A DNA stretch of 64,000 nt. It comes from Rhodoferax sp. (GTDB taxonomy: Bacteria > Pseudomonadota > Gammaproteobacteria > Burkholderiales > Burkholderiaceae_C). The notes under the pieces are model-generated. The model was not told where the DNA came from. It did not search any database and saw only the letters and a list, made by a program, of their open reading frames with translations. Shown one piece after another: positions 1 through 64,000 of this stretch. A program made the translations under genes and the position numbers. The number at the start of each line of letters is the position of its first letter. Position 1 is the first letter of the stretch. Where the stretch lies: NCBI RefSeq assembly GCF_034519335.1, contig NZ_JAXHOL010000003.1, positions 27,597 to 91,596 on the forward strand, read 5' to 3'.

Positions 1-253
1 GTGGCAATCTCCCCGACCCCCAGACCGGGGTGCTGCTGGATCAAACTCAGCGCCCACACCTGGGCGCCGCCCAGGCCGGTGTCTTTCTCCACCTGCCGGA
101 AGTGCGTGCGGACGGCATTGAACACCACCCGAAACTGCCGCAGCGCCAGCGCAGCGGAGTCGGTGGGGTTGGCGGATGGCTGGGAGGCTTTCATGAACAC
201 ACCGGGCTGTGGAAGGTGCCCGCATCATAAATCGCCCCCTCTCGACCGCCCGG

Positions 254-1012
254 CTAAGCCGCTGTTGCGGCGCCCGCCAGCAACTGCGCGCGCACCCGCT
301 TCATCAGCAAATCGTCAAAGGTGTAGAAGCCGGGTGCGCAGTGGCGCAGCTCGTTCAGGGCAAACGCAGCCCCGGTGCCAAAGGCCTCCCGCTTGATGGA
401 GTCGTGAATAAGCCGCACGGTTTGGTACGGAAAACCGAAGATCACCTCGTGGTGCCCCACGATGCCGCCCAGGCGCATGGACGTGATCTTGTCGCCGCCC
501 ACGTCCAGGCTCTCGGCAATCTTTTTGGCCGTGCCAGACACCTCCGGCTTGTCCCGAAAATGCTGCTCCAAAATTTCCACATCGGCAAACGGCGCAATCT
601 CGCGCAGCAGGCGCGCGGCCATGATCAAAAAGTTGATACCCACGGTGATGTTGGGCGAACACAGCACCCGCGCATGTGCCCCCAGCGCACGGATGGCGGC
701 CAGCTGCGCGTCGTCATAGGACGAAATGGCCGTCACCAACATCAGCCCGCGGCGCGCCACTTCGTCTGCGTAAATAGCCGCCGACTCCGCGTTCGAAAAA
801 TCCACCAAAGCATCCACTGGGTGCTGGTCCAGCCAATCCGCCAGGCTGTCTTTGGACAACGCGGTGACGGGAATACTGGCGTCACCCAGCGTCACCGACA
901 CCGGGGTACCGCTGCGCGTGGCAATCCACTGCAGCGCGTAGCGCGGGTCTTCACTCAACACCTGGGCCACTGCGCTGCCCGCCTTGCCGTATCCGATCAA
1001 TCCCACTTTCAT
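254..1012 (-). CDS. Divergent dihydrodipicolinate reductase (DapB)-like protein
   Basis: Rossmann motif KVGLIGYGKAG, LVDFS, SPNITVG, EQHFRDKPEVSGTA (DapB EXHHXXKXDAPSGTA variant), SMRLGGIVGHHEVIF, REAFGTGA. ATG at 1012 chosen over the upstream ORF start. Confidence 0.75.
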   Translation of the reverse strand: MKVGLIGYGKAGSAVAQVLSEDPRYALQWIATRSGTPVSVTLGDASIPVTALSKDSLADWLDQHPVDALVDFSNAESAAIYADEVARRGLMLVTAISSYDDAQLAAIRALGAHARVLCSPNITVGINFLIMAARLLREIAPFADVEILEQHFRDKPEVSGTAKKIAESLDVGGDKITSMRLGGIVGHHEVIFGFPYQTVRLIHDSIKREAFGTGAAFALNELRHCAPGFYTFDDLLMKRVRAQLLAGAATAA

Positions 1013-1120
1013 ATGTGTCTCCTCGGGTTGCTCGTTTTGTAAATACATTTGTGCAAATATAGCAAATTACATTTGTATCAATGTATGATTTACAACAACA
1101 CCCCCACGGGCAGCCAGACA

Positions 1121-2438
1121 ATGCGACCGCACCCCCATATTTATTCGGCCTTCCGCAACGAGCTATACGACGCACACCTGTGGCGCGGGCGCGCCCTGTT
1201 CATCGCCTTTGCCGCGCTGGCTGGGCTTTCCGTGGTGAGCTTCACCTGGCTCAGCGAGCACGCACTGGCCCTCTTCTTCACCCTGCAATCAAGCCACTGG
1301 TGGGCGCCCCTTGCTGTGGACGCCACTCACCGCTGCGGCCATCGTGTGGGTCACCCGACGCTATGCGCCGGGCGCAGCCGGGTCCGGCATACCGCAGGTG
1401 ATGGCGGCACAAGACCCCAGCGTGAACGAAAGCACACGTGGCCTGTTTGTCTCCCTGCGCTTGGCAGTGGCCAAGGTGGTGCTCACCGCCTGGGGCTTGC
1501 TGGGCGGCTTGTCGCTGGGGCGCGAAGGCCCGTCGGTGCAGATTGCAGCGGGCGTCATGCACAGCGTGCGCCGCTGGCTGCCCAAGCGCTCCCAGATCAG
1601 CGAACACAGCCTGCTGGTGGCGGGTGGTGCAGCCGGCATAGCTGCGGCCTTCAACACACCTCTGGGCGGCGTCATGTTTGCGATTGAGGAACTCACCCGC
1701 AAGCCCGAACACCGCAACCACGGCCTCACCATCGCCGCCATTGTGCTAGCCGGGCTGATGGGCATCTCGGCCTATGGCAACGGCAGCTACTTCGGCATCA
1801 TCCGCGTTGAAGGCTTTGGCTGGTCCACTCTGTTACCGGGCCTCCTTGTCTCATTGGCTTGTGGCTTGCTGGGTGGCTTGTTTGCGCGCCTGCTGGTGGT
1901 GTCTTTGGCCGGCCATTCGCTGGACTGGTTCAGCACACAGCGCAAGGCGCGGCCGGTGGCCTTCGCCGCAGCATGCGGCCTGGCCATTGCCGTCATTGGT
2001 GTGGTGACGGCGGGCGACACCTTTGGCAGTGGCTACGCACACACCAAGGCCTCGTTGGAGAACACTGGAGACACCAGCCCTTTTTATGTGCTGCTCAAGT
2101 TCGTCACCACCTGGCTCACCACCTGGGCGGGTGTGCCCGGTGGCATCTTTGCACCGTCGCTGGCCATTGGGGGGGCCGTGGGCGGCGATGTGGCGCAATG
2201 GACTGCCTACGCCAACCCGCCTACCCTGATCGCCCTGGGCATGGCGGCGTTTTTGGCAGCCGTGACCCAAGCCCCTCTCACGGCCTTCATCATCGTCATG
2301 GAAATGGTGGACGGCCACGCCCTGGTGCTGAGCCTGATGGCCAGTGCCCTGTTGGCCAGCGCCGTGTCGCGTCTTATCAGCGCGCCCTTGTATGCGTCGC
2401 TGGCCGAGCTGCAGCTCACCCGCCTGCCCAAAGCCTGA
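1121..2438 (+). CDS. ClC-family chloride channel / Cl-/H+ antiporter; apparent +1 frameshift near 1307-1311 (C-run)
   Basis: GSGIP, GREGP, GIFAP, AFNTPLGG motifs in ORF 1311-2438; N-terminal TM segment continues from ORF 1121-1310 in another frame (WWAP|LLWTPL). Confidence 0.85.
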
Positions 2439-2447
2439 GGTTTCGTT

Positions 2448-2993
2448 ATGGTCCGAAAAATCCTGGTCGTTGTGGACGACCGTCCCGTCACCCAATCCGC
2501 CATTGACCACGCCATTGAAATGGCACAAACCCACCGTGCCGACATTTTTTTCTTCGGGGTGCTGCCGCACTACGACTACCCGGCCGTCGACATGCTCCCG
2601 GTGGCCGATGTGTCCGCCGAAGGCTTGCAGGCCAAAGCGGCTGCGGAAGCCTCACGCTTGCTGGCTGCCGCAAGCGCGTGGGCAGAGCGCTGCGGGGTGC
2701 ACAGCCACCGCGCGACCGCCATGGCAGGTGATGCCGCCCACGCGGTGGCCGACGCTGCCATCAAACGGCACTGCGACCTGATCGTGGTGGGCACCGAAGA
2801 CCACAACGCCGTGGTGCGCCTGCTCAATGGCAGCATTGTTCCGGGGCTCATCTCCAAGGCGACCGTGCCGGTGCTGGTCTGCCGGGACCGCCCCTTGCGT
2901 GCCAAACGCAACAGCCACCTGCGCCGCCCCTTCGACAAAAAAATAGCGGTCCGAGAATTGGGCACCCGTGATGACGACGAACCGAATGACTAG
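2448..2993 (+). CDS. Universal stress protein (UspA family)
   Basis: RKILVVVD..., CDLIVVGT, LLNGSIVPGLISKATVPVLV signature. Confidence 0.85.
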   Translation: MVRKILVVVDDRPVTQSAIDHAIEMAQTHRADIFFFGVLPHYDYPAVDMLPVADVSAEGLQAKAAAEASRLLAAASAWAERCGVHSHRATAMAGDAAHAVADAAIKRHCDLIVVGTEDHNAVVRLLNGSIVPGLISKATVPVLVCRDRPLRAKRNSHLRRPFDKKIAVRELGTRDDDEPND

Positions 2994-3573
2994 AGCCACG
3001 CCCCCACGCACCACAAGCGCCCTCGCCCCGCTGCGCCGCCGCCTGCTCCAGGTTATCGGTGTAGGCAGCTTGTTGCTGGCCCCAGGCTGGGCCGCGGCCC
3101 AAGCTCCCAGCTGCAGCGACCTGTGTGCCCTCTATGGCAGCTTGGTATTGGCACCCGAGCGAGACTTGATTGGCAGCATCCGCACACTGGAAAAAGTAGC
3201 CAAACCCGCCGTGGGCCCGCGCAACACCCGCGGCCGCTGGATACAACGCAGCGCCTACCTGGGCACCGAAGCGTTTGACAGCACCTTCTACCTCAAAGGC
3301 GGGCTGGTGCAGCGCATTGAACTGCTGAGTACCGCCCCCGAAGCCCAATGCCGCGCCCGCACCCCATGGGCGGCCACACTGTCCACCTTGCAGGCCTGGC
3401 AGGGACAAGCCGCCGTGAGCGGTGAATTCAACACGAGCGAAGGCGCACAGCAATCGGCCCATGTGGTGGTGGGCGATCTGAATGTGTCCGTCTACCTGTC
3501 CGTGACACCCACCAGCTGCGCAACCACCGTGGCTTTTCAAAAGCGCGATGTGAAAGACGCCTCTGAGTTGTAG
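2986..3573 (+). CDS. Hypothetical exported protein, putative Tat signal
   Basis: RRRLLQ followed by hydrophobic stretch and AAA-QA cleavage site; start overlaps the usp stop. Confidence 0.6.
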   Translation: MTRATPPRTTSALAPLRRRLLQVIGVGSLLLAPGWAAAQAPSCSDLCALYGSLVLAPERDLIGSIRTLEKVAKPAVGPRNTRGRWIQRSAYLGTEAFDSTFYLKGGLVQRIELLSTAPEAQCRARTPWAATLSTLQAWQGQAAVSGEFNTSEGAQQSAHVVVGDLNVSVYLSVTPTSCATTVAFQKRDVKDASEL

Positions 3574-3611
3574 AGACAGAGCTGTATGGAGCCTACTGCG
3601 GCCCGCCTTTT

Positions 3612-3675
3612 AGCTATCAAAACAGTAGCTATTCGCGCAATATCCAAAAGGCCTAGAGGCGTATTTGACCCTCAA
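3612..3675 (+). repeat. REP-like intergenic repeat, copy 1
   Basis: AGCTATCAAAACAGTAGCT hairpin followed by ..CGCGCAATATCCA..CTAGAGGC..TTTGAC; same motif recurs 7 more times in window. Confidence 0.75.
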
Positions 3676-4748
3676 AGCGCAGCCGCAATCGCTTTGCCCA
3701 CATCGGTGGTACTGGCGGTGCCACCCATGTCGGGCGTGCGTGGACCGGTAGCCAGGGTGGCCTCAATGGCGCGCAGGATCGCGTCGTGGGCTTGCGTATG
3801 TCGGCCGTCGCCATTGCCCAGAAAGTCCAGCATCATCGCGCCCGACCAAATCATGCCAATCGGGTTGGCAATGTTCTGGCCATAAATGTCTGGCGCTGAG
3901 CCGTGCACCGGCTCGAAGAGGGACGGAAACGTGCGCTCCGGGTTCAGGTTGGCCGAGGGCGCGATCGCAATGGTGCCGGTGCAGGCCGGGCCCAGGTCCG
4001 ACAGGATGTCGCCAAACAAATTGGATGCCACCACCACGTCAAAGCGCTCGGGGCTCAGCACAAAGCGCGCCGCCAGGATGTCGATGTGGTACTTGTCCCA
4101 GCGCACATCGGGGTAACGCTGGGCCATGGCCTCCACCCGCTCATCCCAATAGGGCATGCTGATCGCCATGCCGTTGGATTTGGTGGCCGAGGTCAGGTGC
4201 TTCTTGGGGCGCTTCTGCGCCAGCTCAAACGCGTACCGCACGATGCGGTCCACCCCCTTGCGGGTGAAAACCGATTCTTGCAACACTGTCTCGCGCTCGG
4301 TGCCCTCAAACAGCCGCCCGCCGATGGAGGAATACTCCCCTTCGGTGTTTTCGCGCACCACATAAAAGTCAATGTCTCCCACTTTGCGGTTGGCCAGCGG
4401 GCACGGCACACCGGGCATCAGGCGCACGGGGCGCAGGTTCACGTACTGGTCAAACTCGCGGCGGAACTTGAGCAGCGAACCCCAAAGCGACACATGGTCC
4501 GGCACCAGCGCAGGCCAGCCCGCCGCACCAAAGTAAATGGCATCAAAGCCCCGGAGCTGCTCAAACCAGTCCGACGGCATCATCTGCCCGTGCTCGCGGT
4601 AGTAGCCGCAGTGCGCCCAGTCAAAGGTGGTGAATTCCAGCGCAATGCCAAACTTGCGCGCAGCGGCCTCCACCACGCGCAGCCCCTCGGGCATGACCTC
4701 GTTGCCAATGCCGTCTCCCGGCAGCACGGCGATGCGGTGTGTGTGCAT
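3672..4748 (-). CDS. dmlA: D-malate/tartrate dehydrogenase (decarboxylating)
   Basis: RIAVLPGDGIGNEV, FDQYVNLRP, VRENTEGEYS, NLFGDILSDL, FEPVHGSAPDI; isocitrate/isopropylmalate dehydrogenase family, TtuC/YeaU subgroup. Confidence 0.88.
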   Translation of the reverse strand: MHTHRIAVLPGDGIGNEVMPEGLRVVEAAARKFGIALEFTTFDWAHCGYYREHGQMMPSDWFEQLRGFDAIYFGAAGWPALVPDHVSLWGSLLKFRREFDQYVNLRPVRLMPGVPCPLANRKVGDIDFYVVRENTEGEYSSIGGRLFEGTERETVLQESVFTRKGVDRIVRYAFELAQKRPKKHLTSATKSNGMAISMPYWDERVEAMAQRYPDVRWDKYHIDILAARFVLSPERFDVVVASNLFGDILSDLGPACTGTIAIAPSANLNPERTFPSLFEPVHGSAPDIYGQNIANPIGMIWSGAMMLDFLGNGDGRHTQAHDAILRAIEATLATGPRTPDMGGTASTTDVGKAIAAAL

Positions 4749-4856
4749 TCCAGTCTCCTTGTGTTAACCAGCAGCCCCATGGCCGCGTTCACAAATCGTA
4801 GTTTTGTCCACCAATCAATACAATCCACCGAAACATAGCTTCACAAGCCACGAAAC

Positions 4857-5783
4857 GTGAACAATCAACCCCTGCTGGAAGACATGCGCCTGTTCTGCGC
4901 CGTGGTGCGCGCCCAATCGTTTGCCGCAGTGGCGCGTGACTTGGGCCTGTCCAAAGCCGTTGTCAGCAAGCGCATCAACCTGCTGGAGCGCGCGCTGGAG
5001 GCCAAGCTGCTGCACCGCACCACCCGGCGGCTGACGGTGACCGAGCAAGGCGACACCGTCTACCAGCGCGCCACGCGCATTCTGGAAGACGTGGACGCCA
5101 TGGCCCAGGCAATCACCACCCACCGCGAGGCGCCCAGCGGCCTGCTGCGCCTGTGCAGCAGCTCGGGCTTTGGCCGGCGCAAGCTGGCACCGGCCCTGGC
5201 AGCCCTGGCCAAGCGCTACCCGCAACTGGAGCTGCAGCTGGAGCTGCTGGACCGCCCGGTAGACCTGGTGGGCGAAGGCTTTCACCTCGACATCCGGCTC
5301 GGCCAGGTGCAAGAGCCCCACCTCATCACCCGGCGCATTGCCCACAACCAGCGCGTGTTGTGCGCAGCCCCAAGCTACGTGGCGCAACACGGTGCGCCCC
5401 AGAGCCTGCAAGATTTGACGCAGCACCAGTGCCTCGTCATCCGCGAACGCGACCAGGACGTAGGCCGCTGGACACTGAACGGCCCGCAGGGGCCAGAGAC
5501 CGTCAAGGTATCGGGCGCGCTGTCAGCCAACAACGGCGAGGTGGTGCACCAATGGGCGATCGAGGGGCTGGGCATTTTGTTGCGCTCCGAGTGGGACGTA
5601 GGCCCCAGCATCGCGCAAGGCAGACTGGTACGGCTGCTGCCGGACTACGCGCAGGACGCCCCAGTGTGGGCCGTGTACCCCACGCGCCTGAACCTCTCGG
5701 CCAAGGTGCGGGTGTGTGTGGAATTTCTGGAGGATTGGTTCAGGGATCCTGATGAGGTTGTGGCCAAGCACCTGTTGACCTAA
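4857..5783 (+). CDS. dmlR: LysR-family regulator (DmlR/TtuA-like), divergent from dmlA
   Basis: N-terminal HTH (SFAAVARDLGLSKAVVSKRI, LLHRTTRR) and typical divergent arrangement with the dehydrogenase. Confidence 0.8.
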   Translation: MNNQPLLEDMRLFCAVVRAQSFAAVARDLGLSKAVVSKRINLLERALEAKLLHRTTRRLTVTEQGDTVYQRATRILEDVDAMAQAITTHREAPSGLLRLCSSSGFGRRKLAPALAALAKRYPQLELQLELLDRPVDLVGEGFHLDIRLGQVQEPHLITRRIAHNQRVLCAAPSYVAQHGAPQSLQDLTQHQCLVIRERDQDVGRWTLNGPQGPETVKVSGALSANNGEVVHQWAIEGLGILLRSEWDVGPSIAQGRLVRLLPDYAQDAPVWAVYPTRLNLSAKVRVCVEFLEDWFRDPDEVVAKHLLT

Positions 5784-5786
5784 GGC

Positions 5787-5824
5787 TTGCACACCGGGTT
5801 AATTTTATGTATGATACACATCAT
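5787..5824 (+). promoter_or_regulatory. Sigma70 promoter of tetR gene with overlapping operator
   Basis: TTGCAC (5787-5792), 17 bp spacer, TATGAT (5810-5815); operator ATGATACACATCAT 5811-5824 overlaps -10 and ATG. Confidence 0.65.
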
Positions 5825-6425
5825 GCGAAAAACAGGTAACGCCCGATCTGCTGCCAAAGAAGCCTCCCACGAGCGCATTGTGGATGCGGCTGCCAAAGCC
5901 ATCCGCCGCAGCGGTTATGACGGCACAGGCGTGGCTGACATCATGAAAGAAGCGGGGCTGACGCATGGCGCCTTCTATGCCCACTTTGAATCCCGTGAAG
6001 CCATGCTGGCAGAAGCGGCCGACCGCGCGGGGGCCGAATCTAATGCCCTGGCGGCCCGCATCGTCGCCTCGGCAAAGCCTGAAGAATCGTTGCAGGCACT
6101 GATGCAGGTATACCTCTCCAAAGAGCATTTGGCCAGCATCGAGACGGGCTGCCCCATCTCTGCCCTGGGCTCGGAAATGCCACGCCAATCGCCCGAGGTG
6201 CGCTTGGCCGCTACGCGCCGTATCAAAGAGATGATTGACTTGGTTGCCCGCCAGTTTCCCGATTGGGGCCAACCCAGCGCCCATGAGCGCGCCCTGGTGA
6301 CCGTTGCCACCATGGTGGGCACGCTGACACTGGCCCGTGCGGTCAACGACCCTGCGCTGTCCGATGCGTTCTGCAAAGCCACGCTTCAAAGCCTCATTTT
6401 GCCGAAAGCGGACTCCGTCAACTGA
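5823..6425 (+). CDS. TetR/AcrR-family transcriptional regulator
   Basis: HTH ERIVDAAAKAIRRSGYDGTGVADIMKEAGLTHGAFYAHF; GCPISALGSE. Confidence 0.9.
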   Translation: MRKTGNARSAAKEASHERIVDAAAKAIRRSGYDGTGVADIMKEAGLTHGAFYAHFESREAMLAEAADRAGAESNALAARIVASAKPEESLQALMQVYLSKEHLASIETGCPISALGSEMPRQSPEVRLAATRRIKEMIDLVARQFPDWGQPSAHERALVTVATMVGTLTLARAVNDPALSDAFCKATLQSLILPKADSVN

Positions 6426-6446
6426 CGGTTTTTTTTGACCTTTAAT

Positions 6447-6460
6447 ATGATGATCATCAT
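6447..6460. promoter_or_regulatory. Putative TetR operator 2
   Basis: Perfect 14-bp palindrome ATGATGATCATCAT upstream of the oxidoreductase at 6516, just after TTGACC. Confidence 0.65.
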
Positions 6461-6515
6461 CTGAATTTGCAATCCATCGCAGCAGACCATCGCCCCCAAC
6501 CACTTCACTGAAACC

Positions 6516-7517
6516 ATGAAAGCCCTCACCTTCCAGCGCTACGGCAAATCGCCCGAGATCGGATTCACTACCGTGCCTACCCCCACGCTCCAGCCCGATG
6601 AGCTGCTGGTTCGCATCCATGCCGTGGGCCTGAACCCGATTGACAACGCGATTCCCACCGGCAAGTTCAAACCGGTGCTGGCCTTCCAACTGCCGGCCAC
6701 GATCGGCAGCGACTTGGCCGGCGTGGTGACCGAGGTCGGCAGCCGCGTGACCCGCTTCAAACCGGGCGATGAAGTCTTTGCCAGCCTGTTTGACCTGGGC
6801 AAGGGCTCTCTGGCTGAGTTTGCAGCGGTGCCCGAGAGTGCCGCGGCGTTCAAGCCCAGCAATCTGAATTTCGTCCAAGCAGCCTCCATTCCCATGGTCG
6901 GCCTCACCGTGTGGCAAGCCCTCAAGGAGCGGATCAACCTTCGGCGCGGCCAGAAGGTGTTCATCCCCGCAGGCTCGGGTGGCATTGGCACCTTTGCCAT
7001 CCAGCTGGCCAAACACTTGGGTGCCAAGGTCGGCACCAACACCAGCACGCCCAACGTCCCGCTGGTGAGCCAACTGGGCGCGGACGAAGTGGTGGACTAC
7101 AAGAAGCAAAATTTTGAAGACGTGCTGCGCGGATACGACGCCGTGCTGGGCACCATCCCCGGCGACACCATCGAAAAGTCCATCGGCATCCTCAAGCCCG
7201 GCGGCAAGATCGTGTCTCTGGTGGGCCCACTGGACGCGGCATTCGCCCGCACCAAAAAGCTCAACTTCGTGCTGACCTTCGTATTCGGTCTGATGGGCCG
7301 CAAGATCACACGCCTGGCCCAAAAGCGGGATGTGGGCTACTCCTTCCTGTTCGTTCGCCCCGATGGCCAACAGCTGGGCCAAATCGCTGAAATTCTCAAC
7401 AACGGCGGCATCCAGCCCGTTGTCGACAAGGTGTTTCCGTTCGAGCAAGCCATGGATGCCCTCGCCTACCTGGGCCAGGGACGCGCCAAAGGCAAAGTGG
7501 TCGTCTCGCTGCGCTAA
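6516..7517 (+). CDS. NADP-dependent oxidoreductase (MDR / quinone oxidoreductase-like)
   Basis: GSDLAGVV, GSLAEF, VFIPAGSGGIGTFAIQLAK, AKGKVVV. Confidence 0.85.
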   Translation: MKALTFQRYGKSPEIGFTTVPTPTLQPDELLVRIHAVGLNPIDNAIPTGKFKPVLAFQLPATIGSDLAGVVTEVGSRVTRFKPGDEVFASLFDLGKGSLAEFAAVPESAAAFKPSNLNFVQAASIPMVGLTVWQALKERINLRRGQKVFIPAGSGGIGTFAIQLAKHLGAKVGTNTSTPNVPLVSQLGADEVVDYKKQNFEDVLRGYDAVLGTIPGDTIEKSIGILKPGGKIVSLVGPLDAAFARTKKLNFVLTFVFGLMGRKITRLAQKRDVGYSFLFVRPDGQQLGQIAEILNNGGIQPVVDKVFPFEQAMDALAYLGQGRAKGKVVVSLR

Positions 7518-7580
7518 TTCCCCCTCGCCCGCCATGCGTGTGGGCGGCTTGCCACACGGCCAAGTCGCTCGCCCACACAT

Positions 7581-7594
7581 ATGACGACCATCAT
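7581..7594. promoter_or_regulatory. Putative TetR operator 3
   Basis: ATGACGACCATCAT, 12/14 match to the 6447 palindrome, 31 bp before the SDR start. Confidence 0.55.
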
Positions 7595-7624
7595 TCCAAA
7601 CCTAATTTAGCCATCCAACCTCTT

Positions 7625-8329
7625 ATGAAAATCGAAAACTCTGTAGCCCTGGTAACGGGTGCCAACCGTGGAATCGGCCTGGCTTTTGCGCAAGCCTTGT
7701 TGGCCCGTGGCGCACGCAAGGTCTACGCGACCGCGCGCGATCCCTCCTCCATCACCTTGCCCGGTGTGGAAGTCATTCAACTCGACGTGACCAAGCCGAC
7801 AGACATCCGGGCGGCGGCGCAACTGGCATCCGATGTGACGCTGCTGGTCAACAACGCAGGCATCGCCCAACCCGGCGGATTTTTGGCGCCCGATAGCGAC
7901 GACCTGACTCGCCGCATTTTTGAGACCAATGTCTACGGCGTGTTGAACATGAGCAAGGCCTTTGCGCCCGTGCTCAAGGCCCATGGCGGTGGTGCCCTGC
8001 TCAATGTGCTCTCTGTAGCGTCGTGGGTGAACGATGGCGCACTGGCCGCCTACTCGGCCAGCAAATCGGCAGCCTGGTCGCTCACCAACGCACTGCGCCA
8101 CGAACTTGCAAGCCAACACACCCAGGTATTGGGCTTGCACATGGCCTATGTCGATACCGACCTCACGCGCGGCATTGACGTGCCAAAAACCAGCCCTGAA
8201 GACATCGTGCAGCGCGCGCTGGACGGCTTGGAAGCCGGTGCAGATGAAGTCTTGGCCGATGCGCTGACGCAGCAGATCCACCAAGGACTGACGGCACCAC
8301 GTCCGTTCTACCTGCGCTCACAAAACTGA
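7625..8329 (+). CDS. Short-chain dehydrogenase/reductase
   Basis: ALVTGANRGIG, LLVNNAG, YSASK catalytic motif. Confidence 0.88.
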   Translation: MKIENSVALVTGANRGIGLAFAQALLARGARKVYATARDPSSITLPGVEVIQLDVTKPTDIRAAAQLASDVTLLVNNAGIAQPGGFLAPDSDDLTRRIFETNVYGVLNMSKAFAPVLKAHGGGALLNVLSVASWVNDGALAAYSASKSAAWSLTNALRHELASQHTQVLGLHMAYVDTDLTRGIDVPKTSPEDIVQRALDGLEAGADEVLADALTQQIHQGLTAPRPFYLRSQN

Positions 8330-8360
8330 GTCCGGTCCGCACCATTCCTGAAAGAAAACC

Positions 8361-9449
8361 ATGCTGTTTCAACCCCTTGCAGGTGCGCATCTTCAACTGC
8401 GCAACCGGATCGTCATGGCCCCCATCACAGGTATTGGTGCTGCAGACAGCAAAACGCCTTCTCTGAGGAGGGCGGAGTATTACGGCAATCGCGCTACGGC
8501 GGGTTTGGTCATCACCGAAGGCACATCACCGTCCCCCAATGGTTTGGGCCGCGCCCACATACCAGGGCTGTTCAACAACAAGCAGGTGGGAGGCTGGAAG
8601 CTGGTGGCCGACGCCGTACAAGCGCAAGGCGGCAAGATCTTCCTATCACTCATGCACACGGGCCGCGTAAGCCATGTGGACAACCTGCCCGCTGGCGCAG
8701 AAGTGCTGGGGCCTACTGCATTAGCTTGCCCTGGAGAGATCCACACGGACACACAAGGCATGCAAGCGCACAGCACCCCACGCGCGATGACGGAGGCGGA
8801 TATTGCCCAAGTGGTAGCGGAGTACGCCAAGTCAGCCAAATTGGCGATATCTGCTGGATTTGATGGTGTGGAACTCCACGCTGCGGATGGGTACCTGGTG
8901 GAGCAATTTCTCAATGCCAATGTGAACCAGCGTATCGACCGCTACGGTGGCAGCATCCACGGCCGCAATCGCTTTGCGCTCTAAATCCTGCGTGCCCTGG
9001 TGGATGCCATCGGCGCGCACCGCGTGGGCATTCGCTTGTCGCCCTACGGGGTGGCCAACAGTACCGGTTCGTATGCCGACCTCGAAGCACAGTACCTGGC
9101 GCTGATCGACGCCATGGCGGAGATGCGGATTTTGTATGTCCACTTGTTGGATCACTCTGCGATGGGAGCGCCACCGGTACCCAATAAATTCAAGTTCCGG
9201 CTGCGCGTCGCCTTCGCAGGCATTTTCATTTTGACAAGCGGTTTTGACCGCGTCTCCGCAGACTACAGCATTGGTGCCGGCCATGCAGATCTCATAGGCT
9301 TTGAGCGACCGTCGGTTGCCAGCCCTGACTTCGTAGAGCGCATACGGACCAAAGTGGACCTGAACGCACTGGACCAAGAGGCCTTCTATGCACCCGGTCC
9401 CAAAGGTTACTCCGGCTATCCCTCTTTCACCGCTCACCAAGGACACTGA
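8361..9449 (+). pseudogene. Old yellow enzyme (alkene reductase) pseudogene, in-frame TAA at 8982-8984
   Basis: Two in-frame ORFs (8361-8984, 9000-9449) joined as RFAL*ILRALVDAIG; close paralog of 11335-12408 with HAAN changed to HAAD. Confidence 0.85.
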
Positions 9450-9450
9450 A

Positions 9451-10419
9451 ATGCGCAATTATTTGAAACTCACAATGGCCGCCATCACGGTATTGGCAAC
9501 ACTGCATGCGGCACCTGCAAGCTCTGCCGAGGCACCAGGCCCAAATGCGGGGCAAATGCCGCCAGCCACCAGCCGCGCTTTCCATGACACCTGGAAAACG
9601 GTGCCCACACAAACCATCACCGCCGATGGCATCAGCTTCGCCTACCGCGAGATGGGACAGCACAACGGCGGAACACCCGTGGTGTTTCTGGTCCACCTCG
9701 CCGCCGTGCTGGACAACTGGGACCCCCGGATCATGGACGGCATTGCGGCGAAGCACCATGTCATTGCCTTCGACTATCGCGGTGTCGGCGCATCCAGTGG
9801 GTCACCGGCGAACACCATGGAGCAAATGGCAGACGATGCCCTCACGTTCCTCAAAGCCAAAGGGCTCAAGCAGGTAGACCTCTTGGGCTTCTCGATGGGC
9901 GGCATGATCGCCCAGGAGATGGTTCTGAAGGAGCCGCAGCTGATCCGCAAAATGATTCTTGCGGGCACCGGCCCTGCCGGGGGTGAAGGCATCAGCACCG
10001 TAGCAGGCGTGGCCAACTACGACATTCTTCGGGGCCTGCTCACGGGCCAAGACCCCAAGCAATACCTGTTCTTCACCCGCACATCCCATGGCATCGACGC
10101 TGGCAAAGCCTTTTTGGCGCGATTGAATGAACGCACGGACAACCGCGACAAAGAAGTCAGCGTTGCTGCCTTCATTGCGCAGTTGCAAGCTCTGCGTGCG
10201 TGGGGCCAGAAGCAACCCGCGGATCTGTCCGTGGTCAAGCAGCCTGTGCTGGTGGTCAACGGCGACCAGGACCGCATGGTGCCTACGAGCAACACCCACG
10301 ACTTGGCGCGACGGCTTCCAAACAGCACCCTGATCATTTATCCCGACGCGGGCCACGGCGGCATCTTCCAGTTCCACGCCGACTTTGTACCCAGCGCGCT
10401 GACATTTCTTGCCCAGTAA
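9451..10419 (+). CDS. Alpha/beta hydrolase with signal peptide
   Basis: Signal-like N-terminus; VDLLGFSMGG nucleophile elbow, GDQDRMVP, YPDAGHG (Ser-Asp-His). Confidence 0.85.
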   Translation: MRNYLKLTMAAITVLATLHAAPASSAEAPGPNAGQMPPATSRAFHDTWKTVPTQTITADGISFAYREMGQHNGGTPVVFLVHLAAVLDNWDPRIMDGIAAKHHVIAFDYRGVGASSGSPANTMEQMADDALTFLKAKGLKQVDLLGFSMGGMIAQEMVLKEPQLIRKMILAGTGPAGGEGISTVAGVANYDILRGLLTGQDPKQYLFFTRTSHGIDAGKAFLARLNERTDNRDKEVSVAAFIAQLQALRAWGQKQPADLSVVKQPVLVVNGDQDRMVPTSNTHDLARRLPNSTLIIYPDAGHGGIFQFHADFVPSALTFLAQ

Positions 10420-10468
10420 CGCAAGCAGGCGCACCTCTCCAACCCATCACCCTTTACGACAACGCTTT

Positions 10469-11269
10469 ATGACACATACCCCATCTTCCAAAACCGCCCT
10501 CATTACCGGAGCCTCCTCTGGCATCGGCGCCGTCTATGCAGACCGCCTGGCCCAACGCGGATACAACCTCATCCTGGTTGCCCGACGCGCAGACCGCCTG
10601 GAAGCCCTGTGCGCGCAGCTCAGCAAGGCGCATGGCATCCAAGCCGAGGCCGTTGCGGCAGACCTGACCAACGACCAGGATGTGGCGCGCATCGAGGCGC
10701 TGCTAGCAACCCGCGCGGACGTGCAAGTGCTGGTGAACAACGCCGGGATAGCCCGCTTGGCGCCTGCGGCCCAGACATCTGCCAGCGACGCGCAGACCCA
10801 GATCGCCCTCAACATCACCGCCCTGACGCGCCTGACGCAAGCGGCCGTGCCGGCCTTCGTGGCAAAAAAGCAAGGCTTGATCATCAACATCGCATCCGTC
10901 CTTGCCGTGCACTCCATGGCCATCAGCGCCATCTACAGCGGCACCAAAGCCTATGTTTTGCAATACACCCGAGGCCTGCAGCAAGAGCTGGCCGAAACCG
11001 GTGTGCAGGTTCAACTGGTGCTGCCAGCCTCCACTGCCACCGAACTCTGGGATTTGTCGGGCGTGCCGTTGGCAGCCCTCAACAAAGACACCCTGATGAC
11101 GACCGAACACATGGTCGATGCGGCGCTGGCAGGCCTGGACCAGGGCGAAACCATTACCTGGCCATCGGTTGCCGATGCGAGCCTGTGGGACAAGTACGAC
11201 GCCGCCCGCGCCGAACTGTTTGCCAACACCCAAGCTGGCAAGCCGGCCCCCCGATACCAGATTGCTTGA
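10469..11269 (+). CDS. Short-chain dehydrogenase/reductase
   Basis: ALITGASSGIG, LVNNAG, YSGTK. Confidence 0.88.
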   Translation: MTHTPSSKTALITGASSGIGAVYADRLAQRGYNLILVARRADRLEALCAQLSKAHGIQAEAVAADLTNDQDVARIEALLATRADVQVLVNNAGIARLAPAAQTSASDAQTQIALNITALTRLTQAAVPAFVAKKQGLIINIASVLAVHSMAISAIYSGTKAYVLQYTRGLQQELAETGVQVQLVLPASTATELWDLSGVPLAALNKDTLMTTEHMVDAALAGLDQGETITWPSVADASLWDKYDAARAELFANTQAGKPAPRYQIA

Positions 11270-11334
11270 TTCCGACGCACTGAGCAACGCAACTCAGCCC
11301 GTCTTCTGCACTTCCATTTTTAAATGGTCACCCC

Positions 11335-12408
11335 ATGCTTTTCGATTCATTCCAACTTCGCGCCACCCCACTCAGCAACCGCATCGTGATGTCGCCCCTC
11401 ACACGCAGCCGCGCCATCGACAACACCGCCAACAGCCTGATGGCCACCTACTACGCCCAACGCGCAAGCGCCGGCCTCCTCATCACGGAAGGCACCTCGC
11501 CCTCCCCCAACGGCTTGGGCTATGCCCGGATTCCGGGTCTGTTCAATGACGCCCAGATGCAAGGCTGGAAGCTGGTGACCGACGCGGTGCACGCCAAGGG
11601 CGGCAAGATCGTGGTGCAACTGATGCATACCGGCCGCGTGTCCCACCAGGCCAACCTGCCTGCGGGTGCCGAGGTGTTGGGGCCTTCGCCCGAAACCTGC
11701 CCCGGCGAGATGTGGACCGACACGCAAGGCAGCCAAGCGCACACGCCACCGCGCGCCATGACAGAGGCCGACATCCAGGCCGTGGTGAGCGAGTACGCCA
11801 ACGCCGCGCGCCTGGCCATGCAGGCGGGCTTTGACGGTATCGAATTGCATGCGGCCAATGGCTACCTGCTGGAGCAGTTCCTGAATGCCAACATCAACCG
11901 CCGCACCGATGGCTACGGTGGCACAGCGGAAGGCCGCAACCGATTGGTGCTGGAAGTCGCCCGCGCTGCCGCAAAAGAAATCGGCGCAGAGCGCGTAGGC
12001 ATCCGCCTCTCCCCCCACGGCGTGGTCAACGCCGCGGGTGCATTCGATGGCGTAGACGAACAGTACCTGGCACTGGTGCAGCAACTTTCCGCACTCGGCC
12101 TAATGTATGTGCACGTGCTGGACCATTCGGCCTTGGGAGCCCCGCCGGTTCCGGCCACGCTGAAGGCGGATCTGCGGGCCGCGTTCAACGGCCCCTTCAT
12201 CCTGGCCGGTGGACTCGACAAAGCCAGCGCAGAGCAGGCCCTGAGTGAAGGCCGCGCAGACCTGACGGCCATGGGCCGGCCCTTCATTGCCAACCCTGAT
12301 TTGGTGGAGCGCCTGCGCCAAGACGCCGCGTTGAATGCGCCAAACCCCGCCACCTTCTACACGCCCGGTTCCGAGGGCTACACGGACTACCTGACGCTGG
12401 CCGCCTGA
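11335..12408 (+). CDS. Alkene reductase (old yellow enzyme, NemA/XenB-like)
   Basis: NRIVMSPLTRSR, GLLITEG, GFDGIELHAANGYLLEQFL, GRPFIANPDLVER. Confidence 0.9.
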   Translation: MLFDSFQLRATPLSNRIVMSPLTRSRAIDNTANSLMATYYAQRASAGLLITEGTSPSPNGLGYARIPGLFNDAQMQGWKLVTDAVHAKGGKIVVQLMHTGRVSHQANLPAGAEVLGPSPETCPGEMWTDTQGSQAHTPPRAMTEADIQAVVSEYANAARLAMQAGFDGIELHAANGYLLEQFLNANINRRTDGYGGTAEGRNRLVLEVARAAAKEIGAERVGIRLSPHGVVNAAGAFDGVDEQYLALVQQLSALGLMYVHVLDHSALGAPPVPATLKADLRAAFNGPFILAGGLDKASAEQALSEGRADLTAMGRPFIANPDLVERLRQDAALNAPNPATFYTPGSEGYTDYLTLAA

Positions 12409-12490
12409 ACATCAAGACGCGCACAGCACTCGCGGTTGTCTGAAGCATCGACAACCGCGCCCTCAACCACAAACCATCAGGATTTTTTTC

Positions 12491-13303
12491 ATGAAAACAA
12501 ATAAACGCGTTGCGCTCGTTACTGGCGCTTCCTCAGGCATCGGTGAAGCCACCGCCAACAAACTCGTCGCCGCGGGCTACAAGGTCTATGGCACAAGCCG
12601 GCGCGGCGCGCAGGCGGGCCACGGTGCCATGACCATGCTGGCGATGGATGTGACAGACGACGCCTCGGTCCAGGCCGCTGTCGATACGCTGCTGCAACAC
12701 GAAGGACGCATCGATCTGCTGGTGAACAATGCGGGCTTTGGTTTTGGCCCGGCCGCCGCGGAAGAGAGTTCGATCGCACAGGTGCGGGCGATGTTCGAGA
12801 CCAATGTGTTCGGCGTGGTGCGGGTCAGCAATGCAGTCTTGCCCACCATGCGCAAGCAGGGCAGCGGCCGCATCCTGAACGTGGGCTCCGGGCTGGGCAT
12901 CATCCCGGCGCCCTTCAACGCCCATTACTCGGCCACCAAACACGCCATCGAGGGCTACTCCGAATCGCTCGATCACGAAGTGCGCGGCTTCGGCATACGC
13001 GTCGCGGTGATTCAACCGGGCGTGACCCGCACCGCATTCGACGCCAGCGTGACACCCGCCGATCAGCCCCTGGCCGCCTACGACGCCAGTCGCAAAAAGT
13101 ACCTCGTCGCATTCGAGGTTGCAATGCGTGCCGCAGATAGTGCCGACAGCGTGGCGGACACCATCGTGCTGGCCGCTGACGACCAGACGCCGCTGCTGCG
13201 CTACCCCTCCGGCAAGGTCGCGCGCCAGGGCGCGTTCGCCCGCCGCTTTCTGCCGCGCGGCTTCTTTGACAAGGTGCTGCACAAGCAATTCGGATTAGGC
13301 TAA
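12491..13303 (+). CDS. Short-chain dehydrogenase/reductase
   Basis: ALVTGASSGIG, LLVNNAG, YSATK, SLDHEVRGFGIRV. Confidence 0.88.
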   Translation: MKTNKRVALVTGASSGIGEATANKLVAAGYKVYGTSRRGAQAGHGAMTMLAMDVTDDASVQAAVDTLLQHEGRIDLLVNNAGFGFGPAAAEESSIAQVRAMFETNVFGVVRVSNAVLPTMRKQGSGRILNVGSGLGIIPAPFNAHYSATKHAIEGYSESLDHEVRGFGIRVAVIQPGVTRTAFDASVTPADQPLAAYDASRKKYLVAFEVAMRAADSADSVADTIVLAADDQTPLLRYPSGKVARQGAFARRFLPRGFFDKVLHKQFGLG

Positions 13304-13700
13304 GGCAAAGGGAGGCTGGGGGCGTGGGGCGGGGGGGTGGGTAGGGGGGGGAGGAGGGGGGGGGTGGGGGGGGGGGTGGGGGGAGAGTAGGGAGGGTAGA
13401 GAGGGGGGGGGGAAAAAAAGGGGAGAGAGCAGCGGGGAGTGAGGGGGTAAAGGGGGGGGAGAGTAGAAGGGGGGGGAAAGAGGGGGGGGGGAGGAGGGGA
13501 GGAGGGGAGAAAGGGGGGGGGGGGGGGGATGGGGAGAAATGGGGGGGGGGAGGGAAACAAAAAGAGAGGAGGGGCAGCGGGGGGGGGGGAAGAAAGAGGA
13601 GGGGAGGGAGAGGGAGGGGGGGGGGTGGAAGGGGGGGAGCTGGGGGGGGGAAGGCCGGGATGGGGGAGGTGGGGGAAGAAAAAAATGAAGTTAAGGGGAG
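13304..13700 (+). other. G/A-rich low-complexity tract, probable sequencing artefact
   Basis: About 400 nt almost devoid of C/T, irregular G runs with no period; starts right after a stop codon; adjacent genes are frameshifted. Confidence 0.7.
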
Positions 13701-13765
13701 CAGAGGGTACCGCACCAAGCGCCTGCGAGCCTCAGGCCTCCAGCGTGGGTATGCAAAGCCAAAAT

Positions 13766-13830
13766 GCTATGGAATAGGTAGCTGCTCGCGCATACTTCCA
13801 TAAGGGCTAGAGGCCTATTTGACTACTATT
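13766..13830 (+). repeat. REP-like intergenic repeat, copy 2
   Basis: GCTATGGAATAGGTAGCTGCTCGCGCATACTTCCATAAGGGCTAGAGGCCTATTTGAC. Confidence 0.7.
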
Positions 13831-14260
13831 TAGCGCCTATTTTGCATTTGCAGCGGGCCTGCCCAGCGCCCCTGTGGACGCGGCTTGGAGCAAGCGCTGG
13901 AACGATGGGCAGGCCATGTGGCTGGCGGCCGGGCACTTGGCGGCGTGGCGCAAACTGGTCGCTCGTGGCCTGTAGCCGGGTCACCATGGCGTCGATCTGG
14001 TCCGCCTTGGCGGCGAGCATGGCCCGGTCAATGCTCGGCGCTGTCGTCGGTGAAAACATCTGCGCAATCTCATCCAGCGTAAAGCCCCGCCGCCTGCCCC
14101 AGCGACACCAGGGCCAGCTGCTCCAGCACGTTCGGTGCAAGCGTAAACCGCCGCCGCAAACCCTGCCGGCCTATCGACGCGCGATCAGCCCGCGCTCTTC
14201 GTAGTAGCGCAGGGTCGATGCGGGCAAGCCCGAGCGCTTGGAAACTTCTGAAATATCCAT
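13826..14260 (-). pseudogene. MerR-family regulator, frameshifted (real or sequencing error)
   Basis: MDISEVSKRSGLPASTLRYYEERGLI HTH in one frame; FTLDEIAQMF...MLAAKADQIDAMVTRLQA dimerisation helix in another. Confidence 0.75.
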
Positions 14261-14274
14261 AGTGAAAAAATGTC

Positions 14275-14305
14275 TTGACCTCAAGTTGACTTGAGTTTGC
14301 ATACT
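14275..14305 (+). promoter_or_regulatory. MerR-type promoter with SoxR-box-like dyad
   Basis: TTGACC (14275-14280), 19 bp spacer, CATACT (14300-14305); dyad CTCAAG-TTGA-CTTGAG at 14280-14295. Confidence 0.8.
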
Positions 14306-14344
14306 GCTTTCAGACCGACAACTTGTCAACGTGAAAGGCACCCC

Positions 14345-14877
14345 ATGACACTCTGGATCGACACACTTGCACCCGCAGCCGCCATCGGCCTTGGCGCCAC
14401 CGCGGTGATGGACCTGTGGCAGCTGCTGCTTCAAGGCGCTGGGCATTCCCACCCTCAACTTTGCGCTGCTGGGCCGCTGGGTGGGCCATATGCCGCGGGG
14501 CCAACGGCCCACGCCTCCATCGCGCGAGCCACACCCGTGCCCATGGAGCGGGCGCTGGGCTGGGCCGCCCATTACGCCACTGGCTCGGTGTTTGCTGCCG
14601 CGCTGGAGGACTGGTTCAAGGCCCAGGATTGAGCAGTCTGGCCTACCAGGGCCACGCCTGGCTACAGGCCCCCACACTAGCGCCGGCACTGTGGTTTGGC
14701 CTGGGCACCGCCGTGTTTCCGCTGTTCGTCATGCAGCCCGCCATGGGCGCAGGATTTGCCTCATCGCGGACCCCTAACCCGCTGAAAAACTGCACCAAGA
14801 GCCTCGCCAACCACCTGGCGTTTGGGTGCGGGCTGTATGTCGCAGCGCTTGCTGTGTCTTCCCTCGCCTGGGTCTGA
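14345..14877 (+). pseudogene. DUF2938-like membrane protein, multiple frameshifts
   Basis: IGLGATAVMDLW; LLGRWVGHM; ERALGWAAHYATG; FPLFVMQPAMGAGFASSRTPNP...SLANH spread over three frames. Confidence 0.7.
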
Positions 14878-14916
14878 ACCTGGGCTTTCTTTTACCAACC
14901 GTTTGGAGCTATTGCT

Positions 14917-15165
14917 ATGAAAAAAATCCCCGCACGTTTCGCCCCCGCTTTGTTCGGCCTCATCCTCTCCGGCCTCATGTCCTGGGTGGTGTCCGGCATC
15001 TCCACCTTCCGGGCGTCCGGCCCCGGTGCACACTTTCTGGACCTGTGGATAGGCGCCTGGCTCATGGCGTGGCTGGTTGCGTTCCCCGTGGTGCTGGTCA
15101 TCGCCCCCTTCACCCGGCGCATCGTCCAACGCCTGGTGGCCAGTGCGCCACAAGCCCAGCGCTAA
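14917..15165 (+). CDS. DUF2798-like small membrane protein
   Basis: LSGLMSWVVSGI...WIGAWLMAWLVAFPVVLVIAP pattern. Confidence 0.7.
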   Translation: MKKIPARFAPALFGLILSGLMSWVVSGISTFRASGPGAHFLDLWIGAWLMAWLVAFPVVLVIAPFTRRIVQRLVASAPQAQR

Positions 15166-15211
15166 CGCGAAGCGCAAGACCCGCGCCTCATGGCTTGGTG
15201 CGGGTCAAATT

Positions 15212-15249
15212 GCTACTTTATTGATAGCTGTTTGCGCAATATCTAGTGC
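15212..15249 (+). repeat. REP-like repeat, copy 3 (truncated)
   Basis: GCTACTTTATTGATAGCTGTTTGCGCAATATCTAG, nearly identical to 5' half of copy 5. Confidence 0.65.
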
Positions 15250-15411
15250 CTCCTTGAGTCACCGCCGCCGAGAAGACGGAGATGCGGGCCGGGCGGCAAC
15301 AGGAGTTCGTGGGGGGTTAGGTTAAGGCGTGCATTCGCGCTAGTTTTATTAGTTAAGCGACATCATCCAATCGTCAAAATTTATTATCCAGAGATCTCGC
15401 ACAACGATTGC

Positions 15412-16899
15412 TCAAGCCTGCTTACCGCCATGCAAAGGAATTCCATGCTTAAAAATCGGCCTTTGCACAACAGCGCGAAGTAGGTTGGCACCTAGCATAT
15501 AGGCGTATAGGCTAGCTGGACGAAAAGCGAAATCCACACCTTTATATTTAACATCCTCATCCGCGACCGTCTTAGATGTAATCAAAATTGGTTGTCCAAT
15601 TTTTGGATTTCGCCCAACAAATTCCACACAATTATCTAGCTCTGCGCGTGCTTTATATGGACGATCACTCCACTTAACTTCGACAGCCCAAGTCGGTTTC
15701 TGCTCACTCCCGCTGAGATGAACAATATCTATTTCACCCGAGTTCCATCTCGCATAGTAAAGCTCGGTTAATTTACTATGTTGCCACTGACTATAGATCG
15801 CAGTCTCTGTCAATGCACCCATTGCTTCCGAGTCTGCTTCAATCTGACCAAATAGCGCAGCGCGCATAGAGGGATTTGTTAGGTATACCTTAAAGCACAT
15901 CGCCCGCTTAAACTTTTTAGCGGTTTGATCGATTCGTTCAACGCGTCGAATCAAAAATGCAGCCTCAAGGTATTCAAGATACCGACGGATAGTATTTTTT
16001 GCAACACCCGATGATTGAGAAAGAGCCTCAAGGCTGACCTCATTTCCGGAGTTGTAGGCAAGCGTGGTGAATAATCGATTAAGCTCTTGTATATCACTAA
16101 TTCCGTACAGACTAGGAAGGTCGCGCAGCAAGACCTTGTCGATAATATCGCTCTTAATGTACTGACCAGGATCTCGTCGAATCGTCTCAGAAAAGACCGC
16201 CTCAGGATAGCCGCCAAAATTGAGGTAATTTACAAATTCCTCATTCAGCTGATCGATATTTTTGGCAGCATAATCAAAACTTCCCATCTCATCACTAGAA
16301 GTCGGAGTAGTACTAACAAGCTCCTCCTCTCTCCCAATAAACATTAAATACTCAGCAAATGTTAAAGGCGGCAATACATAGTCACTAAATCTTCCTGCAC
16401 CTGATTCGTTGCTTTTTAATCGCAAAGCAGCTGCAGCTGATCCAGTAACAGCAAAGCGATAGTCTGGATATGAATCAACTAAAGATTTAAGATGAATCTC
16501 CCAGTCCCGTAAATACTGAATTTCGTCAAAAAAGACAAAGAGATTCGAATCACGTTTATGAGAAAATAATTCTTGAAAGTACGCCAAAATTCGCTCTAAC
16601 GAGAGTCCCGTATAAATTGGCGTTTCCAAAGAGATATATAAGATATTGGAAGCATCGACCCCTGTATCTAGCAGAGCTCGAATACTGTGGTAAACCATCA
16701 CAGTTTTTCCAACTCGCCTCGGCCCCATCAGTACTACAGCTCGTCGTACAGTAGCGTCTGCGACAGCCCGATGAAATAGTTCAAAATACTTTCGACGCGG
16801 TGTACCCTCATAGGCTACTTTGCCACTACGACCATCTGACCACCAAGGGTTGTCAAACTGGAGCCGGGAAACGATGTCTTTCTTTGCTATCTCAAGCAT
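15412..16899 (-). CDS. AAA+ ATPase (AAA_14) with C-terminal DUF4143 / PD-(D/E)XK-like domain; AT-rich
   Basis: Walker A GPRRVGKT, Walker B FVFFDEIQ, VTGS, GGYPE, EIDIV...AVEVK; visibly lower GC than neighbours. Confidence 0.85.
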   Translation of the reverse strand: MLEIAKKDIVSRLQFDNPWWSDGRSGKVAYEGTPRRKYFELFHRAVADATVRRAVVLMGPRRVGKTVMVYHSIRALLDTGVDASNILYISLETPIYTGLSLERILAYFQELFSHKRDSNLFVFFDEIQYLRDWEIHLKSLVDSYPDYRFAVTGSAAAALRLKSNESGAGRFSDYVLPPLTFAEYLMFIGREEELVSTTPTSSDEMGSFDYAAKNIDQLNEEFVNYLNFGGYPEAVFSETIRRDPGQYIKSDIIDKVLLRDLPSLYGISDIQELNRLFTTLAYNSGNEVSLEALSQSSGVAKNTIRRYLEYLEAAFLIRRVERIDQTAKKFKRAMCFKVYLTNPSMRAALFGQIEADSEAMGALTETAIYSQWQHSKLTELYYARWNSGEIDIVHLSGSEQKPTWAVEVKWSDRPYKARAELDNCVEFVGRNPKIGQPILITSKTVADEDVKYKGVDFAFRPASLYAYMLGANLLRAVVQRPIFKHGIPLHGGKQA

Positions 16900-16910
16900 A
16901 CAAATCCAAT

Positions 16911-16973
16911 CAAGATTAACTGACTGATCTTAGTTTACATCAATTTTCAAACAAGATTAATGCCATGATCTTA
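16911..16973. promoter_or_regulatory. Two tandem 22-bp palindromic boxes upstream of the AAA+ gene
   Basis: CAAGATTAACTGACTGATCTTA (16911-16932) and CAAGATTAATGCCATGATCTTA (16952-16973). Confidence 0.6.
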
Positions 16974-17144
16974 ATGCGGCTTAAGATCTATCGTCGATCG
17001 TATCGAGCTGATGACGCCCAGCTTGCCTAATTTGGTCCCCGGCCGCCCTTGAAGCAACGCCACAATATCTCTTCAGCATTGATGCCTCAACAAACTGCCA
17101 CTGGCATGCAAATCTGAAAAACTCAATGCACCGAGTAACTGGCT

Positions 17145-17199
17145 GCTATCTAATCCATAGCTTCTCGCGCAATATCCACGGGGACTAGCAGCCCATTTA
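17145..17199 (+). repeat. REP-like repeat, copy 4
   Basis: GCTATCTAATCCATAGCTTCTCGCGCAATATCCACGGGACTAGCAGCC. Confidence 0.7.
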
Positions 17200-18198
17200 C
17201 CGCCCAAACATCCCCCGATAGTCCCGCGGTGACAGCCCCAGCTGTTGCTGAAAATGGTGCCGCAGCGCCTGCAGGCTGCCCAGCCCCACTTCGGTGGCGA
17301 TGCGCTCTACCGACAGCGCGCTGCCTTCCAGCAGGCGCTTGGCCTGCTCTACGCGTTCGGCCACCACCCATTGGCCGGGGGATTGGCCGGTCAGGTCCGC
17401 AAAGCGGCGCAGAAAGGTGCGCGGGCTCATGGCGACGCGGCTGGCCATGTGGTCCACTGTCCACGGCGCTTGCAAATCGCTGCGCACGGCCTCCAGCAAC
17501 TTCACCAGGCGTTGGTCGCCGTCTTGCGGCACGGGGCGCTCGATGAACTGGGCCTGGCCGCCGCTGCGGTGTGGCGGCATGACCAGGCGGCGCGCCACGC
17601 TGTTGGCGGCGTCCACCCCAAAGTCGCTGCGCACGATGTGCAGCATCAGGTCCATGCCTGCGGCGCTGCCGGCCGAGGTGTAGACGCGGTCGCCCTGCGC
17701 ATAGAGCACGCTGGCGTCCACCTCCACACTGGGGTGCCGCGCCTGCAGCGCCTTGGCGTAGCGCCAGTGGGTGGCGGCGCGCTTGCCGTCCAGCAGGCCG
17801 GTGGCCGCCAACACAAAGGCACCGGAGCAGATGGACGCCAGCCGCGCTCCGCGCTGCCAGGCTGCGCGCAAGCGCTGGCTGAGTTCGTCCGGCACGGGAA
17901 CCTGCGCGCCCTTCCACCCTGCCATGACGATGAGGTCGGCCTGCTCCAGCAGGCTGGCGTCGCCATCGCAGCTGACGCGCAGGCCGCCGTGGGCACGCAG
18001 CGGGCCGGGCTCGATGGCGGCACTGGCGAAGCGGTACCAGTCCGGCCCCATCTCGGGCCGATGCAATCCAAAGATCTCGGCGACGATGGAGAACTCAAAG
18101 GTACACAGCCCGTCGTACACGGGCGCCACCACCAGGGGGCCGGTGGTGGACGAAGGTGAGGTCGGCGCGGTTTGCGAGTTTGGCGTGTTTTTTGTCAT
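17197..18198 (-). CDS. ftrA: FtrA/GlxA-type AraC regulator with DJ-1/PfpI domain
   Basis: YDGLCTFEF, ASICSGAFVLAATGLLDG, TSAGSAAGMD, RRLVMPPHRSGGQAQF, C-terminal double HTH. Confidence 0.8.
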   Translation of the reverse strand: MTKNTPNSQTAPTSPSSTTGPLVVAPVYDGLCTFEFSIVAEIFGLHRPEMGPDWYRFASAAIEPGPLRAHGGLRVSCDGDASLLEQADLIVMAGWKGAQVPVPDELSQRLRAAWQRGARLASICSGAFVLAATGLLDGKRAATHWRYAKALQARHPSVEVDASVLYAQGDRVYTSAGSAAGMDLMLHIVRSDFGVDAANSVARRLVMPPHRSGGQAQFIERPVPQDGDQRLVKLLEAVRSDLQAPWTVDHMASRVAMSPRTFLRRFADLTGQSPGQWVVAERVEQAKRLLEGSALSVERIATEVGLGSLQALRHHFQQQLGLSPRDYRGMFGR

Positions 18199-18277
18199 AA
18201 ATGGCTTTTACGCCAATTGTAGAAACACGCCTGCGCCAACACCATAGAGGCATCAACCACCCACCGGAGAAACCCAG

Positions 18278-18676
18278 ATGCCCACCGCAGTCACCGCCAT
18301 CCCCGCCGCCCCGTCCGCCCTGGCCGAAGCGCACTTTGCCGCCGAATTCACCTTCGAGGCCGACTGCTGGGACACGCACGATGCGCTGGCCCAGGGCGCC
18401 GACTTTGTGCTGCTGGACGTGCGCTCCCCCGCCTTGTTTGCGCGCGGCCATGTGCCCGGCGCCATCAACCTGCCGCACGGCAAGATCGTGGCCAGCAAGA
18501 TGGCCCAGTGGCCGGCCGACACCCTGTTTGTGACCTACTGCGCGGGCCCCCACTGCAACGGCGCCGCCCGTGGCGCGCTGGGGCTGGCGCGGCTGGGCCG
18601 GCCCGTGAAGATCATGGCCGGTGGCATTACCGGCTGGCTGGATGAGGGCTTTGAATTGGCAACGGGCGAGGCCTGA
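18278..18676 (+). CDS. Rhodanese-like domain protein
   Basis: LLDVRS, GHVPGAINLP, YCAGPHCNG; divergent from ftrA as usual. Confidence 0.85.
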   Translation: MPTAVTAIPAAPSALAEAHFAAEFTFEADCWDTHDALAQGADFVLLDVRSPALFARGHVPGAINLPHGKIVASKMAQWPADTLFVTYCAGPHCNGAARGALGLARLGRPVKIMAGGITGWLDEGFELATGEA

Positions 18677-18699
18677 CAGCAGCCAGCCCCGCCCGAAAC

Positions 18700-18762
18700 G
18701 CTACGTTATTGATAGCTGTTCGCGCAATATCCACGAGGGCTAGAGGCCAATTTGGCACTTAA
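18700..18762 (+). repeat. REP-like repeat, copy 5
   Basis: GCTACGTTATTGATAGCTGTTCGCGCAATATCCACGAGGGCTAGAGGCCAATTTGGCACTTAAA between convergent genes. Confidence 0.78.
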
Positions 18763-20342
18763 ACGCCCTGCCCCTGCCGATGCTGGGCGGCCTGCTGCTG
18801 GATGGCGTCGCGCGCTGGCGCATCAAGCCGGGCCAGGTTTTTAAGCTGCATGGCCATGCGGGCGTTGGGCTTGAGCAGGGCTTCGTGGCGGATCAAAAAG
18901 TCCCAATACAGCGTGGTGAACGGGCAGGCTTGCGGGCCGGTGGATTGGGCCGGATCAAAGCGGCAGCCTTGGCAGTGGTTGCTCATGCGCTGGATGTACT
19001 TGCCGCTGGCCACATAGGGCTTGCTGGCCATCAGCCCACCGTCGCCAAACTGGCCCATGCCCAGCGTGTTGGGCAACTCCACCCACTCCACCGCGTCCAC
19101 ATACACGCCCAGGTACCACTGGTGCACCGCCTGCGGGCGCACGCCCAGCAGCAGTGCGTACAGGCCGGTCACCATCAGGCGCTGGATGTGGTGGGCGTAG
19201 CCGTGTTCCAGGGTCTGGCCAATGGCGTCTTCGAGGCAAGCCATGTCGGTCTCGCCCGTCCAGTACCAGGCGGGCAAGTCGGCCTGCGCGTCCAGCGCAT
19301 TGCGTTCCAGGTAGCTGGGCATTTGCGTCCAGTAGATGCCGCGCACGTATTCGCGCCAGCCCAATATTTGGCGGATGAAACCCTCGGCCGCTGCCAGCGG
19401 CGCGTGGCCTGCGCGGTGGGCGTCTTCGGCGGCTTGCACCACTTCGCGCGGGTTCAGCAGCTTGAGGTTGAGCGCGCAACTCAGGTGCGAGTGGTAGAGC
19501 CAGGCCTCGCCTGCCCACATGGCATCTTCATATTTGCCAAACAGTGGCAGACGCTGGGTGATAAAGGCCTGCAGGGCCTGCAGCGCCTGCACGCGCGTGA
19601 CCGGCCAGCCAAAGCTGTGCAGCGTGCCGGGGTGGCTGGCAAAGCGGGTGTTGACCAGCGTGATGACGTCTTGCGTGATGGCGTCGGGCGCAAAACGCGT
19701 GGGTGGCGGCACATTCTGCGGGCCTGCCTTGCCAAAAGATTCGCGGTTGTCGGCGTCAAAGTTCCATTGCCCGCCCACGGGGGCCTTGCCCTCCATCAGG
19801 ATGCCGTGCTTTTGCCGCAGCGCGCGGTACCAATATTCCAGGCGCAGCTGCTTGCGGCCCTGGGCGTGGGCGGCGAACTCGCGCACGGTGCTGAAGAAGT
19901 GCGTGTCATCGCGCAGGTCCAGAGGCAACTGCTGTTGGGTAGCTACAGCGCGCAGGCTGTGCAGCACGCGCCAGTCGCCCGGGGCGGTGAGCACCAGGCC
20001 AGCAGGCTGCAGCGTGGCAATGGCCTGCTGCAGCGCCCCAGCCAAGGTGCCGGGGTTGTTGGCATCGTCCAGCGCGGTGTAGTGCAGCGGCAAGCCGCGC
20101 GCTCGCAGGTCGTGCGCAAAGTGCCGCATGGCGCTCAAAAACACGGCGGTGCGCTGCTTGGCAGACCACACGTGGGTGGACTCCTCGGCCACCTCGGCCA
20201 TCCACACCACGTCTTGCGTGGCATCAAACCCGTCGAATGCGGACGACTCTGCATCGAGCTGGTCGCCCAGCACGATGACGAGGTTGCGCACTTTGGTGGG
20301 CATGGGGGCAAGTGCGGGCATGGGCGTGGTGGAGTTGTTCAT
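18759..20342 (-). CDS. FeS-cluster bacterial cryptochrome/(6-4) photolyase (PhrB/CryB class)
   Basis: LVIVLGDQL, YHSHLS, GYAHHIQRLMV, WVELPN, KPYVASGKYIQRMSNHCQGC..ACPF; four FeS cysteines (MACL, HCQGC, ACPF). Confidence 0.88.
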   Translation of the reverse strand: MNNSTTPMPALAPMPTKVRNLVIVLGDQLDAESSAFDGFDATQDVVWMAEVAEESTHVWSAKQRTAVFLSAMRHFAHDLRARGLPLHYTALDDANNPGTLAGALQQAIATLQPAGLVLTAPGDWRVLHSLRAVATQQQLPLDLRDDTHFFSTVREFAAHAQGRKQLRLEYWYRALRQKHGILMEGKAPVGGQWNFDADNRESFGKAGPQNVPPPTRFAPDAITQDVITLVNTRFASHPGTLHSFGWPVTRVQALQALQAFITQRLPLFGKYEDAMWAGEAWLYHSHLSCALNLKLLNPREVVQAAEDAHRAGHAPLAAAEGFIRQILGWREYVRGIYWTQMPSYLERNALDAQADLPAWYWTGETDMACLEDAIGQTLEHGYAHHIQRLMVTGLYALLLGVRPQAVHQWYLGVYVDAVEWVELPNTLGMGQFGDGGLMASKPYVASGKYIQRMSNHCQGCRFDPAQSTGPQACPFTTLYWDFLIRHEALLKPNARMAMQLKNLARLDAPARDAIQQQAAQHRQGQGV

Positions 20343-20512
20343 TTTTTGGCCCGGCAGGCGTCGGAGCAGTAGCGCACGGCATCCCAGTTTTTGGCCCAGG
20401 CCTTGCGCCAGGTCATGGTGCGGCCGCACACGGCGCAGGGTTTGCTGGGCAACGATTGTTTGTTGCCCTTGAAGTCGTTTTTGGTGGGGTGTGGCATGGG
20501 TGTCTTGCGGGT

Positions 20513-22070
20513 TCAGCCAAACAGGTCGCCCTGGGGCGATGGCGTGTCAACGGCTTTGGCACGGGACTTGGCAGCCGCCTTGCGACGCTGGCCAGAGGGC
20601 GGCAGGCCGCTTTTGCGCGAGCCATGGCGCGCTTGCACATCGCCCGCCTCTGCCCTCGCCGCCTGCGTTTGGCGCAGGCCGTACATGCGGTCTTTGGCGG
20701 CCTTCATGGCCAGCTTGTCATCGACGATAGGCGCCGGGTAATCGGTGCCAATGTGGCAGCCCGCCATGCGCTGAACGCTGGCGTCCATGTTCCAGGGCTG
20801 GGCCAGATACGGCAGCGGCACGCGGGCCAGCTCGGGCACCCAGCGGCGAATGAACAGGCCCTCGGGGTCTTGGTCTTGCGCCTGTTTGGTGGGCGAGTAC
20901 ATGCGCAGCGTGTTGATGCCGGTGGTGCCGCTTTGCATCTGCATCTGGCTCCAGTGGATGCCGGGCTCGAAGTCGAGAAACTGCCGGGCCAAAAACAGGC
21001 CCGGCTCGCGCCAGTGCAGCCACAGGTGGTAGCTGGCAAAGCTCACCAGCATGGCGCGCATGCGAAAGTTCAGCCAGCCGGTGGCCCGCAGGGAGCGCAT
21101 GCAGGCGTCCACCATGGGGTAGCCGGTGCGGCCTTCGCACCAGGCGGCAAAGTGCGCGTGGTTGAAATCGTCCTCGCGCAGGCCATCGCACACGCGGGCA
21201 AAGTTCTGGAACTCAATGTCCGGGCTCGTCTTCCAGCTTTTGCATGAAATGGCAGTGCCAGCGCAGGCGCCCGGCAAAGCCACGCAGCGCGTGCGCGAGT
21301 GTGCGGTCGGGGGTGTTGGCAATGGTGACTTCGGTAGCTTGGTGCACCGTGCGCAAGGACACGGTGCCAAAGGCCAGGTGCGGGCTCAGGCGGCTGCAGC
21401 CGTCTTGCGCGCTGAGCGGGCTGGAGAGTGCCTTGCGGTAGTCGTAGCCGCGCTCGGCCAGAAAGGTTTGCAGGGTGCGCCGCGCAGCCTTTTCACCAGC
21501 GCGCTGCAGCTGCCGGCCGTGGGGGGAGAAGCCCAGTTCTGCCAGGCTGGGCAGCGCGGGTTGGTCCAGCGGTGCCGCGGCCACAAACCCGCCCTCCAGC
21601 AGCTGCAAGGGCGCATCCATACGCGCCTGCCAGCGCCCTGCCCAGCCGCTGCGGCTGCGCAGGCGGCGCACCACGCCGGTCTGGGTAAATTCTTGCCACA
21701 CCACTTGCTGCGCTTGGCACCACTGGCCCACCTGCACATCGCGCACATAGCTCCAGCCCGGGCCGGTTTCCTCGTGGCTGAGCAGCTGGCCAAAGCCCAG
21801 CTCGGCGTGCAGCTGCGCCAGCACCGGCACGGCCGAGCCCACGCGCACCAGCAGCGGCATGCCGCGCGCCGCCAGCGCCTCGCGCAACTCCTGCAGGCTG
21901 CGCAGCACAAAGTCCACATGCTGCGCATCGCACTCGGGGCTGTGCAGCCACTCGGGCTCGATGATGAAGAGGCCCGCAGCGTCCGCACTGCGCTGCGCTG
22001 CCACCAGCGGCGCGTGGTCGTGCACGCGCAGGTCGCGCTTGAACCAGACCAGGGTGCGCAGGGCCGGCAT
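20513..22070 (-). CDS. Cryptochrome/DNA photolyase family protein; apparent +1 frameshift near 21222
   Basis: WFKRDLRVHDH, CSRLSPHLAFG, LRWHCHF in ORF 21213-22070; GRTGYPMVDACMR, WLNFRMRAM, FLDFEPGIHWSQ in ORF 20513-21370; joined by removing one base from GAGCCCGGAC. Confidence 0.85.
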
Positions 22071-22088
22071 GCAATCCGTCCGGGTGGT

Positions 22089-22698
22089 CTAGCGCCGGGG
22101 CTCCGCGGCCTGGGAGAGCAAGGCGGCGCGCAGCTCGGGGCGTTTGGTTTTGGGGTCGAGCCAGATTTTGAAGAAGGCCTCGCTAAACGCCGGTATCGGC
22201 GGTCTCACCCAGCAGCTTGCCATTGAAGAAGAAGCGCGCGCCCTCGCCCGGCAGGTGCACGCCCACCAGTTGGTCGCCCGACTTCACATCCACAAACAGC
22301 GCTTCCATCCATTTGGACCAAGCCACGATCTGCTCGGGCGACGAGGTGCTGATGCGCTGCAGCTCAATCAGCGAGGTGTTGGCAATGTCACGGCCCTTGA
22401 TGGCGGTGGCGTAGCGAATATCCAGCGCAAACGGGCGCGCAAAGCTGAACGCCGCATCGGCGCCCGGCAGCCAGAGCGTGGCGTCATACGCGTTGAAGCC
22501 AAAGAACCGCAAGACGCCACTGCCTTTGGCCTGCCAGTTGGAGCCGTAGGGCGCCAGCTCGGCGGGGGCGGCCGCCGTGGCGGGCGCTGGGGCGGTGGGC
22601 GCGGCAGTTTGGGCCAAGGCAGCCTGGCCACACAGCAGCGCAAGCGTCGCGCACCAAGATAGCAGCAAGCGGGAGGGAGATAGACGCGAGAGATGCAT
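22089..22698 (-). CDS. Chalcone isomerase-like exported protein; apparent +1 frameshift near 22191
   Basis: GSGVLRFFGFNAYDATLW, FALDIRY, VKSGDQLVG; corrected C-terminus FSEAFFKIWLDPKTKRPELRAALL. Confidence 0.75.
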
Positions 22699-22783
22699 GG
22701 CGGGGGTGGGCTGGGCCCGGTGTGAAAACCAAAAAGCCCAGGAGTGCAAAGCAGTCCTGGGCGGCGGGCAAAACGTCTGGCGT

Positions 22784-23239
22784 TTACTTGGGCATCACGA
22801 CGCTGTCGATCACGTGGATCACGCCGTTGTCGGCCACGATGTCGGTCTTGACCACCTTGGCGTTGTCCACCATCACACCACCGGTGGTGGAGACGGTCAG
22901 CTCAGAACCCTGCACGGTCTTGACCTTACCGGCACGCACGTCAGCGGCCATCACTTTGCCGGGGACCACGTGGTAGGTCAGGATGGCGGTCAGCTTGGCT
23001 TTGTCTTTGAGCAAGGCGTCGAGGTCAGCCTTGGGGATCTTGGCAAAGGCTTCATCAGTCGGCGCAAACACGGTGAATGGGCCCTTGCCCTTGAGGGTGT
23101 CCACCAGGCCAGCAGCGCCCAGGGCTGCGGCCAATGTCTTGAAGCTGCCAGCACCCACAGCGGTATCCACAATGTCTTTGGCCTGTGCAGAGAAGGCTAC
23201 GCCCAGGGACAGAACAGATGCAATCAGAAACTTTTTCAT
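22784..23239 (-). CDS. Fasciclin (FAS1) domain secreted protein
   Basis: Signal peptide; [38 protein letters not shown]. Confidence 0.92.
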
Positions 23240-23329
23240 CGATATCTCCATGATGGTTAGATCAATCAACCTCGCCAAAAATGTGGCGCAAGCGGAATAT
23301 ACAAACCGAAAAGTATCCATATGAACTAT

Positions 23330-25480
23330 ACGGTATTTATTTGTTTTGGGGCCTCACCATTTGCGACACTACACCCAAAGATGGGGGTAAAAGCTTTGCG
23401 ACACTAGACCCCGGCTGCTGCTTTGGATTTGTTGCGCCTGTGGATATACGGTGTGCTGTTGGCCTACTGCCTTGGCAAAAAGGGCTGCGTGAGGCTTGGT
23501 GAGGGTGCATTGGGCTGGAGGATGGGCTTGTACGGGGAGTTTGGGGGGGGTGGCTTTGCGCTGGGGCGATTTGCTTCGCCCTGGATCTGCAGCACCTTTA
23601 CCACCACGGCGCCCTGGATTGCACTGGCAAGTGCCGGCGTGGAGCGTTACAGCCTGCGCGTGTTGCTCACCTACCGATTTGTCAAAGGTTCTTTCTCTTT
23701 GGTCGGCTTGGGTGCCGGTGCCTCGCTACTCTCGTGGCGGAAGTTTTTGCTAATTGACGGCGAGGCGCTGTGTGGATGGAAGATCGTGGTTGGTGGAGCT
23801 TTGGAATGCTGGGTGCAGCGCTTGACCCCAAGTGGGCCGCCTATGTTGGCCTAACGTTGCTGGCTATTTCTATTGCCTCGCTGGCGATATTTGGGAAAGC
23901 GTTGAAAAAGCGCTGTTGCCGAAAAATACGGGACGCCGCCAAGCGGGGGGAGCGGTTGCGCGGCAATACTTAGTGACCCACACGTCGTAAATGATTTGCA
24001 GCATTGGACGTTTTGGCTGCGCACGGTGCGTGGACGCGCGCCTGAACCAACTCGCCAAACGTGGCCACCAAAATCTTGCCTTGGTCAGCGAATATTGAAA
24101 CGCGTTGGTGCGGCTTTCGCAAGCTGTTACTTCAACCTGACTTCTTGCCAAAAGTTGCCAGATCTTTGCCATCTGCACTGAAGTCACTGGCGTAGTACTT
24201 CATTAGCTCACCCACGCTTCCTGAGCTTTGGCCGCGCCATGCAAGACTTTCCGTTGAGGTTCCGCTGCCCGTTTGCCGCCAATTGAGCTGCAATAGGAGG
24301 GGTAGTCGAATTTCCAAGTGCGAATAATGCGATCCAAGTAGGATTGGCCCGCAGCTCGTGCTGGGTTTGGTGTGGTGGGGTTCCTGTCGTGCCGCGTTGC
24401 GGTCGAATTGGGGTGCTCGGGCGTGCCGTCATGGTCGGGCTTGGGGTCAGGGTGGTAATGATACCCCCCGGCGTGCGCTTCCCATTTGCCGTTCCGGAGA
24501 TGTAGTGTGCCCGTCGGGTTTTGCTCCCGTGTTCTCAAAAAGATAAGGAGCTGGCGGTGTCGGCGATGGATGTTTGTTTCTTCTGGAAAGGCCAAAAATG
24601 GGTGGTCAGTAATGGAGGACGCTTGTGCCGCGTGCGCATGCGCCGCGGTTAAGTTGTTTTGCGGCCCGCTCCAGTTGTGGGGACTCGCCGCCGTCGAATG
24701 GAGCGAAAGGCGGAAAAGGTTGTGGCTGAAAATTTGGGTCGCGGCGTTTGTTTGCGCGCTTGCGGGTGTCGTGCCCTAGGGTATTTCTGGCGTGTTGGCG
24801 TGTTGGTTGGTTATTGGGTTTGGAGTGATTGGAAATGCGGTGAATGGTGAGGCAGAATGTGCTTGAAAGAAGTAGGGTGGGTTCTTCGTTGTTTGCTTCT
24901 GTGTCCTTCGCTTGTTTTGGGTCTTTGATTTCTCGTCGCGGCCTCCTTCTTGCTCTTGCCCTCTTCCGCCCAGCGCTGTGTTGCTAGGACCAATTGGCGG
25001 GTGGCCATTCACAAAAAAGGTTGGTGTCTTCGTCACTTCCAACGCTGTCAAGTCCTGAACATCTTGGGACAACACGCTTAATTCGCCCGCTTGCTGCAGG
25101 GCTTTGGATATTTACCCCGCCTGGCTTGGTCGCCATTCAGTTGGGCTTTGCGTGGTCCGCCCCTCGGTTGGGCCGCCAGGTCTTTCCAGCCGGGGTTTTG
25201 TCCTGTTTTGGCTGCTTCGGCGCTTTCCCTTGGTCAGCCTTGATGGGGCGCATACCGTCAGGGATTCGTTGGGGTGTTTCGCATAAGTTTGACAGTGGAT
25301 AAAAGGCTGTGTCTCGCACGCAGGATCAAAAAGGATGGGGGGCGCATTGACGGGCCCCCGGGTTGGGACGACCTTGTTGGCGCTTGTGCCTTTCCATTTG
25401 AGAATTTTGGACACGCTGTTGGTACACGTACATACCAAGCGCAAAGGCTGGATAGAAAGGGATGTTGTTTTTGGATTTCA
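23330..25480. other. Garbled low-quality sequence; contains remnants of at least two genes on - and one membrane-protein gene on +
   Basis: No clean ORF; recognisable motifs hop frames every few dozen codons. Confidence 0.7.
23970..24890 (-). pseudogene. Remnant of L,D-transpeptidase (Cds6-like C-terminal domain)
   Basis: Fragments LAWR...LMKYYASDFSADGKDLA and DQGKILVATFGELVQ match my recollection of the C-terminal domain of betaproteobacterial L,D-transpeptidases; boundaries approximate. Confidence 0.45.
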
Positions 25481-25481
25481 T
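24900..25481 (-). pseudogene. DsbA-family thioredoxin, frame-broken (likely sequence error)
   Basis: MKSKN..FALGMYVYQQRVQ; FDPACET; QDVQDLTALEVTKTPTFFVNG; ATG overlaps dsbB stop (ATGA). Confidence 0.7.
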
Positions 25482-25894
25482 TTGGGGACTTTTTTGAGAT
25501 AAGTAATGATCAAAACGGTGATGAGAAAAAAAGCGGCCAAGGACAGCCACGGGATCTGCAAACCGTTGAGGATTTCCAGCTTTTGATTCGCGCACGAGAC
25601 ACCTGTTCCACAGGGGGTCCATGTTTTCGGAATCCAAGAAGCGACAAGCAGCGTGTGGTAGCCAGAAATCAATGTCCCTGACACCGCCAAAGGCAAGGCA
25701 TAGACGGCACCTCGACGGTCATGGCTATAACTGGCTATACCCAGAATGAGCGCCAAAGGAAACATCGCTATGCGCTGGTACCAGCACAAGGTGCAGGGCG
25801 TCATCAACATCACTTCGCCAATGAATAGGGCGCCTGCTGTAGACAACAAGGCGAGCAACCAGGCAGTCAGAAGTAGTAGCCAGGTGGACTTCAT
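25478..25894 (-). CDS. dsbB: Disulfide bond formation protein B (DsbB/BdbC)
   Basis: PCTLCWYQRIAMFPL, second Cys pair PC...SC; ATG overlaps lspA stop. Confidence 0.88.
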   Translation of the reverse strand: MKSTWLLLLTAWLLALLSTAGALFIGEVMLMTPCTLCWYQRIAMFPLALILGIASYSHDRRGAVYALPLAVSGTLISGYHTLLVASWIPKTWTPCGTGVSCANQKLEILNGLQIPWLSLAAFFLITVLIITYLKKVPK

Positions 25895-26409
25895 AAGCCT
25901 CCCTTGCGGAGGCCGGCAGATTGGCGTTTTGAAATGGAAAAGGAGAGCCCAACCCAGACAAGCATGGCGCAAACCACGAACACATCCGCCAAATTGAACG
26001 CTGGCCAGTGAAGCGCCTTCCAGTGCAAATCAAGAAAATCTATGACCGCGCCGGTCTGGACCCGATCAATCAAGTTGCCACTGCCTCCGGCAACAACACC
26101 CGCGCCGATCCAGCGCTCCGCGGGATCGATTTTGCGAAGCAGGCACAGTACTGTTATAGGCAGTACCACCAGGACACTGATAGAAATAAAAAACCAACGT
26201 TGCCAACCACCCGCATCGGCAAGTATGGAAAACGCCGCTCCTGTATTCAGGACGTGTACGAAGTTAAACCAAGAAGTAACTTCAATCAAACCTCCCAATG
26301 GAATGATGGAAGCGAAAAAAACTTTGGTGATTTGATCCAGCGAGACCAAAGCCAACACCACAACGATCCAGACCCAACGCGGATATACGCGCCAAAACGC
26401 TTGCGCCAC
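25891..26409 (-). CDS. lspA: Lipoprotein signal peptidase II
   Basis: LDQITK, NTGAAFS, GNLIDR, VIDFLD, WPAFNLAD; GTG at 26409 is 6 nt after GGAGGAG. Confidence 0.92.
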   Translation of the reverse strand: MAQAFWRVYPRWVWIVVVLALVSLDQITKVFFASIIPLGGLIEVTSWFNFVHVLNTGAAFSILADAGGWQRWFFISISVLVVLPITVLCLLRKIDPAERWIGAGVVAGGSGNLIDRVQTGAVIDFLDLHWKALHWPAFNLADVFVVCAMLVWVGLSFSISKRQSAGLRKGGL

Positions 26410-26439
26410 AAACAACTCCTCCAACAGGCTCAGTCAAAA

Positions 26440-26546
26440 CCGGCAGATTTGCCGGAACAAGAATCCAGGAGAAGAATGGTTACGGTGGACAGACCGGCAA
26501 TGCACCGGTCAATCCCTTAACTGAAACGCCCCTGGTTAAACCAGGG
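26440..26546 (-). promoter_or_regulatory. Three hairpins between czcI stop and lspA RBS
   Basis: CCCTGGT-3nt-ACCAGGG (26530-26546, stop codon at the loop), GACCGG-7nt-CCGGTC (26492-26510), CCGGCA-4nt-TGCCGG (26440-26455). Confidence 0.55.
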
Positions 26547-26889
26547 AAACCCATTGCGGGCGTTCGGGTAAGTCTTGGTAGTGAGCCAGATACATAGCGG
26601 CATTGGCATGTATCCGCACAGGCCCTGTAGTCAGCCGTAGCGTTTTCGACGAACTTTGAAATGCTACGGAACAGTTCGCGTGGCAAACGCCGCATTCGTT
26701 TTCAACAGAGACGCCATCTACCCCAGCAGAGCCATCGTTGTCCGTGGTCACAGTCGCGTGCTTGTGTGCATGGTGACCTATGTGTTGGACTGAAGGCATG
26801 CTTTCATGCTGGCAATAGGTACTCACAGCAGCCCAGGTTAACTGCAATGGCAAGAGCACCAAGAGAAAGACGAGAAGCCAGCGTCGCAT
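26536..26889 (-). CDS. czcI: CzcI-like protein
   Basis: Signal peptide MRRWLLVFLLVLLPLQLTWA, YCQHE..HIGHHAHKH, CGVCH, C-terminal PERPQW; same layout as Cupriavidus CzcI. Confidence 0.8.
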   Translation of the reverse strand: MRRWLLVFLLVLLPLQLTWAAVSTYCQHESMPSVQHIGHHAHKHATVTTDNDGSAGVDGVSVENECGVCHANCSVAFQSSSKTLRLTTGPVRIHANAAMYLAHYQDLPERPQWVSLV

Positions 26890-26906
26890 GCTATGAAGTT
26901 TAGCAG

Positions 26907-27695
26907 CTACAACCTTGCACCCAGGTACTGGCCGGCCTTTCCGGGCTGGAGCATATGGCGCTTTGCGGGGCGCACGCGCCCAGTGCGGATGTTGTCCACA
27001 TTGCGGTTCATCCAATGGCGAATAAAGCGGGTGTAGAGCCACTGCTTGAGGCCCGACAGGTTGACTCCATGCAGCTGATAAAAAGCATCTGGCGTGTCAA
27101 AAACGCCAAAGTCTTGGTTGATTCCCTCTTTCTGGATGAAGGTGTCCTGCCCGGCCCAATCGACCCCAGGCGCCTGCAGGTTGGGAGTAGCCACGCCAAA
27201 GCCGCAGAAGCTACCTTGTACATCTGCAAATCCGGTCTGCAATGCGTTGAGGTAGGGCATATCGAGAATGAAGCCTTCCAGCCGCAACCAGCGGTCTTCC
27301 AACAGAACCTCCACCCAGCTGTGCAGGATGGACGGTGGTGCCAGCTGGTAGGCCAGCCCAGTGATGGCGCCGCGCTGCAACACCTTGTCGATAGTGAAGC
27401 CATGAAAGCGACAAGGAATGTCCAACGCCCGAAGCAAGGCCATGAGCAGCGTGCCCTTGGTGTTGCACTGGCCCAAGCCATCGGCCAGTACCTGTGAAGC
27501 GGGCAGATCGTCACTGTCGTTGTAACCAAAGACCAGTTCGTCACGCACAAAGTCATAGGCCGCGCCAATGCGTGCATAGGGCTCCAGCGCACGCCAGCCG
27601 CGTGCCTGGACCAGGCGCTGAATCTCGGGATGGTGGATGTCCAGAATCGGGCTGGCGCTGGTCCATTGGGGTGCGGTAGCGCTGAAATATGTCAT
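26907..27695 (-). CDS. Transglutaminase-like family protein
   Basis: GLGQCNTKGTLLMALLRAL (Cys), LHSWVEV (His), WLRLEGFILD. Confidence 0.85.
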   Translation of the reverse strand: MTYFSATAPQWTSASPILDIHHPEIQRLVQARGWRALEPYARIGAAYDFVRDELVFGYNDSDDLPASQVLADGLGQCNTKGTLLMALLRALDIPCRFHGFTIDKVLQRGAITGLAYQLAPPSILHSWVEVLLEDRWLRLEGFILDMPYLNALQTGFADVQGSFCGFGVATPNLQAPGVDWAGQDTFIQKEGINQDFGVFDTPDAFYQLHGVNLSGLKQWLYTRFIRHWMNRNVDNIRTGRVRPAKRHMLQPGKAGQYLGARL

Positions 27696-27728
27696 AGGTA
27701 TTGGTTATTGAAATATGGCAAAACCACT

Positions 27729-27759
27729 ATTAAAAAGCCTGTACCAACTACAGAGTCAA
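27729..27759 (-). promoter_or_regulatory. CadR/PbrR-type promoter-operator driving the transglutaminase gene
   Basis: On - strand TTGACT (27759-27754), 19 bp spacer with dyad CTGTA-N5-TACAG, TTTAAT (27734-27729). Confidence 0.85.
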
Positions 27760-27809
27760 GCCGTACAATTCGCTATCTGCGCTCATAGGGCGCACCCGGG
27801 AGAATGTGC

Positions 27810-28289
27810 ATGAAAATTGGTGAACTGGCCAAGGCCACTGGCACCCAGGTGGAGACGGTGCGCTACTACGAGCGCGAGGGCCTGCTGCCCACGCCCCTGC
27901 GCACCGAAGGCAACTACCGCATCTACGGCGCCAACCACATGGAGCGCCTGTCCTTCATCCGCCACTGCCGCTCGCTGGACATGACGCTGGACGAAATCCG
28001 CACCCTGCTGGGTTTCAAAGATGCACCAAAAGACAACTGTGAACAAGTCAACGCACTGCTGGACGAGCACATTGGCCACGTGGCCCAGCGCATCAAGGAT
28101 CTGCGGGCGCTGGAGCGGCAACTCAAAGCCCTGCGCGAGCAGTGCCTGGTAACGCAGGAAGCCGCGCACTGCGGCATCTTGAATGAGCTGTCAGTCGCAG
28201 CCCGCACCCAAGCGGTACCGAGGGCAGCACATGGCCATGTGCATGGCGCGCACACCCGCGGCGCGCAAGCCAAGGTCAAGAAGCAATAG
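27810..28289 (+). CDS. cadR: Cd(II)/Pb(II)-responsive MerR-family regulator
   Basis: MKIGELAKATGTQVETVRYYEREGLLP, RHCRSLDMTLDEIR, three Cys (NCEQ, QCL, HCGIL), His-rich tail HGHVHGAH. Confidence 0.88.
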   Translation: MKIGELAKATGTQVETVRYYEREGLLPTPLRTEGNYRIYGANHMERLSFIRHCRSLDMTLDEIRTLLGFKDAPKDNCEQVNALLDEHIGHVAQRIKDLRALERQLKALREQCLVTQEAAHCGILNELSVAARTQAVPRAAHGHVHGAHTRGAQAKVKKQ

Positions 28290-28707
28290 CGTTCAACACC
28301 TGCGAAGGAATGCGCCGTGGCTTGAGGGTGTCGGCCTGCACGCAACCGATGCGAATGCGACCCTGGGCCAGCAGCGTGTCGCCACGCCAGGCCTCTTGCA
28401 CCAGCACCATGCTGGCAGCGCCGAGCTCGGCGACCTGCACGCTCACCGTAATCAGATCGTCCAGCTTGGCCGGCGCTAGGTAGCGCAATTGCACATCGGC
28501 CACCACGAACATGGCGCCGGTTTCGTCGCGAAGGGCCTGTTGGCCTACGCCCGCAGCGCGTAGCCATTCGGTGCGGGCACGCTCAAAAAACTTCAGGTAG
28601 TTGGCATAAAACACCACGCCACCGGCATCAGTGTCTTCCCAGTAAATGCGAATGGGAAAGGGATTGGGGATTGCGGGCACGGTGGCCACGCTGTCGACTG
28701 CGCTCAC
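28276..28707 (-). CDS. ybgC: YbgC-type acyl-CoA thioesterase
   Basis: RIYWEDTDAGGVVFYANYLKFFERARTEWLR. Confidence 0.85.
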   Translation of the reverse strand: MSAVDSVATVPAIPNPFPIRIYWEDTDAGGVVFYANYLKFFERARTEWLRAAGVGQQALRDETGAMFVVADVQLRYLAPAKLDDLITVSVQVAELGAASMVLVQEAWRGDTLLAQGRIRIGCVQADTLKPRRIPSQVLNAIAS

Positions 28708-29171
28708 AGGGTTTGGGCCAGTGCCACCAGTTGGTCGGCGGCCACGCCCCAGCCTTCGTGAAAGCCCATGGCTTCGTGCTGCGCTTTGTCTTCCGCGCTC
28801 CAGTGCAGGGCGCGCGCGACATAGTGGGTGAGACCATCTGGCGTATCGGCCAGCGTGATTTCACCCACCATAAACGGCTTGGCCGGCACCCAGCCGGCCT
28901 GAAAGGCATCTGTAAACACCAGCTTGCGGCCAGGCACCACCTCCAGGTACACGCCTTCGTTGGGCACCTGTTCGCAGTTGGGGCCCACCATGTGGGTGAA
29001 GAAACGGCCGCCCGCATGCAGCTCCATCACCGCTTCGCTCACACCCCAAGGCTTGGGGCAAAACCATTGCACCAGGAGCGCGGGCTCCGTCCAGCAGCGC
29101 CAGACCGCGGCGCGCGGCACCGCCAGGTTGCGTTCCAGGGTGAGGCAATGGACAGCGGCAGAAGCAGTCAT
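28704..29171 (-). CDS. SRPBCC (AHSA1-like) family protein
   Basis: VWRCWTEPALLVQWFCPKPW, YLEVVPGRKLVFTD, HEAMGFHEGW. Confidence 0.85.
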   Translation of the reverse strand: MTASAAVHCLTLERNLAVPRAAVWRCWTEPALLVQWFCPKPWGVSEAVMELHAGGRFFTHMVGPNCEQVPNEGVYLEVVPGRKLVFTDAFQAGWVPAKPFMVGEITLADTPDGLTHYVARALHWSAEDKAQHEAMGFHEGWGVAADQLVALAQTL

Positions 29172-29224
29172 GGGCAGGCTCCAAAAGTTTCGCCGCAGTG
29201 TAGCGGAACCCTGCCCCGCGCGGC

Positions 29225-30388
29225 TTATTTGCCGCCCAAGCCCATGGACCGCGTGATCACCTCTTTCATGATCTCGTTGGTGCCGCCGTAGATGCGCTGC
29301 ACGCGAGCGTCGGCATAGGCGCGGGCGATGGGGTATTCCCACATGTAGCCGTAGCCGCCAAACAGCTGGACGCACTCGTCCATCACCTTGCACTGCAGGT
29401 CGGTGGTCCAGTACTTGGCCATGCTGGCGGTGGCGGTGTCGAGTTGGTCCTGGCAGATCAACTCACAGCATTTGTCCACAAACACGCGGGCTACCTGCAC
29501 CTCAGTTTGCAGCTCGGCCAGCGTGAAACGGGTGTTCTGGAAGGCCGCCACCGGCTGGCCAAACACCTTGCGCTCTTTCACATAGTCCACCGTCCAGTCG
29601 ATGGCGGCCTGCGCAGAGGCCACCGCGCCCACGGCAATCTGCAAGCGCTCCCAGGGCAGCTGCTCCATCAGACAAATGAAGCCACGGTTCTCGTGTGCCT
29701 TGCCGCCCAGCAGGTGCTCCGGCCCCAACTTCACGTTGTCGAAGAACAGCTCAGAGGTGTCTTGCGCCTTCATGCCCACCTTCTTGAGCCGCTTGCCCAC
29801 GCTGAAGCCGGGCATGCCGCGCTCCACCAGCATCAGGCTGGTGCCCTTGCCGCCGGCAGCGGGGTTGGTCTTGGCCACCACAATGACCAAGTCCGCATGC
29901 CAGCCGTTGGTGATAAAGGTCTTGCTGCCGTTGAGCAGATAGCTGCCGTCCGGCTGTTCCAGAGCCGTGGTCTTGACGCCTTGCAAGTCCGAGCCCGCAG
30001 CGGGTTCACTCATGGCGATAGCACCCACCAGCTCGCCAGTAGCCAGCTTGGGCAGGTACTTGGCTTTTTGCTCTGGCGTGCCGTAGTGCAGGATGTAGGG
30101 CGCCACGATCTCGCTATGCAGGCCAAAGCCGATGCCGGTAAACCCGCCACGCGCCAGCTCTTCCATCTGGATCACGGAATACAGCTTGTCCGCTTCAGAC
30201 CCGCCAAACGCTTCGGGCATGGACATGCACAAGTAGCCGTTCTCGCCGGCCTTGTTCCAGACCTCGCGGGCCACATAGCCCTGCTCTTCCCACTCGGCAT
30301 GGAAGGGGGCAATTTCTTTTTCCATAAAGCGGCGAAAGCTGTCGCGGAAGGACTCGTGGTCGGGGGAAAACAGGGTGCGTTCGATCAT
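29225..30388 (-). CDS. Acyl-CoA dehydrogenase
   Basis: AIAMSEPAAGSD, NGSKTFITNG, DTSELFFD, QLFGGYGY, RIYGGTNEIMK. Confidence 0.93.
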   Translation of the reverse strand: MIERTLFSPDHESFRDSFRRFMEKEIAPFHAEWEEQGYVAREVWNKAGENGYLCMSMPEAFGGSEADKLYSVIQMEELARGGFTGIGFGLHSEIVAPYILHYGTPEQKAKYLPKLATGELVGAIAMSEPAAGSDLQGVKTTALEQPDGSYLLNGSKTFITNGWHADLVIVVAKTNPAAGGKGTSLMLVERGMPGFSVGKRLKKVGMKAQDTSELFFDNVKLGPEHLLGGKAHENRGFICLMEQLPWERLQIAVGAVASAQAAIDWTVDYVKERKVFGQPVAAFQNTRFTLAELQTEVQVARVFVDKCCELICQDQLDTATASMAKYWTTDLQCKVMDECVQLFGGYGYMWEYPIARAYADARVQRIYGGTNEIMKEVITRSMGLGGK

Positions 30389-30512
30389 GGGGTTTCCTCG
30401 GGTCTTAGGGGGTTATTTTTACAAAGCGTTTGCTTGGTAAAAAGAATATACTGCAAATCAGCCAACAAGGGCAGGCCCTGACCTGCACCCGAACAACCCG
30501 AGGAGACACCCC

Positions 30513-31714
<1,202 letters not shown>

Positions 31715-31718
<4 letters not shown>

Positions 31719-31776
31719 GGCTTTTTAGGCCTCTAGCCCCCGTATCTATTGCGCAAGCAGCTCCTCATTTGATAGC
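31715..31776 (-). repeat. REP-like repeat, copy 6 (reverse orientation)
   Basis: Reverse complement reads GCTATCAAATGAGGAGCTGCTTGCGCAATAGATACGGGGGCTAGAGGCCTAAAAAGCCTTAA. Confidence 0.72.
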
Positions 31777-31787
31777 AGGTATCGACC

Positions 31788-33947
31788 ATGAAAACCATCC
31801 GTTATTCCCTGGACGCCGGCATCGCCACCATCACCTTCGACGAGCCCGACTCCCCCGTCAACACCATGTGCCTGCAGTGGCAGGAAGACATGGACGCCGT
31901 GGCCGCGCAGGTGCTGAAGGACAAGGACGCCATTCAAGGCATCCTGCTCGCGTCCGCCAAAACCACCTTCTTTGCCGGCGCCGACCTCAAGGCCGCCATG
32001 CGCCTGACGCCGGCCGACGCGCCGCGCGTCTTTGAAGAAATCGAGCGCGTGAAAAAAAACTTCCGCACCATCGAGACCCTGGGCAAGCCCGTGGTCAGCC
32101 TCATCAACGGCACCGCGCTGGGCGGCGGCTGGGAGGTGGCGCTGGTGGGCCACTACCGCATTGCCGTGGACGACAAGAAGACCCAGCTGGGCCTGCCCGA
32201 GGTGACGCTGGGCCTGCTGCCCGGCGCCAGCGGCGTGACCAAGATGACGCGCCACCTGGGCCTGATGGGCGCGCAGCCCTACCTGGTGGAAGGCAAGACC
32301 TTTAACCCCAGCGAAGCCAAAGGCCTGGGCCTGGTGCACGACCTGGTGGCGCCCGGCCCCGATGCCGCTGCAGAGATGAAAGCCAAGGCACTGGCCTGGA
32401 TTGCCGCCAACCCCACGGCCCAGCACCCGTGGGAGGCCAAAGGCTACAAGGTGCCCGGCGGCCTGCCCTCCTCGCCCGCCGTGGCCGGCATGCTGCCCAT
32501 TGCGCCTGCCGTCATCAAGAAAAACACCCGCGGCCTCTACCCCGCGCCCGAGGCCATCATCGCCTGCATGGTGGAAGGCCTGCAGGTGGACATTGAAACG
32601 GCCCTGCGCATTGAGAGCCGTCACCTGGCCAAGCTCATGTCCGGCACGCAAGCCAAGGCCATGATCAACACCTTCTTCTTCAACCTCAACGCCATCAAAA
32701 GCGGCCAGAGTCGCCCGGCCGGCGTGCCCCGCTTCAAGCCCGCCAAGGTGGGCCTGCTGGGCGCCGGCATGATGGGCGCGGGCATTGCCTACAGCCAGGC
32801 CAGCAAAGGCATAACCACGGTGCTGAAAGACGTGAGCCAAGAAAAAGCCGACTTGGGCAAAAGCTACACCGCCAAAATTACCCAAGCCCGCGTGGACAAA
32901 GGCCGCATGAAGCCCGAGGCACAACAAAAGATCCTGGACCTGATCCAGCCCACCGGGAGCGTGGACGACCTCAAGGGTTGCGACCTGATCATCGAAGCCG
33001 TGTTTGAAAACCGTGAGCTCAAGGCCAAAGTCACCCAAGAAGCCGAACCGCAGTTGGCGCCCGGCGGCTTCTTTGCCTCCAACACCTCCACCCTGCCCAT
33101 CACCGGTCTGGCCAAGGCCAGCCGCGATGCCAAGAAGTTCATCGGTATCCACTTCTTCAGCCCCGTCGACAAGATGAAGCTGGTGGAAATCATCAAGGGC
33201 AAAGAGACGGACGAAGAGACCGTGGCCCGCGCCTACGACTATGTGCAGGCCCTGGGCAAGTTCCCCATCGTGGTGAACGACTCACGCGGCTTCTTCACCA
33301 GCCGGGTGTTTGGCACCTTTGTGATGGAGGGCGCGGCCATGCTGGGCGAAGGCATTCCCGCTGCAGCCATCGAGAACGCCGGCATCCAATGCGGCATGCC
33401 CGTGGGCCCGCTCGCCGTGCTGGACGAAACCGCCCTAACACTGAGCCTGCATGTGATGGACCAGACCCGCAAGGACTTTGAGGCCGAGGGCAAAACTTAT
33501 GTGGCCACGCCGGGCGAGCTGGTGGTGGAAACCATGGTCAAACGACACAATCGCCCCGGCCGCGCGGGTGGTGCGGGCTTCTATGCATACCCCACCGAAA
33601 AGGGCGCCAAGAAGTTCTTGTGGCCCGAACTCAAAGGCCTGTTCGAGAAAGCCGATGCCCCCTGGAACATCACCGACCTGAAAGACCGCCTGCTCTACCG
33701 CCAGGCCGTGGAGACCGCGCGCTGCCTGGCCGAGGGCGTGCTGACCAGCGTGCATGACGCCAACATTGGCTCCATCTTCGGCATCGGCTTTCCGGCCTGG
33801 ACTGGGGGCGCCATGCAGTTCATCTACGGCATGGGAGTCGACACCTTTGAGGCACGTGCGGCCGAGTTGGCAGCCCAATTTGGCCCGGGCTTTGCTTTGG
33901 GGGATGATGTGAAGGCGGCCATCCGCCGCCATCAACCCCAGTACTGA
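31788..33947 (+). CDS. Multifunctional enoyl-CoA hydratase / 3-hydroxyacyl-CoA dehydrogenase (FadB/FadJ-like)
   Basis: FFAGADL, ALGGGWE, GLPEVTLGLLPG, GLLGAGMMG, IEAVFE, ASNTSTLPI, IHFFSPV. Confidence 0.93.
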   Translation: MKTIRYSLDAGIATITFDEPDSPVNTMCLQWQEDMDAVAAQVLKDKDAIQGILLASAKTTFFAGADLKAAMRLTPADAPRVFEEIERVKKNFRTIETLGKPVVSLINGTALGGGWEVALVGHYRIAVDDKKTQLGLPEVTLGLLPGASGVTKMTRHLGLMGAQPYLVEGKTFNPSEAKGLGLVHDLVAPGPDAAAEMKAKALAWIAANPTAQHPWEAKGYKVPGGLPSSPAVAGMLPIAPAVIKKNTRGLYPAPEAIIACMVEGLQVDIETALRIESRHLAKLMSGTQAKAMINTFFFNLNAIKSGQSRPAGVPRFKPAKVGLLGAGMMGAGIAYSQASKGITTVLKDVSQEKADLGKSYTAKITQARVDKGRMKPEAQQKILDLIQPTGSVDDLKGCDLIIEAVFENRELKAKVTQEAEPQLAPGGFFASNTSTLPITGLAKASRDAKKFIGIHFFSPVDKMKLVEIIKGKETDEETVARAYDYVQALGKFPIVVNDSRGFFTSRVFGTFVMEGAAMLGEGIPAAAIENAGIQCGMPVGPLAVLDETALTLSLHVMDQTRKDFEAEGKTYVATPGELVVETMVKRHNRPGRAGGAGFYAYPTEKGAKKFLWPELKGLFEKADAPWNITDLKDRLLYRQAVETARCLAEGVLTSVHDANIGSIFGIGFPAWTGGAMQFIYGMGVDTFEARAAELAAQFGPGFALGDDVKAAIRRHQPQY

Positions 33948-33959
33948 AGAGATCGCTCC

Positions 33960-34870
33960 ATGCTTGCCCAACTGCTGCGCCGTATTTTGCTGGTCCAAAC
34001 CCTGGCGGGTGCAGCGCTGGGCTACTGGCTGCTGGGGCTTGGGGGCTGGGGTGCCATGCTCGGTGCCACGTGCTGGTGCCCTGCGGTGGCCGGGCCACCA
34101 TGCTGCTGACGGATGTGCTGACCGCCCTGATCACCCGCAGCCCCGAACCCTGGCGCGACTGGTGGCGCGCACTGGGTGGAGAAATGGTGGCGGGCGTGGT
34201 GGTATTTTTGCTACGCCAACCGTGGGAGCGCCGTGCGCCCCGCTACCAGGCTGCGACCGGCAGCACCCCGCGGGTGCCAGTGGTGCTGGTGCACGGCTAC
34301 CTGTGCAACCACCGCATCTGGGACACCACGGCCGCCCAATTGCGTGCCCAGGGCCACGCCGTATTTGCCGTGGACCTGGAGCCGGTGTTCACGTCCATCG
34401 ACGACTACGCGCTCATCGTTGAATCTGCGGTCACCAGCGCACTGCTCAACAGCGGGCAGACCCAGGTGGCGCTGGTCGGCCACAGTATGGGCGGCCTGGC
34501 GATCCGGGCCTGGATGCGCAAACACGGCACCGAGCGTGTGGCCCGCGTGCTCACGCTGGGCACCCCGCACCAGGGCACAAAACTCGCCAAAGGCAGCGGC
34601 ACCCCCAATGGCCTGCAAATGCTGTGGGGCAGCCCCTGGCTGGCCACACTGGCCCAGGAGGAGGATGATGCAGTTCGAGGCCTGCTGCGCATTGCCATTA
34701 CCCCGCAAGACAACATTGTTTACCCGCAGCGACCGCAAACCCTGCCCGGCATCACGCCCACGGTGTTCCCCGGCATTGGCCATTTGCAAATGTGCCTGGA
34801 CCCGGACGTGAACGCCTGGGTGCTGCGCGAACTGGCAGACTTGCCGCCTACCCTGGATGGAGCCCCGTGA
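33960..34870 (+). CDS. Membrane-anchored alpha/beta hydrolase (lipase/esterase); apparent frameshift near 34070
   Basis: VLVHGYLCN, VGHSMGG, TLGTPHQGT, GHL; N-terminal hydrophobic segment starts at ATG 33960 in a different frame. Confidence 0.75.
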
Positions 34871-35694
34871 TGACTGACCTCGTGGTTCGCAAACTGCTGA
34901 TCGACCTGAGCACGCCCTTTGCCGTGCGTTGGAATGGGGGCGATGCCTTTCGCTCTGCGTTCTTCAACGCACTGTCGATGAGTTTTCCGCTGGGCGAGCA
35001 GTACTTCATGGATTCGGTGCGCGCCGGGCTCAAGACCCTGCCCGAAGACCAGCGCGAACGCTTCGCCGCCGAGGTGCAGGGCTTTGTGGGCCAGGAGGCC
35101 ACCCACCGCCGTATCCACAGCCTGTTCAACGGGCACCTGGAAACGCAAGGCTTTACCAACACGCTGGAGCGCCGCGCCGCCAAACGCATGCAGGCCAGTG
35201 CGCACATGGACGTGCGTGTGCACGTGGGCGCCACCGCGGCCACCGAACACCTCACCGCCATCTTTGCCGACTGGATGCTGGCCCACCCCGAAGCCTTGGA
35301 AGGCAGCGAAGACCGGCTCAAAACCCTGTGGCTCTGGCACAGCGCCGAAGAGAGCGAACACCGCAGCACCGCGTTTGACGTGTACCACGCCATTGGCGGC
35401 AACCACGAGTGGCGGCTACGCCTGTTCCGCTACATCACCTTCACATTTTTTGCCGATGTAACGCGCCAAACCATTCGCAACCTGTGGCACGACAAGGCGC
35501 TGTTTCGCTGGAGCACTTGGCGCAGTGCAGGTCGGTTCTTGTTCGGCAAGCACGGTTTTATTTCCAGCAACCGGGCGCAGTGGCGCGCCTACCTGCGCGC
35601 GGATTTTCATCCGCGCCAGCAAGACGGCACACGGTCGGAACAGTGGCTGCGCGACAATAGCGCCCAGTTCACTGTGGTGGGGCAACCCACCTAA
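34870..35694 (+). CDS. Metal-dependent hydrolase (ferritin-like family)
   Basis: SMSFPLGEQYFMDSVR, FVGQEATHRRIH, EHLTA, WHSAEESEHRS. Confidence 0.82.
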   Translation: MTDLVVRKLLIDLSTPFAVRWNGGDAFRSAFFNALSMSFPLGEQYFMDSVRAGLKTLPEDQRERFAAEVQGFVGQEATHRRIHSLFNGHLETQGFTNTLERRAAKRMQASAHMDVRVHVGATAATEHLTAIFADWMLAHPEALEGSEDRLKTLWLWHSAEESEHRSTAFDVYHAIGGNHEWRLRLFRYITFTFFADVTRQTIRNLWHDKALFRWSTWRSAGRFLFGKHGFISSNRAQWRAYLRADFHPRQQDGTRSEQWLRDNSAQFTVVGQPT

Positions 35695-35703
35695 ACCGCC
35701 TGC

Positions 35704-36318
35704 ATGTCCCCCAGCATTCCACCCGCCACTCCTCCTGCTCCGCGCCCGGCGCCCCGCTCCAAAACTGATTTGTTTGTTTCGTTTTCGCTGCTCGCCCTGC
35801 AGGGCTTTGGCGGCGTGCTGGCCGTGGCCCAGCGCGAGCTGGTGGAGCGCAAGCAGTGGCTCACCGCCGAAGAGTTTGTCGAAGACTGGGCCGTCGCCCA
35901 AATCCTGCCCGGCCCCAATGTGGTCAACCTCTCGCTCATGCTGGGCGACCGCTACTTTGGCTGGCGCGGCGCGCTGGCCGGTGTGGCGGGCATGCTGAGC
36001 TTTCCACTCATCTTGGTGCTCTTGCTGGCTGCGGCCTTTGCCGGTGTGGCCGACAACCCGCAGGCCCAGGGTGCGCTGCGCGGCATGGGCGCGGTGGCGG
36101 CGGGCCTCATCATCGCGGCGGGCCTGCGCCTGGTACCCGCCCTTAAGAGCAATGTGATGGGTTTGGGTGCCTGCGTGGCGTTGATGGCCGCCACCTTTGT
36201 AGCCGTAGCCCTGCTGCGCGTGCCCTTGCTTTGGGTGCTGCTGGGTATTGGAGGGCTGGGTTGCGTTTGGGCCTATGTGTGCTTGGGCCGCTTGGCCGCC
36301 AAGAAGGAGGCCCCATGA
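35704..36318 (+). CDS. Chromate transporter, short-chain ChrA subunit 1
   Basis: LQGFGGV, WLTAEEF, AQILPGPNVVN. Confidence 0.85.
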   Translation: MSPSIPPATPPAPRPAPRSKTDLFVSFSLLALQGFGGVLAVAQRELVERKQWLTAEEFVEDWAVAQILPGPNVVNLSLMLGDRYFGWRGALAGVAGMLSFPLILVLLLAAAFAGVADNPQAQGALRGMGAVAAGLIIAAGLRLVPALKSNVMGLGACVALMAATFVAVALLRVPLLWVLLGIGGLGCVWAYVCLGRLAAKKEAP

Positions 36319-36911
36319 GCATCACCCTGACCGCCGCCCAGTGGCTGGAACTGTTCATGCACTTCGCCTCGCTGTCGCTACTGGCCGTGGGCGGCGCCAT
36401 CACCACCGCGCCCGACATGCAGCGGTTTTTGGTGGTGGAGCAAGGCTGGCTGGATGCCGAGCAGTTCAGCAACAGCATCGCCCTCGCCCAAGCCGCGCCC
36501 GGCCCCAATATCTTGTTTGTGCCCCTGCTGGGCTGGTCCATTGGCCTCAACGCGGCAGGCGGCCTGGGTGCGGGCTGGTACGGCGTGGCGCTGGCCATGC
36601 TGGGCGTGTTCTTGTCCATGCTGGGCATCATGCTGCCCAGCAGCATCCTCACCTTCACCGCATCACGCTGGGGTCACCGTAACCGGGAGATGCGCGCCGT
36701 GCGCGCCTTCAAACAAGGCATGGCCCCGCTGGTCATCGCCCTGCTGGTTGCCACCGGCTGGATTCTGGCCGCCAACCACAAGGCCGACACCCACCACCTG
36801 GCCCTGTGGGCCGTGACCGCGGTAAGCACCCTGCTGGTCTGGAAGACCCGCATTCACCTGCTGTGGCTATTGGGTGCGGGGGCGATTGCGGGGTGGATGG
36901 GGTGGATTTAG
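36315..36911 (+). CDS. Chromate transporter, short-chain ChrA subunit 2
   Basis: LLAVGGA, WLDAEQF, AQAAPGPN; start overlaps previous stop. Confidence 0.85.
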   Translation: MSITLTAAQWLELFMHFASLSLLAVGGAITTAPDMQRFLVVEQGWLDAEQFSNSIALAQAAPGPNILFVPLLGWSIGLNAAGGLGAGWYGVALAMLGVFLSMLGIMLPSSILTFTASRWGHRNREMRAVRAFKQGMAPLVIALLVATGWILAANHKADTHHLALWAVTAVSTLLVWKTRIHLLWLLGAGAIAGWMGWI

Positions 36912-36992
36912 GTATCAACAGTCTGCTCGATGCAGTCCTCAGCAGAACTAATGAGCGATCATTTCAGATCCTAAACTAGGCCAAGTCGCAAT

Positions 36993-38125
<1,133 letters not shown>

Positions 38126-38203
38126 AGTTTCTCCACCCCCCTAAGAATCAACCAATACAGCCACATAGCCCAATTTCAAGCTTAGCTAAAGTCTTAGCTA
38201 TTA

Positions 38204-38695
38204 CTACTGTGCATAAGCCATTAAAGAAGCTATACCAAAGGAAAGTATGGCTGCCCATTTCAATGTGGCACAAAGCCCCGCGATGTAATACAAGACAAAT
38301 GCGCACGGAAGTGTCAGAACATCTCCCCCGGTCAACCCCCAGTGGAGCACGTTCTCCCCCGCGTCCCACACTGCCGCCAGCGGCAACAACAGGGCCACCC
38401 AGCGCAGAGGCATCTGCTGCGCCAAGGGTTCAAAGAAGCGAGTGCGCGCCACCGCCAGATAACCTGCCGCGCCGTAGCTCAGCAGCATCAGCCCGTCGAA
38501 GGCCAAGTGGTTGCGAAAGCGTTGCACGCCTTCGGGGCCCCAAGCATGCAGCACCTGGGTAAAGGCTTCGGGGGTGAAAGTGAGCTGCAGCGCTACCACG
38601 CTGGGCTGCAGCGGAGCCAGGTACACGCCCAGCCCGATAAACAAGAGCACGCAAGCCACAGCGGCCAGTTTCAGGGGCGCGGTGGATGCGGGCAT
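38204..38695 (-). CDS. Hypothetical membrane protein
   Basis: Four hydrophobic segments, high-GC codon usage. Confidence 0.6.
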   Translation of the reverse strand: MPASTAPLKLAAVACVLLFIGLGVYLAPLQPSVVALQLTFTPEAFTQVLHAWGPEGVQRFRNHLAFDGLMLLSYGAAGYLAVARTRFFEPLAQQMPLRWVALLLPLAAVWDAGENVLHWGLTGGDVLTLPCAFVLYYIAGLCATLKWAAILSFGIASLMAYAQ

Positions 38696-38706
38696 GACGG
38701 GCGCGT

Positions 38707-39057
38707 TTAACGGGGGTTCTCGAAGAAGATGTAGTTGGAGCCGAAGTCGCTGATTTCGAAGTACACCTTCTTCTCACCAGGGTCGGCCTGCATGTTCAGG
38801 TTTTCGTCCAGCACGCCGTAACCAAAGCGGTAGTTGCGCGGCTTGCCGTCGTCGGTGCCCATGGCGGTGCTGAGTTTGTCGATTTTGAGGAAGCGGCGCA
38901 CCAGCTTGTCACCGGCATAGAACTCCAGCACGCCGTCGGTACCGGTCCAGTTCTGGATATCGCGGCTGATCTTGTTTTGTTGCTCCTGGGTGCAGGCGCT
39001 CAGAAGAAAAGTAGCCACAACGCCCGCCAATATTGCGCGAGCAGCTCCCGATTTCAT
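38707..39057 (-). CDS. Hypothetical lipoprotein
   Basis: Lipobox LLSAC after hydrophobic signal. Confidence 0.65.
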   Translation of the reverse strand: MKSGAARAILAGVVATFLLSACTQEQQNKISRDIQNWTGTDGVLEFYAGDKLVRRFLKIDKLSTAMGTDDGKPRNYRFGYGVLDENLNMQADPGEKKVYFEISDFGSNYIFFENPR

Positions 39058-39089
39058 AGCAATCATCATCACTCCCGGATTGAACACGC

Positions 39090-39869
39090 TTATTTGGAAG
39101 CCGCAGTGCGCTGGCGCAGCGCCTCGTAAAGGCACACGCCGCTGGCCACCGACACGTTCAGGCTCTCCACCGCGCCCTGCATGGGGATGCTGACGAGCTG
39201 GTCGCAGGTCTTGGCGGTGAGCTGGCGCATGCCGTCGCCCTCGGCGCCCAGCACCAGGGCCACGGGGCCTTTGAGGTCTGCTTGGTACAGAGTGCCAGTG
39301 GCCTGGTCGCTGGTGCCGATGATCCAGATGTTGCGTTCTTTCAGCTCGTTGAGCGTGCGCGCCAGATTGGTCACCATGAAATAAGGCACGGTCTCGGCCG
39401 CTCCGCTGGCCACCTTGGCCACGGTGGCGTTGATGCCGGCCGCGTGGTCTTTGGGGGCGATCACGCAGTGCGCGCCCGCGCCATCGGCCACGCGCAGGCA
39501 GGCGCCCAGGTTGTGCGGGTCAGTCACGCCGTCCAGCACCAGGATCAGCGGGTTGGTGCGTTCCGCCACTGGCAGCTCGGCGTTGGCAGCTTCCAGGCTT
39601 TCCAGCAGCTCGTCCAGCGAATGGACTTGCTTGATCTCTTGCACGCGGGCGGCCACGCCTTGGTGGCCGTGGCTGCCGGCAATCTTGGCCAGGCGCATGC
39701 CGTCGGCCTCGACCACGCGGATACCGGCCTCAGCCACTTTCTCCAGAAACTGGCGCATGCGTGCGTCGCGGCGCGTGGGCTCGTAGAAGATTTCGATGAT
39801 CGATTGGGGGGCGGTCTTGAGGCGCACGCCCACGGCGTGAAAGCCGAAAAGAACTTTGGGGGATGACAT
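39090..39869 (-). CDS. rlmB: 23S rRNA Gm2251 methyltransferase
   Basis: LFGFHAV, HQGVAAR, LDGVTDPHNLGACLR, GAEGDGMR, SLNVSVASG. Confidence 0.93.
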   Translation of the reverse strand: MSSPKVLFGFHAVGVRLKTAPQSIIEIFYEPTRRDARMRQFLEKVAEAGIRVVEADGMRLAKIAGSHGHQGVAARVQEIKQVHSLDELLESLEAANAELPVAERTNPLILVLDGVTDPHNLGACLRVADGAGAHCVIAPKDHAAGINATVAKVASGAAETVPYFMVTNLARTLNELKERNIWIIGTSDQATGTLYQADLKGPVALVLGAEGDGMRQLTAKTCDQLVSIPMQGAVESLNVSVASGVCLYEALRQRTAASK

Positions 39870-39912
39870 GCCCCGATTATCGGGCCTGGGGGGCCGAGGC
39901 GCCCTGCCCGTT

Positions 39913-40281
39913 TTAACGCCGCACCCAGCCCAGTGACAGCACATAGCGGCTGCCGCCCACCACGCGGGTCACGCTGTGCTCGCAGGCATCGGGGCGAAAC
40001 AGCTTGATGCGGCGGCTGGCGTAGATGGGCGTGGCACACACAAACTCGCCGCCCGACGGGGACGACTTGAGCACGATGTTGAGCCGGTAGTGGCGCCCGG
40101 CCTGCACCGGGTCGGTGTGCGGCGGGATCTCGGAGCCGTCGGGATAACGGATCAGATAGCTGTCAAAGGGCAGCGGCCAGCGTGCGGTGAGCAGCAGCAT
40201 CTTGTCGTAGCCCGTGCCCTGGCGGCCGCGCTGCCAGCGGAAGGCCGTTTGGAGGTACTTGCGTACACCATTCCAGGTCAC
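39913..40281 (-). CDS. Small 2OG-Fe(II) oxygenase-like protein
   Basis: HTD...H metal triad (PPHTDP, EHSVT) and RYVLS. Confidence 0.75.
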   Translation of the reverse strand: MTWNGVRKYLQTAFRWQRGRQGTGYDKMLLLTARWPLPFDSYLIRYPDGSEIPPHTDPVQAGRHYRLNIVLKSSPSGGEFVCATPIYASRRIKLFRPDACEHSVTRVVGGSRYVLSLGWVRR

Positions 40282-40296
40282 AAAGGCGCCATGTAT

Positions 40297-40349
40297 GCTA
40301 CGTTTTCAGGAGCTGTTCGCGCAATATCCACGGGCTATAGAGGCCAAAA
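40297..40349 (+). repeat. REP-like repeat, copy 7, split by IS30 (3' end resumes at 41456)
   Basis: GCTACGTTTTCAGGAGCTGTTCGCGCAATATCCACGGGCTATAGAGGCCAAAA | IS | AATAGCTTAAA. Confidence 0.72.
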
Positions 40350-41455
40350 TCTTGATTTCTAGTTCGAATCGCGACATTGGTTGCGCAGGCCCGAGAGTAC
40401 CTCAGCAGGGGTTTTGAAGCCCAAACAGGCGCGCGGTCTTGAGTTGAGCAAACGCTCAATGCGGGCAATTGAAGCTGGCGTTTGCAGACTCAATGGCTCG
40501 CCCTTTGGGATGAACTGGCGTATCAGTCCTATGGTGTTCTCATTGGTACCACGCTGATTGGGCCGCTGCGCATCACACACGTACAAACGCTCGTGCTCAA
40601 CCACTGTGTGTAACTTGGCGAACTCACTACCCCGGTCAGTGGTGATGCTCAAAACCGGCCAGCGCGCATCACCCAACAGACGTTGGTGCACTGCAACCGC
40701 AGTCGTTTCTGGCAATCCGTTATCTAGCAAGACCAGCCTGGTGTATCGGCTACTGCGCTCCACGCACACCAGCAAGCGGGCCTTGTAACCCCCGCGCATG
40801 CCCATCATGGTGTCTATCTCCCAATGCCCCACCTGCAGGCGCTGGCGCACCTGGAGCGGGCGTTGAGCGATGGGTTGCACCGAGCGAGCCCAGCCGAACA
40901 CGCTCAGAGGCCCTGTCTTGCACCGACGGTTGGGACGGGCACGCCGCAGAGGTCGATCATCTCGCTTGGGCCACACCCGGGCAGCCCATGCATAAATGGT
41001 CTGCATGCTGGGCATGTCAGGACTACTGCAAGCCGGTGCCAAGGATGCTGTGAACTGCGCGCGCCCTGCAATCTGCTGAGGCGACCAGTAAGACTGGGTC
41101 ATTGCTTTGCGCACATGCTTCCACACTGCAGGGGTGTAGCGTGGAGCATTGGCGGCACAGCGTAGGGCGCAGCCACTGCGATGACTCTGGGCGCGTTGGG
41201 CGTTGTAGGCACCTTCGCATCGTGTCAGTTCACGGTAGATGGTGCTGCGGTGACGGCCCAGGCGTAGCGCAATCTGGCATTTGCTTAAATCCTGTTCAAG
41301 CCAGGCTTGAATCTGGTAGCGTTCACTTGGGCTGAGGTGGTTGTGGGTCATTGGCAAACCTGTCGGTGTAGGAACCAAAAGGCTAACCAATTCACTCCAT
41401 CCTCAGCCCTTCGTACTGCGCTCAGAGGTGTCGCAATTCGACTTGGAAATCAAGA
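40350..41455 (-). mobile_element. IS30-family insertion sequence
   Basis: 27-bp terminal inverted repeats with 4 mismatches (TCTTGATTTCTAGTTCGAATCGCGACA vs TCTTGATTTCCAAGTCGAATTGCGACA); 2-bp AA duplication (or 4-bp AAAT if ends are 40351/41454). Confidence 0.9.
40359..41351 (-). CDS. IS30 transposase
   Basis: HLSPSERYQI, RHRSTIYREL HTH; DDE: HWEIDT, ITTDRGSEF, RGTNENTIGLIRQFIPKG; stop inside the left IR. Confidence 0.92.
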   Translation of the reverse strand: MTHNHLSPSERYQIQAWLEQDLSKCQIALRLGRHRSTIYRELTRCEGAYNAQRAQSHRSGCALRCAANAPRYTPAVWKHVRKAMTQSYWSPQQIAGRAQFTASLAPACSSPDMPSMQTIYAWAARVWPKRDDRPLRRARPNRRCKTGPLSVFGWARSVQPIAQRPLQVRQRLQVGHWEIDTMMGMRGGYKARLLVCVERSSRYTRLVLLDNGLPETTAVAVHQRLLGDARWPVLSITTDRGSEFAKLHTVVEHERLYVCDAQRPNQRGTNENTIGLIRQFIPKGEPLSLQTPASIARIERLLNSRPRACLGFKTPAEVLSGLRNQCRDSN

Positions 41456-41461
41456 AATAGC

Positions 41462-42151
41462 TTAAACCTCAGCCACCGGCTCTGCCACCACCCGGCCTGC
41501 CTCGATGGTGATGCGGCGGTCGCAGCGGGCGGCAATGCCGCGGTCGTGGGTGACCAGCACCAGGGTCGTGCCCTGTTCGCGGTTCAGGTCAAACATCAGT
41601 TCCATGATTTTTTCGCCCGTCGCAAAGTCCAGGCTGCCGGTGGGCTCGTCCGCCAGCAGCACGGCGGGTTTGACCACAAAGGCCCGCGCCAGCGCCACGC
41701 GCTGCTGTTCGCCACCGCTGAGCACCTTGGGGTAGGCGTTGAGCCGCTGCGACAAGCCCACGCGGGCCAGCATCTCGGTGGCAGCGCTGCGGGCATCTTT
41801 GCGGCCGTCCAGCTCCAGCGGCAGCATGACGTTTTCCAGCGCGGTGAGGTTGCCCAGCAGCTGAAAGCTTTGGAACACAAAACCCACCTGCTTGGCGCGC
41901 AGCGCGGCGCGGGCGTCTTCGTCGATGGCAAAAATATCCTGTCCGGCCAAGCGCACGGTGCCGCTGGTGGGCGTGTCCAGCCCGGCGATGATGGAGAGCA
42001 ATGTGCTCTTGCCCGACCCGGATGCTCCGACGATGGCCGCGGTCTCGCGGGCTTTGAGTGCAAAATCAATGTCGCGCAGGATCTCCAGCGTGCCGGTGGA
42101 ATCAGTCACCGCCTTGAAAACATGCTCAACCGAAATGATGGAATCAGACAT
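41462..42151 (-). CDS. ABC transporter ATP-binding protein (YbbA-like)
   Basis: GASGSGKST, LSGGEQQRVALARA, LLADEPTGSLD; divergent from tesA. Confidence 0.9.
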   Translation of the reverse strand: MSDSIISVEHVFKAVTDSTGTLEILRDIDFALKARETAAIVGASGSGKSTLLSIIAGLDTPTSGTVRLAGQDIFAIDEDARAALRAKQVGFVFQSFQLLGNLTALENVMLPLELDGRKDARSAATEMLARVGLSQRLNAYPKVLSGGEQQRVALARAFVVKPAVLLADEPTGSLDFATGEKIMELMFDLNREQGTTLVLVTHDRGIAARCDRRITIEAGRVVAEPVAEV

Positions 42152-42791
42152 GGGGCTCTCTGTAGTTCGACGACACTGTATCGCGCTGTTTATTGTGGCG
42201 GGATTTGCAGGGGCTTCTGTGGCCCAGCCCAAGCCCCACACCATCTTGGTGGTGGGCGACTCGCTGAGTGCCGAATACGGGCTCAAACGTGGTACCGGCT
42301 GGGTGGCACTGATGGAGCAACGCCTGGCCAAAGAAAGCCCGCAAACCAAGGTGGTCAACGCCAGCATCAGCGGCGACACCACCTCGGGCGGCCGCTCCCG
42401 CCTGCCCGCGCTGCTGGCCCAGCACAAGCCCACGGTGGTGGTGATTGAACTGGGTGGCAACGACGCCTTGCGCGGCCTGCCACTGGCCATGACGCAAGAC
42501 AATCTGCAAGCCATGACCCAAGCCGCCCAGGCCGCTGGTGCCAAGGTGCTGATTGTGGGCATGCAGGTGCCACCCAACTACGGGCAGGACTACACCAAGC
42601 GCTTCAGCGACACCTTTGCCACGGTCGCCAAGGCCAACAAGGCTGCTTTGGTGCCGTTTTTGCTCAAGGGCGTGGCGGATGTGCCCAACGCGGCCAAGCT
42701 GTTCCAGGCCGACCGCATCCACCCCAACGAGTCGGCGCACCCGACCATCCTCAACACCATGTGGCCCGCCGTGCGCGCGCTGCTGCGCTAA
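42150..42791 (+). CDS. tesA: Arylesterase / acyl-CoA thioesterase I (SGNH)
   Basis: VVGDSLSAEYG, NASISGDTT, ELGGNDALRG, DRIHPN. Confidence 0.88.
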   Translation: MGLSVVRRHCIALFIVAGFAGASVAQPKPHTILVVGDSLSAEYGLKRGTGWVALMEQRLAKESPQTKVVNASISGDTTSGGRSRLPALLAQHKPTVVVIELGGNDALRGLPLAMTQDNLQAMTQAAQAAGAKVLIVGMQVPPNYGQDYTKRFSDTFATVAKANKAALVPFLLKGVADVPNAAKLFQADRIHPNESAHPTILNTMWPAVRALLR

Positions 42792-42797
42792 GGCCGT

Positions 42798-43853
42798 ATG
42801 AGTTTGAAATTGATGCCGGCCGCCCAGGCCCTGGCCCAGCTGGACCAGTTTGACGCGGTGATTGATGCGCGCAGCGAGGGGGAATACGCACTGGACCACC
42901 TGCCTGGTGCGCAAAACTGGCCCACGCTGCACGACGACGAGCGTGTGACCGTAGGCACCCTGTACAAGCAGGTCAGCCCGTTTGAAGCGCGCAAGCTGGG
43001 CGGTGTACTGGCGGCGCGCAATATCGCCAGCAACATCGAAGCCAATGCCCTGGACAAGCCCAAACATTGGGCGCCCCTGACCTACTGCTGGCGCGGTGGT
43101 CAGCGCAGCGGGTCGCTCAGCCTGGTGATGGACCAAATCGGCTTCAAGGTCACGCTGGTGGAAGGCGGCTACAAAGCCTTTCGCGCCGCCATGCTGGAGG
43201 ACATTCCGCTGCAAGCCCAGCGCCTGCACTTTGAAGTGGTGTGTGGCACCACGGGCTGCGGCAAGACGCGGTTATTGCATGCGCTGGCGGCCGAGGGTGC
43301 GCAGGTGCTGGACCTGGAAGGCCTGGCCAACCACCGCAGCTCCCTCTTGGGTGCCGTGCCCGGCCTGCCCCAGCCCACGCAAAAGCGTTTTGACACGCTG
43401 GTGTGGGACACCTTGCGAAAATTCGATGCCGCCCGCCCCGTGTATGTGGAGAGCGAAAGCAAAAAGATTGGCAACCTGACGCTGCCCAGCGCCCTGGTGG
43501 AGCGCATGCACAACAGCCCCTGCATCCAGCTGAGCCTGCCCACCGAAGAGCGCATTGCGCTGCTGCTGGAGGACTACCACCACCTGGTGCAGGACACCGC
43601 CTACTTCTGCCAACGGCTGGACGTGATGGCCGAGTTCCGTGGAAAGGTGGTGGTACAGGGCTGGAAAGACCTGGTGGCAGCAGGCGACTTCCGCCCCGTG
43701 GTGCAAGACCTGCTGACGCAGCACTACGACCCGAGTTACCTCAAGTCCATGCAAAACAACTTCCGCCATTTCGGCACGGCGCGCAGCATCACCGCCAGCG
43801 ACCGGTCGGCAGACGCGATGCGCCAGCTGGCGCAGGCGCTCTTGGCGCCCTGA
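42798..43853 (+). CDS. mnmH: tRNA 2-selenouridine synthase
   Basis: Rhodanese domain IDARSEGEY, YCWRGGQRSG; P-loop GTTGCGKT; DLEGLANHRSS; ESESKKIG. Confidence 0.92.
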   Translation: MSLKLMPAAQALAQLDQFDAVIDARSEGEYALDHLPGAQNWPTLHDDERVTVGTLYKQVSPFEARKLGGVLAARNIASNIEANALDKPKHWAPLTYCWRGGQRSGSLSLVMDQIGFKVTLVEGGYKAFRAAMLEDIPLQAQRLHFEVVCGTTGCGKTRLLHALAAEGAQVLDLEGLANHRSSLLGAVPGLPQPTQKRFDTLVWDTLRKFDAARPVYVESESKKIGNLTLPSALVERMHNSPCIQLSLPTEERIALLLEDYHHLVQDTAYFCQRLDVMAEFRGKVVVQGWKDLVAAGDFRPVVQDLLTQHYDPSYLKSMQNNFRHFGTARSITASDRSADAMRQLAQALLAP

Positions 43854-43911
43854 CAAATAAGGAAGGTGGGCGGAGCGGCGCTAAAGGCCCAGACCGCTCA
43901 ATGCAGTTGGC

Positions 43912-44094
43912 TCAGGAGGCTTCGCCAGCGGCGTCGCCTTCTGCGGGCGTGCCGGGTTCAGCATCGGTCTCGTCGTTTTCGGGAGCGTCACCGGTCAGTT
44001 TGCGCTCGGCCTTGCTCTTGAGCTTTTCTTCTTTTTTCTTTCGCTTGGCCAGTTCTTTCTGACGCTTTTCGTAACCGTAATTGGGTGTTGCCAA
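43912..44094 (-). CDS. Small charged hypothetical protein
   Basis: MATPNYGYEKRQKELAKRKKKEEK; basic N-half and acidic C-half. Confidence 0.6.
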   Translation of the reverse strand: MATPNYGYEKRQKELAKRKKKEEKLKSKAERKLTGDAPENDETDAEPGTPAEGDAAGEAS

Positions 44095-44103
44095 GATGTA
44101 CTT

Positions 44104-44964
44104 TCAGTTTGTTGGGGCCACTGTAACATCTCCAGGCCACTGTACGGCTCCTCGGTAGGCATGCCAACTGGCGTGCCCCAGCCACGGCCCCACCACCAGC
44201 AGCCCCAAACTCCAGGGCAGCAGCATGGCCAACACCACCAGCGCGGTGAGCAGCAGCCCCCACAGCACCATCACCGCGGTGTTGTGGAACACCACTTCCA
44301 GGCTGGTGATGGCGGCGGAGATGGCGTCGGTATCGCGGTCCAGAATCATGGGGATGGAGACCACCGCCGTCGAGAAGACCAACATGGCAAACGCGCCACC
44401 CACCGCCGCATAGGCGGCCACAAACTCCCAGTTCTGCGGGTTGAATACGGCCTCCAGCACCCCGGTGGTGGACGGCATGCCGGTATTGAAGAACACGGCA
44501 AACACCACCAGCGACGCCCTGCCCCACAGCAGCTCCAGCACCACCAGCACCAAGACCAGCAGGCCCATGCTGCCGAGATGGCGGTCCCAGCAGGTAACCG
44601 AAGCCCCCAGCTCCGGGGTGATACCCAGTTCGCGCCGACGGCTCACTTCGTACAGGCCCATGGCCAAAAACGGCCCCACCAGCAGGCAGCCCGAGGCGAT
44701 GGACATGGTGTATTCGGGCTTGGAGCGAAACACTGCGGCCAGCACGATGGCCATGGTGCAAAACGCCACGCCGTAAAAGGCGGCGATGCCAGGGTGGGCC
44801 AGCAGGTCGGCAGCGCCTTTGCGCAGCCAGACGAAGGGCTGGCCCCAGCCCAGCGCAACAATGGTCTTGCGCGGAGCGTCTGAAGGCGGCGGCACATAAG
44901 GCTGCGCCATTACGGGGAGGCTTTGCTCGGGAGACTCTGGCGGGTTCGAGGGCTGCATGGCCAC
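44104..44964 (-). CDS. DUF2189-like membrane protein
   Basis: GFVLVGP-like GCLLVGPFLAMGLYEVSRRRE, SIPMILDRD, LGHASWHAYR. Confidence 0.75.
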   Translation of the reverse strand: MAMQPSNPPESPEQSLPVMAQPYVPPPSDAPRKTIVALGWGQPFVWLRKGAADLLAHPGIAAFYGVAFCTMAIVLAAVFRSKPEYTMSIASGCLLVGPFLAMGLYEVSRRRELGITPELGASVTCWDRHLGSMGLLVLVLVVLELLWGRASLVVFAVFFNTGMPSTTGVLEAVFNPQNWEFVAAYAAVGGAFAMLVFSTAVVSIPMILDRDTDAISAAITSLEVVFHNTAVMVLWGLLLTALVVLAMLLPWSLGLLVVGPWLGHASWHAYRGAVQWPGDVTVAPTN

Positions 44965-45047
44965 AGCTTAAAGTCGCGCTGGTCCCTTGCCTACTGAGGA
45001 AAACACGCAGATGCCAGGCTACGCCGTGGCATCTACGCGGGTTTGGT

Positions 45048-46253
45048 TCAGCGCAGCACGTTCAGCGCTTGCGCAATGTCGGCCTGCAGGTCAGCCACGT
45101 CTTCCAGGCCAATGGAAAAACGTACCAAGGTGCCGGGCAGCAAATGCGCTGGCCAACCGCTGCGCATGGTTTCCAGCTCGTAGGGAACCACCAGGCTGAT
45201 GGGCCCGCCCCAGCTGTAACCCAGGCGGAAGAGCTGGAGGGCATCACAAAACGCATCGGTCTGCGCCTGGGTGAACCGCTTGTCCAGAATGACGCTGAAC
45301 AAGCCGGCTGCCGTGCCCTCGGCACCACCGCACAGGGCTTTCCAGTGCGCGTGACCGGGAGACTCTTCAAGCGCCGGGTGTAGCACCTGCACAAACTCGG
45401 GCTGCGTCTGCGCCCAGGTCGCCAGCGCGCGGGTGGCTGCGTCGTGGGCGCGGTAGCGCAAGGCGATGCTGGGCAGGGAGCGCAGTACCAGTTCCACATC
45501 GTTCATGCCCACACCAATGCCAAAGCGCATGTGGGTGAGCTTCAGCTTGAGGTGCAAGCCAGCGTCGCGCGTGATGACGCTGCCCATGAGCACGTCACCG
45601 CCACCGCTGGGGTATTTGGTCAGCGCGTGGGCGGACACATCGACACCCACGGGCGGGCTTGCGCCAGGCACCAGGTCAAACGGGCAAAAGGCCAAGCCTG
45701 CACCCCAGGTGTTGTCCAGCGCGGTCAGCACCTTGCGGCGCTGGCAGATGCGCACCATCTCCACCAGATTGGGGAACTCCAGCGACACCGAGCCCGCTGC
45801 CTCCAGCCAGACCAGCTTGGTGCGGCTGGAGATTTGTGCCTCCAGGTCCTCGGGGTCCATGGGGTTGTAGTACTGGTGCGTGATGCCCCAGCCCATCAAC
45901 TCGCCCTCCACCAAAGACTTGTTGGGACCATACACGTTGTCGGGCAACAGCACTTCGTCACCGCTCTTGAGCAGCGACAAGGCGACCAGACCCAACGCAG
46001 CCAAACCGCTGGGTACCAGCAAGCACTGCTTGCCACCTTCGAGCGTGGCCAGGCGTTCTTCCAGCGCGTAGCTGGTCGGTGTGCCGTGCAGGCCGTAGGT
46101 GTAGGCGGACTTGTCTTTCCACTCGCGGCTGCGCATGGCGGCCACGGTCGGAAAGAAAACCGTGGAAGCCTTGAAAACACCGGGCTGCGGCGCTTCAAAG
46201 CCCTCGGGGGGAACGTAGGGGTGGTGGATGAGGCCGGTTGTCGGGTGCGTCAT
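45048..46253 (-). CDS. metC: Cystathionine beta-lyase (Cys/Met PLP-dependent)
   Basis: YGLHGTPT, VPSGLAA, ALDNTW, HALTKYPSGGGD, GYSWGG, RFSIGLED. Confidence 0.85.
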   Translation of the reverse strand: MTHPTTGLIHHPYVPPEGFEAPQPGVFKASTVFFPTVAAMRSREWKDKSAYTYGLHGTPTSYALEERLATLEGGKQCLLVPSGLAALGLVALSLLKSGDEVLLPDNVYGPNKSLVEGELMGWGITHQYYNPMDPEDLEAQISSRTKLVWLEAAGSVSLEFPNLVEMVRICQRRKVLTALDNTWGAGLAFCPFDLVPGASPPVGVDVSAHALTKYPSGGGDVLMGSVITRDAGLHLKLKLTHMRFGIGVGMNDVELVLRSLPSIALRYRAHDAATRALATWAQTQPEFVQVLHPALEESPGHAHWKALCGGAEGTAAGLFSVILDKRFTQAQTDAFCDALQLFRLGYSWGGPISLVVPYELETMRSGWPAHLLPGTLVRFSIGLEDVADLQADIAQALNVLR

Positions 46254-46267
46254 AGCAATTCGCCGCC

Positions 46268-46332
46268 GGGCCGCCCCAAGGCGAATACGCCCCCTTGGGG
46301 GGCAGCGACCCGCGTAGCGGCGGAGCGTGGCG
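46268..46332 (+). repeat. Second REP-like palindromic element
   Basis: GGGCCGCCCCAAGG...GCCCCCTTGGGGGGC...GGAGCGTGG, GC-rich palindromic intergenic motif; resembles a repeat I recall from Comamonadaceae genomes, only one copy here. Confidence 0.45.
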
Positions 46333-46338
46333 GCACGG

Positions 46339-46863
46339 TCACACGGACCATTTTTGGATCAGCTGTTGGGGACGCAGGGAGTCATAGCCCTCAAAAGGCT
46401 GGTGAATCCAGGGGTTGGTGGGCAGGAACTCGACCGAGTAGTCAGGCGTGAAGGTGCTCAAGGCCTTGGTCCAGATCACGGCGCTGCGCAGCTCGGTGAT
46501 GGGCGAATAGTTGTTCCTGAGCTGGTGGATCACTGCGTTGAGCGTATGGCCCGAATCGGCAAGATCGTCCACCAGCAGCACCTTACCGGCAATCTCGCCC
46601 TTGGGCGTGGTGATGTAACGCGCAATGTCCAGGTTGCCTTGCTGCGTACCGGCTTCGGCGCGATAAGAGCTGGTGGACATGATGGCTAGGGGCTTGTCAA
46701 AGACGCGCGACAGGATGTCTCCTGGACGCATGCCGCCGCGGGCCAGACACAGAATGGTGTCGAACTCCCAACCCGACTGGAAAATCTTGATCGCCAGTTT
46801 CTCGATCAGGTTGTGGTACTCGTCGTAACTCACATAGAGGTGCTTGCCGTCTTCTGTCAACAT
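46339..46863 (-). CDS. Phosphoribosyltransferase (type I)
   Basis: LARGG, VLLVDDLADSGHT, WIHQPFE. Confidence 0.85.
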   Translation of the reverse strand: MLTEDGKHLYVSYDEYHNLIEKLAIKIFQSGWEFDTILCLARGGMRPGDILSRVFDKPLAIMSTSSYRAEAGTQQGNLDIARYITTPKGEIAGKVLLVDDLADSGHTLNAVIHQLRNNYSPITELRSAVIWTKALSTFTPDYSVEFLPTNPWIHQPFEGYDSLRPQQLIQKWSV

Positions 46864-46869
46864 CAGAAT

Positions 46870-46931
46870 ACTCCTAATTTTATAGCTGCTTACGCAGCAT
46901 TTACGGGGGCTAGAGGGCTATTTGACTTAAA
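46870..46931 (+). repeat. REP-like repeat, copy 8
   Basis: ..TTTTATAGCTGCTTACGCAGCATTTACGGGGCTAGAGGGCTATTTGACTTAAA. Confidence 0.65.
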
Positions 46932-46940
46932 AACGGCAGA

Positions 46941-49477
<2,537 letters not shown>

Positions 49478-49531
49478 GGAATTTGAGGGGGCTGTTAAAA
49501 CAGCGATTTTACCGGGCTTGGGGCCCGCTTT

Positions 49532-49723
49532 TCAGGGCAGCAGCCACCAAATCGTCAACAAGCCCAACAAGATGCTGGCCAATCCGAAAAAGCGGATCTG
49601 GCCATCGTTGAGTTGCAAGAGCTGGGTGAACATGCGCCGCCACCCGGTGGGTGACAGAAAAGGGAAAAGCCCCTCCACCACCAACACCAAGCCCAGCGCC
49701 ACCCACAGGGTGTCGGCGCTCAA
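49532..49723 (-). CDS. DUF2065 protein
   Basis: ALGLVLVVEGL..P..WRR; conserved position after hflC. Confidence 0.85.
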   Translation of the reverse strand: MSADTLWVALGLVLVVEGLFPFLSPTGWRRMFTQLLQLNDGQIRFFGLASILLGLLTIWWLLP

Positions 49724-49726
49724 GGC

Positions 49727-50629
49727 TTACTTCTTGGCAGCACCGGCGCCACTACCGCCGTTGCGAAACACCTTGAAGAATTCGGAAGACGAAGGGTCCA
49801 GCACCATCACATCGCTCTTGTTCGCAAAGCTGGACTTGTAGGCTTCCAGGCTGCGGTAGAACTGGGCGAACTGCGGGTCTTTGCCAAAGGCTTCAGCGTA
49901 AATACGCGCAGCCTCGGCATCGCCCTCCCCCTTGATCTTCTGGGCATCACGGTAGGCATTGGCAATGGTGATTTCACGCTGACGGTCTGCGTCGGCGCGG
50001 ATTTTCTCCCCTTCTGCACCACCGGTAGAACGCAGTTCGTTGGCAACACGCTTGCGTTCGGCTTCCATGCGGCGGTAGACCGATTCGGTGATGGCCTCCA
50101 CATAGTCCACACGGGTGATACGCACATCCACCACGTCCACGCCCCAAGGCTTGGCGCCACGCACTTTGTCCAACACCTCGGTCTTCACATCGGCCATCAG
50201 CGCTTCCCGCTTGAGCGACAGCAGCTCCTTCACGGTACGCTTGTTGATCTCTTCCTGGAAGGCGTTACGCACCACACGGTTGAGCTGGCTAGCACCGGCA
50301 CTTTCGTTCAGGCCCACATTGCGGATGTACTCGGTGGGCTCTGTAATGCGCCAGCGCACGTACCAATCGATCACCACACGCTGCTTTTCCGCAGTCAACA
50401 TGGGCTCAGCGTCAGTGCTGTCCAAGGTCAGCAGGCGCTTGTCGATATAAGAGACATTTTGGAAAGGCGGAGGCAACTTGAAGTTCAAACCGGGTTCGGT
50501 GATGACTTCCTTGATCTGGCCCAAGGCGTAGACCACGCCAAACTGGCGCTGGTCCACCACAAACAAGGTAGAGCTGGCCAAAGCCAGTAACACCAGCAGC
50601 GAAGAGAGGATAAATCCAATGCGGTTCAT
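49727..50629 (-). CDS. hflC: Protease modulator HflC
   Basis: SPFH domain, MEAERKRVANELRSTG, FYRSLEAY. Confidence 0.95.
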   Translation of the reverse strand: MNRIGFILSSLLVLLALASSTLFVVDQRQFGVVYALGQIKEVITEPGLNFKLPPPFQNVSYIDKRLLTLDSTDAEPMLTAEKQRVVIDWYVRWRITEPTEYIRNVGLNESAGASQLNRVVRNAFQEEINKRTVKELLSLKREALMADVKTEVLDKVRGAKPWGVDVVDVRITRVDYVEAITESVYRRMEAERKRVANELRSTGGAEGEKIRADADRQREITIANAYRDAQKIKGEGDAEAARIYAEAFGKDPQFAQFYRSLEAYKSSFANKSDVMVLDPSSSEFFKVFRNGGSGAGAAKK

Positions 50630-50639
50630 GGTCGGGGTC

Positions 50640-52013
50640 CTAGCGGGAGTCGCGTTCGCGCGAGCGGGCAGCGTCACGGCTGCGTGCATCGTTGTTCAAA
50701 ACGGGCGCTGCGGGTGCAGCTGGCTGTGCTGCTGCGGGGGACGATGCAGCGTCGCCCTGAGGCGCAGCGTTCATCTGAAGGATTTTGTCCAGAGGCAAAT
50801 ACAACATGCTGTTGCCTTGGCGGGACTCCACCAGCACCTTGGTCACATTGCCGTAAATTTGTTGCATGGTGTCCAGGTACATGCGGTCACGCGTGACCTG
50901 CGGCGCCTTCTGGTACTCGGCAAACACAGAGCGGAAGCGTTGGGCATCACCCTGGGCCTGCGCTACCACACGGGCCTTGTAGGCGTCTGCCTCTTCCTTG
51001 AGACGGGACGCGGAACCGACAGCACGCGGCACCACATCGTTGGCATAGGCCTCTGCCTCGTTTTTGGCGCGCTCACGCTCTTGGCCGGCCTTGAGCACAT
51101 CGTCAAACGAAGACTGCACCTGCTCGGGCGGACGCACACCACCTTGCTGCAAGTTGATGCCCACAATTTCTACGCCCACTTTGTAACGATCCAAAATGGT
51201 TTGCATCAAGGCCCGAACACGTGGCGCGATTTGGTCGCGCTCTTCGGACAAGGCCGCATCCATTTTCATCTTGCCAAGCACCTCACGCACGGCCGTCTCG
51301 GCAGCTTGAACCACTGCGTCGTTGGGGTTCTTGCTCTCGAACAAGAAAGCACGTGCATCGCTCAGTCGGTACTGCACTGCAAACTTGATGTCCAAGATGT
51401 TTTCATCTTCGGTCAACATGGCGGACTCTTTCAGGCCAGTGGCCTTGAGCACCGTGTCGCGCCCCACGTCGACGGAACGGATCTGGCTCACAAACACCAG
51501 CTCATGCTTCTCGATGGGGTAAGGCAGACGCCAATTGAAACCCGCATTGACCGTCGATTTGTATTTGCCAAACTGGGTAATCACCGCTTGCTGGCCTTCC
51601 TGCACGATGAAGAAGCCTGTGCCAAGCCAGATCAAGGCAAGCACACCCAGAATCAAGCCCACACCAATGCCAGCACTCTTCATGTCGGGTTGAAAACCAC
51701 CGCCAGACGCGCCACCGTTACCGCCGCGTGGCTTGGAGCCACCACCAAACAGGCCTCCGAGCTTGCGATTGAAGTCACGCCACAACTCATCCAAGTCTGG
51801 GGGACCGGATTGCGCAGCGCCCCGGCGGTCCGGCTGCGACTGGGGTGCAGCAGCGGGCTTGGGAGGATCGTTCTCGGGCGCCGCGCCTTCGGGGCGCTCA
51901 GAAGGAGCTGAGGCATCGTCGCCTCTGCCCCAACGGGAATCGTTCAGGTTGAACATATTGCGCATCCACTGGGGCCACGTGACCTTGGGGGGATTTGGCA
52001 GTGATAGTTTCAT
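50640..52013 (-). CDS. hflK: Protease modulator HflK
   Basis: GPPDLDELWRDFN, MLTEDENI, PQVTRDRMYLDTMQ. Confidence 0.95.
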   Translation of the reverse strand: MKLSLPNPPKVTWPQWMRNMFNLNDSRWGRGDDASAPSERPEGAAPENDPPKPAAAPQSQPDRRGAAQSGPPDLDELWRDFNRKLGGLFGGGSKPRGGNGGASGGGFQPDMKSAGIGVGLILGVLALIWLGTGFFIVQEGQQAVITQFGKYKSTVNAGFNWRLPYPIEKHELVFVSQIRSVDVGRDTVLKATGLKESAMLTEDENILDIKFAVQYRLSDARAFLFESKNPNDAVVQAAETAVREVLGKMKMDAALSEERDQIAPRVRALMQTILDRYKVGVEIVGINLQQGGVRPPEQVQSSFDDVLKAGQERERAKNEAEAYANDVVPRAVGSASRLKEEADAYKARVVAQAQGDAQRFRSVFAEYQKAPQVTRDRMYLDTMQQIYGNVTKVLVESRQGNSMLYLPLDKILQMNAAPQGDAASSPAAAQPAAPAAPVLNNDARSRDAARSRERDSR

Positions 52014-52052
52014 GGTTATGTCTCGCGTACTACAGCTCGGGATTGTGCCCAA

Positions 52053-53285
52053 TTACGAACCAGCCCCATGGGGCTCAGGGGAATACTCATCAACGGAACT
52101 TGCTCCGGGAGCCGCGCTGGCTACGGACGCCAGACGCTGGCGTAGCAGTGGCATGCCCAGATTCTCGCGGGCGCTGACAAACACCCGCGGTGTTTGTACT
52201 CCGTGCAAATCGTAGGTGTCCTCCATGCGGACGGGCTGCAACTCGGCAGGCAAAGCATCCATCTTGTTAAACACCAGCAATTGGGGAATCTGGTCTGCAC
52301 CGATTTCTGCCAGCACGGACTGCACCTGCGCGATCTGCTCGGTGTAATTGGAATTGGAAGCGTCGACCACGTGCAAGAGCAGGTCTGCGTCCACCGCCTC
52401 TTGCAATGTGGCCTGAAAGGCATCCACCAGCCCGTGCGGCAAATCTCGTATAAAACCGACGGTATCCGACAAAGACACAGAACGCTGCGCATCACCAAGA
52501 TACAGCTGGCGCGTTGTTGTGTCCAAGGTGGCAAACAGCTGGTCTGCCGCATAGGCTCGGGCTTTCACCAACGCATTGAAAAGTGTTGATTTGCCTGCGT
52601 TGGTGTATCCAATTAAGGAAATATTAAAAGCGTCACGACGCTCCCGCTGACGGCGCTGGGTTTGGCGTTGGCGCTTGACCTTGGAGAGGCGCTCTTTGGT
52701 GCGCTTGATGGTTTCGTCGATCATGCGACGGTCCAACTCGATCTGCTTTTCCCCAGGCCCGCCGCGAACACCTGCACCACCGGTCTGCCGCTCCAAGTGC
52801 GACCAGCGGCGAACCAGGCGAGTGCTGAGGTATTGCAGGCGTGCCAGCTCGACCTGCAACTTGCCTTCGTGGCTCCGCGCGCGCTGGGCAAAAATTTCGA
52901 GAATGAGGTAGGTGCGGTCATTGACCGGCAACTCCAGATGACGCTCCAAGTTGCGCTGCTGGCCAGGGCTCAGGCTTTGGTCAAACAGGATTTCGGTCGC
53001 GCCATGCTGCTGCGCCAAGAGCTTGATCTCATCCGCCTTGCCGGAACCGATGAACAAGGCAGCGTCGGGAGCGCGCCGTTTGCATGTGATACGGGCTACG
53101 GGAGTGAGCCCGGCGGTTTGGGCCAGTAAGCCCAATTCCTCCAGCTCGGAATCAAAGTTGGGCACACCCAAGTCGACTCCAACCAAAATGGTAGGAGCAA
53201 CGATCGGTGAATTTCGGGGTGTCAAATGGGTCGGAGGCGTCTGGCCCAAACGCATGCTGCTGGGGCCCAAGCCCCAGTGCATCAC
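52053..53285 (-). CDS. hflX: GTPase HflX (true start probably somewhat downstream)
   Basis: [47 protein letters not shown]. Confidence 0.95.
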
Positions 53286-53527
53286 GCAGCGGCGTTGTCT
53301 TCGGGAACGGCGGCCAAATTCACAGCACGTCCGGGAACAATGGTGGAAATGGCATGCTTGTACACCATTTGGGTAACGGTATTGCGCAAGAGCACCACGT
53401 ACTGGTCAAACGATTCGATTTGGCCTTGAAGCTTGATGCCGTTGACCAAATAAATGGACACTGGCACATGTTCCCTGCGCAAGGCATTGAGGAACGGGTC
53501 TTGTAGAAGTTGGCCTTTGTTGCTCAC
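53282..53527 (-). CDS. hfq: RNA chaperone Hfq
   Basis: [32 protein letters not shown]; GTG start. Confidence 0.97.
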
Positions 53528-53617
53528 GATATTCTCCGTGTTCAAGTAGTGAATGGAGCCTGACGATACCACAGCCGCCGAAGCCCGGATCCGTCCAAAG
53601 TCTTATGGACTAAGGAC

Positions 53618-54961
53618 CTAGCGGTCGTTCTTGTCGGCATAGGGGTTGGCGGAGGACTTCATCTCGATACGCAAAGGTGTACCAATGAGGTTGAATTCCT
53701 TGCGGAAACGCCCTTCTAGGAAGCGCTTGTATGCCTCAGTCACATGCTCCAGCGAATTGCCGTGGATCACGATGATGGGTGGATTCATGCCGCCCTGGTG
53801 GGCATAACGCAACTTGGGGCGGTACGCTCCATTTTTCTTGGGCGTTTGAAACTGAACAGCTTCCAAAAGCAGGCGGGTTAGCACCGGTGTCGGCATCTTG
53901 CAGTTGGCAGCACGGTGCGCTTGGGCAATTGAATCCCAGACAGGCCCCAAGCCTTGACGCTTCTGCGCGGAAATCATGTGCAGCGCTGCAAATTTGAGGA
54001 AGCCTAAGCGGGTCTCCAGCGAACGACGCACCAGCTCGCGCTGGTAGTCGTCCACTGCATCCCATTTATTCACCGCCACCACGACGGCACGCCCGGACTC
54101 CAAAATGTAGCCTGCTATGTGCGCATCCTGATCAGTAACGCCTTGGGTGGCATCGATCAGCAAAAGCACCACACTGGCAGATTCAATGGCCTGCAAGGTT
54201 TTGACAACCGAGAACTTCTCGATCGCCTCAAACACCTGCCCCTTGCGACGCAAACCCGCAGTGTCAATCAATTCAAAGCGTTGGCCATTGCGCTCAAACG
54301 GTACCGATATGGCGTCCCGCGTCGTCCCAGGCATATCGAATGCCACCAACCGCTCCTCACCTAGCCAAGTATTGATGAGCGTGGACTTGCCCACATTGGG
54401 ACGCCCGGCTACCGCCAGCTTGACGACGGCAGGGTCTTCTTCTGCCTCCGCCTCCTCAGGCAACACCCATCCCAAACGGTCTATCGCCATGTCGATCAGT
54501 GAGCGAATACCCTGACCATGCGCCGCCGAAACGGGGAACACATCCCCCAGGCCCAACTCAAAGAACTCGACCAGTTGGGCGCCCTCTTTCATGCCTTCTG
54601 CCTTGTTGGCAACTACCAAACACGGCTTGCCCAATTTGCGCAGGTATTTGCCAATGTCGTGATCTTGGGCGGAGAGCCCTCCACGGGCATCAACAACAAA
54701 CACCACGACATCAGCCTCCGCCACGGCTTGACGGGTTTGTTTGGCCATCTCGCGGTAGATACCGCTGCTGGCATCGGGCTCAAAGCCCCCGGTATCAATA
54801 ACAATGAATTCGTGCTTACCCTGCTTGCCACTGCCGTAATGGCGATCTCGGGTCAAGCCCGCGTAGTCGGCAACAATCGCATCACGAGTTTTGGTCATGC
54901 GATTGAAGAGCGTCGATTTACCCACATTGGGGCGCCCTACCAAGGCAATCACTGGTTTCAT
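53618..54961 (-). CDS. der: Ribosome biogenesis GTPase Der
   Basis: Two GTPase domains (GRPNVGKST twice), C-terminal KH-like. Confidence 0.97.
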
Positions 54962-54980
54962 GGTTCAGAACCCTTCAAAC

Positions 54981-56120
54981 TTATTCGGGTCGGAACGCAA
55001 AAACGCCGCCCTTTTGCGTAACGGCAATCAATGTCTTACCAACGAGAACCGGCGCGCCCAAGATGGCCGAGCCATCCGTCGTAGCCCGGTCCATGGGCGC
55101 ACCATCGGTGCGGGAGAGGAAATGAAGTACCCCCAAACTGTCACCGACAGCCAAGGTCTGGCCAACAACGGCTGGCGTACCCAAACCACGCCAACGCAGT
55201 GCCTCATTCACCCATACGCGTTCACCAGATTTGCGGTTCCAGGCGATGAGTTTGCTGTCTGCCTCTGAACCAAAGACAAAGTCCGCATCGCCACCCAAAC
55301 CTGTGGTGCCTGAAGCGGGTTTGTTCCAAACCATGGCGCCAGTGCTAGCATCAACACAGGCCACGGCTGCCTGGAAGGACCGTACGCACACACCCGACTG
55401 AACACGAGTCACACCAGCAACCAGATCCACAAGGCGCTCGACGTCATTGGTTCCGCGACTAACGGCTACCGGCGCTTCCCAACGAGAAGTCCCGTTCAAG
55501 GGATTGAGACCTAGCAAGCGTCCAGCGACGCCAGCCACCAGGGTGTCACCAACGGCGAGCAATACGCCAGCTTGCCCCAATACCAGGGGATCCGAAGTGC
55601 GCTGCAATTGCCACAAACGCTGGCCAGTTTCTGCGTCGAACGCGGTCACCGTGCGATCTGCGGACAAAGTGAAAATGCGAGCCCCCGCCACCAGAGGCGT
55701 CGTCAGACTCAAGGCACCCAAGCGTTGTCGCCACTTCAACTTGCCCGCTGACAACACAATCAGCTCCCCCGCCTCCGACATCACAGCAGACGTCTGCCCG
55801 TCGCTACCAACACCGGAAACCAAGGGCACGCCAACGCCGAGTTGCCAGGCAACGCTTCCGTTTTCCGCCTGCAGTGCAGTCACCATGCCGTCCGTGGAGG
55901 CAAGTAAAACTTGAGAGCCGACCACGCGTGGCTGCATAGAGGCTTCAAGAGGCCCCACACGGCTTGTCCATGCGGACTTCACCCCGATCAAACCAATGTT
56001 GGCACCCAATTCCTTGGGGACCGGTTTGCTGGGGCCGGAGCAAGCCGCTAGAACGGCTGCCAGCATGACAACAGTTACCCTAAGAGACATTTGGCGCAAC
56101 ACGAAACAAACCATAGTCAA
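54981..56120 (-). CDS. bamB: Outer membrane protein assembly factor BamB
   Basis: Lipobox LAAC, PQQ-like propeller repeats, NDVERLVD; conserved synteny. Confidence 0.92.
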   Translation of the reverse strand: MTMVCFVLRQMSLRVTVVMLAAVLAACSGPSKPVPKELGANIGLIGVKSAWTSRVGPLEASMQPRVVGSQVLLASTDGMVTALQAENGSVAWQLGVGVPLVSGVGSDGQTSAVMSEAGELIVLSAGKLKWRQRLGALSLTTPLVAGARIFTLSADRTVTAFDAETGQRLWQLQRTSDPLVLGQAGVLLAVGDTLVAGVAGRLLGLNPLNGTSRWEAPVAVSRGTNDVERLVDLVAGVTRVQSGVCVRSFQAAVACVDASTGAMVWNKPASGTTGLGGDADFVFGSEADSKLIAWNRKSGERVWVNEALRWRGLGTPAVVGQTLAVGDSLGVLHFLSRTDGAPMDRATTDGSAILGAPVLVGKTLIAVTQKGGVFAFRPE

Positions 56121-56770
56121 TTAGGCGCTGTTTCTGAGGCACCAAGAGCACCCAGCTTGACAGATACCAGGCGACGATATTCTGCTCGCGTGTCCAAGCC
56201 AGCCCAGGCTTTGCGGTACTCCACCACGGCATCAGCACCTTTCCCTTGCGCCATGAGCATGTCCCCTTTTTTGTCGGCCACCAATGCGACAAATGGAGCA
56301 GGGTAAGTCTCCGCAAGCACCTTGGTTGCCAGATCAAACTCTTTGGATTCGATGTACATGCCGGACAGACGCAATTTGGCAATGGCGGCATATGCAGGGT
56401 CACCTTGGCTGGCACTGACCCAAACCAACGTCGTTCTCGCAAGATCGCTTTTGTCGCTCTGGTACGCCAGCTTTGCCAAGGCGAGACCCGCTTGCTGTGT
56501 GTACACCGTTGATGCGAAACGGTCTTTCATGTCGCCAAAAACACGCTCTGCCAGCACCAAATCGCCGCTACGCAGCACCTTGTCAACTTCTTCGAACATT
56601 ACCGAGGCTTGCGCTGCGGCACGCTTCTGCCAATATTGGTAGCCATTCCAAGCCGCAAAAGCACCCAAAACCACAATGAGCAGTCCCGTAATGAGATTGC
56701 CATACTGTTTCCAGAAATGCTTGATTTGGTCTAGCTGCTCTTGTTCTTCAAGGTCTAAATGATTTGCCAT
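56117..56770 (-). CDS. yfgM: YfgM-family TPR protein
   Basis: DLEEQEQLDQIKHFWKQYG; between hisS and bamB. Confidence 0.9.
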   Translation of the reverse strand: MANHLDLEEQEQLDQIKHFWKQYGNLITGLLIVVLGAFAAWNGYQYWQKRAAAQASVMFEEVDKVLRSGDLVLAERVFGDMKDRFASTVYTQQAGLALAKLAYQSDKSDLARTTLVWVSASQGDPAYAAIAKLRLSGMYIESKEFDLATKVLAETYPAPFVALVADKKGDMLMAQGKGADAVVEYRKAWAGLDTRAEYRRLVSVKLGALGASETAPN

Positions 56771-56782
56771 AACGGTCTTTGA

Positions 56783-58108
56783 TTAGGTGGCGGATTGTAG
56801 GCCTTTGGCCCACAGGCTTAGATCGACCAAGGCCACGCTATGTTGTGCCTTCGAAGGGTCGCGCAAGTCTTTGATCGTGACCTGGTTTTGCAACAGCTCA
56901 TCCTGTCCAAACACCAGCGCATAACGAGCACCAGAGGCATCGGCTTTTTTGAACTGGGACTTCAAGCTGGCCATGCCTTCCGCACCGGCAGGCTGCATTT
57001 GTACCGACGTACCATGGGCACGCAGCTGCTGAAGGGTAGCCATAACCCGCGGGAAGTCCTTGCTGTCACCCACAATCGCGTAGGCATCCAGAGGTGCCAC
57101 GGCCACAGCAGCGTTAGTCTCCTTGAGCAACTCCAGAACCCGTTCAACACCCAAAGCCCAGCCCACAGCAGGGCTGGGTTTGCCGCCAATCTGCACAATG
57201 AGGTCGTCATAACGACCACCTGCACACACGGTGCCTTGGGAACCCAATCGATCGGTGACAAACTCAAACACGGTGAGGTTGTAGTAGTCCAATCCCCGCA
57301 CCAAGCGAGGGTTGATGGTGTACGCAACTCCGTTGGCATTAAGGATGGACTTGAGACCTTCGAAATGCGCGAGCGATTCGGTACCGAGAAAATCCAGCAG
57401 ACGAGGGGCTCCAGCCACCATTTCCTGCATTGTTGGGTTTTTGGTGTCCAAGATGCGCAATGGGTTGCTGTGCAGCCGGCGTTTTGCCTCTTCGTCCAGC
57501 AAATGGGCATGTCGCTCAAAATAGGCAATCAGCTGGGCCCGGTGCTGAGCGCGCTCCGCAGGCTGCCCCAAGCTGTTGAGCTCCAGACGAACATCGGTCA
57601 GACCTATGGATTTCCAAAGCGCGACAGCCAACAAAATAACTTCTGCATCCGTTTCGGGTCCACCAAATCCAAGGGCCTCAACGCCAACTTGGTGGAACTG
57701 GCGATAGCGCCCGCGCTGCGGCTTTTCGCGACGAAACATCGGGCCCATATAAAAAAGACGCTTGCCACCGTCATAAAGCAAATTGCTCTCAATGACAGCA
57801 CGCACAACCGCCGCCGTTCCCTCAGGCCGCATGCTCAGATGTTCTGCTTGCCCATGTTTGTCTGAGCGGTCTTCGAAGGAGTACATCTCCTTCTCAACAA
57901 TATCCGTGACTTCCCCGATGCCACGCACGAAAAGTGACGTGTGTTCGAGAATGGGGGTACGGATGTTGCGGTAGGCATACCGCACCATAAGCTCCCGCAC
58001 GGCCTGCTCAAGCGCCTCCCATTGGGCCGACTCTGGCGGCAGAATGTCATTCATCCCCTTGACGCCAACCAACCTTTCCGCCTTGCGCGGAACTGCCTTC
58101 TCATCCAT
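56783..58108 (-). CDS. hisS: Histidine--tRNA ligase
   Basis: [39 protein letters not shown]. Confidence 0.97.
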
Positions 58109-58119
58109 ATGCATTCAAA

Positions 58120-59388
58120 TCAAGTGTTGGGGACAGACGGTGCGAATCTCTGCCGAATATAGTTTTCGACCACCGTCTGGAACTCGGCGGCGATTGCATC
58201 GCCACGAAGCGTCATGCGCTTTTCGCCATCAATAAATACAGGTGCTGCGGGGGCTTCTCCGGTACCCGGCAGGCTGATGCCAATATCTGCGTGTTTGCTC
58301 TCCCCCGGGCCGTTAACGATGCACCCCATAACAGCAACCTTGAGGTTCTCAACACCAGGGTAGGCAGAACGCCAGATAGGCATTTTGTCGCGCAAAAAGT
58401 CATCAATCTGTTTGGTGAGCTCTTGGAAAGTGGTGCTGGTGGTGCGACCACAGCCCGGACAGGCGGTGACACTGGGGACAAACTTGCGCAACCCCAGAGA
58501 CTGGAGAATCTCAGACGCGACCACCACTTCCTGCGTACGCGCTTCTCCGGGGGCGGGCGTCAACGACACACGGATGGTGTCACCGATACCATCTTGCAAT
58601 AGAACAGCAAGTGCTGCAGTGGAAGCCACGGTGCCTTTCGTCCCCATGCCTGCTTCGGTCAACCCAAGGTGCAAAGCATAGCGCGACCGCTGCGCCAGCG
58701 CGCGGTATACAGCGATCAAATCCTGAACGCCGCTTACCTTGCAGGAAAGAATGATTTGCTCTGCGGGCAAACCGATCTCCTCGGCTCGCTGCGCAGACTC
58801 CAAAGCCGAGACGATCAGGGCTTCGTACATCACCTGCTTTGCATCCCATGGAGCTGCCCGCCGGCTATTTTCATCCATCAACGAAGCTAACAACTCTTGA
58901 TCCAGACTACCCCAGTTCACACCAATCCGCACGGGTTTATCCCAACGGACGGCGGCTTCAATCATCTGGGCAAACTGGCGGTCTCGCTTGTCACCCTTTC
59001 CAACATTGCCAGGGTTGATGCGGTACTTGGAGAGCGCCTGGGCGCAGTCGGGAAACTCGCTGAGTAGCCGATGCCCGTTGTAGTGGAAATCACCCACAAG
59101 AGGCACATCAATTCCCATGCGATCCAACTGATTGCGAATGTGGGGAACTGCCTGCGCCGCTTCAGGTGTGTTCACGGTAATACGCACCATCTCGGATCCG
59201 GCCAAAGCCAATTCTTTGACCTGGATTGCGGTACCAATGGCGTCCACGGTGTCCGTATTGGTCATGGATTGAATACGAACGGGCGCACCACCACCCACCG
59301 TCACAGTGTTTCCGCCCCACACCACACGGGCTTGCAGGGAGTCCCTCAATTGGGGGACAACGATCGGTACAGGAGAACCCATTTGCAC
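58120..59388 (-). CDS. ispG: HMBPP synthase (flavodoxin-dependent)
   Basis: [46 protein letters not shown]. Confidence 0.97.
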
Positions 59389-60317
59389 TACTTCACCTCA
59401 AATCGCGCGACATTGTCTTTGGCAATCGCAGCCAAATTGAAAGGTTTACCCTTGACTTCAACTTCTGTGACGTCTGCACGTCCCACTACAACCGACAAAG
59501 GCAACGCCCCCGAAATTCCCGTTGTGTCGCCTTGCGCCAGATTCCTTCGCATCAAAATCGCGCCCTTGGCATCCGTCACCTCCACCCAAGAGGGGCCCTT
59601 GACGCGGAACACCACTTGCTGGCCGGCGGCAGATGGTAGCGCCGGTGCACTCGCGGCTTTTACCTCCGGTATAGCACCAACTGTTTGGGCTGAGGATACC
59701 GACGCGACAGGCAACGCCGTGGGCGTCGAAGCGGCGACCATAGCAGCAGGTATAACAGGCTCGACCGCCACCGAAGGGGGAGGAGTATCCGCTGCAGGCA
59801 TTTGCGCAAAGGGGACAACCTGCAAGGACTCCGAGGTCGCTGCAACGTCCTCGGGCGGAACTTCGGCCTGCAATTCTGGAAAGAACAGAACGCCCAAAGC
59901 TGCCGCCAACAACATCAGCACCACGATGACAACTGGCTGCTTCAGTGCGCTCGGTACAGATAGGGGGCGGCTTTCTCCAGCGGCATGAAACGGAGCGTTA
60001 ATCCCTCCATCGCTGGTCCCTAATCGGGGGGCATGCTGATGTGGCAACAAGGACAATACAGGCGCCGGGTCGATTTTCAAATTACGACACACACTGGAAG
60101 CCAGCGCCCGAACAAACACCGCATCAGGCAAGAGATCAAAGCGGTCTGCTTCCAAGGCCTCCAGCTTCTTGACCGGGACTTTCATCGACACGGCCAATGC
60201 AGCGACATGCAGGCCGGCAGCTTCACGTGCCACACGTAGCAATGTTCCTGCCGTAGCCTGAGCCGTCGGCGGCTCATTTGCAGCCGACACTGTGGTCAGC
60301 AAAGTGTCCTCACTCAT
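59388..60317 (-). CDS. rodZ: RodZ-like HTH / DUF4115 protein
   Basis: [15 protein letters not shown], single TM, C-terminal SWVEVTD; synteny pilW-rodZ-ispG. Confidence 0.85.
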
Positions 60318-61158
60318 CAAATGCCCCACGTTCAAACAAAGACAGCTCCCTGGACTGGGGAAAACGCTTGCTGAGTTGCGTGCCCAATTGCGCAACGGCA
60401 TCCCTATTGCCCAAGCTGCGCTCCACCTTGATTCCCAACCACAAAGATTCAGCGTTGGCTAGATCACCATTGTTGATGCGCCGGATGTAGAACTGTGAAC
60501 GAACATACTCAGCACGCTGGAACAATACCAAGGCCAAGTTGTAGCCAGTCACAGGGCTGCTCGCGTCGAGTTCATAGGCTCTCAGCAGGCTGGCCTCAGC
60601 TTCAACGCGTTGCCCGGCCTTGGCTTGGCACACGCCCATGGCCATCCAGGATTTCGCCTTGTCGACATAGCCGGGCTCTGCTATTGCAGCCAAAAACTGT
60701 CGGTTGGCTTCAGGCATTCGGCCTTGCTGGCACAACATCCAACCCAGGTTGTGCTGTACGGAAGAAGCTTGCGGGTTAAGTTGCAGAGCTTTTCTGAAGC
60801 TTTCCTCTGCCAAGGCTGCATCATTCAAGCGCATGTAAATTAGCCCACGCAAATTATGAGCCTCCAGCAGTGTGGGATCCGCTGCGATTGACTGCTTCAA
60901 TTCATCCAGGGCAATCGTGGTCTGACCGTTGTTATAGTAGCCCACAGCCAATTCAAGACGAATGCGTGCCCGCTTGCGAGCAACCGTCTCGTCCGACTCT
61001 GTCTGCAAATCACTGCCAGACGTCGCTGGCGGTGCAGTGGAAGCGCACCCCACAACAACTACCATCAGCGCTCCAAACACGAAAGCCCCAAGCAACCGGC
61101 ACCACTTCGAACGGGCAGAAAAAAGCGAATCAGGCATCAGGTCCTTTCGTCTGCTCAT
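60310..61158 (-). CDS. pilW: Type IV pilus biogenesis/stability lipoprotein PilW (PilF)
   Basis: Lipobox [19 protein letters not shown] repeats, [10 protein letters not shown]. Confidence 0.9.
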
Positions 61159-62290
61159 TCAGAGCAGTGTCCATTACGGGCTGCAGCATAACGGTTCGTT
61201 GCTTGGAAATCCGCCTTGCGACATCGGTACGATCTTTCACATCACCCGCGAGCTGCCCACAGGCTGCATCGATGTCATCGCCACGCGTTTTGCGAACAGT
61301 GGTGACGATACCCGCGTCGCTCAGAATTTTGGAGAATGCCTGAACCTGTGCTGCGTTGGAACGCTTTAGACCCGATGCAGGAAATGGATTAAAGGGAATC
61401 AAGTTGAACTTGCAAGAAACTGCAGGCCCGTTCGCAGGCCGCACCAATGCAAGCAACTCCCTCGCATGTTCCGGCGTGTCGTTTACACCTGCCAACATGC
61501 AGTACTCAAAGGTAATGAAATCACGGGGTGCAAAAGCTAAATATCGACGGCACGCATCGAGCAGCTCTGCCAAGGGGTATTTGCGATTCAGGGGTACCAA
61601 GTTGTCGCGCAGGGCGTCGTTCGGTGCATGCAGGGAGACGGCCAAGGCCACCGGACAATCCGCCCCCAACCGATCCATCATCGGAACCACGCCAGACGTG
61701 GAGACAGTAACTCGACGACGAGATAGACCATAGGCGTTGTCATTCAACATGACATATAGGGCAGGAACCAACGCGGCATAATTTTGCAGGGGCTCACCCA
61801 TACCCATCATCACTACGTTGGAGATGACCCGCTGGCTGACACCCAGATGTTTACGCAAAAAATGCTCAGCAAACCACAACTGGGCAATGATTTCCCCTGT
61901 TGTAAGGTTCCGACTAAAACCTTGATGGCCCGTGGAACAGAATCGGCATCCCACAGCACAACCCGCTTGAGAGGAAATGCATAACGTGCCGCGATCATCT
62001 TCGGGGATAAAAACTGCCTCAACAGCATCACCACCACCAACATCGAACAGCCATTTGATGGTGCCGTCACCCGATATGTGCTGGGTGATCACGGCAAGTG
62101 ATTTCATTTCCGCACAGGTCTTGAGCTTTTCGCGCAAAGACTTTGCGAGATCACTCATGTCATCAAAGGATGACGCGCCTCTTTGGTGAATCCAGCGAAA
62201 CAGCTGGGTGGCCCGGAAGCGTTTTTCTCCGAGCCGCTCACAAAAAGCGGCCAATCCCTCAAGATCGAATTCAAGAAGATTGGCCGTCAT
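61130..62290 (-). CDS. rlmN: 23S rRNA/tRNA m2A methyltransferase RlmN
   Basis: [18 protein letters not shown] radical [19 protein letters not shown]. Confidence 0.97.
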
Positions 62291-62298
62291 TGCATGTC

Positions 62299-62724
62299 TT
62301 AGCGGGAGTAAACGTTCATGCCAGCGAAAAAGAACGCGATCTCGACAGCAGCAGTTTCTGCAGCGTCGGAACCGTGCACAGCGTTGGCGTCAATGCTGTC
62401 AGCGAAGTCAGCGCGGATGGTTCCGGGAGCAGCCTTCTTGGGGTCTGTCGCGCCCATCAGGTCGCGGTTTTTCAGAATGGCATTCTCACCTTCCAAGGCC
62501 TGAATCATGACGGGGCCGGAGATCATGAAATCCACCAAGTCCTTGAAGAAAGGACGCGCTTTGTGAACGGCGTAAAACGCTTCTGCTTCACCGCGGGACA
62601 GGTGTGCCATGCGTGCTGCCACGACCTTCAGACCAGCTGCTTCAAAGCGGGCGTAGATTTGGCCGATCACGTTCTTGGCGACAGCGTCGGGCTTGATGAT
62701 GGAGAGAGTGCGTTCGATAGCCAT
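62299..62724 (-). CDS. ndk: Nucleoside diphosphate kinase
   Basis: [25 protein letters not shown]. Confidence 0.98.
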
Positions 62725-62794
62725 AGGATTCCTGTGTTATGAATGAATAGACATTTGCCCCAGCAGGGGCAAAGCGCTGGATTTTACACTGTGA

Positions 62795-64000
62795 TTAACG
62801 GCTGCGTCCGCCTCGGCGCTGCCCACCTTGTCCGCCGCGGGGCCGGCCGGCAGCATCCTGACGCTGGCGTGAAAAGCTGTCAGCACCAATATAGCCAAAT
62901 GCCGTTTTCATGGGATCTGGTTGCGCGCCGGCTTGACGATCCGCCGGTTTGTCTTTGCGTCCGCCAGCACTGCGACCAGGACTCGCCCCTTGGGTGGGGC
63001 CAGCCTTGGGATACGAAGGCCCACGACCACCGGCCGATCGACCACGGGCGGGGTTGCGACTACCTGGCGCTCGTGGCGGGCGAGCGGCTCCGTCTGCTGT
63101 CCCCTCGGCGCGAGGCCGGCCGGCGCCAGCCGCCTGCGCCAACGCGCGGATGTCAACATCATCCAACTCCATCCAAGCACCGCGCTTCAATCCCCTTGGA
63201 AGCAACATGGCACCATAACGAATGCGTATCAAACGGCTCACCGCATGGCCCACAGACTCCATCATGCGACGAACCTCGCGGTTGCGGCCTTCAGAAATAG
63301 TGACTCGGTACCAGCAATTCGACCCTTCGCCCCCCCCCTCTTCGATGGAGCCAAACTGCGCCATACCGTCATCCAATTGAACACCGCTGAGCAACGCCTG
63401 TTTTTCCTCTTTACTCAAAGCCCCCAAGACACGCACGGCATATTCACGCTCCAGACCGAATCGCGGGTGCATCAGATTGTTGGCCAATTCACCAGAGCTG
63501 GTAAACAACAAGAGCCCTTCGGTATTGAGGTCCAAGCGCCCCACCGACTGCCATTTGCCTTGCTGCAGTTTGGGCAGCTTGCGAAACACGGTCGGACGGT
63601 TCTGGGGGTCGTCATGGGTAACCACTTCCCCTGCGGGCTTATGGTAAGCAATCACGCGGGCGGGTGGCGGGTCTATGCGGTAGCGGATGGGCTTCCCGTT
63701 CACCTTGATGCTGTCACCAAACTGAATGCGTTGGCCAATGTGGGCCGGCTCGTTATTCACCGAAATGCGCCCCTCCAGAATCAGCTGCTCCATTTCCAGG
63801 CGCGAACCCATTCCCGACTGGGCCAGGACCTTGTGTAGCTTGGGCGTTTCGGCCTGCGGCAAAAGAACCCGCTTGGGGGGAGGCAAATCTTCCAGCGCAT
63901 CGTCTGCATCAAACTGGCCAGACACCACATCCTCAAAGCGATATACGGTGCTTTCGCTCACAGGCGCCACTACGGGAGCGGAGCGATGCTCGTGCGCAAT
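62795..64000 (-). CDS. rluB: 23S rRNA pseudouridine synthase RluB (5' end runs off window)
   Basis: PKLHKVLAQSG S4 domain, VGRLDLNTEGLLL, EGRNREVRR; frame stays open to position 64000. Confidence 0.9.
   Translation of the reverse strand: MAHEHRSAPVVAPVSESTVYRFEDVVSGQFDADDALEDLPPPKRVLLPQAETPKLHKVLAQSGMGSRLEMEQLILEGRISVNNEPAHIGQRIQFGDSIKVNGKPIRYRIDPPPARVIAYHKPAGEVVTHDDPQNRPTVFRKLPKLQQGKWQSVGRLDLNTEGLLLFTSSGELANNLMHPRFGLEREYAVRVLGALSKEEKQALLSGVQLDDGMAQFGSIEEGGGEGSNCWYRVTISEGRNREVRRMMESVGHAVSRLIRIRYGAMLLPRGLKRGAWMELDDVDIRALAQAAGAGRPRAEGTADGAARPPRAPGSRNPARGRSAGGRGPSYPKAGPTQGASPGRSAGGRKDKPADRQAGAQPDPMKTAFGYIGADSFSRQRQDAAGRPRGGQGGQRRGGRSR

Follow-up and report, generated by a model that had tools for sequence, protein, structure and literature searches.

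The 64-kb stretch of Rhodoferax sp. DNA analysed here (the window) carries a cadR gene divergent from a gene for a transglutaminase-fold protein (TGase), and the genes from TGase to an L,D-transpeptidase gene (ldt) all lie on one strand. The features are as follows, with the evidence for each in brackets; L084 is an independent short-read contig and L087 one of the related loci used for comparison.

27810-28289, plus strand: cadR, Cd(II)/Pb(II)-responsive MerR-family regulator, 159 aa (TIGR02047, Pfam)
27729-27759, minus strand: CadR-type operator-promoter facing TGase (operator-pattern scan, conservation)
26907-27695, minus strand: TGase, transglutaminase-fold protein (Cys-His-Asp/Glu), 262 aa, first gene behind the promoter (Pfam, AF2)
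26536-26889, minus strand: czcI homologue, 117 aa, N-terminal signal peptide, orphan (NF045614, pMOL30 CzcI)
26425-26535, minus strand: czcI-lspA spacer with two conserved hairpins (terminator-like scan, folding)
25891-26409, minus strand: lspA paralogue, signal peptidase II, 172 aa (TIGR00077, Pfam Peptidase_A8)
25478-25894, minus strand: dsbB, short DsbB/BdbC-type disulfide oxidoreductase, 138 aa (Pfam DsbB)
24944-25481, minus strand: DsbA-like thioredoxin gene, corrupted in the window (538 of true 657 bp; mapped from L084)
23970-24878, minus strand: ldt, YkuD and NTF2-like Cds6_C, corrupted (909 of true 1242 bp; mapped from L084)
23412-23951, plus strand: dedA, DedA-family (VTT domain) membrane protein, convergent with the block, corrupted in the window (mapped from L084)
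23344-26917, no strand: indel block holding czcI, lspA, dsbB, dsbA-like, ldt and dedA (L087 comparison, composition)
23346-25470, no strand: corrupted stretch of the source assembly, ~589 letters missing (alignment to L084)

The translated CadR scored 181.5 bits against the NCBIfam model TIGR02047 CadR-PbrR (cut-off 151.45) and contains the Pfam domains MerR_1 and MerR-DNA-bind. It carries Cys77, Cys112 and Cys121 together with a His-rich tail; the cysteines fall at the positions characteristic of the subfamily (about C77, C112 and C119-123), and the comparable residues of PbrR are C79, C114 and C123 (PMC3431237). An exact-sequence look-up with cadR gave no match. The promoter TTGACTCTGTAGTTGGTACAGGCTTTTTAAT (27759-27729, minus strand) consists of a -35 element TTGACT, a 19-bp spacer with a CTGTA-N5-TACAG dyad and a -10 element TTTAAT, a layout that matches PpbrA (PMC3431237) and shows the divergent orientation and the 19-20 bp dyad-bearing spacer of CadR/PbrR targets. 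This site was the only match to the operator pattern in the whole 64-kb window, against a chance expectation of 0.01, in agreement with the earlier note, which had proposed a MerR-type promoter pointing from cadR toward TGase, and the same element is kept before TGase or cadA in related loci. By sequence and conservation, we identify it as a genuine CadR/PbrR-type operator facing TGase.

The first gene behind this promoter encodes a protein that matched Pfam Transglut_core PF01841 (E 8e-13, score 49, cut-off 23). Its AF2 model (pLDDT 80.8) had 3isr and TglA as top PDB matches with a Foldseek probability of 1.0, and residues C77, H125, E140 and D145 were invariant across 30 homologues of a family that counts 6057 at E<=1e-20. 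The fold search returned just generic transglutaminase or cysteine-protease matches; a sequence search against solved structures yielded nothing significant (best PDB match E 0.5) and no characterised close relative, and the literature searched contained no relevant paper linking a transglutaminase to cadR, cadA, czc or cadmium. The TGase is without a signal peptide and therefore cytoplasmic, not one of the periplasmic enzymes among which it had been counted.

The identities that had been proposed for czcI, lspA and dsbB were confirmed by NF045614, TIGR00077 and Pfam DsbB. CzcI passed its model marginally (102.9, cut-off 100), shares 34% identity with pMOL30 CzcI across 99% of its length and begins with the hydrophobic N-terminus MRRWLLVFLLVLLPLQLTWA, as read from the sequence. 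Members of the CzcI family are characteristically encoded just before czcCBA and modulate its activity, but in the window czcI is followed by lspA. LspA (101.9 against TIGR00077, cut-off 73.95; Pfam Peptidase_A8) contains GNLIDR and FNLAD, the two catalytic Asp motifs, and its gene starts with GTG after GGAGGAG, a strong ribosome-binding site of its own, the gene call being the same in L084; the ribosome-binding sites at TGase and czcI are weak. DsbB (52.1 against Pfam PF02600, cut-off 22.1) has the cysteine pairs CTLC and C-X5-C; its subtype is uncertain, the nearest NCBIfam model, PRK03113, being below cut-off and no equivalog cut-off being reached. The coupling of lspA, dsbB and dsbA described previously can be read directly in the sequence as ATGA overlaps of the dsbB start with the lspA stop and of the dsbA start with the dsbB stop.

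The far end of the array looks broken in the window. Over 25500-27887, L084 and the window are 100% identical, and the contig spans cadR through dedA in the window's order with all reading frames intact. Alignment to this contig showed that 23346-25470 lacks 589 letters (C 278, A 232, T 72, G 7) in 339 short runs, with almost no substitutions. The 40-kb contig of run X2, from another study, is collinear over 22663-28497 and has the same extra letters as L084; the run contigs of X1 and X2 both hold the missing letters, and no run backs the window version. All block genes are intact, and their broken look is an assembly error. At 2407-3063, L084 encodes an intact 218-aa DsbA-like protein (Thioredoxin_4, E 8e-22; DSBA, E 5e-9; CETC), the second Cys of which is lost from the window copy through this error, and at 3156-4397 an intact 413-aa YkuD transpeptidase (PF03734, E 8e-18) with LHG...EGCVA, which includes the catalytic His and Cys. 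The product of L084 4423-5163 matches Pfam VTT_dom and, weakly, the DedA NCBIfam model. The dsbA and L,D-transpeptidase genes are thus not the remnants for which they had been taken, whereas the suspicion behind the call to resequence 23.3-25.5 kb was justified, the stretch being corrupted relative to both L084 and X2. Pseudogene decay of dsbA and ldt, as read from tblastn and from DNA alignment to the L004 locus described below, was rejected because L084 shows missing letters and not substitutions, and a mutation bias behind the G+T excess at 23.4-25.4 kb was discarded because lost C and A letters explain it. Because such patches mimic pseudogenes, gene-decay claims for the source genome need checking.

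We compared 85 related loci, in 81 of which the region upstream of TGase could be classified, and in all 81 the TGase is the first or second gene behind a CadR-type operator. Scanning the related loci with a position-weight matrix derived from the operators gave 88 sites. The constant placement of TGase follows from the 38 sites directly before it, the 17 directly before a short CDF gene that precedes it and the neighbouring position of cadA and TGase in about 20 of the 85 loci; 32 sites lie directly before cadA, and none of the 88 lies directly before lspA, dsbB, the thioredoxin gene or czcI. The operator precedes TGase even where no cadR is adjacent (L004, L008, L014 and L085), L005, L087 and L088 hold the divergent cadR-TGase pair alone at the syntenic chromosomal site, and in some genomes TGase is the only linked target of a CadR-type operator. 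CadR control of TGase is well supported by these comparisons, and a transglutaminase in a CadR unit, which had appeared to be an oddity, is the rule for this family across the 85 loci. TGase is followed by czcI in about 45 of them, with czcCBA next in most (about 40 with TGase-czcI-czcCBA), consistent with the statement that czcI usually lies upstream of czcCBA. The modules are shuffled in other ways as well (TGase-lspA in L017, TGase-dsbB-trx-czcI-czcCBA in L044 and cadA-...-lspA-...-dsbB-trx in L003), and a Sphaerotilus plasmid has Dsb genes within a CadR-type operon alongside cadA.

Window positions 20519-23343 (92% identity) and 26918-28247 (85%) stand 44 bp apart in L087, and the block between them, with a true size of ~4.2 kb, is absent from close relatives. 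Its G+C content is 50-57% compared with 62-70% in the flanks. No repeats or recombinase genes were found at the block ends, and sliding identity of TGase against L087, L004, L085, L005 and L088 gave no clear signal of a recombination breakpoint within the gene. Taken at the level of sequence, the locus combines a conserved chromosomal cadR-TGase pair with an inserted accessory block. In Ca. Aalborgicola lynettensis L004, the order TGase-czcI-lspA-dsbB-trx-SCO-LDT recurs at 78% DNA identity to the window, with Ka/Ks of 0.04-0.19 for all six shared genes, czcI included (ldt: 78% identity, Ka/Ks 0.09). A check of the gene neighbourhood thus found the czcI-lspA junction to be no one-off, and because L004 shares it, czcCBA or cadA does not always stand between these two genes, which was the case in which the earlier note would have given up its reading. 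L004 has no cadR beside TGase; its Cd/Zn island has a divergent cadA-cadR pair ~0.6 kb beyond the LDT gene. Because the L004 block lies so close to this pair, we infer that the block normally accompanies efflux and does not replace it.

Searches by tblastn for P1B-ATPase, CzcA, CzcB, CzcC and CDF proteins found no homologue in the 64-kb window, so the unit has no metal transporter, as had been claimed; any efflux system of this organism would have its genes elsewhere than in the window. The proposal that a repair set stands in place of efflux therefore holds for the absence of a pump from the unit but conflicts with L004, in which the block adjoins cadA and cadR. No second consensus promoter was found within the TGase-to-ldt array. 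The czcI-lspA spacer, ~80% conserved with L004, contains a hairpin at 26455-26440 (CCGGCA-AATC-TGCCGG, then TTTT; dG -10 kcal/mol) that may be a weak terminator or processing site, with a poorer U tract in L004. Given this conserved hairpin with its TTTT ahead of lspA, and the strong ribosome-binding site of lspA itself, the genes lspA-dsbB-dsbA-ldt may form a separate transcription unit. Because no operator stands directly before the envelope genes, their induction by metal would depend on read-through. Two RNA runs yielded no reads, and two metatranscriptomes contributed six short contigs, which show just that TGase and lspA/dsbB are transcribed somewhere and are too sparse for operon structure.

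Among characterised systems, CadR-PcadA of Pseudomonas putida and P. aeruginosa is alike in regulator family, divergent layout, TTGACT -35 and 19-bp dyad spacer, but drives the P1B-ATPase CadA, whereas here the first gene encodes a transglutaminase-fold protein and no ATPase occurs in 64 kb. Metal resistance is also found alongside thiol-oxidoreductase genes in the Dsb-like Scs copper-tolerance systems, with gene families and layouts that differ from those of the window. In pbrRTU/pbrABCD of Cupriavidus metallidurans pMOL30, a PbrR/CadR-type promoter (TTGACT-19 bp-TTAAAT) likewise drives a polycistron with envelope functions, namely the signal-peptidase-II-like part of PbrC and the C55-PP phosphatase PbrB (PMC3431237), but the first gene there encodes the PbrA ATPase, and TGase, czcI, DsbB/DsbA and an L,D-transpeptidase are absent. 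An lspA-like gene is carried by the pbr operon (PMC3431237) and also by Tn6018 of Acinetobacter (cadA-cadR-lspA; PMC6863613), in which metal resistance travels with a lipoprotein-processing gene, although families and layout differ. The small periplasmic CzcI-family protein is shared with czcICBA of C. metallidurans (PMC10127602); here, however, czcCBA does not follow, and a MerR-type promoter would take the place of the czcI promoters. The Burkholderiales islands in which cadR diverges from cadA or a short CDF gene followed by TGase-czcI-czcCBA, for example on Acidovorax carolinensis pACP3.2, have the same TGase family (64-79% identity), the same operator consensus and czcI after TGase, but they hold one to three efflux systems and the window none, with lspA-dsbB-dsbA-ldt in the place of czcCBA. 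L004, with the same gene order and a CadR-type operator before TGase, differs in the extra SCO gene and in the position of cadR.

The reading that we consider probable is a chromosomal CadR divergon with a cytoplasmic TGase as its conserved direct target, behind which a ~4.2-kb block of accessory genes has been acquired. The block genes, an orphan czcI, a second lspA, a short DsbB with a DsbA-like partner, a YkuD protein and a convergent dedA, are typical of Cd/Zn islands. Cd(II), Pb(II) or Zn(II) would bind at the Cys77/Cys112/Cys121 site of CadR, which, by the known mechanism of the family, would realign the promoter with its 19-bp spacer. Transcription of TGase-czcI, a step with strong comparative support, would follow, and part of the transcripts might pass the two weak hairpins into lspA-dsbB-dsbA-ldt, whereby lipoproteins would be processed, periplasmic disulfides formed and 3-3 cross-links made at a higher level during exposure to thiol-reactive metal. 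The main lead of the locus is the TGase family, which is functionally uncharacterised; transamidase or protease activity would be typical of its superfamily.

It is possible, but in our view unlikely, that TGase to ldt form one dedicated CadR-gated operon that, rather than exporting metal, has evolved to repair or replace thiol-dependent envelope functions. The shared strand behind the only recognisable promoter, the ATGA coupling, the absence of a pump within 64 kb and the order kept in L004 under purifying selection are consistent with it, as is the established requirement of dsbA for Cd tolerance, dsbA mutants being Cd-sensitive (PMC12041740). However, the array joins a cadR-TGase pair to an indel block that in L004 lies near cadA and cadR, with a TGase that has no cadR beside it; lspA comes after a hairpin and has a ribosome-binding site of its own; the TGase is cytoplasmic; and the envelope genes never have an operator of their own. 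For the older observation on DsbA/DsbB and cadmium tolerance, the block provides comparative support that does not imply regulation by metal.

We give slightly less credence to the idea that the TGase is the real conserved CadR-regulon effector in Burkholderiales and related Rhodobacterales plasmids that has no linked pump in this lineage and is co-induced with lspA-dsbB-dsbA-ldt. The TGase would then act in the cytoplasm, as an enzyme or by binding metal, on Cd/Zn-damaged thiols or gamma-glutamyl compounds, a new kind of metal-tolerance function, and lspA-dsbB-dsbA-ldt would serve as a reserve set for envelope maturation during metal stress. The usual description of a MerR-type Cd/Pb/Zn regulon is that of a sensor with a pump, and the TGase family, with its 6057 relatives, is a candidate for a missing part of cadmium and zinc tolerance that is not efflux.

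It is improbable, in comparison, that the locus derives by deletion from a larger cad/czc island, with czcCBA and cadA lost between czcI and lspA and the rest left as hitch-hiking cargo without coordinated function. CzcI quenches CzcCBA (PMC10127602), so that an orphan czcI looks left over, and the frequent TGase-czcI-czcCBA order and the shuffling of modules point the same way; but the czcI-lspA junction and spacer are ~80% identical in a different genus, so that any deletion would be old and retained, the low Ka/Ks extends to every shared gene, and the reading frames are all intact in L084. A misassembled gene order, produced by a chimeric join in a source of poor quality, is very improbable, since, although that source is locally corrupt (23346-25470, 13308-13707 and near 37721-37796), L084 and the X2 contig have the same order and L004 shares the internal junctions.

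Elsewhere in the window, a poly-G/A junk sequence of ~400 bp (13308-13707) stands in place of 1283 real letters, and a further poly-G run lies near 37721-37796.

Among MerR-type metal divergons, a known kind of system, this locus is a variant that has no pump in 64 kb. Its components, together with two genes of the conserved left flank, are as follows.

27810-28289, + strand: cadR, MerR-family regulator of 159 aa (NCBI CadR/PbrR equivalog model, 181.5 bits against a cut-off of 151.45)
27759-27729, - strand: CadR-type operator-promoter TTGACT-CTGTAGTTGGTACAGGCTT-TTTAAT, pointing away from cadR
26907-27695, - strand: transglutaminase-core protein (Pfam), here TGase
26536-26889, - strand: czcI, CzcI-family protein (NF045614, 102.9 against 100; 34% identity to pMOL30 CzcI)
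25891-26409, - strand: lspA, GTG start with GGAGGAG just upstream
25478-25894, - strand: dsbB, short DsbB
22784-23320: fasciclin-domain gene, conserved left flank
22183-22749: chalcone-isomerase-like gene, conserved left flank

The translated CadR contains Cys77, Cys112 and Cys121 as well as a His-rich tail. The predicted operator has a 19-bp spacing between -35 and -10 with the dyad CTGTA-N5-TACAG inside and so matches footprinted PpbrA in layout (PMC3431237), and a pattern search of the window returned this single match in 64 kb, compared to 0.01 expected by chance. By the known mechanism of the family, metal-loaded CadR would realign the over-long spacer and switch on TGase-czcI. The junctions of lspA with dsbB and of dsbB with the next gene are ATGA overlaps. 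The earlier note had described this array correctly as far as dsbB, and its statement that a metal transporter is missing was upheld by tblastn, which found no P1B-ATPase, CzcC/B/A or CDF homolog in the entire 64-kb window. Elsewhere, CzcI damps the activity of CzcCBA (PMC10127602).

The L,D-transpeptidase remnant of the same note proved to be an artefact of the assembly. On the 3′ side of dsbB every reading frame of the window is broken, and we initially read the dsbA-like and L,D-transpeptidase (ldt) genes as old pseudogenes. This was ruled out by L084, an independent public short-read contig that encodes the TGase of the window exactly and is 100% identical over 25500-27887. Aligned to L084, the window is short by 589 letters in 339 short runs at 23346-25470 with almost no substitutions, and patches of perfect identity alternate with patches in which a quarter to almost half of the sequence is gone. 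The loss is strongly strand-biased (C 278, A 232, T 72 and G 7 on the + strand), which accounts for the G+T excess in the composition profile of this region. The ~3% diverged 40-kb contig of X2, a second run from another study, has the same extra letters as L084, and none of the runs examined supported the shortened version. Hundreds of strand-biased deletions with virtually no substitutions and with identical flanks are not the product of mutation, and the broken genes are an assembly error, not decay. The corresponding frames of L084 are intact and encode a DsbA-like thioredoxin of 218 aa (CETC motif), a YkuD L,D-transpeptidase of 413 aa whose C-terminal domain is NTF2-like and, convergent with the block of envelope genes, a DedA-family protein.

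The source assembly is also corrupted at 13308-13707, where ~400 bp of G/A-rich junk contain long poly-G runs; a contig of run X1 is identical to the window through 13307, has 1283 letters where the window has these 400, and matches again from 13708. The poly-G run of ~75 bp with scattered A at ~37721-37796, in AT-rich surroundings, is probably an artefact of the same kind. The run label of X2, whose 40-kb contig is ~97% identical to this locus, is shared by X3, X6 and X11-X32 ('organism A') and also covers poly-A RNA-seq libraries, because of which 'organism A' is probably a eukaryotic host whose samples contained the bacterium of the window.

Comparison with relatives shows that the locus is a composite, in which an envelope-gene block was acquired next to a conserved divergent cadR/TGase pair. 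In L087, a close relative with an 86% identical TGase, the counterparts of window 20519-23343 and 26918-28247 are separated by 44 bp, and the order, cadR divergent from TGase-fasciclin-chalcone-isomerase-like, is exactly that of the window's flanks; the left flank (photolyase-like, fasciclin and chalcone-isomerase-like genes) is 92% identical. L005 and L088 have only the cadR/TGase pair beside the same AHSA1, thioesterase and acyl-CoA dehydrogenase genes. Because these three loci do not have the block at this site, window 23344-26917, with a true length of ~4.2 kb, is an indel. Its G+C content is 50-57% compared to 62-70% in the flanks, and neither a recombinase nor terminal repeats were seen at its ends. 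Two photolyase/cryptochrome-like ORFs of 556 and 285 aa occupy 18759-22070 in the left flank.

The earlier note had also considered a one-off deletion or misassembly at the czcI-lspA junction. The same junction occurs in L004 (Ca. Aalborgicola), which likewise has TGase-czcI-lspA-dsbB-trx-(SCO)-LDT (trx, DsbA-like thioredoxin gene) at 78% DNA identity but, unlike the window, carries a divergent cadA/cadR pair ~0.6 kb past the LDT gene. For each of the six genes that the two lineages share, Ka/Ks lies within 0.04-0.19; the block has therefore been kept by selection, and the junction is neither a one-off deletion nor a misassembly.

Scanning 185,579 species genomes with TGase yielded 257 loci, and we analysed the best 80 of these plus five contigs from protein look-ups. 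Among them, the operator lies immediately 5′ of TGase in 41 loci, some without an adjacent cadR (e.g., L004, L008, L014, L031 and L085), ~20 loci have cadR divergent from cadA-TGase, and in 17 the operator is followed by a 210-aa CDF and then TGase. A position-weight matrix of the operator found 88 sites in these loci, located before TGase (38), cadA (32), a CDF gene (17) or elsewhere (1); none of the 88 precedes lspA, dsbB, a thioredoxin gene, czcI or czcC. The gene czcI is downstream of TGase in ~45 of the analysed loci, and czcCBA then follows in ~40. TGase is a regular passenger of Cd/Zn/Co islands and, by comparison, a member of the CadR-type regulon. Because of these operator, cadA and CDF arrangements, a place behind a CadR promoter, which the earlier note did not recognise for a transglutaminase, is the norm for the family. 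The 210-aa CDF (L012 9328-9960 and 16 similar loci) consists of the membrane domain only (Pfam Cation_efflux), with cadR-ynfA divergent.

Transcription from the CadR promoter may continue into lspA-dsbB-dsbA-ldt. The 111-bp czcI-lspA spacer (26425-26535), ~80% conserved with L004 11149-11272 from another genus, contains two GC-rich hairpins, GACCGG...CCGGTC and CCGGCA-AATC-TGCCGG, one of which is followed by TTTT (dG -10 kcal/mol; in L004 the U tract is poor). The spacer could serve in processing, attenuation or protein binding. The lspA gene has its own strong ribosome-binding site, and metatranscriptome contigs from some freshwater samples show only transcription of TGase and across the lspA/dsbB junction.

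The proposal that metal induces a periplasmic envelope-enzyme set is partly supported, in that CadR-type control of TGase stands by comparison; TGase has no signal peptide and is hence cytoplasmic, not periplasmic. P. putida, E. coli and B. cepacia all depend on dsbA for Cd tolerance (PMC12041740 and work cited there), lspA-like genes occur within metal determinants such as the pbr operon and Tn6018 (PMC3431237, PMC6863613), and a Sphaerotilus plasmid has Dsb genes inside a CadR-type operon. A possible role of additional or alternative Dsb, LspA and L,D-transpeptidase activity when thiol-reactive metals are present would fit this literature. On that plasmid (S. sulfidivorans, L002 4200-9316), a CadR-type promoter precedes a one-strand row of DUF3703, a czcI-like ORF missing from the record's annotation, dsbB, a thioredoxin gene, a second cadR, cadA and ynfA, so that Dsb genes and pump look to share one CadR unit.

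The TGase family itself offers the most useful lead: it is large, closely associated with CadR-type operators, in some genomes the sole linked target of such an operator, and apparently unstudied, with no paper on it in the literature searched. In the homolog alignment C77, H98, H125, E140, D145 and C164 are invariant and C95 nearly so. For the AlphaFold model (pLDDT 80.8) the only matches are bacterial transglutaminase-like cysteine proteases of a generic kind (3isr, TglA, TgpA). The family reaches Alphaproteobacteria on two Rhodobacterales plasmids (L089, L090) in the order HTH-CDF-TGase-CDF, adjoining a divergent SCO-dsbB-thioredoxin-PCuAC-SCO cluster and IS21 elements. A conserved island protein of ~155 aa without a Pfam match, which starts MI... 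and includes ...RLL.FVA.PL..FTPI..., is encoded between TGase and czcI in L085 (3794-4255) and beside cadA in L004 (14836-15303).

Follow-up and report, generated by a model that had tools for sequence, protein, structure and literature searches.

The czcI gene in the 64,000-nt stretch of Rhodoferax sp. DNA analyzed here (the window) ends inside a conserved RNA switch through which the following gene's ribosome-binding site can be concealed or made accessible, and we consider this switch a real feature. CzcI is probably a regulatory leader, as are CutF and CruR, and not solely a periplasmic protein. The initial annotation had read czcI as a metal-sensing leader peptide that controls lspA-dsbB-dsbA translation in cis, and this interpretation is partly supported; the ORF, the stop-in-loop hairpin, the two further hairpins, the CTCCT and the lspA Shine-Dalgarno (SD) sequence on which it was built were all located on the minus strand where it had placed them. 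The parts of the proposal were graded separately. We are highly confident that the alternative structures are real, that they gate downstream translation is considered likely, and a metal-modulated pause as the trigger is a tentative assignment. The whole explanation, a cis-acting czcI leader with a four-segment, ribosome-reading switch and a metal-modulated pause, is favored with modest confidence.

RNA elements of the czcI-lspA spacer

The spacer between czcI and lspA is 126 nt long in the window and about 80 to 170 nt long in relatives. Together with the last czcI codons it is proposed to form a four-segment switch that senses ribosome position, all of it on the minus strand. R1, TCCCTGGT (26540 to 26547), comprises the last czcI sense codons and was assigned from sequence, comparison and folding as the 5' arm of the stop-codon hairpin. 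The TAA stop codon (26538 to 26536) and R2, ACCAGGGG (26536 to 26529), together span 26529 to 26538, and R2 is the 3' arm of the same hairpin. This hairpin, (T)CCCTGGT-tTA-ACCAGGG(G) (26547 to 26529), is a perfect stem of 7 to 8 bp with the TAA lying within the loop and the 3' arm. R3, CTTCTCCTGG (26465 to 26474), includes the CTCCT at 26471 to 26467. R4 (26407 to 26422) consists of the lspA ribosome-binding site GGAGGAG (26422 to 26416) and the GTG start codon (26409 to 26407), the SD lying 6 nt before the GTG. R2 has R1 or R3 as alternative partners, and R3 has R2 or R4: the 3' part of R3, CTCCTGG, pairs with R2, and its 5' part, CTTCTCC, pairs with the SD.

Two further hairpins complete the spacer. 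Hairpin 2, GACCGGT-gcatt-GCCGGTC (26492 to 26510), is a structural spacer between R2 and R3, and its closing pair is U.G, U-A, C-G or G-C across relatives. Hairpin 3, CCGGCA-aatc-TGCCGG (26440 to 26455), is followed by TTTT and has one pair that varies among A-U, G-C and G.U in relatives; enclosed by the R3:R4 helix, it probably draws R3 and R4 together.

The 155-nt stretch was predicted to fold at -59.3 kcal/mol (z = -2.86), a value equaled by 1 of 200 shuffles, and the structure of the spacer therefore exceeds chance. All three hairpins and the CUUCUCC:GGAGGAG helix appear in both the minimum free energy and the centroid predictions. The duplex energy of R2:R3 in the window (CCAGGGG:CTCCTGG) is -11.9 kcal/mol. 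The CTCCT had been described as matching the SD over only 5 bp; the match is actually 7 bp, including one G.U pair, and CTCCT forms part of a segment for which pairing with the 3' arm of the stop hairpin and pairing with the lspA SD are both conserved and exclude each other. The SD-sequestering helix of the window type is nevertheless short at this length, and rival partners of similar energy exist.

A pattern scan labeled the stop hairpin and hairpin 3 terminator-like. The reading of hairpin 3 as an intrinsic terminator was rejected, as its T-run is not conserved and is replaced by TTGTGA in relatives. No Rfam family reached its gathering score, either in the spacer of the window or across 16 related loci, and weak spacer hits to the Burkholderia sRNA families RF02423 (E = 0.062) and RF02866 (E = 0.46) were treated as chance. 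Three transcriptome runs of "organism A" contained 0 reads on the window, and the public runs with the window sequence are DNA metagenomes; one metatranscriptome gave four small contig pieces on the window, none over czcI or the spacer.

Conservation and covariation among related loci

The comparison set comprised about 100 related loci, from which the four-segment scheme was drawn; a scan of metagenome contigs contributed only four further close relatives. A stop-in-loop hairpin of 7 to 8 bp was found in nearly all of 66 distinct loci with differing sequences, its arms being CCTCGCC/GGCGAGG, GCTTGCC/GGCGAGC or CCCTGCC/GGCAGGG depending on the locus and CCCTGGT/ACCAGGG in the window. Across eight lspA-type relatives, the three window-type hairpins were 95.6% paired, and four pairs were altered on both sides, which was matched by 3 of 500 shuffles. 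The divergent lspA-type loci L091 and L096 (52 to 56% protein identity) retain the R1/R2/R3 relation with an extra Ser codon in the loop, and their R2 (GCCAGGGAG) and R3 (CTCCCTGG) are compensatory with respect to the window.

The 58 distinct loci with czcC downstream follow the same pairing logic with sequences unlike those of the window. In an alignment of these czcI-czcC spacers (alignment A2), R1:R2 was 97.3% paired, with 3 of 7 pairs changed on both sides. R2:R3 spans 11 bp with the strands about 150 columns apart; it was 96.7% paired, and compensatory changes occurred at 8 of the 11 pairs. This degree of covariation was reached by 0 of 500 shuffles, and slid controls were 34 to 49% paired, shared ancestry being uncorrected in these comparisons. 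R3:R4 was 83.9% paired. G.U pairs were frequent and other mismatches scarce, which points to a conserved structure on the sense RNA.

A single R3:R4 consensus for all czcC-type loci was tried and rejected because the register varies by subgroup (CCGATc/gATCGG, CCGAATTC/GAATTCG and CTGATCTCC/GGAGATGAG). Since the register differs between subgroups, an alignment-based count yields no double changes, and this helix was judged across the czcC-type loci by a swap test instead. For all three helices, pairing with the locus's own partner exceeded that in between-locus swaps (permutation p ~2e-4 each, phylogeny uncorrected). A helix between R2 (GGCGAGG) and the pyrimidine tract that closely follows it was also considered and rejected, as it amounts to only about 4 bp. 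The comparison of czcI 3' regions proposed in the initial annotation thus bore out the architecture, which is kept with compensatory changes across the CzcI family.

Chance complementarity, with functionless hairpins and a fortuitous anti-SD match, would be in keeping with the ease with which a pyrimidine run pairs with an SD. Single-locus duplex z-scores, modest overall and weak for the window type, also speak for it. Compensatory changes are found in three helices family-wide, however, and czcC-type loci keep the pairing logic of the window type in wholly different sequence. Given these comparative data, chance is judged very unlikely.

A second alternative is that CzcI acts solely in trans as a periplasmic metal-binding modulator, the hairpins serving in mRNA processing, stability or partial termination and so keeping czcI high relative to the downstream gene, without ribosome-dependent switching. 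In Cupriavidus metallidurans, CzcI and its chromid paralog have been described as periplasmic quenchers of CzcCBA activity (Nies laboratory); such a role implies some trans action and stands against a cis-only reading. A monocistronic czcI mRNA occurs there besides czcICBA, and abundance falls from czcI to czcC. The terminator-like labels from the pattern scan are in line with this alternative. Hairpins that stabilize or terminate a transcript, however, need no second, mutually exclusive partner, and no other helix covaries as strongly as the long-range R2:R3. In 59 of 65 loci the sequence that pairs best with R2 also overlaps the one that pairs best with the SD, placing R3 on the anti-SD. The T-runs are unconserved, and CzcI was not found in the C. 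metallidurans proteome despite strong czcI transcription. An exclusively trans-acting CzcI is therefore considered unlikely.

The leader ORF and its peptide

The czcI-family ORF (26889 to 26536, minus strand) encodes 117 aa, with a signal peptide at aa 1 to 20, the clusters YCQHE and HIGHHAHKH, ECGVCH, an unconserved 40-aa spacer, PERPQW, and then VSLV and the stop codon. Its translation reads MRRWLLVFLLVLLPLQLTWA, the predicted export signal, then AVSTYCQHE..HIGHHAHKH..ECGVCH..LPERPQWVSLV. The signal was read from the sequence, with the predicted cleavage before that first Ala, and AlphaFold places a confident helix at residues 2 to 30; the prediction was confident for this helix only, the pLDDT of the mature part being about 44 to 63. 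The ORF passed the CzcI-family model NCBIfam NF045614 (efflu_CzcI_Cupr) with 102.9 bits against a cut-off of 100 (E = 1.7e-29), the match covering model positions 1 to 123 of 124. It missed the gathering threshold of Pfam DUF2946 (PF11162) with 14.6 against 23.7 bits (E = 0.056), and its C terminus lay outside the alignment. Several homologs (e.g., P0017 to P0019) have precomputed PF11162 hits, and the relationship to DUF2946 is therefore deduced to be remote.

The candidate metal-binding motif CGVCH (aa 66 to 70; 26680 to 26694, minus strand) is of the CxxCH type. Among 42 homologs (alignment A1), C66 and C69 are invariant, so that the CXXC of the DUF2946/CruR type is present, and H70 occurs in at least 90%. 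In the C-terminal motif PERPQW (aa 108 to 113; 26551 to 26568, minus strand), a candidate pause or arrest site, R110, P111 and W113 are invariant in the same alignment. Third codon positions of PERPxW vary in alignment A2, which indicates selection on the peptide. Forty residues intervene between the CxxC and the Arg of this motif. Across the family, the second Cys of the CxxC and the Pro of (P)ERPxW are 42 residues apart in 86 of 103 unique proteins (range, 41 to 44), and exactly four residues lie between the motif and the stop in 87 of 103. The intervening spacer has an unconserved sequence and no confident predicted fold. The window peptide has no consecutive Pro or PPP motif of the EF-P-dependent stalling type, and a C-terminal RAPP three residues before the stop is likewise absent; its place is taken by (P)ERPxW, in which only one Pro follows the Arg and which is separated from the stop by four residues.

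The proposal of czcI as a cis-acting leader is accordingly supported in silico by its anatomy, its conserved switch, and a C-terminal motif whose sequence and distances to CxxC and stop are nearly invariant. It is weakened by the single Pro and by a central C.A mismatch to GGAGGAG in the anti-SD of six close relatives (L002 to L007).

Ribosome position and the proposed switch

In the proposed mechanism, free RNA would be in the OFF state, with R1:R2 forming the stop-in-loop hairpin and R3:R4 sequestering the lspA SD. A ribosome standing on the final four or five codons of czcI (P site between roughly Trp113 and roughly codon -3) would cover R1 and leave R2 free; R2 would then capture R3 and release the SD. 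When Trp113 occupies the P site, the front of the ribosome, at about +12 nt, is expected to reach the end of R1, so that R2 would stay free. A ribosome at the stop codon would cover R2 as well, and R1:R2 would re-form after its release, returning the switch to OFF. The dwell just past PERPQW would thus set the output of LspA and of the coupled DsbB. The invariant PERPxW may slow the ribosome, and binding of periplasmic Zn, Cd, Co or Pb by the exported His cluster and CxxCH may alter the dwell, as in the CutF model. Metal would in this way turn on translation, atop CadR-dependent transcription.

Folding with and without a ribosome had been suggested as a check in the initial annotation, and the outcome agrees with this scheme. 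In constrained folding of the window, the modeled probability that the SD is unpaired was 0.26 for free RNA, 0.51 with R1 covered and 0.03 with the ribosome at the stop. The means over 64 loci were 0.15 free, 0.25 with R1 covered and 0.10 with R1 and R2 covered (Wilcoxon p ~1e-9 to 1e-10). By this model the SD should open when a ribosome covers R1 and should be closed both in free RNA and during termination. In many czcC-type loci the predicted gain in accessibility was only moderate, since formation of R2:R3 can leave the CTCC:GGAG part intact.

Two further points count against the proposed mechanism. A pause with Pro in the P site would halt the ribosome short of R1 and leave the hairpin closed, and PERPxW, with its one Pro, matches no known arrest motif.

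The latter point is also an argument for passive coupling through the same RNA switch, in which finishing ribosomes would briefly uncover R2 and so fix the ratio of lspA or czcC to czcI translation, with neither arrest nor metal sensing. PERPxW would then be kept for the mature periplasmic protein, in agreement with the description of CzcI as a functional one, and all the RNA evidence fits equally well. Left unexplained are the fixed 42-residue distance from CxxC to RP across an unconserved, unfolded spacer, the exactly four codons after Trp, and the missing predicted fold of the mature part. At typical elongation rates a moving ribosome is estimated to cross these few codons in a fraction of a second, which seems short for displacing an existing R3:R4 helix. 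Passive coupling is therefore regarded as somewhat doubtful.

Neighboring genes and promoters

The gene proposed to be gated is lspA, encoding signal peptidase II (25891 to 26409, minus strand; Pfam Peptidase_A8, E = 3.3e-33; TIGR00077 lspA, 101.8 bits). It is followed by dsbB, which encodes a BdbC-type disulfide oxidoreductase (25478 to 25894, minus strand; Pfam DsbB, E = 6.5e-14) and whose start overlaps the lspA stop by 4 nt. The order lspA-dsbB-dsbA directly after czcI is found in the window and in L001 to L007, L081 to L084 and L091 to L096. The efflux genes czcCBA (RND family) are not directly downstream of the window czcI, and a czcC-like gene comes next only in more distant relatives. 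LspA, DsbB and DsbA make up an envelope-repair module, to which Sco1 and an L,D-transpeptidase are added in relatives.

A divergent cadR/pbrR-like regulator gene (27804 to 28289, plus strand) scored 181.5 bits with TIGR02047 CadR-PbrR (cut-off, 151.45). Facing it is a MerR-type promoter read from the sequence (27729 to 27759, minus strand), with TTGACT, a 19-bp spacer containing the dyad CTGTA..TACAG, and TTTAAT; it lies upstream of a transglutaminase-like gene that precedes czcI. Although czcI begins only 17 nt after this gene, it has its own conserved extended -10-like element, TGcTAAACT (26897 to 26905, minus strand), which ends 7 nt before the ATG with no SD. This arrangement suggests, from sequence, a second promoter and a leaderless czcI mRNA. 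Of 61 distinct sequences upstream of czcI in relatives, 55 have TAnnnT ending 5 to 9 nt before the ATG; 37 of these 55 carry the TGn extension, and just one has an SD-like sequence. The similarity of L003, L005 and L007 to the window begins at the -10-like element (26910 to 26911), and L001 matches the upstream gene too. A sigma-70 scan of 25300 to 28400 found no -35/-10 promoter; the two promoter elements given above were identified by eye and by comparison.

Comparison with known leader systems

CutF and CruR are exported, Cys-motif upstream ORFs that control downstream genes via stalling and mRNA structure (Ozturk et al. 2021, 2023, 2025 preprint; Roy et al. 2022). CzcI was already listed among CutF-like proteins in SSN cluster 20 (Ozturk et al. 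2023), so that the general idea is not new; the same study noted that C. metallidurans CzcI lacks a Pro-rich motif. No mention of an RNA switch or of a cis role for CzcI was found in the accessible literature on C. metallidurans. The initial annotation had assigned czcI the CruR/CutF layout, which was confirmed for the signal, the Cys motif and the presence of a C-terminal motif; the last is a single-Pro (P)ERPxW and not RAPP or PPP.

Like czcI, CutF of Rhodobacter capsulatus (cutFOG) is a small ORF whose product is exported by Sec and combines a metal motif of Cys residues with a conserved motif at the C terminus, and both adjoin a metal-defense gene downstream. Its mRNA structure shields the next SD and is opened by leader translation, a likeness that czcI shares by prediction, and the CutF protein is undetectable, just as CzcI was not found in the C. 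metallidurans proteome. The differences are that CutF has CxxxC and an EF-P-dependent PPP, whereas CzcI has CxxCH, His clusters and the single-Pro (P)ERPxW; that the metal is Cu for CutF and presumably Zn, Cd, Co or Pb for czcI; and that the target is a multicopper oxidase rather than lspA-dsbB or czcCBA. The stalled ribosome of CutF is described as melting the SD-shielding stem-loop, whereas the czcI signal would cross about 60 to 150 nt via a third segment as R2 captures R3.

CruR (Bp2923 of Bordetella pertussis, DUF2946; Roy et al. 2022) is likewise an exported upstream ORF with CXXC. The spacing from CXXC to the C-terminal motif is fixed in both (45 residues in CruR, 40 to 42 in czcI), the motif (RAPP and (P)ERPxW, respectively) lies three to four residues before the stop, and the intergenic region is long (162 and 126 nt). 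CruR works through Rho-dependent termination, Cu relieving the arrest so that the output is repression, whereas the czcI RNA targets the SD and start codon. With this precedent, a CruR-like attenuation was weighed for czcI, in which a ribosome paused near the stop would block Rho loading on a pyrimidine-rich spacer and release of the pause would lead to termination before lspA or czcC. The monocistronic czcI mRNA described above would agree with it, as would a G-poor tract 15 to 25 nt after the stop in czcC-type spacers (82 to 87% pyrimidine). The window-type spacer has no such tract there and is largely structured, however, and the conserved R3:R4 aims directly at the SD and start codon; Rho polarity could equally result from a closed ribosome-binding site. 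This attenuation is considered unlikely.

In the ermC, cat, cmlA and SecM-secA systems, the 3' end of the leader forms segment 1 of alternative 1:2, 2:3 and 3:4 helices. When a ribosome is held on segment 1, segment 2 becomes free, and this leads to release of the downstream SD. The czcI spacer has the same set of exclusive 1:2, 2:3 and 3:4 helices, with segment 1 in the ORF and segment 4 containing the SD. These systems are triggered by an antibiotic or by the condition of the Sec machinery. The erm and cat leaders are short and the SecM arrest motif, FxxxxWIxxxxGIRAGP, differs from that of czcI, whose leader is a 117-aa exported metal-binding peptide with its stop codon placed in the helix 1:2 loop. 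The czcI switch was graded a real feature, as a variant of the CutF/CruR type with a different relay.

Implications for the CzcI family

C. metallidurans CH34 CzcI belongs to the same family, NF045614; its pMOL30 copy ends in PDRPQWQRLA and stop, and the four segments R1 to R4 are present in the spacers of both czcI copies of this strain. It is conceivable, though less likely than not, that the whole family, including the classical pMOL30 czcI, which has been investigated for three decades as a periplasmic protein, consists of leaderless, co-translationally exported nascent-chain metal sensors. Periplasmic metal binding would lengthen the (P)ERPxW pause, R1 would be covered, and R2 would take R3. 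This would open the czcC ribosome-binding site or, in the envelope-repair variant, that of lspA-dsbB-dsbA. In that case the "quencher" phenotype of czcI deletions would reflect, at least in part, altered translation of CzcCBA in cis, and such deletion phenotypes may accordingly be effects on pump translation.

The four named segments, the 42-residue ruler and the four codons after Trp provide a mutable model for pMOL30 and for Escherichia coli reporters. If the mechanism is true, the recently discovered principle of metal sensing by nascent exported peptides, now represented by two copper systems (CutF and CruR), would extend to Zn/Cd/Co/Pb resistance, including the textbook czc system; the relay, with the signal carried by a long-range third segment, would be a different one, and a metal-sensing leader would be tied to the envelope-repair module LspA, DsbB and DsbA.

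Organization of the czcI-lspA locus

The 117-aa ORF at 26889-26536 (minus strand) belongs to the CzcI family, matching the curated NCBIfam model NF045614 with 102.9 bits (cut-off, 100). It is preceded by a transglutaminase-like gene (27695-26907, minus) and followed, after a spacer of 126 nt, by lspA (GTG at 26409, end at 25891, minus) and a BdbC-type dsbB (25894-25478, minus). A MerR-type promoter (TTGACT-19 bp-TTTAAT; 27759-27729, minus) with the dyad CTGTA-N5-TACAG in its spacer was missed by the pattern scanner and was read from the sequence between the transglutaminase-like gene and a divergent CadR/PbrR-type MerR regulator gene (27804-28289, plus; TIGR02047, 181.5 bits). The dsbA gene, intact in relatives (about 217-241 aa, after dsbB), is a decayed pseudogene in the window (24986-25480, minus), with frameshifts, deletions, and a disrupted CxxC region. 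Nucleotide similarity to the relatives ends at 25468, and the ORF-poor stretch 23320-25478 retains the downstream genes as short remnants only, e.g., at 24148-24349. Relatives such as loci L003 and L091 have SCO1/SenC farther along in the operon, joined in L003 by a YkuD L,D-transpeptidase.

The order czcI-lspA-dsbB-dsbA is common to L001-L007 and L081-L084 (both groups at 74-76% identity) and to L091-L096 (52-56%), while in every more distant relative czcI is followed, after about 80-170 nt, by a czcC-like gene. The genes upstream of czcI vary: the window and L001 have the transglutaminase-like gene, L003 has cytochrome bd oxidase, and L091 has a P-type ATPase. Across 23000-28000 the G+C content is 53-58%, versus about 62-69% in the immediate flanks. 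The module appears to have been acquired horizontally and to move as one unit, which begins 22 nt before czcI. Further G+C dips were seen at 15001-17000 (0.42-0.50) and 37001-38000 (0.47), as was a strong GC-skew spike (+0.38) at 13001-14000.

In the upstream regions of L002-L080, a conserved block, (CTnTAG)CTGCTAnACT, ends 5-9 nt 5' of the czcI ATG in 55 of 61 distinct loci; the corresponding -10-like block of the window lies at 26897-26905 (minus). A TGn extended -10 was found in 37 of these loci and an SD-like sequence in only 1. This pattern suggests that czcI usually has a promoter of its own and is expressed as a leaderless mRNA; the pMOL30 czcI differs, its published transcription start being at -53.

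The CzcI peptide

The signal peptide, YCxHE, HxGHHxH, DCxxCH, and C-terminal R110, P111, and W113 were invariant in an alignment of 42 homologs from the protein database. The C terminus (P)(E/D)RP(Q/N)W-x-x-L-A-stop was near-universal in 80 genome loci. Among 103 unique proteins, the distance from the second Cys of the CxxC to the Pro is exactly 42 residues in 86 (range, 41-44), and in 87 exactly four residues remain after the Trp. The stretch of 40 residues between the CxxC and the C-terminal motif is unconserved, and AlphaFold was confident for the signal-peptide helix alone (mature part, pLDDT of about 44-63 with a shallow alignment). In CruR the ruler is CXXC, 45 residues, RAPP, three residues, and stop (Roy et al.); the fixed ruler of CzcI likewise spans an unconserved, unfolded spacer. 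CzcI shares the CxxC and a fixed ruler with the DUF2946 type initially cited as precedent, but the ORF does not carry RAPP and barely touches Pfam DUF2946 (E=0.056, short of the threshold), making it a remote relative only.

The third codon positions of PERPxW are variable in the aligned czcI-czcC spacers, which argues that the motif is selected as peptide. The final residues differ by subgroup (LA, LV, or LAS) while their codons remain complementary to the post-stop sequence, and these residues therefore look dictated by RNA. Two Rhizobacter loci (L061 and L077) are a natural variant with R2, the segment just after the stop, translated: the ORF lacks the usual stop after ...LA and extends by five codons (LAVRRDA) through R2, with the R1:R2 hairpin kept.

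RNA elements between czcI and lspA

The ORF, the hairpins, CTCCT, and lspA SD of the initial annotation were all reproduced to the base. The hairpin (T)CCCTGGT/ACCAGGG(G) carries the TAA stop (26538-26536) in its loop, and its arms belong to R1 (TCCCTGGT, 26547-26540), the last czcI codons, and R2 (ACCAGGGG, 26536-26529). Hairpin 2 (26510-26492) separates R2 from R3 (CTTCTCCTGG, 26474-26465), and hairpin 3 (26455-26440) lies inside the helix formed by R3 with R4, the lspA SD (GGAGGAG, 26422-26416; all minus strand). R3 has two partners, R2 for CTCCTGG in its 3' part and the SD for CTTCTCC in its 5' part. Folding of the 155-nt stretch running from the stop hairpin to lspA gave -59.3 kcal/mol (z = -2.86); all three hairpins, including the one at the stop, and the CUUCUCC:GGAGGAG helix that buries the SD were present in both the predicted MFE and the centroid. 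The CTCCT (26471-26467, minus), part of R3, had been taken as a 5-bp anti-SD; the pairing stands in the window, but as 7 bp including one G.U. R3:R4 is nevertheless the weak point, as it is this short, has alternative partners of similar energy, and carries a C.A mismatch in L002-L007.

No Rfam family was found to cover the element downstream of czcI. Two matches to Burkholderia sRNA families fell exactly within the spacer (26431-26563, minus) but far below gathering scores (RF02423 Bp1_781, 18.3 bits, E=0.062; RF02866 ncS16, 20.8 bits, E=0.46) and are probably due to chance.

Conservation and covariation

A hairpin of 7-8 bp that holds the czcI stop codon in its loop was present in nearly all of the 66 distinct loci; it is formed by the last two to three codons (R1) and R2, with arms that vary by lineage: CCTCGCC-TGAtc-GGCGAGG, GCTTGCC/GGCGAGC, CCCTGCC/GGCAGGG, ACCTCGCC/GGTGAGGT, and CCCTGGT/ACCAGGG (window). 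In czcC-type loci R3, e.g., CCTCGCCGATCTCC, lies 32-49 nt upstream of the czcC ATG; it matches the reverse complement of R2 in its 5' part and, in its 3' part, is complementary to R4, which is the SD plus spacer GGAG(a/c)ATCGG directly before the ATG. In the 58 distinct czcC-type spacers, R1:R2 was paired in 97.3% of cells (both-side changes in 3/7 pairs) and the long-range, 11-bp R2:R3 helix in 96.7% (8/11 pairs); none of 500 shuffles was as good for R2:R3, and slid registers gave 34-49%. R3:R4 reached 83.9% in one register with 0/9 both-side changes, the register differing between subgroups. G.U pairs were frequent and other mismatches rare, placing the structure on the sense RNA. The best partners of R2 and of the SD overlapped in 59/65 loci, and swapping partners between loci cost each of the three helices about 2-3 kcal/mol on average (permutation p of about 2e-4 per helix, ignoring kinship among loci).

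The window follows the same four-segment logic in other letters. R3 of L002-L007, TCCCCTGG, matches R2 perfectly, and R1/R2/R3 of L091 and L096 (CTCCCTGGC/GCCAGGGAG/CTCCCTGG) are compensatory relative to the window, with an additional Ser codon in the stop-hairpin loop. Over eight lspA-type sequences the three local hairpins were 95.6% paired, with four pairs changed on both sides. In czcC-type loci (L009-L080), R2 is followed, 15-25 nt past the czcI stop, by a tract rich in pyrimidines (82-87%, e.g., CTTCTTCCTCCC) and poor in G, which has no partner in the four-segment scheme and is absent from this position in the window-type spacer. It may serve in Rho loading, in ribosome standby, or as a decoy anti-SD.

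Predicted switching and ribosome position

For window RNA from R1 onward, the OFF fold (R1:R2 plus R3:R4; -58.0 kcal/mol) is the predicted default over the ON fold (R2:R3; -52.9 kcal/mol), and ON became the MFE once nucleotides through the stop were forced single-stranded. The probability that the SD is unpaired was 0.26 in the free window RNA (mean of 64 loci, 0.15), 0.02 (0.16) with the P site at Pro111, 0.51 (0.25) with the P site at Trp113 and R1 covered, and 0.03 (0.10) with the ribosome at the stop codon covering R1 and R2 (R1-covered versus other states, Wilcoxon p of about 1e-9 to 1e-10). Because CTCC:GGAG can persist under constrained folding, the effect on the SD was small in several czcC-type loci, where opening was mainly at ATCGG-ATG. 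Counted from the first base of the P site, the ribosome footprint extends to about +12 nt. R1 would then be covered with R2 free only when the P site is at Trp(-5) to about codon -3, a position that the four invariant codons after Trp would match; a ribosome that paused with Pro in its P site would not reach R1.

The pMOL30 czcI (...PDRPQWQRLA*, 75-nt spacer) has R1-stop-R2 of GTCTCGCT-TGAtc-GGCGAGAC, R3 of TCTCGCCGAATTCTCC, and R4 of AATTCG-ATG, and it switched like the window in constrained folds. Its chromid paralog (...PDRPQWSRLA*) has GTCTCGCC-TAGcc-GGCGAGAC and R3 of CGTCTCGCCGATTTTCTCC. Published transcript data for Cupriavidus metallidurans show a monocistronic czcI mRNA alongside czcICBA and a drop in abundance from czcI to czcC; CzcI was absent from the detected proteome despite strong czcI transcription. 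These data fit an attenuated junction. The initial reading of CzcI as a cis-acting leader is partly supported, with strong comparative support for the cis-regulatory RNA and leader anatomy. The same laboratory describes CzcI and the chromid paralog as periplasmic quenchers of CzcCBA, which counts against a purely cis role.

Relation to known leader peptides

The alternative RNA structures are very probably real, and they are likely to gate translation, which for lspA is a well-founded prediction. Ribosome arrest and metal sensing are what we infer beyond this, and a metal-modulated pause as the trigger is put forward tentatively. In the two characterized cases, copper induces a stall at PPP of CutF during co-translational export, melting the stem-loop over the cutO SD, or lifts the arrest at RAPP of CruR, allowing Rho termination. 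By analogy with CutF, metal would be expected to turn a detoxification/repair module ON; the opposite sign, as in CruR, may apply. In function, the CzcI leader would be analogous to CutF and to classical leader-peptide attenuators, and the R1/R2/R3 covariation gives a relay similar to that of erm/cat, here spanning 60-150 nt. C. metallidurans CzcI and CzcI2 were already placed among CutF-like proteins, without a Pro-rich motif and with their mode of action left open (Ozturk et al. 2023). To this are newly added the conserved (P)ERPxW motif with its ruler, the stop-codon hairpin, the three-way R1/R2/R3 covariation, and the lspA-dsbB-dsbA variant.
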